Shown piece after piece: positions 1 through 40,297 of a stretch of DNA of 40,297 bases (position 1 is its first letter; the number at the start of each line of letters is the position of its first letter). The position numbers were made by a program, and so were the translations under genes. The stretch is from positions 1 to 40,297 of IMG/VR virus record IMGVR_UViG_3300038406_000249. One strand, written 5' to 3'. Origin of the DNA: a virus (Duplodnaviria > Caudoviricetes). The notes under the pieces were generated by a model. The model was not told the origin of the DNA, searched no databases, and worked only from the letters and a program-made list of their open reading frames with translations.

Positions 1-1045
1 AAACGATGAAACCGACGAACCCACAGCGCACCGCAACGCAGCCTGTAACCGTCCCGTCGCGTGCGGAATTAGCGAATTTATAGCCGTACGCGCCGCAGTC
101 TGTCACCATCCCCCCGGTGATATCAAATCGAACATTGCCAGCAGAACCAGTTACATCAATGCCCTGATCCAAGCTGTCGACCTGAGGGTTAATTAGCGTC
201 CAGTCTGAGCACCCGGCAAACGTAATGCCTCGGCTATATTTGGTCTCAAAGCCCGCGCCATAATCTCCGCCCATGTCCCGTACACGCGGACTGATCACGG
301 AGAAATCACTGCACCCGTTAAATATAATCCCCTCGACTCGATCGTCGCCGGGGTCAGACACGAGCTCGTAATTGATATCCCTAACGTATGCATTCCTGAG
401 CTCGAATGTGTCCGCAGATTGGATCCGGATGCCGGTTCCCATGTCGTCGCCAAAGACCTCGACGTCGTGCAGCTTGTGCCTCGAGCCGCCGGCTATCAGC
501 AAACCGTCAGATACCCCCGGCGAGCCACCGGTCCCGTCGCCATTTCGATTGATGCGAACGTTTTTCAGAGTGATGAAATTACAATTATTAAAATGGACAT
601 TCCGGCGATCCCCCGAGCTCTGGTTAACGTTATTTCCATCGATGCCGATGTCCCGCAACCCACAGTCATTTACTGAGGTGGCGAGAATGACCGCACTATT
701 CGCACCATTCGCTAGTTTTAGAATTGATATTGTTGGCCCAAGTCCGGCAATAATTACGTTCGTTTTGTGCGTTAGCTCGTTTACGATATACGTGCCGGGC
801 GGAATCAGTACCACTCCGCCACCGATAGCACTCGTCGCGGTAACAGCAGCGTTAATCGCTACCGTGTTAACGACAGTACTAGCACTGGGAGAGGCACCTA
901 ATTCGGATGCTACAATCACGGTCTTCGCCATCGCGATGAGCGCGTTAACGGCTTCCTCGATGTACCGCGTAGACGGGTTTTCGGCATGTCCTAGGCTACC
1001 GCGCATCCAATTTTGGAGAGCTAGAGATTGCTGGTCCGTTAGCAT
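1..1045 (-). CDS. Tailspike / receptor-binding protein, N-terminal part (right-handed beta-helix, pectate-lyase-like); continues across the circular junction into 39563..40297
   Basis: Not in the ORF track because it runs off the window edge. Read manually from ATG 1045 (overlaps the stop of the upstream gene): MLTDQQSLALQNW...NTVAINAAVTATSAIGGGVVLIPPGTYIVNELTHKTNVIIAGLGPTISILKLANG... The 'GGGVVLIPPGTY' and 'IDGN' motifs are typical of Pectate_lyase_3 beta-helix tailspikes. Open to position 1. Confidence 0.85.
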   Translation of the reverse strand, partial: MLTDQQSLALQNWMRGSLGHAENPSTRYIEEAVNALIAMAKTVIVASELGASPSASTVVNTVAINAAVTATSAIGGGVVLIPPGTYIVNELTHKTNVIIAGLGPTISILKLANGANSAVILATSVNDCGLRDIGIDGNNVNQSSGDRRNVHFNNCNFITLKNVRINRNGDGTGGSPGVSDGLLIAGGSRHKLHDVEVFGDDMGTGIRIQSADTFELRNAYVRDINYELVSDPGDDRVEGIIFNGCSDFSVISPRVRDMGGDYGAGFETKYSRGITFAGCSDWTLINPQVDSLDQGIDVTGSAGNVRFDITGGMVTDCGAYGYKFANSARDGTVTGCVAVRCGFVGFIV

Positions 1046-1371
1046 GGCAGAGCAAACTTTCGTTTCAGGATCGCTGTCATTGTGTCGTAGTGGTTCGCGC
1101 TCTCGTGAACCTTCACAAGCTCGTTCTCGAGGGCTCTAATCCGCGCGCGCAATTGTTCAGCGGCAGCGACCTCTGTGGTCAAGTAGGCAATCTCCGAGCG
1201 CGCCCGACGAAGTTCTTCGCAGCGCATGCTGAGCTCAGCCTTGAGAGATAGTACCTGTTCGTTCACTGACATCACGGGCTTTGACGTAGCCTCCACAGGC
1301 TCCGGCTCTTCGAGAGGCACGTCCCCTGCACAGAGAGCCGTGTAATATTCGCTTGCTTGCGCAGGAGTCAC
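1039..1371 (-). CDS. Hypothetical coiled-coil protein (about 110 aa)
   Basis: GTG at 1371 overlaps the TGA of the upstream gene (GTGA). Heptad-rich helical C-terminal half. The longer ORF-track start (1524) overlaps another gene. Confidence 0.6.
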   Translation of the reverse strand: MTPAQASEYYTALCAGDVPLEEPEPVEATSKPVMSVNEQVLSLKAELSMRCEELRRARSEIAYLTTEVAAAEQLRARIRALENELVKVHESANHYDTMTAILKRKFALPC

Positions 1372-1649
1372 CAGAGCACCACGACTCCCTGTGCAGTAGA
1401 CGTTGCCTTGAGCGCCAGCGCCTGGATGTCCCATACCAGAGGACCAGATGGTAGCGTGACGTCTGTGCCATCCAGACCTGTAACGACCAGAGTACCGGCC
1501 GTGGCTATCACAATCTGTCGGCATGGACGACCCGGCAGAGTGTCTTTGGTCGGATCGTTGGCGAGGATGTCGTAGGCCACAGGCGTGCTAGTCCATGCGG
1601 TCCGGAAGGCCGGGCTGGGAAAGATTTCGTTGTTTGCTCGAGCAGACAT
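1368..1649 (-). CDS. Head spike base-like protein (resembles RcGTA Rcc01079 family)
   Basis: 93 aa with RBS AGGAG. The pattern PCRQIVIATAGTLVVTGLDGTDVTL...ALKATSTAQGVVVLW resembles the small beta-rich spike-base family. Confidence 0.55.
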   Translation of the reverse strand: MSARANNEIFPSPAFRTAWTSTPVAYDILANDPTKDTLPGRPCRQIVIATAGTLVVTGLDGTDVTLPSGPLVWDIQALALKATSTAQGVVVLW

Positions 1650-1658
1650 TTGTTCTCC

Positions 1659-2771
1659 TTATCTAATTCCGATTCTGAGGGCCGACCGATGGCGCCCTTT
1701 AATCGGCGCCTCCGACCCGTCAGAGATCACAGCCGCCGCAGACGAGACGCCTTCGCAGATGCCCCAGATCCTACCGAACCCGAATAGCGAACCAGCAGCC
1801 GTGGAATCGCCGACAGCTACGCCACTCATGGCAGCGGTCGACTCGCCTGATATGGCTCCGGTAACGCTTCCGGCACCTTCGCTCTGTCCAGCGATCGATC
1901 CAATACCAGAGAGCTCGCTAGTTACAACACTGGTGCCATCGGATACGCCACTGACAGCATCGTCTGCGCCACCCGTGATTGCTCCGGTAACGGTGGACTG
2001 GCCGTCGGCTGTTGCGGCAATCGAACCGATGCCAATGATTGCGGCCACGAGATCACCCGCTCCAGCGCTTTCGCCCACGACTGAGCCAACGCCCGTGATT
2101 GCCGCTGAAGCCGTGCCTAGACCGTCGCTCTGCCCATCAACAGGGACGGGAGCAACGAAGGCACCTGTGATAGTCGTTACGCCTGCAGAGGTGCCAGAGA
2201 TTGAGCCGGTGCCGGCTAGAGTGGCGGCCACCGTTGTTACGCCATCGGACTGTCCGAGGATATCGTTAGGCGGCTCAGATGCCGTATAATCCGCGTCCCA
2301 CGCAAACGCGCCGAGCTCGATGCGCCGCCGCGCAGCTCCGCTGCCGCTTGATCCACCGCCCGTCTGCTCTAGTCGGCACTCTACGCCAGCCCCGCTGGCG
2401 TCGCCAAGCACTGAGGCATCCCAGGACCCTGACACCACCTCGCCCGGATTGAGAGCAGTCGTGGTGCCCGTCGCAAGCACCGCGACCTGAGCGCCGCTCT
2501 CCCACAGCGCGAGGCTCCACGTCGTTGCATTGCCGGCGCTCGAGTTTTTGCGAATCCGAACGCGGAACGTCTGCAGTCCAGCTCCAGTGTTTGGCGCACC
2601 GGATGGCGTAGGGAACGAGACCCGGCAATCCGTGTTATTTGAGGAAGCTGCATTATACGTCAGCCACGCACCATCTGGCGAAGCCGGATCTTCGTCTATA
2701 TCCGTGACGGCGCCGTCAAGCAGCGTCTGCACGAGTATCGCGTCAGGGGCTAACGTTTCACTCGACATCAA
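1659..2771 (-). CDS. Virion fibre-like protein with Gly/Ser/Thr/Ala-rich ~19-aa repeats
   Basis: N-terminal beta-rich domain followed by about 9 degenerate repeats (e.g. ILGQSDGVTTVAATLAGTG, VDGQSDGLGTASAAITGVG). Lies in the structural module and overlaps the upstream gene by 4 nt. Confidence 0.6.
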   Translation of the reverse strand: MMSSETLAPDAILVQTLLDGAVTDIDEDPASPDGAWLTYNAASSNNTDCRVSFPTPSGAPNTGAGLQTFRVRIRKNSSAGNATTWSLALWESGAQVAVLATGTTTALNPGEVVSGSWDASVLGDASGAGVECRLEQTGGGSSGSGAARRRIELGAFAWDADYTASEPPNDILGQSDGVTTVAATLAGTGSISGTSAGVTTITGAFVAPVPVDGQSDGLGTASAAITGVGSVVGESAGAGDLVAAIIGIGSIAATADGQSTVTGAITGGADDAVSGVSDGTSVVTSELSGIGSIAGQSEGAGSVTGAISGESTAAMSGVAVGDSTAAGSLFGFGRIWGICEGVSSAAAVISDGSEAPIKGRHRSALRIGIR

Positions 2772-3202
2772 TCCTCAGTGCACACCAATGCGCCAATTGC
2801 AGCAGTCGGAGCAATGCCGGTAGAAACGGCTAACCCGCCACCCGTTCGCGCTCCGGAGTACAGGATCTTAGTTGCGCCGGACGACGCTACGCCAATGCTC
2901 CAATGCGTAATCGTGTTGCTCCCGCTCGTTGCCTCCGGCCATGCTACCTCGGCCGCATTGCTTGCTTGATTGTTGACGACCGCCCAACCGCCAGAAGTAC
3001 GCGCTACAGCGACGCGAGCATAGGCGCCGTAGGTAGCCTCACTAGCGTCTTGTGTGCCAGTCTCGCCAGGATCGGCCGTGTGCAAAGCAACATAGAGATT
3101 GGTGAGTGGTGACGTTGTATCGTCCTCAGCCAGGTCCGCGATTGCTGTTCCGTTGAAGATTAGCTTCAGTAGGTCATTCTCAAATGTGTTGCCTTTACTC
3201 AT
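2768..3202 (-). CDS. Conserved phage structural (fibre-associated) protein
   Basis: Motifs 'LYVALHTADPGE', 'YARVAV' and 'SNAAEVAWP' are typical of a widespread small phage tail/fibre protein family. Confidence 0.7.
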   Translation of the reverse strand: MSKGNTFENDLLKLIFNGTAIADLAEDDTTSPLTNLYVALHTADPGETGTQDASEATYGAYARVAVARTSGGWAVVNNQASNAAEVAWPEATSGSNTITHWSIGVASSGATKILYSGARTGGGLAVSTGIAPTAAIGALVCTED

Positions 3203-6200
3203 GGCTGATCCAGTCCTCCAGAAGCCAGCTTCTGTGATTCGGTTTTGAGAGTTTCCGCCATAGTTCCTTGCGGTAGCGGCGGCGGTTCTGGTGGTGGCGT
3301 CTGCGCCTGCTGCTGGTACCCGGCCTGCGCAGCGGCGATAGACGACGGCCGCAAGGATTTGTCTGTCGGCAGGTCGAGCAACGTACCTAGCTGGATACGG
3401 CGTTCGAATGCAGGCGGCTGTTTCAGTAGAGACAGCTCGTCGGCAACCTTTAAGCGGATGTCGTTGTAGATGTCTGGATACACGGTTCGTAGCGCCTGCA
3501 CATGATCGCGCGTTAGCGTTCCTGCCTCGAGCTCATCGAATACGCTCAACGGATCCTCGACAACCTGCACCGCGCGCGCGAACTTTGCGACCGACACCGG
3601 GTCGACCTGTGGTTTTTCTAGATGCGGAACCAGCGAATCAGTATCGATTAGCCCTGTCGGTGCAACCTGCTGCAGGTATGACGTCCCACGCGACATTGCT
3701 GCGGCCATTCCGACGGCTGCATTCGGTGCGACCGAAGCTATGTTCCCTAGCTTTCGCTCGATTGCTGCCGGTCCCTGCTGCGCGTTCTCAGTGATCTCTG
3801 CGAGCTTGCGTCGGTACGCATCGGTGCGCGTCTCGCCTTTCTTCGCGCCGAGCAGCTTATCAATTTTGCTTTTGCGTTCGAGCTGAGCTTCGGTACCTTC
3901 GGCGAGCGTTTCCGCACGCGTTGCGCGCTCGACGGGCCGAAGAAACTTGCGCACGCCTTTGCTGAGCTTAACATCTGCTTTCGCTACTCGATCAGCGAGG
4001 ACAGCGATTACGCCGGCAGCCTTCTCACGCACAAGCTTGTTTGCTGCGCCCAACGCTGCACCGGTAGCGAGCCCCGCAACCGAACCGCCACCGAGCACCA
4101 AACCGCCAGCTGCGGCAATAGTATCGGTCAGACCAAATTCTCGGTTAGTCTGCCCGCGCGCTAGATTGTCGGTCAGTTGTTTTTCTGCCCAGCGCGAGGC
4201 GCCGAATGTTTTCTTGGCGGCCTGGTATTCCTTGAGAAATCCGGCTTCGCCCTTCGAAGCGCTGATACTCACTGGCCGCGTAAATTCATCGACAACATTG
4301 CCTGCCTCATCGAAGCGACGAACATTGGCCAGAATCTCTGTAGCACCCGATTCTTCGGCAACCTTGAGACGATGGCGCCCATCGTTCAGATGCACTGTGC
4401 CGTTGGGCTCGATATGCACTCGCACCGGCTCTAATGGCCGTCCTGACACGCTTCCCATTGGCGGCATTTCACCACGCGCAATCTTTTGGATTTGCTCAGG
4501 AGATGCCCCTTCGTACGCCTGCCGCAAAGCACGCAGATCGCGAAATTCTCCAGCAAATTCCTGCTTGGCATTTTTTAGACCGAGCTGATCGACAGCACGT
4601 GCTTTGCGTACTGCCTCATCGGCCTGTGTCTCGATTGTGTCCTCGAGGATGCGACGGACATCGCGCAAGCGTTCGGCAGCCGGCGGCGCCTCGATGCGAG
4701 CCCAGTTAATGTCAGCATCAAGGCGCGCGCGAAACTGGTGCAGCTCCTCGAACGTGAGCGGTTTCGCTGGCCTAATAGTCGTCGTAGGTGCGGGCGGTGT
4801 GGCTTTCTTCGCAGATTTACCTCCGGCTGCCTCTAGTTTTTCAACCAGTTTATTGATCTGCTCACCCCGGGTTTTCATCGCCTTATACTCGGCGCTCAGG
4901 GCACGGACCGCTTTGGTGTGATCGCCGCCGTGAGCTTTCATTGCTGGCCCCATACGGCCCTTCAAAAACTCTCTCCACAACTGCGGCTTACCAGCAGCGG
5001 CCTCTACTACCTCCGATGTGATCTTGACGGCCTGCGTGCGCTCCTTGAGCAGACTCAGTGTCTCGTCCAGCTTATCTGCGATCCTGCGGTCGGCGACGCT
5101 AAGGCTCTTGCGTAGGTCACCTGTCAGCTCGTCGACGCGTGAGAACAGCTTGCTCGCGTCAACTCTACCACCAGCCTCGTCGACTCTGCGAAGCGCAGCA
5201 CCAATGCGTTCACCAGCCTCCTGTTTCACGGCCGTTGCACGTGAAAGCATTTCCTCTGTCGAGCGCCCGGCAGCTACGATGTCATTGTCCAGCAGCTCGC
5301 GGCCCGTCTGATTCATGCGCTTGGTGTTAACCAGTTCGCGCGATGCTTTTTTTGACGGATCGATCGCCTTGACGGCGGAGAATTCGGACAGCTCTCCAGC
5401 TGCCTTGCGGAATCCCTCTGCTCCGCCCACACGACGCGCCACAGAGCTCGCGAGACCTCCGCCTACTCCGAGGCCAAGGCCGAGCGTCCCGCCTGCCAGA
5501 GCGCCGAATTTGGCTCCCTCTTTGGCTCCAGCTAGCAGCCTCTCACCGAGCCTGTCGTAGTTACCGTCGGGAGCGAGCGCGGCCTCTGACAGCTCCTGTC
5601 CGGCTCCGTAGACGGCGCCTTCAACCGCGCCTCCCACGCCGAGCCTCGTCGCCTGCTGTACGCCGCGGCCTAAGACGCTTTCGCCAGCGACACCGAGCCT
5701 GGCTAGCCCTCGCGTCGCTAAGCCTCCTGCGGCCTCTCCGGCGGCTGCAGCGGCCCGAATAGGGGAGCCGACCGCAGCAACACCACGAGCAGCGAGAGAG
5801 GTACCTCCGGAGGCTAGGAGAGGGGCTACCGTGCCGACCACCTCACCTGTCGTCGCCGCCAGCGGATTAGCCTGCTCGCGTGCCGCTCGCTCTCGGCGAT
5901 ACTGCTCTCCGCCGATCTCGCCAGCAACAACATCATAACCGCCGAGTGTGGCCGCTCCGAGGCCTGACTCCACTCCGGTCAGCAGCTGAGACCCGAGGCC
6001 GCCATGCTCCTCCTGGAGCTGGCGCGCCTGGGCTTCTTCTGAGCTCTCGATTCGCCAGACGTCAGGCATGATTCCGCCGAGGTCGTCCAAATTCATTTGC
6101 TGGACGTTCCCGGCCCTATCGCGCGCCGACAGTGTTGTCCCCTCAGGCAATCCGAGCTGGCCGCTCTGGTATGCCGCGAGAGCCTGATCCTCCGGCACCT

Positions 6201-6240
6201 GCACGGCTTGCCCGTCTGCGGTGTACATCGTGACGGGCAT
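3199..6240 (-). CDS. Large internal virion / DNA ejection protein with an inserted ParB/Srx-like domain
   Basis: 1013 aa, helical, with Gly/Ala-rich hydrophobic segments. Third of three large genes after the tail nozzle, the usual podovirus arrangement. Contains 'EPVRVHIEPNGTVHLNDGRHRLKVAEESG'. Confidence 0.7.
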   Translation of the reverse strand: MPVTMYTADGQAVQVPEDQALAAYQSGQLGLPEGTTLSARDRAGNVQQMNLDDLGGIMPDVWRIESSEEAQARQLQEEHGGLGSQLLTGVESGLGAATLGGYDVVAGEIGGEQYRRERAAREQANPLAATTGEVVGTVAPLLASGGTSLAARGVAAVGSPIRAAAAAGEAAGGLATRGLARLGVAGESVLGRGVQQATRLGVGGAVEGAVYGAGQELSEAALAPDGNYDRLGERLLAGAKEGAKFGALAGGTLGLGLGVGGGLASSVARRVGGAEGFRKAAGELSEFSAVKAIDPSKKASRELVNTKRMNQTGRELLDNDIVAAGRSTEEMLSRATAVKQEAGERIGAALRRVDEAGGRVDASKLFSRVDELTGDLRKSLSVADRRIADKLDETLSLLKERTQAVKITSEVVEAAAGKPQLWREFLKGRMGPAMKAHGGDHTKAVRALSAEYKAMKTRGEQINKLVEKLEAAGGKSAKKATPPAPTTTIRPAKPLTFEELHQFRARLDADINWARIEAPPAAERLRDVRRILEDTIETQADEAVRKARAVDQLGLKNAKQEFAGEFRDLRALRQAYEGASPEQIQKIARGEMPPMGSVSGRPLEPVRVHIEPNGTVHLNDGRHRLKVAEESGATEILANVRRFDEAGNVVDEFTRPVSISASKGEAGFLKEYQAAKKTFGASRWAEKQLTDNLARGQTNREFGLTDTIAAAGGLVLGGGSVAGLATGAALGAANKLVREKAAGVIAVLADRVAKADVKLSKGVRKFLRPVERATRAETLAEGTEAQLERKSKIDKLLGAKKGETRTDAYRRKLAEITENAQQGPAAIERKLGNIASVAPNAAVGMAAAMSRGTSYLQQVAPTGLIDTDSLVPHLEKPQVDPVSVAKFARAVQVVEDPLSVFDELEAGTLTRDHVQALRTVYPDIYNDIRLKVADELSLLKQPPAFERRIQLGTLLDLPTDKSLRPSSIAAAQAGYQQQAQTPPPEPPPLPQGTMAETLKTESQKLASGGLDQP

Positions 6241-7970
6241 TACTGCGGCGCCTCCTGACGCGGCTCAGGACCGACATTCTCCGGCGGCTGCGCGGTGACC
6301 TTGCTCTTGATCTGTGACTCATAGCGGCGGATGAATTTCTCTCGTGCCACCTTGAGTTTTTCTTTCTGACCTCCGCCAATTGCTGTCAGATCGGGTACCT
6401 CTTTTTTCGCGTTAGCGATATCGGTTGCTGTCACTACCCCGCCGTACGATTTAGCCGTGCCCATCGCGAGCTGCTGCGTCAATGCTCCTGCCGAATGGTA
6501 TTCGCTGGTGCCGCGCCCAAATGCGCCGACAGCTGCTGACGGTTCAGAAATATATTTTTCCGCCTCGTCAAAGCCACGCATTGTTTCCTCGTAGTTTGCT
6601 TGCATCTCTCTCATCGACTGCGCATCCTGATGCGTGCGTGCATATCCGAGACCCGGAATGTAAAGCTTGTGTGACGGATCAACGGCTTGCTGCGGCGCCA
6701 GCGCTTTGCCTAGCGCCTTGCTGGTATTGACTAGGTCGAGCGTATATTTTAGCTGCTTCAGCGGGTCGCCACCGGTTGTCTGGTAGCGCACCGGATCAAA
6801 CTTCTGAGCTTCGGAGATGGCAATCTGATCCTGCTGTGCGAGCTCGCGTTTTGCTGACGTCTCGATTACCTCTCTCTGCACCTGCGCGCGCAAGCCTTCG
6901 AGCGCCGCTTGTCGCTCCGGAGTCTTCGCGCTGTCGGCGAATTGAGCTAGTTGCTGATCCGCCTGTCTGTAGGCTTCCTCGAGCGCAGAGAGCTCAGCGA
7001 GACGGTCGTCGCCGAAGCGCTCTTTCGCCATTTGATACAGCGTTCGCTCCTGCTCTGCGCGGCGCCCGAGCAGCTCGGCATTCTCACGCTGCGCCATGAT
7101 GTCGTTGTCGATCTCGCTCTTGACCATCTCCCAAACCTGATTTGGTTGACCCGAGATTGCGCTACCCAAAGCACCGAGCGCTACCGCGATCCGACTTGAG
7201 AAACTGTCGCTCCATTTCGGAGGAGTAATTTTTGATTGAAGCGCTGCCTCGTCGGAGAAGTCTCGGTAGCGCTGCTCGTAACGCTGCATCTCCGCAGCGC
7301 GACCCCTGTCACGCTTTGCTTGCTCGTCAGCAAGCCCCGCCTTGTAGCCCTCGACCATATTTTGCCGCAGAGCGACTTCTTTGCCAGCCTCGATACCGGC
7401 CTCAGCAGCTTTGATCGTTGCCTGGCCTTCGGCAATCTCAGCCTCCTGCAACGCCGCTTCGGTCTCCTCGCTAAGCTTCGGCGCAAACTGCGTTTGGATG
7501 TTGCGTTGCGCTGGCTGGAATTTGTTAGTGCCAACCTTTACTGTCCGTTGCGCAGGCATCTGCGGAAGCTGAAACCCGCCCTGTTGCTGCGCGCCAGGTT
7601 GTCCAACGAAGCGAATAGCACCCGGTGCGCCGGCGCTAGGAGGTGCTTGCTGTGGCACTGCAGGCGGAGGCTCTACCGGAGTCATTCTCCGCTGCAAGTC
7701 TGTCATAGGCTGAGCAGCGTGAGCCGCAGGCGGAGGAGGAGGCGGGGAAGGAGGCGGCCCAGCATTAGCGACATCGACTAACTCTTGCGGAGACATCGGA
7801 GACATCGGCGCCGCGGCAGTTGCCCCAACATCGCCGAGTGATGGCACCGGAGGTAGCTCTTGCGGAGGCTGCGCGTACAGCTCATCAATCATCGCCTTGC
7901 GCTGCTCGGGCGGCAGGCTCAAATCGTTCGCGATCTGAAACGCCTGCTGGTCTAGCGGATCGTATGCCAT
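6240..7970 (-). CDS. Internal virion / ejection protein (Pro-rich N-terminus, coiled coil)
   Basis: 576 aa, Q/A/E-rich helical protein with the hydrophobic segment 'IAVALGALGSAISG'. Stop/start overlaps on both sides. Confidence 0.65.
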   Translation of the reverse strand: MAYDPLDQQAFQIANDLSLPPEQRKAMIDELYAQPPQELPPVPSLGDVGATAAAPMSPMSPQELVDVANAGPPPSPPPPPPAAHAAQPMTDLQRRMTPVEPPPAVPQQAPPSAGAPGAIRFVGQPGAQQQGGFQLPQMPAQRTVKVGTNKFQPAQRNIQTQFAPKLSEETEAALQEAEIAEGQATIKAAEAGIEAGKEVALRQNMVEGYKAGLADEQAKRDRGRAAEMQRYEQRYRDFSDEAALQSKITPPKWSDSFSSRIAVALGALGSAISGQPNQVWEMVKSEIDNDIMAQRENAELLGRRAEQERTLYQMAKERFGDDRLAELSALEEAYRQADQQLAQFADSAKTPERQAALEGLRAQVQREVIETSAKRELAQQDQIAISEAQKFDPVRYQTTGGDPLKQLKYTLDLVNTSKALGKALAPQQAVDPSHKLYIPGLGYARTHQDAQSMREMQANYEETMRGFDEAEKYISEPSAAVGAFGRGTSEYHSAGALTQQLAMGTAKSYGGVVTATDIANAKKEVPDLTAIGGGQKEKLKVAREKFIRRYESQIKSKVTAQPPENVGPEPRQEAPQ

Positions 7971-9463
7971 TATCGCCGCACCTCAGCGCGCTTTTTCAGT
8001 GTCTCACTTTTGTCGCTCTTGAGGTACGCCTCGAGCTCGCGAAGCCTCTTGTCGAAGCCGGCAGACTGCGCGAGTGTCTCACTGAGTGCGCGATCGCGGT
8101 CGACAGCTTTACCAGCCGGCGTCTCAACTACCGCGCCGGCGTACGCAGGCGACTGTTCGAGGTCCTGAGCAATGATGCCATTGCGCGGCGTGCGTTTGTC
8201 AGCGAATACCATGGCCTGCTCTCCAGGAGTCGCTCCTTGCTCCAGCGCCATCCGTGCGGAGTCCTCCGGCTTGTATCGATAATTGACCGGCTCAATTGGC
8301 GCGAAGGCACGTCTGTTTTCGTCGGCAGATACCGGAGCAGACATTTTCCGAAATTCTTCGATTTCCTCCGGACTCATCTGACCAGGCGATTCACGGAAGT
8401 CATAACCAGGTATTGCCCGCGAATTATCCGGTAGCCCCGCAGGCACATCGCGAAAGCGAGCCGTTGGGACACCGGCTTTTAGCGGTGGGTAAAATTCCTT
8501 GCTTACAAGATCACTCTGCAACGAGCCGCCAAACGACTGCATCAAGCCACTCAGGTCAGCGCCGCCTGATTGCGGCTGGCGTGGCGCAGAGTCCGGTGGC
8601 GGCTGTCGACTCTCCATGGCGCGCGTCAGGGTTGCGGCGTCTATCTGTTGCGGTGCGGGCTGCACCGGCTGCTGAGGCTGAGCCAGCGCTGCTCGGAGCT
8701 GTTGACCAAAGCTCGTCGAAACCGGAGCCATCTGCTCCTTGGTCTCAAAATCCGAATAGAGCGGAGTCACGTCTTCCTTTGCTCGACGGTCACTCGCAAA
8801 GAGAGCTCCAACTGACGAGATAAGCCCACCGGTACCCTTCTGGTAGCGTTCGATATTGCCTTCCGCGATGCCCGCGTTGATTTTCTCGCGCTCCATGTCG
8901 GCCTGCAGCTGAGCGCGCGCTTCGTCGATGCTCATGCCGCGTGCCTGCAGGTCAGCGAGCCTCTGGTTTTGCATATCTTGCGAGTATGTCTGACCAGCGG
9001 TCTGCATCTCCTGAGCGCGGAGCATGCCCGCGTCACGAATGACGTTAGATGTGCCTTGCGCTGCCTGCTGCGAAGCTAACCGCTGCGTCAGCCCGACGTT
9101 GCCACCACGCCCGCTCGCGGCTGTGCTGCGGGCAGCCATCGTTGCGGCGCCAAGGCCCGCTCCCATTTGCTGCTCGGCTACGCTTGGCCCCTGACCGAGA
9201 GCGCGTTTGCGGAGCTCGTCGCTCCACATGCCCTGCTGACCACGCATCTGCAGCTGGCGCTGTTGATCGCCCTGATCAGTAGCGAGCGTCTGTCGCTGCG
9301 CCCGGTGGCCAGTCTGGCCCATCATCGTGTTCCATGCACCACCCAGCCATTCACCAGCGCCCTGACCCCACTGATTCATATTTTTGGTGTCTTGCGCCGT
9401 AAATGGACCGCTCCGGCGCGGAGCAGCATAGGTGCGATTACTTGGGATTGGTCGAGTAGCCAT
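7970..9463 (-). CDS. Internal virion / pilot protein with C-terminal peptidase S74-like (intramolecular chaperone) domain
   Basis: Q/G/A-rich N-terminal half. 'SDRRAKEDV', 'PVNYRYK', 'GIIAQDLE' and a terminal coiled coil 'KRLRELEA' are S74 hallmarks. Confidence 0.7.
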   Translation of the reverse strand: MATRPIPSNRTYAAPRRSGPFTAQDTKNMNQWGQGAGEWLGGAWNTMMGQTGHRAQRQTLATDQGDQQRQLQMRGQQGMWSDELRKRALGQGPSVAEQQMGAGLGAATMAARSTAASGRGGNVGLTQRLASQQAAQGTSNVIRDAGMLRAQEMQTAGQTYSQDMQNQRLADLQARGMSIDEARAQLQADMEREKINAGIAEGNIERYQKGTGGLISSVGALFASDRRAKEDVTPLYSDFETKEQMAPVSTSFGQQLRAALAQPQQPVQPAPQQIDAATLTRAMESRQPPPDSAPRQPQSGGADLSGLMQSFGGSLQSDLVSKEFYPPLKAGVPTARFRDVPAGLPDNSRAIPGYDFRESPGQMSPEEIEEFRKMSAPVSADENRRAFAPIEPVNYRYKPEDSARMALEQGATPGEQAMVFADKRTPRNGIIAQDLEQSPAYAGAVVETPAGKAVDRDRALSETLAQSAGFDKRLRELEAYLKSDKSETLKKRAEVRR

Positions 9464-12400
9464 TATCTGCTGTCCGCCTTCGGGGCGCGTTGAACGCCGC
9501 CTCTAAATCCGACCTCGAATGAGCACCCAATGAAGGCCAAGCCCTCGTCAGGCGCAGCTGGCTCAGTCTCCTTGAGGCGCAACTGCCAGCGGTGACCCTT
9601 TTGATGATCCACATGAGCCCGCACGCCGTTTTCAGCCAGCGCAGCTATAGCAGCTTCCGTCCACGTAAATGTTGAGCTCTGATTCGCGGTCCCGAAGGTG
9701 TGCCCGTTGCGCACTAACTCGACGGTCAATCCACCGGTACCGCGCTTTTCAAGCATAGGACGGAGCCGACGCAAACGCTTGAGCGTCTGCCAATCAGAAA
9801 ATGCAATATGCCCAGTCGTTAGCGTGATGCCGTACCATCCGTTTGCATCCGTATAAGCCGATCCGCCGGGCTCGTATGCTACGACACCATCTGATGCGAC
9901 GTAGTGCCAAAGACCAATACTGTACGCGGCATCCGCTCCAACACGAGCAGTGTTGTAGTTCCAGATCGCCCAGCGCTTTGACTCGAAATCGAACACAATC
10001 ACACGCCACGCTGTGCCCGCAGTGTTCTGCACGAGCCAGCGGATCTCTCCACGATGCTGCACATAGGTCGCTGAGCGTACTACCGGAAACGCCGCGAAGG
10101 TGTCCTGCACCGGATCGCCAAGGTATTGAGATGCTCTAGAGCGATCGAGTAGATAGATCCCTTGCCGCCCAATGTAGAAGACGCCCAACGGAGTGGACAC
10201 GGTACCACGCGGCTGATCGCATCCACCATCTGAGTGGATCAGGATTGGAACCGTGAAGCTGCCGCTCTGTGGATCGCCCGTACTATTCGGCCCTTCGCCT
10301 AGAATTGCGTAGATGCGATCCTTGGAGAATGCTATCAGCGCATCATCAAGGCTTGCGAGCGCGTTAACCTCCTCGCCAGGAATGCGCACTTGCTGGGCCA
10401 AGTTAAACTCCGCGGGACGCCCCTCTGTCTCCTCCTGCGAGTACCAGATGATGTCAGGCTCTTCTCCTCCCGCCACCCAGAGCCGGGCCTTGTGGCGCAC
10501 GAGCGCGCGCCCGCCACCATAGACTGCGTCTTGCTCGAGCACGCCACCGGCAGTGTACAGTGTCGGGTTGCTGGTGATAAAGTCTGCACCATTGTCGTTG
10601 ATTGTCTGGAGTGACAGCCGTTGCGGATCGTTGTCACGCCCAGCTACTGTGAGCACGATCGAGCGCTCACGATGGAATACTCCTGTCTCGCTAGCTGGTG
10701 CTCCGGCCACGGTAACGTTGGCTCTGTAGAGCGCTAACTGGACGCGCCGCTGCGTAGCAGTCTGCCGCTGCCGCAGAGTGAGTGACAGGTGCCAAACCGT
10801 TACATCGATCGTACCCTGTCCAGCACCGTTGTCCGGAACCTGGGCAGTGATTGCTTCGCTAGGCTCGCTCTGGTGATAATTCCCCCAGCGATCAAACCAC
10901 TCGTACACTAGTACGTATTGGTAAAAATCCCCAGCAACGAGCCCAGTGCCGGCGCCATTGGCAGTGGCTAACCGCGGCGTCTGGAGAAACCCCGCCTCGT
11001 GTGCGTTGTCCCCGTCAGTGTACTGCACGAGCCCACTAGCCCAGTACGCTAGGTCACCAGTTTCTGCCGCCTGGTAGCGTGCTGAATCATCGAAGTCGAA
11101 GGTTAAATGGTCGCCGGCTCCGTGCGTATCAGCACCGGCAGCCTGCAGATAGACTCCGGTGTGACGCTTGGACGACTGCGCAGATACCCACGAGGGCATG
11201 TAACGCGGCCCGGAGCCGAGCCCAGACGTTGCCTCCTGCGATTTGCCAAACGTAGCCACGGGGCGCGCTGAGGCATCCGAGTCATTGAGCTCGATTGCCG
11301 CGAATACATTATCGGTCGAGACGACACAGAACTGGCGGTCATGGATCGTCCAGGGCTTGGATTCGGGCCGTAGGCGCGCCGTGCTACGCGTTGTCCCTTG
11401 CGTGCCGGAACTCGTAATCCATCGCCACCACATAATCTGTGGAGTGGTCGCGGTCGCATTTTCGTGGCCGTAAACCATGTAGCTCGACTCAGAGATCTTG
11501 GTTATTCCAGTGCCAGCCTCGAGCGCGCCGAGCGGAATGTGTGACGTTGACGCTAGGATCTGAGCAGCCGTGCTCGTGTTGTAGACCTCGACGCGCACTG
11601 CACCGCTGTCCACGTACGCTATGACGCCTGCAGGCGTGCCGCTTGGTGCCGCATCGAGTACCGAGATACGCGAGTGCGTACCGATAGCCGCCTGCGCAGC
11701 GCGCCAGGTAGACCCGAGCGCTGGCAGAGCCCCGGCAGTCGTCACCTTTACGCCTACTCGTTGCCCGGCTATATCGATGTACGCGAGCAAAAATTCTGCA
11801 GCAGATCCATTGGGAGAGATATCGTAGCAACCAGCCGCGTCCAGGATGTCAGTAAGGATTGTCACCTCACTGCTAATCACTGGTACGGTGGTGCAGTCGA
11901 CAATGCGCGCTCTTAGCTGCGTCGTACCGCTCGTCGGGAAATAGCAGATAAGCACGTATCGACCGTTGCCCATCACGGCCACGCGCAGATGAGTAACGCC
12001 TGTCGCGCTGCTCAGATTTTGATCGAAAAGATATGTCCTCCCGGAGTCATCTGTGATGCGACAATAAATGCCACCGGACGCCTTCCAGGCATAGACGAAG
12101 TAACCGTTCGCGTAGGCTGCCTCAGGATTGAAAACGTTGTCTTGGATGGATCGCTCGATCGCTCGTCGGCGCACCGTGCACTCGGACATCTGCTGAGTGA
12201 CCTCAAGCAGCGTCGTAGCGTTCGGTCTGAGAATCCGACCAGAGGCCTGACCGGTCGCAATCAGTAGCGAGTCCTTCCATTTTATTAATCGCTCAACATC
12301 AGGAGAACCAGCGATTGTGGTATTGAGCTCCGACGTTCCAGGACGCTTGCGAATTTTTCCAGGCTCCTCGAAACTGCCATTTTCGATTACGGTAAATCCG

Positions 12401-12489
12401 TCTTCTAGCAGCGCCGGCTCGGACGCCTCGTCGAGCGGACCTACGAACGGCTTGTGCACAACCTGGTACTGTACCGGCGGCATCACCAC
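9463..12489 (-). CDS. Tail nozzle / tail tubular protein B-like (P22 gp10 / T7 gp12 analogue)
   Basis: 1008 aa beta-rich protein with N-terminal 'ENGSFEEPGKIRKRPG' and propeller-like blades. Located downstream of the head-tail adaptor. Confidence 0.7.
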   Translation of the reverse strand: MVMPPVQYQVVHKPFVGPLDEASEPALLEDGFTVIENGSFEEPGKIRKRPGTSELNTTIAGSPDVERLIKWKDSLLIATGQASGRILRPNATTLLEVTQQMSECTVRRRAIERSIQDNVFNPEAAYANGYFVYAWKASGGIYCRITDDSGRTYLFDQNLSSATGVTHLRVAVMGNGRYVLICYFPTSGTTQLRARIVDCTTVPVISSEVTILTDILDAAGCYDISPNGSAAEFLLAYIDIAGQRVGVKVTTAGALPALGSTWRAAQAAIGTHSRISVLDAAPSGTPAGVIAYVDSGAVRVEVYNTSTAAQILASTSHIPLGALEAGTGITKISESSYMVYGHENATATTPQIMWWRWITSSGTQGTTRSTARLRPESKPWTIHDRQFCVVSTDNVFAAIELNDSDASARPVATFGKSQEATSGLGSGPRYMPSWVSAQSSKRHTGVYLQAAGADTHGAGDHLTFDFDDSARYQAAETGDLAYWASGLVQYTDGDNAHEAGFLQTPRLATANGAGTGLVAGDFYQYVLVYEWFDRWGNYHQSEPSEAITAQVPDNGAGQGTIDVTVWHLSLTLRQRQTATQRRVQLALYRANVTVAGAPASETGVFHRERSIVLTVAGRDNDPQRLSLQTINDNGADFITSNPTLYTAGGVLEQDAVYGGGRALVRHKARLWVAGGEEPDIIWYSQEETEGRPAEFNLAQQVRIPGEEVNALASLDDALIAFSKDRIYAILGEGPNSTGDPQSGSFTVPILIHSDGGCDQPRGTVSTPLGVFYIGRQGIYLLDRSRASQYLGDPVQDTFAAFPVVRSATYVQHRGEIRWLVQNTAGTAWRVIVFDFESKRWAIWNYNTARVGADAAYSIGLWHYVASDGVVAYEPGGSAYTDANGWYGITLTTGHIAFSDWQTLKRLRRLRPMLEKRGTGGLTVELVRNGHTFGTANQSSTFTWTEAAIAALAENGVRAHVDHQKGHRWQLRLKETEPAAPDEGLAFIGCSFEVGFRGGVQRAPKADSR

Positions 12490-12836
12490 ACCACTAGGTC
12501 GGCAATGAAGGTTGCTCCCGCACGCAGCTGCACGTGCGTTGCGATCCGTGCCGCACTCCAGTCAGCGTGGCCCGAGTCGATCTCGAACAGATTAGCATTG
12601 ACTGTGCGCACTCGAGCGAGCAACCAGCCCTTATGAGCTCTACCAAGTCGATGCTGTACGTAGGCCGTTACGCCGCTTGAGAATGAGACGTCTCGAACCA
12701 ACTGTGAACCGCGGAGCCACTCCGGCAAAAGCTTGCGTACTGAGCGCTCGATCGCATCAAGCAGACGCGTATCCTCTACGCTCTGCCCGGAGCTAGGCCT
12801 CTCCACCTGCAGACTACGGATCCGTTCACCAGCCAT
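12483..12836 (-). CDS. Small tail-associated structural protein
   Basis: ATG 12836 overlaps the end of the upstream gene. The 'VQHRLGRAHKGW' motif resembles the HxLG motif of small tail proteins. Confidence 0.55.
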   Translation of the reverse strand: MAGERIRSLQVERPSSGQSVEDTRLLDAIERSVRKLLPEWLRGSQLVRDVSFSSGVTAYVQHRLGRAHKGWLLARVRTVNANLFEIDSGHADWSAARIATHVQLRAGATFIADLVVW

Positions 12837-13536
12837 TAAGATCCTCGTCATCCTCGTTGGCTCTGTGGTCGTGTATTGGCTTTGGCCAATTCTGATCCGA
12901 TGGCGCGAACCATGTTTCGATGCGCTTGCTCAACAGCTCGCGTTCACGCACTAGATCTGAGGCGTCGCGTTCCTCTTTCGCGGCCAGTCTGATAGCGGCA
13001 TCGAGCACAATCCATTCGGGAAATGGCAACTGAACCAGCTCGCTATTGGCTAGCGGGCGGCCCCAATCTCGAATAAATGAGTAATGCACGGTGTACACGC
13101 CGTTCGGAGGCGGATCGAATAGCAGATGAAATTTTTTGGCTTGCGATGCCGTCTCGAGCTTTAGCCGCAACGAGTACCAAGGGAACGAGCTTATCCCCCA
13201 CGACTGAGCTCTGGTCGTAGTAACACGCGCCGAATTAAATGGCCTCAGCGGATACTTGTAGTCGCCGACCAGTAAGCGCACGCTCACGACTTTTTTCGTG
13301 ACCGCCTGCAGCGCGTACTCTGCCGTGCCGGCGACCGTTACCACTGTTGAATCACGGATCCACATATCCTCCCGCAGCGAGCACAGATTCTCGTAATGCT
13401 GCTCTGCTGCGAGATGGATCGTGTTGTACAACTCGCCAGATGCAGCAGCCCCGTCGACAACGAACGTACTATTCTCCAAGTCCGCCCGTTGTCGAACGAG
13501 TTCTGCAATATTCTCGTATGTGTAGTGGTCGAGCAC
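12826..13536 (-). CDS. Head-tail adaptor / tail tubular protein A-like
   Basis: 236 aa with 'LVRQRADLEN', 'TVVTVAGTAEYAL' and 'EWIVLDAAIRLAAKEE'. Position between capsid and nozzle genes. Confidence 0.7.
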   Translation of the reverse strand: MLDHYTYENIAELVRQRADLENSTFVVDGAAASGELYNTIHLAAEQHYENLCSLREDMWIRDSTVVTVAGTAEYALQAVTKKVVSVRLLVGDYKYPLRPFNSARVTTTRAQSWGISSFPWYSLRLKLETASQAKKFHLLFDPPPNGVYTVHYSFIRDWGRPLANSELVQLPFPEWIVLDAAIRLAAKEERDASDLVRERELLSKRIETWFAPSDQNWPKPIHDHRANEDDEDLNGW

Positions 13537-13737
13537 TTACTCTTCGTCGTCGTAAGACTCGAGCTGCATGATGGTTTTGACGGCTTCGCAAATCGCTTTG
13601 CCGTCCTTGGCTTCAAGGGCGTCGGCGAGTGCTAGACCCGCCTCGTCCTTGGCCACGCTTTCCGCGTCATCATCCTCACTGGGTGAGGACATTGGCGCCT
13701 TAGTGTTCATGCCTCCGAGCATATCTTCCATTGGCAT
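13537..13737 (-). CDS. Small acidic hypothetical protein
   Basis: 66 aa, fills the gap exactly between two structural genes. Confidence 0.6.
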   Translation of the reverse strand: MPMEDMLGGMNTKAPMSSPSEDDDAESVAKDEAGLALADALEAKDGKAICEAVKTIMQLESYDDEE

Positions 13738-13738
13738 G

Positions 13739-14122
13739 TTACTTACCTACCGGGCTGGAGCTCACCACGATTCTGAAGTTAACGCGCGGTCCATCCAGAT
13801 TAGCCGCAGTACCTGCGGTGCTCTGAGTGACCAGCGTAAACGCCTTGGTAGTGAGCAGCGTTTGCGCATTCATGATTTGGACACGCTTTGCCGAACTCGA
13901 AAGGTCTTCCTCTAGCCAAGCTTCTGCAGTGATTACCCGTGCGAATGGGCCATCCGTGAGAGTAATCGTATAGACGCCTGTTGACGGGGTCGAAACTGAG
14001 AACCCCGCACCAACCAGATTGACCGGTGCGCCGCTGCCGTCCGTTTCGAACGATCCTTCATAGACCTGTCGAGCCGGGTTTTTGTAATAGCTCTCCGAGT
14101 AGAGAGCCTTGCCGCCAGCCAT
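13739..14122 (-). CDS. Putative virion structural protein
   Basis: 127 aa, beta-rich ('STPSTGVYTITL'), TAATG overlap with the upstream gene. Confidence 0.6.
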   Translation of the reverse strand: MAGGKALYSESYYKNPARQVYEGSFETDGSGAPVNLVGAGFSVSTPSTGVYTITLTDGPFARVITAEAWLEEDLSSSAKRVQIMNAQTLLTTKAFTLVTQSTAGTAANLDGPRVNFRIVVSSSPVGK

Positions 14123-14679
14123 TAGCCGATCTCCAAGACAAGCAAGCCTACGGGTAGACCCTGACCAATGCCGGTGGCACCGCTGCGGGTTATGTCGACG
14201 ACAAGCACATCGCCTTTGTCGAGCTCAATCTCAGCGCTGACAGAGCTGAGAGCAAACGCATTCGATGCTCGGGGCAGATTGACTGTCATGTGCCCTTGAG
14301 TGGTCGACACTCCAGTAGCCAGTGCGCCAACATTGGCGGTCGTTGCGTCGGTGCTGCCTTTCAGATACGCGATCAACGCCGTAGCAGAGTACGTTGGTGA
14401 TGCGTATTTTAGCAGCTGCACTACGTAGTAATCGGAGGCCGATACCGTGCTAGAAAGGCTTTGCACGTAGCGGGCGCCAACGATCCTGCATTTGTTTACG
14501 GCCGTGTAGACGACCTGCGCCACGAAGGCCGTCGCCGTTGCGGCGTTGCCCTCGTTGCGGTAGCTGACTTGTTCGCCAGTCGTCATTGCGGCCAAGGCCT
14601 CGACGGTGCGCGCCGAATCCTCGGCGTCGCCAAACATGCCGCGAAGTCGCTCGCGGAGCTGTGTGATATTGAGCGCCAT
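14122..14679 (-). CDS. Putative capsid decoration / cement protein
   Basis: ATG 14679 overlaps the capsid stop (TAATG). 185 aa beta-rich protein immediately after the major capsid gene. Confidence 0.55.
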   Translation of the reverse strand: MALNITQLRERLRGMFGDAEDSARTVEALAAMTTGEQVSYRNEGNAATATAFVAQVVYTAVNKCRIVGARYVQSLSSTVSASDYYVVQLLKYASPTYSATALIAYLKGSTDATTANVGALATGVSTTQGHMTVNLPRASNAFALSSVSAEIELDKGDVLVVDITRSGATGIGQGLPVGLLVLEIG

Positions 14680-15905
14680 TAGTCTGACTCCACAGTGATT
14701 ACGCAGTTCGCCCGCGTATCGTCGCACGCCATGTTCGCGTAATAGTCAGCGCGCACTTCGTAGCCAGACGCGCTGACTTCGCGGAGCATAGTGACGCCGT
14801 CATCATCGACCATGTCTGGGACAGGGCCGAGGCTGACGAGCTTCCAAGTGTCCTTCGTGAGGAGGAACATGTTATCGTCAGTAGAATTTTGATCCGCTAC
14901 ACAATTGACATTGCGTCGCGAGCCAGTGAACACGATCGATTTGAATCCGATGCGTGCATCAGTCGACTTGATGTCGTCGTAAACCACCTTGTTTCCGAGT
15001 TCCAATTGGAGGTCACGGAACTTCAAATGATTCATTAGACACAAATCTGGCGATGCGCCTTCGCGCCCCAGTCTAGCGATACCGATTCGGATTGCTTCAG
15101 CGATTGAGACATTCGTTGCGGAAACGCGCGAGCCGTAAAGACGCGAATCTTCGCTTCTGTCGACCTGAAAAAAGCTATCGCCAGAAGTCGGAGCTACCGT
15201 GGGGATCCACGCAAGCAGACCAGCGATCGAATTCTTAAAGTCGCCCTCGACAAAGAAGTACCGGCTAGCCGCTAAGCCTGTCGCGTCATTGACGGTAACG
15301 GTTCCGGTGTCGCGGTTTACTCCAGTAACAGTCGCCGTAGTTGGCGTTCCTCCACCGATTAGCGTGTGCGCCGCGCTCGAGCCGTCATTGGCCGAGAACA
15401 CGTACACATCGCCAACCTCAACGTTTGAGATTTCCTCGATATCGTTGAGAGTGAACGTCAAACCTGACGTGTAACCAGCACTGATTTGGCCGCGCGCGCC
15501 ACCGGTATTGCGATACATACTGATCGCGCATGAGCGCGTCAGTGTGCTCAGCATTCCGTCGACTTCGCGTTGTCGTGCTTCGAAAAACGCCTTCTTACCG
15601 GCGCCTTTCGATTGCTTCAAAACCTTGCGAGTGATGCTAATGAAGCCAAAATCATCAGCAGTCGTGATGAAAAAGTCTTCATATTTATTTGTGGATTTGT
15701 TCGCTTGCCCGGTGGCAAACGTGCGGGAACGGCCGTTGGGAATTCCATACTGGATTGGCTGCACATAGTGCTTTCCGCCAATGTCCGTCTTTTTTGGACA
15801 CATGGCGAACCAAGGATTTTCTGGATAGGTAACGTCGTTGATACCTTCCTCCGAATAGAATTCCTTCAGGGCCGCATCAAAGGATGTTGCGTCAACTGAG
15901 GACAT
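14679..15905 (-). CDS. Major capsid protein
   Basis: 408 aa after portal and scaffold. N-terminus 'FDAALKEFY...YPENPWFAMCPK' plus a beta-rich insertion domain. RBS GGAG. Confidence 0.85.
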   Translation of the reverse strand: MSSVDATSFDAALKEFYSEEGINDVTYPENPWFAMCPKKTDIGGKHYVQPIQYGIPNGRSRTFATGQANKSTNKYEDFFITTADDFGFISITRKVLKQSKGAGKKAFFEARQREVDGMLSTLTRSCAISMYRNTGGARGQISAGYTSGLTFTLNDIEEISNVEVGDVYVFSANDGSSAAHTLIGGGTPTTATVTGVNRDTGTVTVNDATGLAASRYFFVEGDFKNSIAGLLAWIPTVAPTSGDSFFQVDRSEDSRLYGSRVSATNVSIAEAIRIGIARLGREGASPDLCLMNHLKFRDLQLELGNKVVYDDIKSTDARIGFKSIVFTGSRRNVNCVADQNSTDDNMFLLTKDTWKLVSLGPVPDMVDDDGVTMLREVSASGYEVRADYYANMACDDTRANCVITVESD

Positions 15906-15917
15906 GTAGAGTTACTC

Positions 15918-16901
15918 CTAGCGATCTGGACTGAAACGGAGCAGGTTCGCGGCGCGATCAAATCGCTCCTGCCGCGTTAGCGGTCGGGGCGGAGTTGCGC
16001 GCGCTCCTGCGTCGAGGTTGGACAATGCTGGCGCTTCTGTCGCCTCGGGCTTCGCCGACTGAACGGCTCCGTTGCCACGCTCGGAGGGGCTCGCTTGCGC
16101 GGACCCGCCTGTACTTCTCCCATTCAGGCGCTGGGCATAACGCTCCGCTTTTGCGCGGAGATTAGATTCGAAATGCGCGAATACGTCACGCACAGTCGCG
16201 TCGTCGAGCACCTGTCCCACTGGCTCGAGCTCGCGCTTGTAATAAGCTCGTAGAGCCGCCATTACCTCGGCAGGACTCTCGTCACTTAGCAACGGATAAT
16301 CACTCTCATGCTCACCGATGAACGACGTCACAATCTTGATATTTTGCTGCTCTTCTGATTGTTCGGCGCTTTGCTGCCGATGAGTGCGGAGCTCTTCCAG
16401 TTCGCGCTCTTGCTTCTCGTATTTTTCCGTGAGCTCACGTAGCTTGATCTGCTCGGGAGTCTCCTGCTCGTCGACTGCGCGCTTAGCTACGTCGCGTGCA
16501 CTCACGCCATGCTTGCGCATGAATTCGTAAGGATCTTTTTTGAGCAGCTCGACGTGCTCGAAGTGCTCCCGCTGCGCTTGCGCTAGTGTGGCTTCGCGAA
16601 TTTGAATCGTGCGTTCTTTTTTCGCGAGCTCTTTGCGTTGCGTTTTGAGCGCGGCAAAGCCCTTGTCCAGACGCTCCTGTTTCTTTTCTTCAGGTGCCTT
16701 CTCTGGCGCCGCTTCCTCTTTTTCGGTGGGCTCTTTAGGCTTCGCCGGATCAGTCTCGCTATCAGGATTATCGTTCTGCCCCTGCGAATAGCCTTCTATT
16801 GGACGATTACCGCGCCCTCGTATCCATGAGGCAACGTCCTCGTCCCCAGTCTGCTCTTTGGGCGGTGCTGGTTGCTCGAGCTGCTGTGCTGCGTCGGCCA
16901 T
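15918..16901 (-). CDS. Capsid scaffolding protein
   Basis: Highly charged coiled-coil protein between portal and capsid, with a C-terminal helix. Confidence 0.75.
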   Translation of the reverse strand: MADAAQQLEQPAPPKEQTGDEDVASWIRGRGNRPIEGYSQGQNDNPDSETDPAKPKEPTEKEEAAPEKAPEEKKQERLDKGFAALKTQRKELAKKERTIQIREATLAQAQREHFEHVELLKKDPYEFMRKHGVSARDVAKRAVDEQETPEQIKLRELTEKYEKQERELEELRTHRQQSAEQSEEQQNIKIVTSFIGEHESDYPLLSDESPAEVMAALRAYYKRELEPVGQVLDDATVRDVFAHFESNLRAKAERYAQRLNGRSTGGSAQASPSERGNGAVQSAKPEATEAPALSNLDAGARATPPRPLTRQERFDRAANLLRFSPDR

Positions 16902-18760
16902 CAGTTGAGTCCTGTCGGAGGCATGCCTACGGGAGGAGGAATAGGCGCCCCGGGCGCGTCTGGTGGGATGGGTGACTCAGCAGTAGGGGGAGGCACTGCA
17001 GCACCCGGGGCAGGTTCTTGGGACGCGGTGAGCATGTCTTTGCACTGCTCAACCCACGTATTCAGCAGGTCGCGATTCTCGTCCGGATACTTGCGTACGT
17101 AAGCGTGAACGAAGGCGCGCGTACCGCGATCGATCGCCATCATGAGATCCATCTGAGGCACTGGCGCGATGTATTCGCCGTCCTCTAGGATCTTCTCGAT
17201 GCACATGTCGATGAGCCTCGGTGACGAGAGCGAGATCTCCATCTTGGCGGCTGTGTCTGGCAGCTCTGCCATCTCGCGCGCCTCACTCGCATCGATCCAA
17301 CCCTTAGCCTCAAAATGCTCAGCGAGTGCAACCTTGCCCGCGTAGTCGTGCGGCATCTGAGATGCAGGAGTCATCTTCATTTCGAAGGTGCCGACGTCCT
17401 GCAGAACTTCTTTCGCCTCGAGTTCCTCGATCCAATTTTTCGCGTGATATGTGATCTTGTATGAGCCCTCTTTTTCGAGAATATCGCGGGCCGTTTGCAG
17501 TGTTTGCTCAGCCGCCTCCATCACCGCACGCTCATCGTTGCGTGCAACGGTCAGGAATCTCTCAGACTCAATGTTGTGGTAAACGAGCTGCGCGCGGCCG
17601 CTCTCCGCCATGCCAGCGGGTAGAGAGCCCGACGCGCTAAGTTGCGAGATGCCACTCATCTCATACGCGCTTTGAGTAAGCGTATTGAGATGGCTCAAAA
17701 TCTGCGGAGTGACAACGTCGTGCACGTGAAACTGCGGCGGCGTCCCCGTGTAATCAATCTGTACGCCCTGCAGAGCGTTACTGATCTGCGCATCGATGAT
17801 TCTGCTGCCGCGTTCAACGAACACTTTGATGTTTCCGCCGCGGTACATGTTGTTTTGGATCATGCGCAGCAGTTGATTGATCTCGAGTTGAATACCTGAC
17901 AGCTGCTCCGCCAAGCCAACGCCCCAGAAGCCAAGCGGCTCATCACTCCAGCGCCAAAATGCAAACGGGAAACCATCCCGCGTCCATTTGTCGTCGTATA
18001 GCACCGCTCCGTCGATGACTGCGCACGCTCGACCGTCCTTCGCTTTCGGCCCCGAAGGCAAATGCCAAGCTTGCGTGACTACGACTTGATCTGACTGACT
18101 ATCACGACCGAAGTAGCGCCTGTCTGCCGGCGCAGCATTCTCAATCGCATCACGCACACGAGGGAAACGCTCAGTGAGTACAGCGCGATCGATACAACGC
18201 TGGCGATACATCTCACGAGGCTCTCCGTAAATACCTTGCGCGTCGTCAACAAGCAGTTCACCCGGGAATACGTACTCGTAGCGCACCTGTCCCCAGTGCT
18301 CCAGGATGTGCATAGCGCCAGTGCCGAGCAATATGGAGTTCTTGATGCAACGCGATCGTAGGTGCCAAAAGTCGCCCTTGTGAAAATGGCCTTGTATGAA
18401 TTTGTCGCGTTTCTTCGCGAGCTTTTGCAGCGTCGCGTCACCAGCGTCGGTTAGATTCTGCGGCGCAGGTCGACCCTTTGTTAATTTGCTTGTCGCAGCG
18501 TCGACCATATTTCGGACAACGTTAAGCGAAAGCCTTCGCCCTTCGACCGGGCCACTACCGAGCGTGCGGCGTCGCGGGAATTGCCCGACGTCTGCAGTAC
18601 CTGCGTATCCGTGCACAGCGCGGTCGCCATACAGCCGCAGGTAGTGCAGCAGTTGACCTCGTCGGTACGACTGACGATCGTCGACGCGTTCGGTCGCAGC
18701 GATTACTGCGTTCGGTAGGTCTGATTTACCAGACCGCTCCCAGCGGAGGTCTTGCGACAT
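16901..18760 (-). CDS. Portal protein
   Basis: 619 aa downstream of the terminase. 'LNVVRNMVDAATSKL' and 'GFWGVGLAEQLSGIQLEINQL' are typical of P22-like podoviral portals. Pro-rich tail. Confidence 0.85.
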   Translation of the reverse strand: MSQDLRWERSGKSDLPNAVIAATERVDDRQSYRRGQLLHYLRLYGDRAVHGYAGTADVGQFPRRRTLGSGPVEGRRLSLNVVRNMVDAATSKLTKGRPAPQNLTDAGDATLQKLAKKRDKFIQGHFHKGDFWHLRSRCIKNSILLGTGAMHILEHWGQVRYEYVFPGELLVDDAQGIYGEPREMYRQRCIDRAVLTERFPRVRDAIENAAPADRRYFGRDSQSDQVVVTQAWHLPSGPKAKDGRACAVIDGAVLYDDKWTRDGFPFAFWRWSDEPLGFWGVGLAEQLSGIQLEINQLLRMIQNNMYRGGNIKVFVERGSRIIDAQISNALQGVQIDYTGTPPQFHVHDVVTPQILSHLNTLTQSAYEMSGISQLSASGSLPAGMAESGRAQLVYHNIESERFLTVARNDERAVMEAAEQTLQTARDILEKEGSYKITYHAKNWIEELEAKEVLQDVGTFEMKMTPASQMPHDYAGKVALAEHFEAKGWIDASEAREMAELPDTAAKMEISLSSPRLIDMCIEKILEDGEYIAPVPQMDLMMAIDRGTRAFVHAYVRKYPDENRDLLNTWVEQCKDMLTASQEPAPGAAVPPPTAESPIPPDAPGAPIPPPVGMPPTGLN

Positions 18761-18823
18761 GCGTCGACGTCATGCTCAGCTCCCTGTCATGCGCGACGAG
18801 CGCGCTGTCACTTGCGTGACGTT

Positions 18824-19066
18824 TCATGAGGCCTCCGAACTGGCGTACATGAGCCGTTCGAGGTTCTCCTGCTCTTGCTCCGGGCTCAGCTTGTCAGCCT
18901 CTGCCGCAGGAATCACAGGACGCTCCGCGTGCAGCTGCACGCTCACGTCCTGACATGCGATTGCGGTGACACGATTCAGCAAACCATGCGTGCTAAGCAG
19001 GCTGATTGCTTCACCGAGTGTCATCGCCACGGGAAAAGTATGGGTTCGCGTTTGGTCAATTGTCAA
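18824..19066 (-). CDS. Hypothetical protein
   Basis: 80-aa ORF filling the terL-portal interval. Start uncertain. Confidence 0.5.
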   Translation of the reverse strand: MTIDQTRTHTFPVAMTLGEAISLLSTHGLLNRVTAIACQDVSVQLHAERPVIPAAEADKLSPEQEQENLERLMYASSEAS

Positions 19067-19072
19067 AAATAT

Positions 19073-19312
19073 CTATTTTCCCTCGCGCGCGCGCGTAGGC
19101 GAGATTTCGGGCGCGTCGGCGACAATGAAACGCAGGTTTTCAAACGGAACCTGCACGGTCTTCGAGCTTTTGCGGTGGATGAAGACCATCCGAAGCGCGT
19201 AGTCGACTTCGACCTCGTACTGCGAGCCGTTAACCAAGAGCTCCATGCTGCGCCCGAAGCGCGCGGCCTCGTCGAGCATGAGCGATTCGTCTTTTTTCAA
19301 TCTAGTTCTCAT
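19073..19312 (-). CDS. Hypothetical protein (79 aa)
   Basis: ATG 19312 overlaps the terL end: MRTRLKKDESLMLDEAARFG... Confidence 0.55.
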   Translation of the reverse strand: MRTRLKKDESLMLDEAARFGRSMELLVNGSQYEVEVDYALRMVFIHRKSSKTVQVPFENLRFIVADAPEISPTRAREGK

Positions 19313-20837
19313 CCCAATCACACTCCTGCAAATAATTGGACCAGTCCATCTGCTCGCGTTGCTTCCGGATCTTGCTTTCGATCCGAAATTCTTTCTGCCG
19401 CTCATAGAACTCAGCTGAGCCTTCGGCAGGGTAGGGTTTCGCGATCGGATCGAACACATGCTTGGCGCAGTAGTCGACCGCTAACACGAGCGCCGATACT
19501 AAGTCGCCGTGGCCACCGGTCTTCCAGCGCGGACTTTGGATCGAAATCTGTCCGCCAGAAGTTGGTCGAGATTGCACCTCGCGCAGCTGGCGAATCAGCC
19601 TCGTGTGCTCGGGTAATTTTAGCAAACCATCATGCAAGATGGTCCGAAACCGTTGGTAAGTCCGATTCTTTCCAGTCACGCCTTCGGGCGCGCTAAACAG
19701 CAACAGATTGTGTGTCTCTAGGTGCTCGGCGATTGATTCGCGGTAATGCGAGTCAGCCACAACTCCCTCGACGTGGTAACCCTGTGCGATCTTGGCGAAC
19801 ACACCTACTACCGGACCTGGTTTCAGCTCCCGCTCTGTCGGTCGGAGCTCAAGCACATTGGCAACGCGGTAGAGCGCGCGGTCTCGCGCCACAGCGACGA
19901 GCGCGGCTGAATCAACCCGGAACGCGAAGTCGGCACCGACTGCTGTGCAGGCGTCAGGGTCGTATATGAGCGGCAAGACGAGCGACGTATCAACGCTGCG
20001 CTCGATGGCCCGCGCATCGAAGAATGCAATCGCATCGAGATCCATAAATTCGGCATCGAATTCACGGCGCGCATTGTCCGGGTCGCGCTCACGTTCCCGG
20101 TCAACAATCTCGCGTGTCCATTTCACGTCCTGCAAGAGCAGAGTGGGTGCATGCGCCGCAATTGCGGTCGAGTGTTTGCCATGGTTCGCCCGGAATAGCT
20201 CGTATAGCAGACCGGCCTTAGTCCACGGAGTCGAAGCAATAACAATCTGCGCGCCAGGCAGCATGCGGGGATTGATGGCTTTGAAGATTTCGGTGTCATT
20301 GACCTTGTAGCTATCATCACGAAAGAACGCGGCCTCGTCGAGCAGCGCGCCAACGAGCGAGCGGCCGCGTACTGCATAGCCGCCGCTTGTGGCTGGTAGG
20401 CACTCAATATTCACGATGCCCCCTTCTGGCCGGCGAAGCGTCACCGAATCCGTCGTCTCAGCGACTATCAGCGCCCTGAGCTTATCACGCATGCGAAGGG
20501 CGCCCTTGACGTAATTCAAAGCTTGCTTAGCGAGACGCATATCAGGCGCCACAATGAGCCCCATCGCCTGCTCGCCTGGCGCTAGCGTCTGCAGCGACGT
20601 CTGCAGGGCCTGCTGCAGGAGGCGTATCGCGCCGAGCACATACGACTTGCCGCCACGAGCTCCGCAGACGGCAACAAGCACGGCTCGAGCACGGGGTGGT
20701 ATTGGCTCGCGAGAACCAAAGATGAATTCACCGAGCAAGCTATCTGGCTGCTCGCCGTCGAATGCGACGCGCACGAGCTCGTTCTGGCCTGGCTCCAGTT
20801 TGATACCGAGGTAATCGCAGAACGAGCGGAAGTTCAA
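19302..20837 (-). CDS. terL: Terminase large subunit
   Basis: Walker A 'CGARGGKS', Walker B 'ALLDEAAF', coupling motif 'ASTP', nuclease 'GADFA' and 'GHGDLVSA'. Likely start is TTG 20837 overlapping the upstream TGA; the ORF track extends to 20999. Confidence 0.9.
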   Translation of the reverse strand: MNFRSFCDYLGIKLEPGQNELVRVAFDGEQPDSLLGEFIFGSREPIPPRARAVLVAVCGARGGKSYVLGAIRLLQQALQTSLQTLAPGEQAMGLIVAPDMRLAKQALNYVKGALRMRDKLRALIVAETTDSVTLRRPEGGIVNIECLPATSGGYAVRGRSLVGALLDEAAFFRDDSYKVNDTEIFKAINPRMLPGAQIVIASTPWTKAGLLYELFRANHGKHSTAIAAHAPTLLLQDVKWTREIVDRERERDPDNARREFDAEFMDLDAIAFFDARAIERSVDTSLVLPLIYDPDACTAVGADFAFRVDSAALVAVARDRALYRVANVLELRPTERELKPGPVVGVFAKIAQGYHVEGVVADSHYRESIAEHLETHNLLLFSAPEGVTGKNRTYQRFRTILHDGLLKLPEHTRLIRQLREVQSRPTSGGQISIQSPRWKTGGHGDLVSALVLAVDYCAKHVFDPIAKPYPAEGSAEFYERQKEFRIESKIRKQREQMDWSNYLQECDWDEN

Positions 20838-21094
20838 AGGCGCTGCTCCAAGTAACGTACGGCGTCCGCAAATCCGATATCCAGAATCTCCTGCACGAAC
20901 TTGATCGCATCGCCGGACATGCCGCACCCAAAGCAATGATACAAGCCACGTCTCGCGTTGACGTGAAAGCTTGGCATTTTCTCTTTGTGGAATGGGCAAA
21001 GCCCAAAGTGACTGGCGCCTTTCTTTTTTAGATCAACAACAAGCCCCACAAGGCCGACTAAGTCGGTCTTCCTTCTGAGCTCCTCCAAGATCAC
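20834..21094 (-). CDS. Stand-alone CHC2 zinc-finger protein (DnaG primase zinc-binding domain)
   Basis: 'GLCPFHKEKMPSFHVN...YHCFGCGMSGDAIKFV...FADAVRYL'. 86 aa with no TOPRIM domain. Confidence 0.9.
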   Translation of the reverse strand: MILEELRRKTDLVGLVGLVVDLKKKGASHFGLCPFHKEKMPSFHVNARRGLYHCFGCGMSGDAIKFVQEILDIGFADAVRYLEQRL

Positions 21095-21495
21095 TTTCGC
21101 CTCCGCTTCTTGCTCGCACTAACCCATTGGCCTTTGCGTTTGCCGCCCTTGTCTTTTAACCGCTCCCATTCCTCTGCCTCGAACTCGCGCAGCTCATCAA
21201 CGTCTGCAACGAAGCGCATCTGCCGTGCATCCTTCGGCGTCTCTGGTCGCTCGTACATGTCACGCAGGTGCCGGATTAGGTGCGGCGGGCTCTTCGATTC
21301 GTAGAATGCAATGAGCTTGTTCCATTCACGGAACAGCTTCGCACGTTCCTCGGCACACTCAGACGTCGGCGCGCTGCCAACAAACAATCTCCCCCGCTCC
21401 CTGAACTCCCGCTCCTGCTGTACGCGCTTCATGGCGTCGAGGCGCATCAGCTTTGCGCGCTGCAAAGGCGTTAGCTTTAGCAATTCATCCGCCAC
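21091..21495 (-). CDS. Hypothetical basic protein
   Basis: 134 aa, overlaps both neighbours, K/R-rich C-terminus. Confidence 0.6.
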   Translation of the reverse strand: MADELLKLTPLQRAKLMRLDAMKRVQQEREFRERGRLFVGSAPTSECAEERAKLFREWNKLIAFYESKSPPHLIRHLRDMYERPETPKDARQMRFVADVDELREFEAEEWERLKDKGGKRKGQWVSASKKRRRK

Positions 21496-21772
21496 CGTTC
21501 GGCTCCTTTCGCTGCATCCACGGCGCGTTGGCGGCCAGATCAGTCACTGTCTTGCGTGAGACGCGCGCTTTCGATGTCTCGACACCGAGCACGCGCGAAA
21601 CGTAATTCAAAACGAACATGGCGGACGCGATATCTGGGTTAGGCACAGACTCGCCCTTCTTGTTTTTGGAGGTGCGATTCATCGCAAGGTCGTACGCCTC
21701 CTGTGCGCGTGACAAGAGTTCGGCCTTCGCTTCGTCGGCGGAAGCGCTCACTAACTCGCTAAAGCTCTTCAC
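21485..21772 (-). CDS. Putative terminase small subunit
   Basis: GTG 21772 with RBS AGGAG. 95-aa helical protein ('NPDIASAMFVLNYVSRVLGV') upstream of terL. Confidence 0.45.
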   Translation of the reverse strand: MKSFSELVSASADEAKAELLSRAQEAYDLAMNRTSKNKKGESVPNPDIASAMFVLNYVSRVLGVETSKARVSRKTVTDLAANAPWMQRKEPNGGG

Positions 21773-21780
21773 GGGCTCTC

Positions 21781-23112
21781 CTAAGCGATTCGCGCATTGC
21801 TTGGATCCATGACAGTCCGCATGAATTCTCCGAGCTCTGCGGCTCCTTCGCGCAATAGCTCTGAGAAGAGTCCTTCGATTCGGTCGATGTGTTCGGTTCG
21901 TCCATGCAGCCTCCATTTGTCGAGCAGTGTGATCGTCTGCTCTGCTAGCCAATAATCGAGCAGCATTGAGTCTTCGGGGGAGTCGCTCAGTAGCCCGAGT
22001 TCCGAGCCGCACCAAAATATTACGAGCTCTCGAGATAGCGGTGGAGCCGCAACGAGCTGTGATCGCACCGGTGGCAACGTGGAGAGTAGGTCGCGCAGCG
22101 GCACATCGGCCCAGCCGTCGATGTGCACGCCACCCTCTGTGCAGTTATACGTCCGAGCGTCAGAGTGTATGTCCGCCCATCGCGAGAGCCAATCGCGCAC
22201 CGCGATGAACAGCGGCGACGTCAGCACCTCGGCTACTCCTCCCCAGCCCGGCGCCTTGCGTGCATCGAGCTCAGTCGGTAGCGGGTCGGCTCGCCGATGC
22301 TCTGGCAGAGTGCCCCAGTCGAGACGCACGCGCCCGTCGACCTCCTGGGCGCTGCCAGTGCCCGCGTAAACGAGCCCATCAGTCCACGCCAGGTCTTGAC
22401 CTACCAGCACGATCGGGTCGCAACCGAAGCGCCTAGCGAGACTGACGGCCGCGGTGCTACCGGAGCCAGAGGTAGCGAGCCGTGGTACGCCAGTGAGCTG
22501 TTCGATGAGCGCGCCAAGCTCACCATTCCAAACAGGCAAGAGCTGGCCGCCTGAGCACGCCATTAGCGCAGGGTCGCATGTGAGACCGAATGCTCTCTGT
22601 TCCTCGACCAGATGCAGCTTGTGGCGGATATCATTGCTCTCAATGCACAGCGCGATGTGAGCCGGCACCCACTTGGTTGCTGAGTTGACCGCAATCACGA
22701 GGCCGTTCTCACGCACTCGCTCAAGCAGACGATAATTTTTCCCCAGGCTCGGCCCAGCTCCGACGATAAACGCTGGTACCGGCGCCGACATTGCACCTGC
22801 CATCACGCACGGGCACTCCCATAGGTAATGCAGGTTACGCAACAGATGCTCGACCCATGTACGTGACCGAAGCTGGCTGGTCATACGGTTCTGCGCAGAG
22901 CGTTCTGCAAGCTCATCCACCTGGCGCTGCAGTCGGTCACTACCATCGAGCACAAGTACGCCAGTCTCGCGCAGCGTCAGTCTTGACCAATTCGTGTAGT
23001 CGTCATCTGTGAGCTGGTCGCGCCGCAGCACAGTGTGGCTTGGGAAGCGCTGCTTCGCTTCGTTGTAAGCAGCGTCGGAGCCCGCGAGAATCAGTGTGTC
23101 TCTAGGTAGCAA
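21781..23112 (-). CDS. Maf-family (DUF115 / MptE-like) putative nonulosonic-acid protein glycosyltransferase
   Basis: 'AFIVGAGPSLGKN', 'VIAVNSA', 'GCDPIVLVGQDLAW' and 'YNCTEGG' are the conserved blocks of motility-associated-factor proteins. Confidence 0.85.
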   Translation of the reverse strand: MLPRDTLILAGSDAAYNEAKQRFPSHTVLRRDQLTDDDYTNWSRLTLRETGVLVLDGSDRLQRQVDELAERSAQNRMTSQLRSRTWVEHLLRNLHYLWECPCVMAGAMSAPVPAFIVGAGPSLGKNYRLLERVRENGLVIAVNSATKWVPAHIALCIESNDIRHKLHLVEEQRAFGLTCDPALMACSGGQLLPVWNGELGALIEQLTGVPRLATSGSGSTAAVSLARRFGCDPIVLVGQDLAWTDGLVYAGTGSAQEVDGRVRLDWGTLPEHRRADPLPTELDARKAPGWGGVAEVLTSPLFIAVRDWLSRWADIHSDARTYNCTEGGVHIDGWADVPLRDLLSTLPPVRSQLVAAPPLSRELVIFWCGSELGLLSDSPEDSMLLDYWLAEQTITLLDKWRLHGRTEHIDRIEGLFSELLREGAAELGEFMRTVMDPSNARIA

Positions 23113-23635
23113 AGCGCCTCCGAACTTCCTCGAGATCTTCTGGCGTATTTATGTCGACGTAGTCGCCTATCGTTGGAACCTCGAGGCTGTATCTAGACCA
23201 GCATGCCTCTGCCCATTCCGGAAACATATAGATTCCGTTTCGCTTGCCTCCACTCACTGAGACAACGGTACGGTTGCCCCGTAGTTCGTGGTATGCCGCA
23301 TGCATCCTTTCCAGGTCTTCCGTTTGCATTTCAGGCGTGGTGCATTGCAGAACGCAAATGTCATGCGGATACTCAGATATTGAGCCCAATAAATAATGCA
23401 CCACGTCAATGGTTGGCACATCATCGCCGGTCAACACTGCTGGACGCTCAACGGCGAACTCACCGGCCACCACCAGAATCTCTGGATCTTCTGACGACAC
23501 AATCAACCGGTCGAACCTTCGATATTCCAGAGCTAAGCGTATCGCTCGCTCGACCAACGTCACGCCTCCAACGACTTGCATGTTCTTGCGCGGGATACGT
23601 TTCGAGCCGCCGCGTGCGGGTATGATGCATATCAT
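23102..23635 (-). CDS. neuA: Acylneuraminate cytidylyltransferase (CMP-nonulosonate synthetase)
   Basis: 'IIPARGGSKRIPRKN', 'LIVSSED', 'LQCTTP', 'DINTPEDL'. Confidence 0.9.
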   Translation of the reverse strand: MICIIPARGGSKRIPRKNMQVVGGVTLVERAIRLALEYRRFDRLIVSSEDPEILVVAGEFAVERPAVLTGDDVPTIDVVHYLLGSISEYPHDICVLQCTTPEMQTEDLERMHAAYHELRGNRTVVSVSGGKRNGIYMFPEWAEACWSRYSLEVPTIGDYVDINTPEDLEEVRRRFAT

Positions 23636-24639
23636 CAGAGCTGCTCCAATGCGTCGCAGATGCGCAACGCTGCCTTGCCATCGCCGTACTCCGTCGACGC
23701 CTCGCGCTTGGTGCTGCTCGCCTCGCGAAACACTCGAACCAACTCATCTGCCGTGGCATCCGGCGAACAATGATAAGCCCCAAGCAGCGGCCTCCCAACC
23801 TGTCTCCAGCCAATTAGCACACCGGGCACGCCGAGCGCTGATGTCTCTCGCACAATGACGCTTGAGTTGCCGACGATGAGCCTAGCGCTGCGCAGATATG
23901 AGTAGAACAGCTCCGGCGGCATGTTGCGATGCGTGTTGCGGATGCCGAGCTCTCGGATAGTTTCAACGATGTACTCGTTGCCCGGGTCCGCATTCGGCCA
24001 CCAGACGTGCGTCTCGCCAACTCGTGCCGCTGCCTCGAGCACGGCCGTGTAATCCGTCTCGAGGTCCGCCGGGTGCAGCATGACCATCACGATAGACTCA
24101 GGATGCGGCTCAGCCTGCAGCGCGGTGTCTATGCGCGGGCAGCCGGTCAGGTGCACATACCTCGGATTACGCACCCAGCCCCGAAGACTAAACTGCGCGC
24201 TCTCCGTTGCGACGAAGTGGACATCGGCTAACGCCGACACAGCCTCGCGCACATAATCGTCAACGTTGCCACTGCGTTCGCCACCCATTTGATGAACCAT
24301 CGTCTTACCTGCAAGCAGTGCGGAGTACGCGATTGCGAGCACCTCGTAGCGGTCGCCAACGACGTACACGATGTCCTCATCGCCAAGGTCCTGCATCAGG
24401 GCGAGCGCCGACGTTAGCGCCGCGCTGTTGTTGCCAGGGACGAGACCGGAGCCGCGAGTAACGGCCTCCCCGAACTCCGCCTCTATGTCCACTGCAACGT
24501 CGCCGTACATCCGGTCGATCGCGCTGGCGTAGCAGAGCACACGGAACGGGAGGCCCCGCCGCTTCCACTCGCGAATGACCGCGCAGCTGCTGCCCCAGTT
24601 GGCTCTGCTGCCTATCGTGAAAAGAATACTACCCGCCAT
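23635..24639 (-). CDS. neuC: UDP-GlcNAc 2-epimerase (hydrolysing, NeuC/LegG family)
   Basis: 'VGDRYEVLA', 'HQMGGERSGNVDD', 'GCPRID', 'PNADPG', 'IVGNSS', 'IGWRQVGR', 'YGDGKA'. Confidence 0.9.
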   Translation of the reverse strand: MAGSILFTIGSRANWGSSCAVIREWKRRGLPFRVLCYASAIDRMYGDVAVDIEAEFGEAVTRGSGLVPGNNSAALTSALALMQDLGDEDIVYVVGDRYEVLAIAYSALLAGKTMVHQMGGERSGNVDDYVREAVSALADVHFVATESAQFSLRGWVRNPRYVHLTGCPRIDTALQAEPHPESIVMVMLHPADLETDYTAVLEAAARVGETHVWWPNADPGNEYIVETIRELGIRNTHRNMPPELFYSYLRSARLIVGNSSVIVRETSALGVPGVLIGWRQVGRPLLGAYHCSPDATADELVRVFREASSTKREASTEYGDGKAALRICDALEQL

Positions 24640-25456
24640 GTAAAAAGACCTTTCTCGTAGCTAGCATCTGTTCCGAATTCATCAGCTCATCCCGCGTCAC
24701 CGTCGACGCCATCGCTTGCTCAAGCCATCGGATCTCACTCACGAGTTGTTCAAACTCCGCCGGCTCGAGTGAATGCTGCGCATCGCTGCCATACTGATCC
24801 CGACTGAAGCACACGTGCCGTTCGATGGCGCAGGCACCTAGCGCCACTGCTGCGATACTCAGCGCTAAGCCCATCGTGTGGTCCGATAGACCAAGTCGCG
24901 GCCCCACCGTAAAAAACCGCTTGTACATGTCGTTGTACAAAGCGTGCTCAGCACTGCACGGGTACTCGCTCGTGCAGTGCATCTCTATCCAGTCCTCGTT
25001 AATAGGCAGCTTGAGCTCCGCATGTCGCGCCATGCCGGTCGAGTAGTACACAGGTCGCTCGGTAGCAGCCAACGCATCACGCAGCTCTGTATTTGTTAAT
25101 TGACCGCTCGGGAGCTTGTAGGCATCGGGCGGCGCGTGCCTCGCCCATTCGAGCATCTTCACGGCATCGACAGAAAACACGCTCGTGACGAAGTCAACAT
25201 CGTTCCCTTTGCATGCCTTCCAAATCTCTCGCCACTCCGGAGGTGAGAATCCGGTTCGCTCAAAGTACTCCGCTCGGTCCTCAGTCTGGAAGAACCTAGG
25301 CCGCGGCGCATCTGCTGCCACACGCTGCCCGAAGTGACACTGAAACTTGATGGCATCCGCTCCGAGCTCTGCGAACACATCGATCATCCGCAGCGCGTTG
25401 CCTAGCGAGCCGTCGTGCGTGCTGCCGACTTCGGCCATGATGTAGACGTCACTCAT
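24629..25456 (-). CDS. neuB: N-acetylneuraminate / nonulosonate synthase (no C-terminal SAF domain)
   Basis: 'IMAEVGSTHDGS', 'GADAIKFQ', 'YKLPSG', 'STGM', 'HCTSEYP', 'GLSDHT', 'IERH'. Confidence 0.92.
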   Translation of the reverse strand: MSDVYIMAEVGSTHDGSLGNALRMIDVFAELGADAIKFQCHFGQRVAADAPRPRFFQTEDRAEYFERTGFSPPEWREIWKACKGNDVDFVTSVFSVDAVKMLEWARHAPPDAYKLPSGQLTNTELRDALAATERPVYYSTGMARHAELKLPINEDWIEMHCTSEYPCSAEHALYNDMYKRFFTVGPRLGLSDHTMGLALSIAAVALGACAIERHVCFSRDQYGSDAQHSLEPAEFEQLVSEIRWLEQAMASTVTRDELMNSEQMLATRKVFLHGG

Positions 25457-26103
25457 GACGCAAATTCCACGACATCAAACTTCCCGTCGCCTTGCGACCG
25501 ACTTGCGCCGCACCCGTTCTCTTGCGCATGCCGGAGAATCTGCACGATGTCCTTTTCTCCGACGTGCCTGTTCTCGCCAGGGGCTGTTTTGAGCACCCAT
25601 ATCTCAAACTCGAGCACGGGTTTTTCTACGTAGTCCTGCCGCTTGAGTGCCGTCCTTGGGCCCTGCGCGGTCATTACGTGAATTGCTTTCTCTTCGGTGC
25701 CGTGCGGCTCTGTCACGCCAAGCCGGATCTTGTCGGAACCATCGAGCGCTTTCACTTCCATGCCCTCGGCAAGGATCTGCTTACTGCCGATCTTGGTCTT
25801 CGTGATCCGAAGCATCGACGCCGATTGCTTTAGCATCGCTTTGATGTTTCGCGCCGGGACGAACAACCCTTCCGCGTCGCCCGGGAATCCTATCCAGCAT
25901 TTCTCCGCAACCTCGTTCACCACGAGCTCAGCATTATCCTGCGTGAGCTTGACAGTTTGCTCGTCGCTGTAACCTGTCGTCGACTCGACCCAAGCCTTAA
26001 TTAGCTCTTTATTGCGCGGCATGCCGCCGTAAATGCGGTCTCGTAGAGCAATCTTGACTCGATAGACTGCGTAAAGTTCGCGTGGGTTGAAGTCGTGTTT
26101 CAT
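25453..26103 (-). CDS. Cas7/RAMP-like RNA-binding protein (216 aa)
   Basis: ATG 26103 with strong RBS AAGGAG. N-terminal strand plus Gly ('YRVKIALRDRIYGG'), 'LFVPARNIKAMLKQ' (RAMP P-x-x-x-x-KG-like helix) and a C-terminal G-rich loop 'GCGASRSQGDGKFDV' are characteristic of RAMP/Cas7 proteins. Confidence 0.75.
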   Translation of the reverse strand: MKHDFNPRELYAVYRVKIALRDRIYGGMPRNKELIKAWVESTTGYSDEQTVKLTQDNAELVVNEVAEKCWIGFPGDAEGLFVPARNIKAMLKQSASMLRITKTKIGSKQILAEGMEVKALDGSDKIRLGVTEPHGTEEKAIHVMTAQGPRTALKRQDYVEKPVLEFEIWVLKTAPGENRHVGEKDIVQILRHAQENGCGASRSQGDGKFDVVEFAS

Positions 26104-26124
26104 TGTTCTGTTCTCCTTTTGTAG

Positions 26125-26653
26125 GGCTGGGGCGGTACTGGCTTGGTGGGGGTTGTCGCGTTGGGGAAGCGAGGCGTGGAGTGGGAAGGCTCGTCGCATT
26201 GGGAAGGAATGGCGCAGCACGTCGCTGGCGCGGCACGTCGCGTTGGTCAGGAATGGCCCGGGAGGGCTCGGCTCGTCGCGTCGTTGCGGAATGGCGAGGC
26301 TCGTCGCATCGGTCAGGAATGGCGTGGAATGGCATGTCGTATTGGCGTGGAGTGGGAAGGCTCGTCGCATCGGTCAGGCGCGGCTCAAGGCCCGGTTGGG
26401 CACGTCGCATCGGGACGGGTTTGGTTCGGCCTGTCGCGTTGGAGCTGGCCTGGTTCGGCGCGGCATGTCGCCTCGGTGTGGTGTGGTTTGGCTTGTCGCA
26501 CTGGTTGGACTGGGTCCGGGTCGGCCTGTCGCACTGGCAGGGGCGGGATGGCGCGGTGAGGCGTGGACAGTCGCATCGGGACGGGAGGGCGTGGGAAGGT
26601 TCGTCGCGTTGGCTAGGATGGGATCGGATCGTCGCGGAATGGCTTGTCGCACT
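26125..26653 (+). repeat. Non-coding array of 17 units, each (usually 3-nt linker)+(GGNNN)2-6+GTCGC; candidate guide-RNA array
   Basis: GTCGC (one GTCGT) at 26155, 26193, 26221, 26237, 26275, 26303, 26336, 26364, 26404, 26433, 26467, 26495, 26528, 26570, 26603, 26631 and 26646, each preceded by in-phase GG-initiated pentamers. Confidence 0.9.
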
Positions 26654-26660
26654 GTATTGA

Positions 26661-27008
26661 TCACCTATCCGCCTGCCACGCCCAGTAAGTCACGATCGCA
26701 TCTGCAGGCGTCCGAACGACAGCAACACGCACACCGAGGTTTGCCGCACGCTTGTGCCATGCGACTTGCTCTGCGTTGAGCTTACCAGTCGCTGATTTTA
26801 CTTCCATCCAGCCGTAGCCAACGATGTGCAGGTCAGGTGTGCCTGCCTCAGCGAGCTGCATATGCCCACGTCTGACTCGCACCTGACCGCCGCTCTGCAC
26901 TCGTATGACCCAAGCACCTGCGCTCTCGAGCGCTTTGACTATGGTGCGCTGTAGTTCAGACTCGGAGCGTGCAGCGCTGATGGGCCAGCCAACGGCCATC
27001 GTTCTCAC
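26661..27008 (-). CDS. VRR-NUC (PD-(D/E)xK) endonuclease / resolvase
   Basis: 'SESELQRTI', 'AGTPDL', 'WMEVKSATGKLNAEQVAW'. Confidence 0.85.
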   Translation of the reverse strand: MRTMAVGWPISAARSESELQRTIVKALESAGAWVIRVQSGGQVRVRRGHMQLAEAGTPDLHIVGYGWMEVKSATGKLNAEQVAWHKRAANLGVRVAVVRTPADAIVTYWAWQADR

Positions 27009-27526
27009 GCCAACTCCGTCGGCTGCTTGCGCGGTCGACCCTTGCGCTTAGCTTGAGCCTTTTCCGGCTCATCGAAGTCAGTTATCTGAACTGGCCGATT
27101 GCGCTTGCCATTGCTTGGCTTCGGTGTCTTCGCTTTGCCAGCGTCAAGCTCGGCAAGTTTACCGTCAATACTCTTGTCGGTAAACGGCATCTCCTGCTGC
27201 CTCTCCCATGCCTCCATCGGGCGCTCGCTGATGATCTCACGATTATCGAGACGACGCAGGACCACGCTGTTAGTTTCGGGGCAAAACTCTTCTTGCACGT
27301 CAACCTTGCGCTTTTCGGATCGGCTGTTGATTGCGCGGAGCAGGTCACCACGCTCCCGCTCGAGCTGCTTGACGTATCCGGTGTGCTCAGCAACCACGCT
27401 CTTCTTTCGCTCTTTGGTGTAATCTAGCTCATTCTCGACCACGACCAGATTGTCTCGTTTATCGTCGACCTCCGCGTCAGTCAGACTGCAGACGAATTCC
27501 TGTTGTGTGATGTCTCCGTTTGCCAT
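27005..27526 (-). CDS. Hypothetical phage protein
   Basis: 173 aa with RBS AGGAG. Coiled coil followed by 'RRLDNREIISERPM..ERQ' and a basic tail. Confidence 0.7.
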   Translation of the reverse strand: MANGDITQQEFVCSLTDAEVDDKRDNLVVVENELDYTKERKKSVVAEHTGYVKQLERERGDLLRAINSRSEKRKVDVQEEFCPETNSVVLRRLDNREIISERPMEAWERQQEMPFTDKSIDGKLAELDAGKAKTPKPSNGKRNRPVQITDFDEPEKAQAKRKGRPRKQPTELA

Positions 27527-27898
27527 TTATTTGCTCCTGTCCTGAAATCCTGTTTGGCACAGCGGCACCTTAGGCAAGCCGCGTAAGCGTCTACAGGTTT
27601 TGATGATTGTGCGTTTGCTCAAGTCGCATCCGTCATTCGTGTATCTGTGAGCAATCGTCTGGGCCAGGTTCCCGTAGTGTCCATCCAGCGCGCGCCCAAC
27701 GATGTCTCGTAGATTGTTGTACCAGCGCTTTTCTTCCAGTTCCTTTTCTTTGGCTTCTCTCGCCATTCGCGCGTTGAACTCCGGGTCATGCTCATTGCGC
27801 ATAGCGTGCTGATAAAGCTCGAGCAGTAAAGGCTTATAGTCGGCATGTACACTAGCTAGCCTTCGCTTGGCATCGTCATCGAGATCATATTTTTTCAT
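27527..27898 (-). CDS. Hypothetical protein
   Basis: 123 aa directly downstream of the replication initiator. Confidence 0.6.
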   Translation of the reverse strand: MKKYDLDDDAKRRLASVHADYKPLLLELYQHAMRNEHDPEFNARMAREAKEKELEEKRWYNNLRDIVGRALDGHYGNLAQTIAHRYTNDGCDLSKRTIIKTCRRLRGLPKVPLCQTGFQDRSK

Positions 27899-28898
27899 CG
27901 GCTATCGCCTTTCTGAACCGTTCGCCGGCAGCGCTTTGTTTGGCGTTAGCCAGCGCGCGCCGAACCACCTCAGGCGTTAGACTCGACAAGCCCTTACTCT
28001 TGCCGTCAGTCCACCAAGGGTCATTCACGACGTGCCGTATCGCTCGCTCCAGCTGCTCCGGCTCATGACCAGCAGCCAACAGCGATACTACCGCTTGCAC
28101 TCCAGGGTCGCGCGAGTAGGACCCAAGAGTGGCGCCAGTTAGACCAGTAGCAATCGCAAAGGCCTCGGCGACCTGTTTTACCTCCGGCCACTCCTGCGGC
28201 TGCAGGTAGTTCCCGTAATCCCGTCCCTTGGCTTCGGTGTACTTCGCTCGCTCGAAGACCGGCAAACGAAGAGCAGATTCTAGGTCAGTAACCTCAGATT
28301 CTTTCCGACCCCCATTCCCCTCAATTCCTCCACCATCACCGCTGTCTTTATCCCCCACCTGGGCTATTGCGCGCGCGCTACCTGTCAGGTCTTTAGGATC
28401 TGCGGTAGCGGCTTTAGGATCTGATTTTAAGTCTAAGTCTGAGTCTGAGTCTGAGTCTGAGTCTGAGGTGGCATTTCGCTTGACCGTCAATTGACCGTCA
28501 ACTGTCAAGTTTGACGCGTTTGACACGATTGACTGTTGCTTTCGGCGAGCTCTCGATTCCTGCTGTTTTCTGCGGTTATAGGCTGTCTTGTCGGTATGAT
28601 TTTTAATGCCGCTGTAATCATCGTAGCTAACCATCACGTATCTGTAGCCCCCATCGTGAATAAGGCGTCTTCCCCCCTCTTTGGGGTTTCGACTACGCTC
28701 GTCAGGAGCTGTCAAAAATGTCAAAGCGTCATTGACACGTTCGATTGACGTCCCGATGGCCGTGGCTATTACCTGAGGATGTAGCTCAACGACCCCATCT
28801 ACAACGTGGGCAATGGCATACCCCCACACCGCAAAAACGTGCTCTCCAGACCCCACCATCGAGCCGGTGTACATAGACGTGAAGTGTCGTCCATACAT
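27885..28898 (-). CDS. Putative replication initiator (lambda O / DnaT-like architecture)
   Basis: ATG 28898 (TGATG overlap). N-terminal HTH-like region, 'YNRRKQQESRARRK' helix, SD-repeat linker and a C-terminal helical domain. Internal iteron-like repeats. Confidence 0.65.
   Translation of the reverse strand: MYGRHFTSMYTGSMVGSGEHVFAVWGYAIAHVVDGVVELHPQVIATAIGTSIERVNDALTFLTAPDERSRNPKEGGRRLIHDGGYRYVMVSYDDYSGIKNHTDKTAYNRRKQQESRARRKQQSIVSNASNLTVDGQLTVKRNATSDSDSDSDSDLDLKSDPKAATADPKDLTGSARAIAQVGDKDSGDGGGIEGNGGRKESEVTDLESALRLPVFERAKYTEAKGRDYGNYLQPQEWPEVKQVAEAFAIATGLTGATLGSYSRDPGVQAVVSLLAAGHEPEQLERAIRHVVNDPWWTDGKSKGLSSLTPEVVRRALANAKQSAAGERFRKAIADEKI
28437..28467 (+). repeat. (GAGTCT)n microsatellite encoding a Ser-Asp linker
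   Basis: gtct gagtct gagtct gagtct gagtct gag; the protein reads SDSDSDSDSD. Confidence 0.85.
28480..28535. promoter_or_regulatory. Candidate replication origin iterons
   Basis: TTGACCGTCAA twice in tandem (28480, 28491), then TGTCAA and TTGAC half-sites at 28511, 28520 and 28529, inside the initiator gene. Confidence 0.55.
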
Positions 28899-29071
28899 CA
28901 GCGCGCCCTCGCCTCGCTCGAGCACCGAGCTTCGCCGCTACAGCGAACGTCCGTATGCCAGTCCCGAGCGCACCGGAGGTCACAGAAGTCGCCGTCCGTC
29001 TCAGGCTCTCCGCACCACGGGCACCAGTCGATCTCCGGCACTTCAAACACCAGAAGTCCGACCTGAATCAC
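28898..29071 (-). CDS. Small Cys-rich (zinc-binding) hypothetical protein
   Basis: GTG 29071 with GGAGG RBS. CPWC...CDLRC. Confidence 0.5.
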   Translation of the reverse strand: MIQVGLLVFEVPEIDWCPWCGEPETDGDFCDLRCARDWHTDVRCSGEARCSSEARAR

Positions 29072-29538
29072 TAAAACCTCCAATCAGAGCGCAGACAGCC
29101 CTGGGCCTGTACCGGCGGTAGAGCTTTGTATTTGAGTCCGCACTCCCTGCATTTCGACCCTCTAACGCGCCACGAGAGATCAGCGCACGTGCCGCATGGG
29201 CCACGACCCTTTCCCCGTGGCGCCCGGCGACTGCGCTGACACAGCTTGCATCGTGATTGGAGAGTCGAGGAGCCCGCATAAATTCGGTAAAAGTGCGCTA
29301 GGTTCGCCGGCTTTATCTGCAGACACGCGCAACATCGCTTTGACCCTGCCGGTGCCGGCGGAAGCTTCCGCTGACACGCCTTCTCGCGACGTCGCTCCGT
29401 AGTCGCCCTGTTTTTGCAGGTTTGGCACTCACTGCGCCAGTTGCCCGAACTGTGACGAGTGTAGCGGTTGGTCCACTCACCGCATTTGGTACAGTGCTTC
29501 AGCGGCGGCTCTGCGGTTAAGTCGACGTAGTCAGCCAC
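29071..29538 (-). CDS. Multi zinc-ribbon protein
   Basis: Six CxxC motifs (CTKC, CQTC, CCAC, CKLC, CGTC, CREC). Confidence 0.65.
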   Translation of the reverse strand: MADYVDLTAEPPLKHCTKCGEWTNRYTRHSSGNWRSECQTCKNRATTERRREKACQRKLPPAPAGSKRCCACLQIKPANLAHFYRIYAGSSTLQSRCKLCQRSRRAPRGKGRGPCGTCADLSWRVRGSKCRECGLKYKALPPVQAQGCLRSDWRF

Positions 29539-30814
29539 AGGCCACCCCCATGTACTCAGCGGCCCGAAATAGCTCCCAACCAGCTAGGCTCAGTGACGCA
29601 TTTTCGAGGTTCCCAGGAGGGGACTGGCCCGGAGCAAAACCTCCTAAATCATCCCTGATCCCACCAAACAACGGCGCTTTCGTAAACCGCAGGTCTCGAG
29701 TTCGAGTCTCGAAGTTGGCTCCCTGGATTTCTGCTGGAATCGTGGCCGCCGGTAGCATGAGCGGGGAACTCGCCGGGAACACAGTGGCCGCGATGGCCAG
29801 CTTGTGGGTGTCGCGTAGCTTGCGTGCATATCTCTCGGTTACCGTGACGCTCGAGTGGCCCATGTGCTGGCACACCTCGTCCAGGCTCCACTTGCGGCCC
29901 CACCACCCGGCGAGAAGTGATGTCGCGCACGTGTGCCGTAGGTCATGCCACCGGATGCGACGGCCTATCCCTGCCGCCTCAACCCAGTCGTGCCAGCCCT
30001 TCGGCGCCTTGCCGTCCTGGCGCCTCCCTCCGCGCATCGCTGGCCAGACCCACTCCTTGCCAGTCGGAGCCAACGCTAATGCGTGTGCGGCTGGCTCAAG
30101 CAGATAGGCGACCCTCGGACGGCCACCCTTCGGGGGCTCACCATTAACCGATCGGCAAATCGTTACGTAGCCCACGCCAATGTCCTCGTGCTTGAGCCAC
30201 CATTGCTCAGCCTGGCGTAGCCCTACGAGCAAAGCGAACACCACGAGGGGCCGATGCTCTTGGGGAACGGCAGCAAGCAAGCGTTTCTGCTCGTCCGGGG
30301 ATAGAATGCCCTCAAGGTCATCCACGGCTTTCGCCGATGCCGATCTGTGAACCTTGACGTCACGGGCCGGGTTGGCCGAAAGGAGCTCTCGGTCGACCGC
30401 CTCGGCGAGTGCGACGCGTAGGAGGTTTAACGCGTTCTTGACCGTCTGATGTGCGCCCGTCTGCCCATCTAACCATTCAACAATATCTCGGCGACTCAGT
30501 GTCGATATCGCGAGCTGGCCAATTGGAGCCGCATCGATGCGAGCGTGCCATCGACTCCGGTCTTTCTTCCACGCTCGAACGCCCTTGCGAGCACGCCGTT
30601 GGAAGAACCCAATCGCAAACTGCGACAGGGTTAGGCCTGCACGTAATGCCCTCTCGTTGCGCACGATTGCGTAGGCATCCGCTGTCTCATCAGCCTCGGG
30701 CCTCGAGAGACCAGAGGCGACAGTGATGAGCTTGCCTTCTACGCGCGCCCTAACGCGGTACTTGCCAGTGCCTTTCGGGTGTTCTTCGACGTTCGCTTGC
30801 CCAGGTTTTCTCAC
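29531..30814 (-). CDS. int: Tyrosine integrase
   Basis: Catalytic R 'GLRQAE', H-x-x-R 'HDLRHT', 'MGHSSVTVTERYA', and SAM-like 'TVKNALNLLR...NPA'. Confidence 0.95.
   Translation of the reverse strand: MRKPGQANVEEHPKGTGKYRVRARVEGKLITVASGLSRPEADETADAYAIVRNERALRAGLTLSQFAIGFFQRRARKGVRAWKKDRSRWHARIDAAPIGQLAISTLSRRDIVEWLDGQTGAHQTVKNALNLLRVALAEAVDRELLSANPARDVKVHRSASAKAVDDLEGILSPDEQKRLLAAVPQEHRPLVVFALLVGLRQAEQWWLKHEDIGVGYVTICRSVNGEPPKGGRPRVAYLLEPAAHALALAPTGKEWVWPAMRGGRRQDGKAPKGWHDWVEAAGIGRRIRWHDLRHTCATSLLAGWWGRKWSLDEVCQHMGHSSVTVTERYARKLRDTHKLAIAATVFPASSPLMLPAATIPAEIQGANFETRTRDLRFTKAPLFGGIRDDLGGFAPGQSPPGNLENASLSLAGWELFRAAEYMGVACG
29678..29722 (+). mobile_element. attP: attP core: 3' half of tRNA-Thr(CGT), inside int
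   Basis: TTTCGTAA ACCGC AGGTC TCGAG TTCGAGT CTCGA AGTTGGC T CC reads as anticodon loop (CGT), 3' anticodon stem, variable loop, perfect T-arm, acceptor strand and discriminator. The 5' half is absent. Confidence 0.85.
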
Positions 30815-30981
30815 TGCACGACACCTTTCTTTCGTAGCCCTCGGCGTACACCGTCAATTGTCTCGCTGCTCGGCTGCGTCTTGACCGGCGCAATGTGTGG
30901 CTTGCGTCGCTTCGGCTCATCCTCGGCCTCGAAGGCTTCCGCGAGCTCACGAAGCAGTGCCGCTACGCGACGGCGGTTCAC
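30811..30981 (-). CDS. Small basic protein upstream of int (excisionase candidate)
   Basis: GTG 30981 overlaps the upstream TGA. 56 aa, basic, with its stop overlapping the int start. Confidence 0.45.
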   Translation of the reverse strand: MNRRRVAALLRELAEAFEAEDEPKRRKPHIAPVKTQPSSETIDGVRRGLRKKGVVQ

Positions 30982-31232
30982 GCCGCCCTCTTTGCCTCGA
31001 GCAGAATCAGCGCCTCGAGCGACCGGAGAGGGACAGCCCCGCGCTCCCACGCGCCGTAGCTCCGTACGCTCACGCCCAGACGCCTGGCAGCCTCCTCCTG
31101 ACTGATACCAGCTGAACACCGGGCGCGCCGTAATCGAGCGGCAGCGCGCTTCCTGGCGTCAGCACGAGGGGTCTGTACCTTGACGCCTCGTAACAGGCAG
31201 AGTGTCGTGACCGGTCGTGAGGAGTGAGACAT
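30978..31232 (-). CDS. XRE-family HTH regulator
   Basis: 'LRRARCSAGISQEEAARRLGVSVRSYGAWERG'. Start uncertain. Confidence 0.8.
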   Translation of the reverse strand: MSHSSRPVTTLCLLRGVKVQTPRADARKRAAARLRRARCSAGISQEEAARRLGVSVRSYGAWERGAVPLRSLEALILLEAKRAA

Positions 31233-31593
31233 GCGATTAATCTTTGCTGTGGTGGTGGTATTAGGCTGCGAAGAGGCGACGCCCGCGGAAGCCCCTCAGG
31301 GCACCGGAGGCATCGCTGGAACAGGCGGATTTACTGCGACAGGTGGCACCGCCGGAGAGCCAAGCGCTGGAGATTTTTGGGACGATTGCGCACCAGTAAG
31401 CAACTCGGCATACGAGCAATGCCCGGAGCTCGCGGAACGGATGGCGCCGGTACTCCCAGTCGTCCCACCGATCTGCCCAGACGGGCTCCTACGCTGCACA
31501 TTTCGGTGCGTAGACCAGCAACGCGAGCTGCTCTGTATCAGCCTCGGAGGCAAATGCTCACTGCCCGGCAGTCCTGCCGGCTGCCAGCCGTGA
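31231..31593 (+). CDS. Cys-rich lipoprotein (superinfection-exclusion candidate)
   Basis: RBS GAGGAG, signal peptide with lipobox 'VLGC', GTGG linker, 8 further Cys. Confidence 0.7.
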   Translation: MRLIFAVVVVLGCEEATPAEAPQGTGGIAGTGGFTATGGTAGEPSAGDFWDDCAPVSNSAYEQCPELAERMAPVLPVVPPICPDGLLRCTFRCVDQQRELLCISLGGKCSLPGSPAGCQP

Positions 31594-31594
31594 T

Positions 31595-31813
31595 TCATGC
31601 CGCATCGCCCTTGCTGGCACGCGCAGGCTCATCCCACAGGGTCCATCGGATACCGAGTATATCCTCGAGTTTTGCGCGAGTCTTAGAGGCCGGAAGCCGT
31701 CCCTTCAGCCAATTGGTAACGACAGCCTGAGATATGCCTAGCTTCTCGGCCAAACGGCGCTTAGCGCCGCGCTCCGAGAGCCGCTCGGCCAGTATTTGTG
31801 CGCCGCGATTCAT
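31595..31813 (-). CDS. Cro-like HTH repressor
   Basis: 'KRRLAEKLGISQAVVTNWLKG'. Divergent from the cI-like gene. Confidence 0.8.
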   Translation of the reverse strand: MNRGAQILAERLSERGAKRRLAEKLGISQAVVTNWLKGRLPASKTRAKLEDILGIRWTLWDEPARASKGDAA

Positions 31814-31886
31814 GCACTCTAGTAATCACCTAACGACAAGATTGTCAACAGGGCAATCGTTGCAGAACCTTGTCAGGCCGACAAGA
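31814..31886. promoter_or_regulatory. Divergent cro/cI control region with operator GACAA-N2-TTGTC and leftward -35 TTGACA
   Basis: GACAAGATTGTC at 31835-31846. On the minus strand TTGACA (31848-31843)-N16-ATTACT-N7-ATG. Confidence 0.7.
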
Positions 31887-32207
31887 ATGCAAATTATGAA
31901 GCCAAAGCCGGTCCCGTCAGCCATGAAGTCTTTGGGCAAGCGCGTGGAGTATCAGCGCGAACGCGCAGATCTAACCGTGACGGCCCTGGCGGCTCGTGCA
32001 GGGATGACGCCCGGAGCTATCAGCCGAATAGAGGACGGCTCTCGCGTGCCTGGTATTAAGGCGGCCACTGTGCTCAGGCTGGCGAACGCGTTGGGCTGCC
32101 CAGTGGGCTGGTTAATTGCCGACGAAGGTGACCCGGGACCGGTCCCAGTTTTCAGAGAAGCTGGAGACCGACGCAGAAAGTCCAACCGTAGCGAGAGCCC
32201 TGAGTAG
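31887..32207 (+). CDS. CI-like XRE repressor (no S24 peptidase domain)
   Basis: 'LGKRVEYQRERADLTVTALAARAGMTPGAISRIEDG...TVLRLANALGCPVGWL'. Start could be 31887, 31896 or 31923. Confidence 0.85.
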   Translation: MQIMKPKPVPSAMKSLGKRVEYQRERADLTVTALAARAGMTPGAISRIEDGSRVPGIKAATVLRLANALGCPVGWLIADEGDPGPVPVFREAGDRRRKSNRSESPE

Positions 32208-32391
32208 GTAGGGCCTCGAACCTATTACTACGGCCACCACCTCGTGCTCGTCCTCCAGATAGAGGGTGAGCCGCCAGGCCTGCTCGGCGTCATCCCATAC
32301 AATTAGGCCGCAAAATTCGGGCATAAGATCGCAGGCTAGCCCGGCCACTAGACCTGAGGACGACTATTTTCGTTGAGCTATCATTGTCTAC

Positions 32392-32425
32392 TTGACAAGT
32401 TTGTCGCGTTGACAATAATGGCTAC
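32392..32425 (+). promoter_or_regulatory. Rightward early promoter with overlapping operator
   Basis: TTGACA(32392)-N16-AATAAT(32414)-N6-ATG. Operator GACAAGTTTGTC at 32394-32405. Confidence 0.7.
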
Positions 32426-32596
32426 ATGGTTATCACAATCAAGTGCCGCCAGCTCAGCGACGGGGCCCTCGAGCTGGAATTGCGCCTGGAGGATAAGCCC
32501 CGACCAGTAATCGATACTGAGGGCATAGAGCTCCACGAGCCGCGCCCTCTCGCTAAGTGCGGGCAAGTAATCGAGCTCAGGCGGAAGGCAGTCTGA
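32426..32596 (+). CDS. Small early protein (56 aa; not in ORF track)
   Basis: MVITIKCRQLSDGALELELRLEDKPRPVIDTEGIELHEPRPLAKCGQVIELRRKAV. Its TGA overlaps the next ATG. Confidence 0.55.
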   Translation: MVITIKCRQLSDGALELELRLEDKPRPVIDTEGIELHEPRPLAKCGQVIELRRKAV

Positions 32597-32871
32597 TGAT
32601 TCCACGGGACGCATGCCGCGGTTGCCGCGACGACTTCTACAACGGGCGCCAGAATTTCGACGGCAGCACTCGCTGCTGGTCCGCCAAGGACGGCAAAATG
32701 GTCACGCGCTACCGTCTGCACTGGTGGGAACTGCCGACCAAACCAGGTGCATTCACCGAGGTCCACGTTCCCAGTTGTTACCACCAACCAGGTCAGTGTT
32801 CATATTACGACAAGCTGCCAACGTATGTCCGGGTTCAGGACGTTATCCGAGCGAAGAGGGGCTCGCTATGA
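32596..32871 (+). CDS. Hypothetical Cys-containing early protein
   Basis: MIPRDACRGCRDDFYNG..., coupled on both sides. Confidence 0.65.
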   Translation: MIPRDACRGCRDDFYNGRQNFDGSTRCWSAKDGKMVTRYRLHWWELPTKPGAFTEVHVPSCYHQPGQCSYYDKLPTYVRVQDVIRAKRGSL

Positions 32872-33221
32872 CCACCCTCCATATCGAGATAGTGTCGGCG
32901 CCAATCGGCCACGAGGATCTCGGAGCCTTCGCGACCGAGCTCGAAATCTCCTACACGCGTGAGACCGGGACCATCGAGGACGCCTGGTGGCTGCAGATCA
33001 GGTTCGAAGCCGGCCATCACTACCGCGCGATTCGCCGACCTATCCCCGTCGACCTCGCGTGGAGCCTGCTCGGAGGCAAGAGCGTCAGGGTAACCGACTA
33101 CATCGACAGGCTAGCTGACGAGGCTACGCAGCGGAGGGCAATCTATTGCCCGGGAGGATGCGGCGCGACGACAGACAACGAGTGCTCCTGTTGGCAGCAG
33201 GATGAGCGGGTGAGGTTATGA
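32868..33221 (+). CDS. Hypothetical early protein
   Basis: ATG 32868 (ATGA overlap). C-terminal CPGGC...CSC. Confidence 0.6.
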   Translation: MTTLHIEIVSAPIGHEDLGAFATELEISYTRETGTIEDAWWLQIRFEAGHHYRAIRRPIPVDLAWSLLGGKSVRVTDYIDRLADEATQRRAIYCPGGCGATTDNECSCWQQDERVRL

Positions 33222-33442
33222 TGTGTATCGACGAGCAGTGGCTGGCCACTCAGCAACGCCGCCAGCGTTACGCGATCGGCACCCGAGCGTTGTTACTCTA
33301 CCGTTCCGGTTACCGATTCAGCATCTCTCGGATCGATGACGGGTGGGCTGTCTCGTGTACGCACCCGGACGGCACATTGGACTCGATTTGGCGGCAGGAT
33401 GAATGGGATGCACTCAGTAATCTATTGCAGAGGCTGCAATGA
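33218..33442 (+). CDS. Hypothetical early protein
   Basis: 74 aa, GAGG RBS, overlaps on both sides. Confidence 0.6.
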   Translation: MMCIDEQWLATQQRRQRYAIGTRALLLYRSGYRFSISRIDDGWAVSCTHPDGTLDSIWRQDEWDALSNLLQRLQ

Positions 33443-33897
33443 ACACCAAAGCATTAAACGGTAAGCAGAACGAGTTAGCGCGCGCCCTTATCGCGGCCGA
33501 CATCGGCGAGGGAAGGCGCTGGCATAATGAATCATCGGCAGCTCGAGCAATGGGGATTGCTGAATCAACGCTGTGGAATTTCATGCACCCCGAGGCTCGT
33601 AAACGGCGCGGACTGCTACCAACGAGTCTTGGCGGGAAGTCGTTGACTGGCCTAATGACGGCAGCTCCGGAGCTCTATTACCAGGTCGTCGGTGTCGCCA
33701 TCACAAATGCACACCTCGACATCGTTCTGGCCGAATCGCTCGACATCATGCGTCGATACGGAGCGAGATGGGTCAGTGAGGTTATGAGTGTTCGTCAAAC
33801 GTGTGTCGGTGGCAAACTCATCCACCCATCAGAGTTGCCAACAGAAGAGCAGTTGGACGCGGTGCACGAGTGTTTATTGGAGGTCATCAATGGCTGA
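33439..33897 (+). CDS. HTH-containing hypothetical protein
   Basis: 'ESSAARAMGIAESTLWNFM' HTH-like pattern. Confidence 0.6.
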   Translation: MNTKALNGKQNELARALIAADIGEGRRWHNESSAARAMGIAESTLWNFMHPEARKRRGLLPTSLGGKSLTGLMTAAPELYYQVVGVAITNAHLDIVLAESLDIMRRYGARWVSEVMSVRQTCVGGKLIHPSELPTEEQLDAVHECLLEVING

Positions 33898-35326
33898 GTT
33901 AATACTAATCGATCTGTCGGGAATTTTCTGGGCTTCGTGGCACGCTACCATCGACCAAGAGGTTAGCGCCGCCTACGAAAATACGCTAGCGACCGTTCGC
34001 CGGCTCGCTCACGGCTACGAGCACGTCGCCGTCTGCATGGATGCGCCGCCATACCTGCGAAAAAAGCTGTGTCCCGAATACAAAGCGCAACGCGATGCAC
34101 CGGCGCCTCAGGCCATTGAGCAATTCAATCGTGTCAAACGCCGGCTCGCTGCAGACGGTTTCCTTCTCTGGTCGGTTGAGGGCTACGAAGCGGACGATGT
34201 GATCGCCACGGCGGTAACGCGCGCGATAGACGACCGGATGCCGGTGACAATTGCCAGCGGAGACAAGGATCTACTGCAGCTCGTGGACGACTCACTAGCC
34301 GTCCAGTTGCTCAAGCCGAGCGACGGCACCGTATTCCGCAACAAGGATGTGAGCGCCAAATTTGGCGTACCTCCATGGCAGATGCGGGACTTACTCGCTC
34401 TCATGGGCGACAGGTCCGACAACATACCAGGCGTGCCTGGCGTCGGACCTAAGACCGCTGCGAAGCTGCTACACGACTTTGATGATATCGATGGGCTGCT
34501 GCGTGAGCTAGAGACTCTACCGGCTGGCAAAGTACGGAGCTCGCTGGTAGAAAATGTCACTCAGCTAACGCTGTCGCGCAAGCTCGTGACGCTACACGAT
34601 AACGTGCCGATAAATTGGGAAGCATTATTTCAGGAGCGCGCACCGGAGAAACTGACGGAGGAAGATATGGGAGATATCGATGAAGCTGACGACATTGGAA
34701 AAACGGAGGAGGCGGCGCCCGCCGAAGTGATCGAGCACACTCTGATTCTGCCGGGTTGCAACGATCCAATACCCGAAGCAAAGCCTGACGCTCTGGCCGT
34801 CCGCGTAAATGTGGGCGGCGCGCAGGTGTTCGAGCAGGGTTTGCAGCCAGGCACATTGGGAGCCGCGTACAAGCTCGCGCGGGGGCTCTATGAGTCGCGG
34901 CTATACTCTCGCTTTCCAAATCCGGAGGCGATCTGGGCTGTCATTATCCGCGGTCGCGAGATGGGTCTTGGTGCCATGACAGCACTGGACTCATTTCACG
35001 TAATCGAGGGTAAACCGGCGCCGCATGCACACCTACTAATCTCTCGCGCAAAACAGCATCCAGACTGCGAGTATTTCGTTTACGTCGGTGGAGACAATAC
35101 CTACGCCGAGTACGAAACGAAACGTCGCAGCAACCCTAAGCCGACTTCGCTAAAGTACACGATCGCGCAAGCCGAAACCGCCGGTATCACAAAGAGTCCA
35201 AAGGGCAGAACAAACTGGGAGAAGCGGCCTGCAGAGATGCTGCGCAAAACCGCGGCCGTGCAACTCGCTCGGATCGAATATCCAGAGGCGCTGCTTGGGG
35301 CTTATGCTGTAGAGGAGCTCGAGTAA
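33890..35326 (+). CDS. Fusion of 5'-3' exonuclease (PolA-N / FEN family) and RecT/Red-beta-like single-strand annealing domain
   Basis: ATG 33890 with GGAGG RBS. Exonuclease motifs 'LIDLS', 'PEYKAQR', 'GYEADDVIAT', 'SGDKDLLQL', 'GDRSDNIPGVPGVGPKTA'. After an acidic linker: 'GREMGLGAMTALDSFHVIEGKP', 'WEKRPAEMLRKTA', 'YPEALLGAYAVEE'. Confidence 0.85.
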   Translation: MAELILIDLSGIFWASWHATIDQEVSAAYENTLATVRRLAHGYEHVAVCMDAPPYLRKKLCPEYKAQRDAPAPQAIEQFNRVKRRLAADGFLLWSVEGYEADDVIATAVTRAIDDRMPVTIASGDKDLLQLVDDSLAVQLLKPSDGTVFRNKDVSAKFGVPPWQMRDLLALMGDRSDNIPGVPGVGPKTAAKLLHDFDDIDGLLRELETLPAGKVRSSLVENVTQLTLSRKLVTLHDNVPINWEALFQERAPEKLTEEDMGDIDEADDIGKTEEAAPAEVIEHTLILPGCNDPIPEAKPDALAVRVNVGGAQVFEQGLQPGTLGAAYKLARGLYESRLYSRFPNPEAIWAVIIRGREMGLGAMTALDSFHVIEGKPAPHAHLLISRAKQHPDCEYFVYVGGDNTYAEYETKRRSNPKPTSLKYTIAQAETAGITKSPKGRTNWEKRPAEMLRKTAAVQLARIEYPEALLGAYAVEELE

Positions 35327-35328
35327 GC

Positions 35329-35523
35329 ATGAACGAGATCGTTAACGCAATCGTCCAGTACAGCGAAACGGCAGTGTCAGCTTTGAGGAACATGAAAGCC
35401 AAACGAAATACCAGTGAGCTCTCCCCCGGGCGCGCTACCGCGATTCACACGCTGGATAATCTCCGGAAAGATTGGGATGCCGCGACATCAGAACTCCGCG
35501 CCAAATACGAGGGATACGAATGA
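35329..35523 (+). CDS. Hypothetical protein
   Basis: 64 aa in the operon, with ATGA overlap to the next gene. Confidence 0.55.
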   Translation: MNEIVNAIVQYSETAVSALRNMKAKRNTSELSPGRATAIHTLDNLRKDWDAATSELRAKYEGYE

Positions 35524-36086
35524 CCGCCGACAAAAAACCAGATCTGGACCAACTCGATGCGATCGTCCGTCGACGCGACGAGGATAGTCTTAGCACAGCC
35601 TGGATGACCACCGGAGAGTGCCGCTACCTAATCGCCCAAGCCCGCGAAGCTGAGCGGTTGCGGGGAGAGCTCGAGAAGGCGAAGGCGGAGCTATACCGCT
35701 CGCATCGAGCGCACAAATCCGATAAGGAATCGCGCGACATGTACGCCGACGAGCGCGACACCGTACTGGCAAAGCTCGAGCGGGTGCGGGAGTGGCGCGA
35801 ACGGGACGACGACGATCGTAGACCGGGCGACTTAGACGCAATCCTTGACTCCGAGCCGCAAGCAATCCTCGGCCAGGAATACAAAACGCATGGTCACGTC
35901 TCGCTGGACAGAATAAAGCGCCTCTGCGGATACCCGGATGATGCATTGGTGCTCGGCGTCAACGGCGACTTTAACCAGGTCGAAATCGTTGAGCTTATGG
36001 TCCTGCACAACGGCGACTCCGAGCCGGTGGAGTCCGACCCGCGACTACGGCGACGAATGTCCAGGCCATGCCTCACCAGAGGATAG
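35520..36086 (+). CDS. Hypothetical coiled-coil protein
   Basis: ATG 35520; MTADKKPDLDQLDAI... Confidence 0.55.
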   Translation: MTADKKPDLDQLDAIVRRRDEDSLSTAWMTTGECRYLIAQAREAERLRGELEKAKAELYRSHRAHKSDKESRDMYADERDTVLAKLERVREWRERDDDDRRPGDLDAILDSEPQAILGQEYKTHGHVSLDRIKRLCGYPDDALVLGVNGDFNQVEIVELMVLHNGDSEPVESDPRLRRRMSRPCLTRG

Positions 36087-36140
36087 ACCGTCGAGTAGGG
36101 CTCGGAGTGACCGGCACAGCTATTGCTGTGCACTAGCACA

Positions 36141-36530
36141 ATGCATCCAATCGCATCCATTATCACCGCGGCGCGCCTGACGGACTCTGACGAGCTCCGC
36201 GCGCTGGCCCGCGTCCAAGTCGCCCGAGCTCTCGCCGACGCGCCACGGCGCCGCCTGGAGTCCGCAGCGGGCATCCTCGGGACGAGCAAGCGCAACCTCC
36301 TACGGTGGATGGCCGAGCTGGAGGTACCCTGTCCCTGGCCGGAGGGTCGACCACCTGGGTCCGATAACGGTGACGTAAATTGTCACTCCAGACCATCTAC
36401 GGTGACGAAAATTGTCACCACCAAAACCTCAGCAAAAACCTCGAAACGGCGTAATCCGGGGTCTCGCGTGGTCATAAACGGTGACGAAAAACGTCACCCA
36501 ATCAAAAGGGTCACCCGTAAACAACGGTGA
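36141..36530 (+). CDS. Fis-like HTH protein
   Basis: 'ARALADAPRRRLESAAGILGTSKRNLLRWMAEL' resembles Fis/HTH_8. The C-terminal part runs through the palindrome array. Confidence 0.55.
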   Translation: MHPIASIITAARLTDSDELRALARVQVARALADAPRRRLESAAGILGTSKRNLLRWMAELEVPCPWPEGRPPGSDNGDVNCHSRPSTVTKIVTTKTSAKTSKRRNPGSRVVINGDEKRHPIKRVTRKQR

Positions 36531-36531
36531 C
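36369..36531. promoter_or_regulatory. Cluster of GGTGAC-N7-GTCACC palindromes
   Basis: 36369-36387, 36401-36419 and 36480-36498, with extra half-sites at 36510 and 36526. Confidence 0.75.
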
Positions 36532-36546
36532 AGGCGGTGGCGCCGT

Positions 36547-36563
36547 TTGGCACGGCGCCTGCA
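36547..36563 (+). promoter_or_regulatory. Sigma54 (RpoN) -24/-12 promoter
   Basis: TTGGCACGGCGCCTGCA matches YTGGCACG-N4-TTGCW with exact GG-N10-GC spacing. Confidence 0.65.
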
Positions 36564-36762
36564 TTAGCCCAAACCATCGACGGCAGGCACGGACGGTAAG
36601 ACCTGAAACCGCTGAAGGGTTCTCGCACCCCAGACATGCGATAGCGAAGCAGGACGGCGAAACGGTCCGCTCCTCCCCGGTGCAGGGGGGCCAGGCCCGG
36701 TAGGCGACGCAAGTCAGACCCCGGGCCTAGGGCATTAGAGACGCACCACAGGAGACACGACG

Positions 36763-36966
36763 ATGACCTACGAAATTCGACGACCTGGACACACAGCATG
36801 GGCCGAGCAGATCACGACGCTGGCCGAGGCAATCCGCGAGCTAGACCGCGCCAATCGCGACGTACAGCCGGGACACGTGCTGTACGTCGTGGCTGGGAAC
36901 GGCGAGCGCTACGAGCCGGAGTACGATCGCGAAGAAGTGTTAGCTGAGGATGAGGCTACTAGCTGA
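36763..36966 (+). CDS. Small acidic hypothetical protein
   Basis: 67 aa, RBS AGGAG. Confidence 0.7.
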   Translation: MTYEIRRPGHTAWAEQITTLAEAIRELDRANRDVQPGHVLYVVAGNGERYEPEYDREEVLAEDEATS

Positions 36967-37027
36967 CCCAGTCCGCCTGCCCCGCCGCTACCAAGCCGCG
37001 GGGCTTGGGGCGTTAGGAGATACGACA

Positions 37028-37438
37028 ATGACGACATACATGCTAGTAGATGGCGACGGAAACCAGATCACTAACGGCCTAGGCGAATACGAGGCCAACA
37101 GAGTAGCGCAGCGCATCGCAAACGAGCGCGGGGAATCGGTGTGGCTCGAGTCGATCTGCAGCACCGACGATGTCGAAGCGGTTGAGTATACGCCCGACGG
37201 CGACGGCACACATACCCTCACGCTTGGGGGTCATTCTTGGCGCTGGACACTCCTCAGCGACGAGCGTGGTTCGCTACAGTGTCTAGATCCAGATGTCGAC
37301 GACGCCGGGATTGATCAAACTATCTGGCCCACGGATGCCGAAGTTTCAGAGGCTGTCAGCATAGGGGTGCGGTTCGTTGATGCTGGCGATGCGGCCGATT
37401 ATCCGGAGGGGATCTTCGAAGTGATTGAAGGCGCATGA
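37028..37438 (+). CDS. Acidic hypothetical protein
   Basis: ATG 37028 with AGGAG RBS; MTTYMLVDGDGNQIT... Confidence 0.7.
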   Translation: MTTYMLVDGDGNQITNGLGEYEANRVAQRIANERGESVWLESICSTDDVEAVEYTPDGDGTHTLTLGGHSWRWTLLSDERGSLQCLDPDVDDAGIDQTIWPTDAEVSEAVSIGVRFVDAGDAADYPEGIFEVIEGA

Positions 37439-37468
37439 CAGGGGATCTAATGGGAACGCGCGCGCGGA

Positions 37469-37627
37469 TCATCGTACGCTCAGAACATGTCGCTCGGTGA
37501 GGCAAAATCCTATCGCACCGGCCAGCATCAGGATCTCGCCGATACGATTTGCTTTAGGCCCGATCGGGAGAACAAACAGCAGCAGACCGATGATGAAAAC
37601 GATTAATGGGATGAGTGTTAGTGTCAT
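37469..37627 (-). CDS. Small two-TM membrane protein (52 aa; not in ORF track)
   Basis: MTLTLIPLIVFIIGLLLFVLPIGPKANRIGEILMLAGAIGFCLTERHVLSVR. Last gene of the lysis region. Confidence 0.6.
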   Translation of the reverse strand: MTLTLIPLIVFIIGLLLFVLPIGPKANRIGEILMLAGAIGFCLTERHVLSVR

Positions 37628-37637
37628 TTTTCGCCTT

Positions 37638-37991
37638 TCATTTCACTATAAACTTCATCACGAGCGCGACGATCGTACCGCCCGCAAACGCTCCCAGTCC
37701 TGCATAGATAGCCATGCGAGCTTCGAGGACAACGACCTTTTTGGTTAGTTCCAGGTTGGCCTGCGATAATGAATGCACGATCTTGTCTAAGCGTTCGAGC
37801 TCGTCTGTCTCAGCCAACCGTTCGATCTTGTCGCCGAGGCGTTTGATCTCGCTCCAATGAGTCTTCAGTGTCGTCAAACTGCGCTCTTGCGATCGTGCTT
37901 GCCGGGTCAATGCGCGGTGCAGTTCGCCTGCCTCCACTGAGCGAGGATACATGCCTGATAGGCCAGCAGGACGATCGCTGTCAGTGTTCAT
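37638..37991 (-). CDS. Coiled-coil protein with C-terminal TM helix (lysis-associated)
   Basis: Heptads followed by 'MAIYAGLGAFAGGTIVALVMKFIVK'. Confidence 0.65.
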   Translation of the reverse strand: MNTDSDRPAGLSGMYPRSVEAGELHRALTRQARSQERSLTTLKTHWSEIKRLGDKIERLAETDELERLDKIVHSLSQANLELTKKVVVLEARMAIYAGLGAFAGGTIVALVMKFIVK

Positions 37992-38302
37992 TTGAGCGAA
38001 CGAGATGGCGACGGCAAAACTATGTCGTCTGGTATCCCTGGTGGTGGCGGCAACTTATCTGTGGGATAGCCCGGCGCGCTCGAGTCGGCTGTTATTGTGG
38101 TGACTGTTTCCGTTGACTCGCGCGATCGCATTTTGGTTGCAACGTCCTCGCCTGCGATCGCAAGGATCAAAATACCCACGAGCCATCGCACCGTTTCTTC
38201 AGCAGACTCCGGCGGAATGACACGCAAATAAACGAGCGTGTAGGTCGAGACGATCGCCAGAAATACAGCAATTGCTTTCGAGCTCTTGAACAATCGCATC
38301 AT
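37988..38302 (-). CDS. Putative holin (two TM helices)
   Basis: 'AIAVFLAIVSTYTLVYL' and 'WLVGILILAIAGEDVA', near the endolysin. Confidence 0.55.
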   Translation of the reverse strand: MMRLFKSSKAIAVFLAIVSTYTLVYLRVIPPESAEETVRWLVGILILAIAGEDVATKMRSRESTETVTTITADSSAPGYPTDKLPPPPGIPDDIVLPSPSRSLK

Positions 38303-38610
38303 TCGTCTTCACCTTTTTCCGGCAGTGGCGGAGGCTCCGTTGCCCTGTCCTCTGGCAGTTCGCGCGCCATCAAATTACTGATGCTTGCAATCGCCATCTT
38401 GATGTCCTGGATGCTTCGCACGGCGTAGTACACGTTCGCGTCTAGCGCTTTGACGGCTTGCGATAAACCAGTAATAAAATGAGCTTGATTTTTGGTCTGA
38501 TCGGACAGCTTTTGCACCTCATCGATGATCTCGTGCAGGCGCTGAGCAATATCCTCCAGGCGTTGCTCGATGGTGAGATGCTGCTCGACATTTTGCTCGA
38601 GATCAGTCAT
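38299..38610 (-). CDS. Hypothetical coiled-coil protein
   Basis: 103 aa, coupled to neighbours. Confidence 0.6.
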   Translation of the reverse strand: MTDLEQNVEQHLTIEQRLEDIAQRLHEIIDEVQKLSDQTKNQAHFITGLSQAVKALDANVYYAVRSIQDIKMAIASISNLMARELPEDRATEPPPLPEKGEDE

Positions 38611-38803
38611 CTACATCCTCCATGTCCTCTTCCTCCGACCATAGCTTACGCGACAGGCCGACTGACTCACGTGCCATTTTGATCGCAGCTCCCGGTGACG
38701 GATGTGAGGCTATCTCCTCCACGAGGCGAGCTAGCTCCGTGTGACACTCAGGCCGAATCGCATCGATGGCTGCACAGATCGCGTCGCGTTGGTTACCGTT
38801 CAC
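38603..38803 (-). CDS. Hypothetical protein
   Basis: GTG 38803 overlaps the endolysin stop. 66 aa. Confidence 0.5.
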   Translation of the reverse strand: MNGNQRDAICAAIDAIRPECHTELARLVEEIASHPSPGAAIKMARESVGLSRKLWSEEEDMEDVDD

Positions 38804-39186
38804 GGGTAGTCTTTCCTCGGTAATTCCCAATGTGGACCGTCACGAAATGTAGCCCAATCCCCGCCCCAGGTGAGCGGCACATGTTCTTGCGCAGCCGCGA
38901 TTTTTATCGACTCGGATAGCACATCGTAATGCGGCCAGTGCCACGACGGCTTGCGGTTAATCCACGGCGCGATATCGACAGCGTGACCGGTGAGATGCCG
39001 CGAGTTGAGTGTGCGCGTAGCACCCTGCTTAAAGAGCAGCTCTTGGCGCGCCCGCGTGCGCAAACCCTCGAGCACGGTGAAGTCGATATCTGTGATTCGG
39101 ATGGCGTGTTTCACGACGCGCACAAGATCAGGATGCACGCCGCGCAGATTCAGTAGCGAGCGCGGGCCAAGAATGAATCCGATCAC
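38800..39186 (-). CDS. Endolysin, M15-family L-Ala-D-Glu peptidase (T5 lys-like)
   Basis: 'LRGVHPDLV', 'EGLRTRARQ', 'SRHLTGHAVDI', 'WGGDW', 'DGPHWEL'. Confidence 0.92.
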   Translation of the reverse strand: MIGFILGPRSLLNLRGVHPDLVRVVKHAIRITDIDFTVLEGLRTRARQELLFKQGATRTLNSRHLTGHAVDIAPWINRKPSWHWPHYDVLSESIKIAAAQEHVPLTWGGDWATFRDGPHWELPRKDYP

Positions 39187-39353
39187 TTTTTCCCTTTCGC
39201 TAGCTTTGTGCGTAGCACCGCTTGCGTCGCCTGGTCGTGAGCCTCTTCCATAGCGAGCCGCCGCGCCATAGCCTTTGGGTCTGGCGACGAGAATATTTTT
39301 ACCAATATTTTGGCGAGTATCGGCACGAGCTCAAGCAACGCGGCTTTAGTCAC
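39183..39353 (-). CDS. Small amphipathic protein in the lysis region
   Basis: GTG 39353 preceded by GAGGAG; VTKAALLELVPILAKILVKIFSS... 56 aa. Confidence 0.5.
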   Translation of the reverse strand: MTKAALLELVPILAKILVKIFSSPDPKAMARRLAMEEAHDQATQAVLRTKLAKGKK

Positions 39354-39543
39354 AGTTGCGGCGCTCCTCTCTGTACTTAGCGACGATTTCGTCCTTGTAT
39401 GGGCAAACGTCCCACTCGTAATCTGCGCACCGGTCGAGGCCCTCCGCGAGCATGCGTGCGTCGACTTTAACAAAGCATGCCTCTAGCTGCGCTTCAGTCG
39501 AGGCACAGGAGGCGAATAGTAGACTAATTATAATCGATTTCAT
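39346..39543 (-). CDS. Small lipoprotein (spanin-like candidate)
   Basis: MKSIIISLLFASC lipobox. 65 aa, upstream of the endolysin. Confidence 0.65.
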   Translation of the reverse strand: MKSIIISLLFASCASTEAQLEACFVKVDARMLAEGLDRCADYEWDVCPYKDEIVAKYREERRNCD

Positions 39544-39562
39544 GCGCGACTCTCAGTAGGGG

Positions 39563-40297
39563 TCACGTTACCTGTTCCACAACGAACGCCGACTCCGTTC
39601 CGGTAATGTCGAGATCGCCTCCGGATGTTTGGTAGACTTCCACACGATAACTTTCACCAGTGACTATTTTGTCCGAAAAGGAAACGTTGATTGCCGTAGT
39701 TGTACCAGACACTGGCGACAGAACTGCCTTTGCCCCCGGAATTTCAGCTCCATTTTTTAGGATTCTGACACCGCGAACTCCGGTTGCATCGGCGGCGAAA
39801 ACCACACCGACTTGAACCCTGTAATTGCCAGAACGCCGCACGAAAACCAGATTCGTGTTGGATGTCAGCGAATGCATCTGCCCATCATCCGTCTCGATAT
39901 CCCAGTCTATGGACGTCCACGAATTGTTCGTGATCGTCTGGTTGCTGCTCCTCTTAACCAGACACCTGGGGCCGTTCATCCCCTCGAAGGCCGTCGTTGT
40001 GTGACCGATCGAAATGCAATCCACGGCCTCGTTGTAACGCCCATCGGCGTCAGCAGCGACCTGATTAAAAAAACCGTACTTCATCGTAGCGACCCCCTGG
40101 CGATCATGAGCGCGACATCCCACAAACCGTACGCCACGCGGGGTGTCAGTGTCGAACGCTGACTGAAATACCCCAAAGCCCGCGATGTTACTCCCTGACC
40201 AAACGCCATTGCTGCCAGTGTCATACGCCGTGCAATTTACAAACTCTATATCCCCAGAGAGAACTGTTAGCCCAGATTCAGCGGGGCCCGAAACGAT
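39563..40297 (-). CDS. Tailspike, C-terminal part (end of beta-helix plus C1q/TNF-like jelly-roll)
   Basis: Frame open from 40297 and in frame with 1..1045 through the 7-nt terminal overlap. C-terminus 'VRRSGNYRVQVGVVF...VRILKNG...YRVEVYQTSG' is C1q-like. Joined length about 590 aa. Confidence 0.8.
   Translation of the reverse strand: MVSGPAESGLTVLSGDIEFVNCTAYDTGSNGVWSGSNIAGFGVFQSAFDTDTPRGVRFVGCRAHDRQGVATMKYGFFNQVAADADGRYNEAVDCISIGHTTTAFEGMNGPRCLVKRSSNQTITNNSWTSIDWDIETDDGQMHSLTSNTNLVFVRRSGNYRVQVGVVFAADATGVRGVRILKNGAEIPGAKAVLSPVSGTTTAINVSFSDKIVTGESYRVEVYQTSGGDLDITGTESAFVVEQVT

What the first reader, a model, noticed from the sequence alone, without database searches (positions are those of the whole stretch)
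25453..26653. Lone Cas7/RAMP-like gene plus a pentamer-gridded repeat array: candidate non-CRISPR RNA-guided system
Seen in sequence: a 216-aa ORF with RAMP-type motifs (N-terminal strand plus Gly, 'VPARNIKAMLK', C-terminal G-rich loop 'GCGASRSQGDGKF') sits directly next to about 530 bp of non-coding DNA. This DNA has 17 units, each a run of 2-6 GG-initiated pentamers closed by GTCGC, e.g. gtt GGTCA GGAAT GGCCC GGGAG GGCTC GGCTC GTCGC. No cas1, cas2, cas3, cas5, cas6, cas8 or cas10 is visible in the genome. Established: Cas7 proteins polymerise along guide RNA with a fixed nucleotide step. Inference: the constant GG of each pentamer could be the protein-binding register, the variable positions a discontinuous targeting code, and GTCGC a processing or boundary signal. 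As I recall it, this resembles the recently described phage VIPR (GGY/NN) systems (recollection, not checked here). This locus differs in having a free third position (GGA/GGG common) and a GTCGC punctuation mark. Possible role: silencing competing phages/elements or decoying host type I/III CRISPR.
Basis: partly seen in the sequence, partly recalled or inferred. Interest (0 to 1): 0.95.

Follow-up and report, generated by a model that had tools for sequence, protein, structure and literature searches.

The report
C-rich, GAC-punctuated VIPR-like phage system
This temperate phage carries a lone Cas7-like gene beside 17 short five-base-step repeat units that likely act as guide RNAs, as in the VIPR gene-silencing systems described in 2026, but across its large protein family the fixed letters read CC on the gene's own strand with a GAC mark between units, so it is likely a mirror-image variant of that system.

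Summary
The gene (25453-26103, minus strand) and the array (26120-26650) are real. The protein folds as a RAMP (best match Cas7, Z 12.3) and is a distant homologue of SUSP1 Vipr (HHalign 96%), so this works like a VIPR system, a kind published in 2026. A free third base (NNNGG) is already in that paper. On the gene's strand each unit reads: 8-nt linker ending GAC, then (NNNCC)n. That orientation holds in 61 of 91 family loci (GG in 2, none in 28), upstream or downstream of the gene. SUSP1-like Vipr loci show the reverse (GG in 30 of 31). Arrays sit inside operons between a stop codon and a ribosome-binding site, and two guanine-reading Vipr residues are lost. The RNA is therefore likely C-rich and cut from the mRNA. 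The variable triplets keep a codon-like phase along a unit, a lead for a 3-nt target step (z about 3). No target was identified, no RNA data were available, and figures of the VIPR paper that I could not see may already show this clade. Verdict: new variant of a known kind.

The parts
25453..26103 (-). Stand-alone RAMP gene (216 aa), distant Vipr homologue: RRM core, helical insertion after strand 1, thumb hairpin, G-loop
   Evidence: pLDDT 87.7; Z 12.3, rmsd 4.7, 166 residues to type VII Cas7; HHalign 96.1%, E 2.8e-9 to the SUSP1-like Vipr profile
26113..26117 (-). Ribosome-binding site AGGAG of the RAMP gene; the last array unit runs into it
   Evidence: sequence; same layout in L005, L006, L007
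26120..26650 (-). Array of 17 units; on the gene's strand: linker (modal 8 nt) ending GCGAC, then 2-7 NNNCC pentamers. Predicted guide array
   Evidence: strand inferred
26661..27008 (-). Upstream neighbour, VRR-NUC-like gene; its stop lies 10 nt before the first GCGAC. Context only, not a conserved partner
   Evidence: (PF08774, E 6e-4, below the curated cut-off)
24629..25456 (-). Downstream neighbour, NeuB-family gene whose start overlaps the RAMP stop (ATGA). Context only; shows the cassette lies inside an operon
   Evidence: PF03102, E 8e-49

Best explanation
This is a two-part phage cassette, a RAMP gene and a five-base-step array, that likely works like VIPR but with a C-rich guide: the array is likely transcribed with the operon, likely cut at or near each GAC into short RNAs, and the protein is predicted to polymerise one subunit per NNNCC, holding the CC and presenting the variable bases, which would bind a DNA target in about 3-nt steps and would silence genes of rival phages or elements. 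Shown: fold, homology, array grammar, orientation, hypervariability. Inferred: strand, cutting, filament, DNA target, 3-nt step, silencing. About 0.85 that it is a VIPR-like guide system, about 0.75 that the C strand is the RNA.
For: Fold: Cas7/Csm3 are the top matches; same order of elements as modelled Vipr, with the helical insertion after strand 1; the same six top viral structures for both models; profile match to Vipr. Coupling: C-on-gene-strand arrays in 61 of 91 clusters (22 upstream, 28 downstream, 11 both), G in 2, none in 28; control Vipr loci G in 30 of 31, and the SUSP1 vrRNAs are G-rich on the vipr strand. Array-first scan: 34 of 49 places have the gene within 3 kb, 32 on the C strand; the 2 exceptions also carry a co-oriented array beside the gene, and their second array follows genes on the other strand. 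Of 101 arrays, 46 are followed by a ribosome-binding site and start on the C strand against 10 on the G strand, and 66 against 32 follow a long ORF's stop. In 7 of 38 downstream arrays the gene's TGA is the first TGAC. Vipr's G-reading D177 and W178 (bioRxiv 720927) become A/S in 102 of 106 and mostly D/N/S; R179 is kept in 103 of 106. All three N are free, against 89% pyrimidine after GG in Vipr; guide triplets are no more alike within a locus than between loci (0.27, 0.26) while linker triplets are (0.49, 0.26). The C strand folds less than shuffles (z +2.3). 3-nt step: z 2.8-3.3 in 905 units, steps 4 and 5 negative, z about 2 in each half of the loci, true base mapping first of 24.
Against: No target found: no excess in 2.6 Mb of loci, in six whole contigs, or for contiguous and NNN+1 rules in 5.3 Mb with a within-locus null; three exact patterns gave 0 hits in viral contigs. 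Units are short (4-5 pentamers in 396 of 606) against 9-16 repeats in vrRNAs, which limits specificity. Strong hairpins do not tell the strands apart (6 after, 5 before, of 101), and SUSP1 has inverted repeats 5' of its vrRNAs. The stricter fixed base is the second C in 53 of 61 loci, which is the first G on the other strand, and the first G is also slightly stricter in Vipr (17 against 10 loci): this leans, weakly, to the G strand. TA is depleted inside triplets (39/58.9 and 36/49.3 observed/expected) but hardly across the CC (59/65.5), which does not favour a plain contiguous copy. The Vipr control for the phase test was too small to validate it (17 guides). The operon counts partly repeat the co-orientation count. 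No nuclease for cutting at GAC is identified.
Confidence: 0.6

Rival explanations
1. An ordinary VIPR of the already listed NNNGG, staggered-array kind: the G-rich strand is made from an antisense promoter and GTCG is a minimal 3' tail.
For: The VIPR paper lists NNNGG repeats and staggered arrays; constant part 3' of the repeats fits the vrRNA layout on the G strand; first G stricter in both families; the family is within profile reach of Vipr, so it may be among the paper's 667 systems.
Against: Needs an antisense promoter inside a neighbouring gene on whichever side the array lies; none found by consensus scan near the array (a weak test); orientation is the reverse of 30 of 31 Vipr controls and follows the local operon; G-reading residues lost.
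Confidence: 0.2
2. Same C-rich RNP, but the target is RNA: the filament binds rival or host mRNA and blocks translation.
For: Top structural matches are the RNA-targeting type VII and III backbones; G-loop matches Csm4 models weakly in 119 of 120 members (G-loop only).
Against: Both sense-like and antisense-like codon classes carry phase signal, which fits double-stranded DNA better; the helical insertion that holds the skipped DNA base in Vipr appears present.
Confidence: 0.08
3. A decoy against host type III or I CRISPR: linker-bearing RNAs mimic crRNA tags and, with the RAMP, soak up Cas subunits.
For: The linker is 8 nt in 222 of 314 cases, the length of a class 1 crRNA 5' tag (own knowledge); in close relatives it reads A-A-Y-GCGAC, like the end of the Thermus thermophilus type III repeat, ATTGCGAC (PMC10989782 Table 1).
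Against: Only GAC is kept family-wide; a decoy needs neither a 5-nt CC register nor hundreds of unique, codon-phased triplets.
Confidence: 0.07
4. No guide: the array is a cis binding tract on the phage's own mRNA or DNA, coated by the RAMP for autoregulation, and the N positions drift freely.
For: Array abuts the gene's ribosome-binding site; no targets found.
Against: Arrays also lie downstream or far from the gene; they turn over almost completely between phages whose proteins are 93-99% identical; codon-like phase in the variable bases.
Confidence: 0.05

Closest known systems
Type II VIPR of Escherichia phage SUSP1 and the P. fulva prophage (bioRxiv 10.64898/2026.04.26.720920 and .720927)
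   Same: Viral stand-alone minimal RAMP, homologous by profile and fold; 5-nt-step arrays flanking the gene on either side; no cas genes; G-loop arginine kept.
   Different: Gene-strand repeat is NNNCC, not YNNGG; three free bases; units mostly 4-7 pentamers, not 9-16; units joined by an 8-nt GAC linker with no structured tail or gap; D177 and W178 lost; no conserved vap gene in the near clade.
VIPR variants with NNNGG/YNNNG/NNNNG repeats and staggered arrays (same paper, methods and figs S17-S18, figures not visible)
   Same: Free third base and back-to-back units with a register shift; read on the antisense strand this array is NNNGG.
   Different: The text seen names no C-rich guide, no GAC mark and no orientation; its stagger is 1 nt, here the commonest unit length is 5n+3 (232 of 403 spacings, 5n+4 in 71). 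This clade may be what those figures show.
Non-canonical VIPR-like clusters (GAC/NN, CAC/NN, WGT/NN, TGH/NN) of bioRxiv 10.64898/2026.10.21.760802
   Same: Vipr-like fold beside 5-nt arrays whose fixed letters are not GGY.
   Different: There the motif repeats about 10 times with a fixed triplet; here the fixed part is CC and GAC only separates units. The full list of 21 clusters is in a figure I could not see.
Class 1 CRISPR backbone RAMPs (type VII Cas7, type III-A Csm3) and their crRNAs
   Same: Fold (Z 11-12); CRISPR-like G-loop; an array of linker-plus-variable units that would need cutting.
   Different: No cas operon, no repeat-spacer array, 5-nt rather than 6-nt step, specificity interrupted by fixed bases.

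Membership tests
VIPR | Minimal RAMP with RRM core, thumb and G-loop | tested here: met
VIPR | Homology to Vipr proteins | tested here: met
   HHalign 96.1%, E 2.8e-9, 137 columns; narrower profile gave 23%, E 9e-4; shared top six viral structures. Whether it lies inside the paper's Vipr clade was not tested.
VIPR | Viral, stand-alone, no CRISPR array or other cas genes | tested here: met
   virus record with terminase, portal, integrase; no Cas hit in 45 ORFs
VIPR | Adjacent non-coding 5-nt-periodic array with hypervariable positions, kept across homologues | tested here: met
VIPR | GGY/NN repeat on the gene's strand, as in SUSP1 | tested here: not met
   NNNCC on the gene's strand in 61 of 91, GG in 2; no pyrimidine bias. 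On the antisense strand it fits the paper's looser NNNGG.
VIPR (type II) | 9-16 repeats followed by a structured 3' tail | tested here: not met
   516 of 606 units have 4-7 pentamers; 8-nt linker only; no Rfam match
VIPR (type II) | Guanine-reading G-loop residues D177, W178 | tested here: not met
   H17 falls on a glycine by hand alignment only
VIPR | Accessory vap gene (typical, not universal) | tested here: not met
   no shared neighbour in the near clade; a conserved upstream gene in 11 of 91 loci, all distant members at 25-33% identity
VIPR | NN plus 1-nt skip target rule (3 nt per repeat) | tested here: inconclusive
   3-nt phase signal z about 3; no target; wobble positions are not confined to one skipped base
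VIPR | Array is expressed, bound by the protein, and silences DNA | not testable with these tools
   needs RNA-seq, pull-down and reporter assays
Class 1 CRISPR-Cas | cas operon (Cas5/6/8/10, Cas1/2) and a repeat-spacer array | tested here: not met

The most novel reading that the evidence does not exclude
A large separate branch of phage RNA-guided RAMPs (882 clusters at 50% identity at E 1e-10) uses a mirror-image C scaffold and a third free base, and makes many short guides from a promoter-less, hairpin-less polycistronic array cut at a GAC-ended 8-nt linker, possibly by the RAMP itself. It would be orthogonal to GGY VIPR, read its target three bases per subunit, and in layout (5' tag plus guide, CRISPR-like G-loop) stand between VIPR and class 1 crRNA processing.
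Probability: 0.3. Interest if true: 0.8.

Novelty: new variant of a known kind. Interest (0 to 1): 0.55.

Why it matters
If the C strand is the guide, anyone annotating these loci by the VIPR GG rule reads them backwards, and a second, non-cross-reacting scaffold for a 24-kDa programmable binder becomes available. A self-contained 'linker plus guide' array inside an mRNA would also make testable how the cutting of arrays into tagged guides arose on the path from viral RAMPs to class 1 CRISPR. If the G strand is the guide, it is one more VIPR locus.

Tried and rejected
No RNA holder was listed for window 24600-27600; this says nothing on expression. Coding explanation for the array: ORFs cross it in several frames, but unit lengths of 5n+3 shift frame at every unit and relatives share no such protein; rejected. 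Target searches: 328 guides of 5 or more pentamers against 2.6 Mb, 12 rules, no excess except self-matches; 55 guides against six contigs, 8 rules, none; three exact patterns from two window units against viral contigs, 0 hits. An apparent excess of contiguous 15-nt hits (19 against 8.4 +/- 2.5) vanished with a within-locus null (39 against 34.4 +/- 5.6). The N2N3-plus-1-skip rule gave 49 against 37.4 +/- 3.8 at the loosest score and 10 against 6.9 +/- 2.8 at the next (12 shuffles); no single hit is convincing. One 18/18 hit under NNN+1 and one 18/20 hit under N2N3+1 are within rough chance. Dinucleotide-lag test was uninformative and failed to recover the known rule in the Vipr control. Slippage as the source of the phase signal: adjacent triplets are no more alike than shuffles (0.274, 0.272). 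Sequence searches of PDB found nothing at E below 0.03; Pfam and PHROGs miss P0001; Atlas neighbours are unnamed viral clusters. The wide structural search was not run. No complex prediction was sent. Host not identified. Paper searches showed four VIPR preprints and, in the text I saw, no C-strand or GAC-punctuated form; figures, tables S1-S3 and data files were not visible and may show it.

Full report
Observation. The window is a 40,297-base virus record with integrase, terminase, SU10-type portal and a major head protein. The 216-aa ORF lies on the minus strand at 25453-26103, inside a run of minus-strand genes: a VRR-NUC-like gene ends 10 nt before the array, the array runs into the RAMP gene's ribosome-binding site, and the RAMP stop overlaps the start of a NeuB gene. 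The array has 17 pentamer-bearing units and one bare duplication. GG pairs at 5 nt number 55 against 17.7 +/- 3.7 in 1000 shuffles, and the mark 18 against 4.5 +/- 1.9; nothing like it occurs elsewhere in the window. No Cas family was found in the 45 ORFs scanned.

The protein. AlphaFold2 on a 120-sequence alignment gave pLDDT 87.7. The best solved matches are type VII Cas7 and type III-A Csm3 (Foldseek E 2.5e-7; Z 12.3, rmsd 4.7, 166 residues). The family is large: 232 proteins in the word search; 1,517 clusters at 50% identity at E 0.001 and 882 at 1e-10 (marginal hits may be other RAMPs). I took the SUSP1 gene at 28474-29061 of KT454805 as vipr; its residues H17, K33, R138, D177, W178 and R179 match the numbering in bioRxiv 720927. 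A profile of 106 SUSP1-like Vipr proteins matches a diverse profile of this family at 96.1%, E 2.8e-9. Both models have the same order of elements and the same six top viral structures. The G-loop differs: Vipr's D177 (94 of 106) and aromatic 178 (105 of 106), which read the two guanines, are A/S (102 of 106) and mostly D/N/S here, while the arginine is kept (103 of 106).

The array across the family. On the gene's strand the grammar is linker-GAC-(NNNCC)n. In 606 units from 59 loci all three N are near-free, against 89% pyrimidine after GG in Vipr controls; 516 units have 4-7 pentamers. The linker is 8 nt in 222 of 314 cases; its first three bases are locus-specific, whereas guide triplets are no more alike within a locus than between loci. 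Phages with 93-99% identical proteins share almost no units. This is how guides behave.

Which strand. Of 120 loci in 91 clusters, 61 have the C form on the gene's strand, 2 a marginal G signal, and 28 nothing above threshold (15 of these have a short flank; L009 has units below threshold). SUSP1-like loci show G on the gene's strand in 30 of 31, as SUSP1 itself does. Starting from the array pattern, 55 stretches fall in 49 places; 34 have the gene within 3 kb, 32 on the C strand, and 15 have none nearby. Three records among those 15 hold the gene farther away. Both 'opposite' cases have a co-oriented array next to the gene and a second array that follows genes on the other strand. Of 101 arrays, 46 lead into a ribosome-binding site on the C strand against 10 on the G strand; two end in a hairpin and T run on the C strand; hairpins overall do not discriminate, 6 against 5. 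In 7 of 38 downstream arrays the stop codon is the first TGAC. Against this, the stricter fixed base corresponds to the first G in both families, and no RNA data could be examined. I put 0.75 on the C strand.

The code. No target was identified. An indirect test asked whether triplets keep one codon phase along a unit, as they would if each pentamer advanced three bases (or a multiple of three) over coding DNA. In 905 non-redundant units (961 before removing near-duplicates), step 3 scored z 2.8-3.3 (1-2 of 500 within-locus shuffles as high), and steps 4 and 5 were negative. Each half of the loci gave about 2. The true base mapping ranked first of 24 and the top eight all keep the GC/AT split; adjacent triplets are not unusually alike. 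N2N3 carry more signal (3.8) than N1N2 (2.1), and classes with a wobble base inside the pair score highest, so the wobble base is not confined to one skipped position. TA depletion does not extend across the CC. Several rules were tried and the Vipr control was too small, so this is a lead. It agrees with Vipr's three DNA bases per subunit and does not say whether two or three pair.

Mechanism. Shown: fold, homology, grammar, orientation, variability. Inferred from VIPR: one subunit per pentamer, fixed bases buried, variable bases presented, binding without cleavage, repression of rival elements. Inferred here: a C-rich RNA released from the operon transcript at the GAC linker, by the RAMP or a host nuclease. 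With 8-21 informative bases per unit, short units would be promiscuous unless several act together. Confidence 0.6; G-strand VIPR 0.2; RNA target 0.08; CRISPR decoy 0.07; cis tract 0.05. The linker's 8-nt length and its likeness in close relatives to the T. thermophilus type III repeat end are suggestive only, since GAC alone is kept family-wide.

What is known. bioRxiv .720927 (first sixth and passages) gives the contacts. bioRxiv 2026.10.15.759431 (first eighth and passages) gives the biology. bioRxiv 2026.10.21.760802 (outline, passages, section 4.22) reports 21 non-canonical clusters, naming four motifs. PMC10989782: one passage. In what I saw and in searches, a C-strand, GAC-punctuated form is not described; the unseen figures may show this clade, possibly drawn on the G strand. 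Earlier agents in this scan noted what seems the same kind, which is not independent support.

Verdict. It works like VIPR and is homologous to it, but fails the type II marks (motif, strand, tail, G-reading residues, vap). New variant of a known kind; interest 0.55.

Noticed in passing
window 21781-25456 (-): NeuB, UDP-GlcNAc 2-epimerase, cytidylyltransferase and MptE-like genes lie directly after the RAMP gene: a nonulosonic-acid-type sugar pathway in a 40-kb temperate phage, kept in L005-L007.
   Followed up: no
window 33788-35326 (+): 512-aa ORF (mechanical start) joining a 5'-3' exonuclease and a RecT-like domain.
   Followed up: no
window 31870-32419: Consensus promoter-like sites on both strands around an HTH repressor-like gene (31734-32207): likely the lysis-lysogeny control region.
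   Followed up: no
L025-L039 and L090, upstream of the RAMP gene: A distant subclade (11 of 91 loci, 25-33% identity) keeps a conserved upstream gene of about 180-350 aa, a candidate vap.
   Followed up: partly
L233, L266, L247, L269: Second or remote arrays away from the RAMP gene, on either strand; in L266 both arrays end in long perfect hairpins at their C-strand 3' ends.
   Followed up: partly
L125 (Microcystis phage Mae-JY09, PP395641.1:37713-38459): The only cultured-phage record with a family member among 50,697 (31% identity); its array starts at the stop codon. A possible source for bench work; the DNA looks very GC-rich for the stated host.
   Followed up: partly
L179 1500-3000: A SUSP1-like Vipr locus with two GG arrays facing in opposite directions, units separated by stem-loop-like inserts; possibly the ribozyme-spaced type.
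   Followed up: no
L016, L072, L102: Other linker spellings (CATAATTGAC, GCAGAC) with the same NNNCC body.
   Followed up: partly
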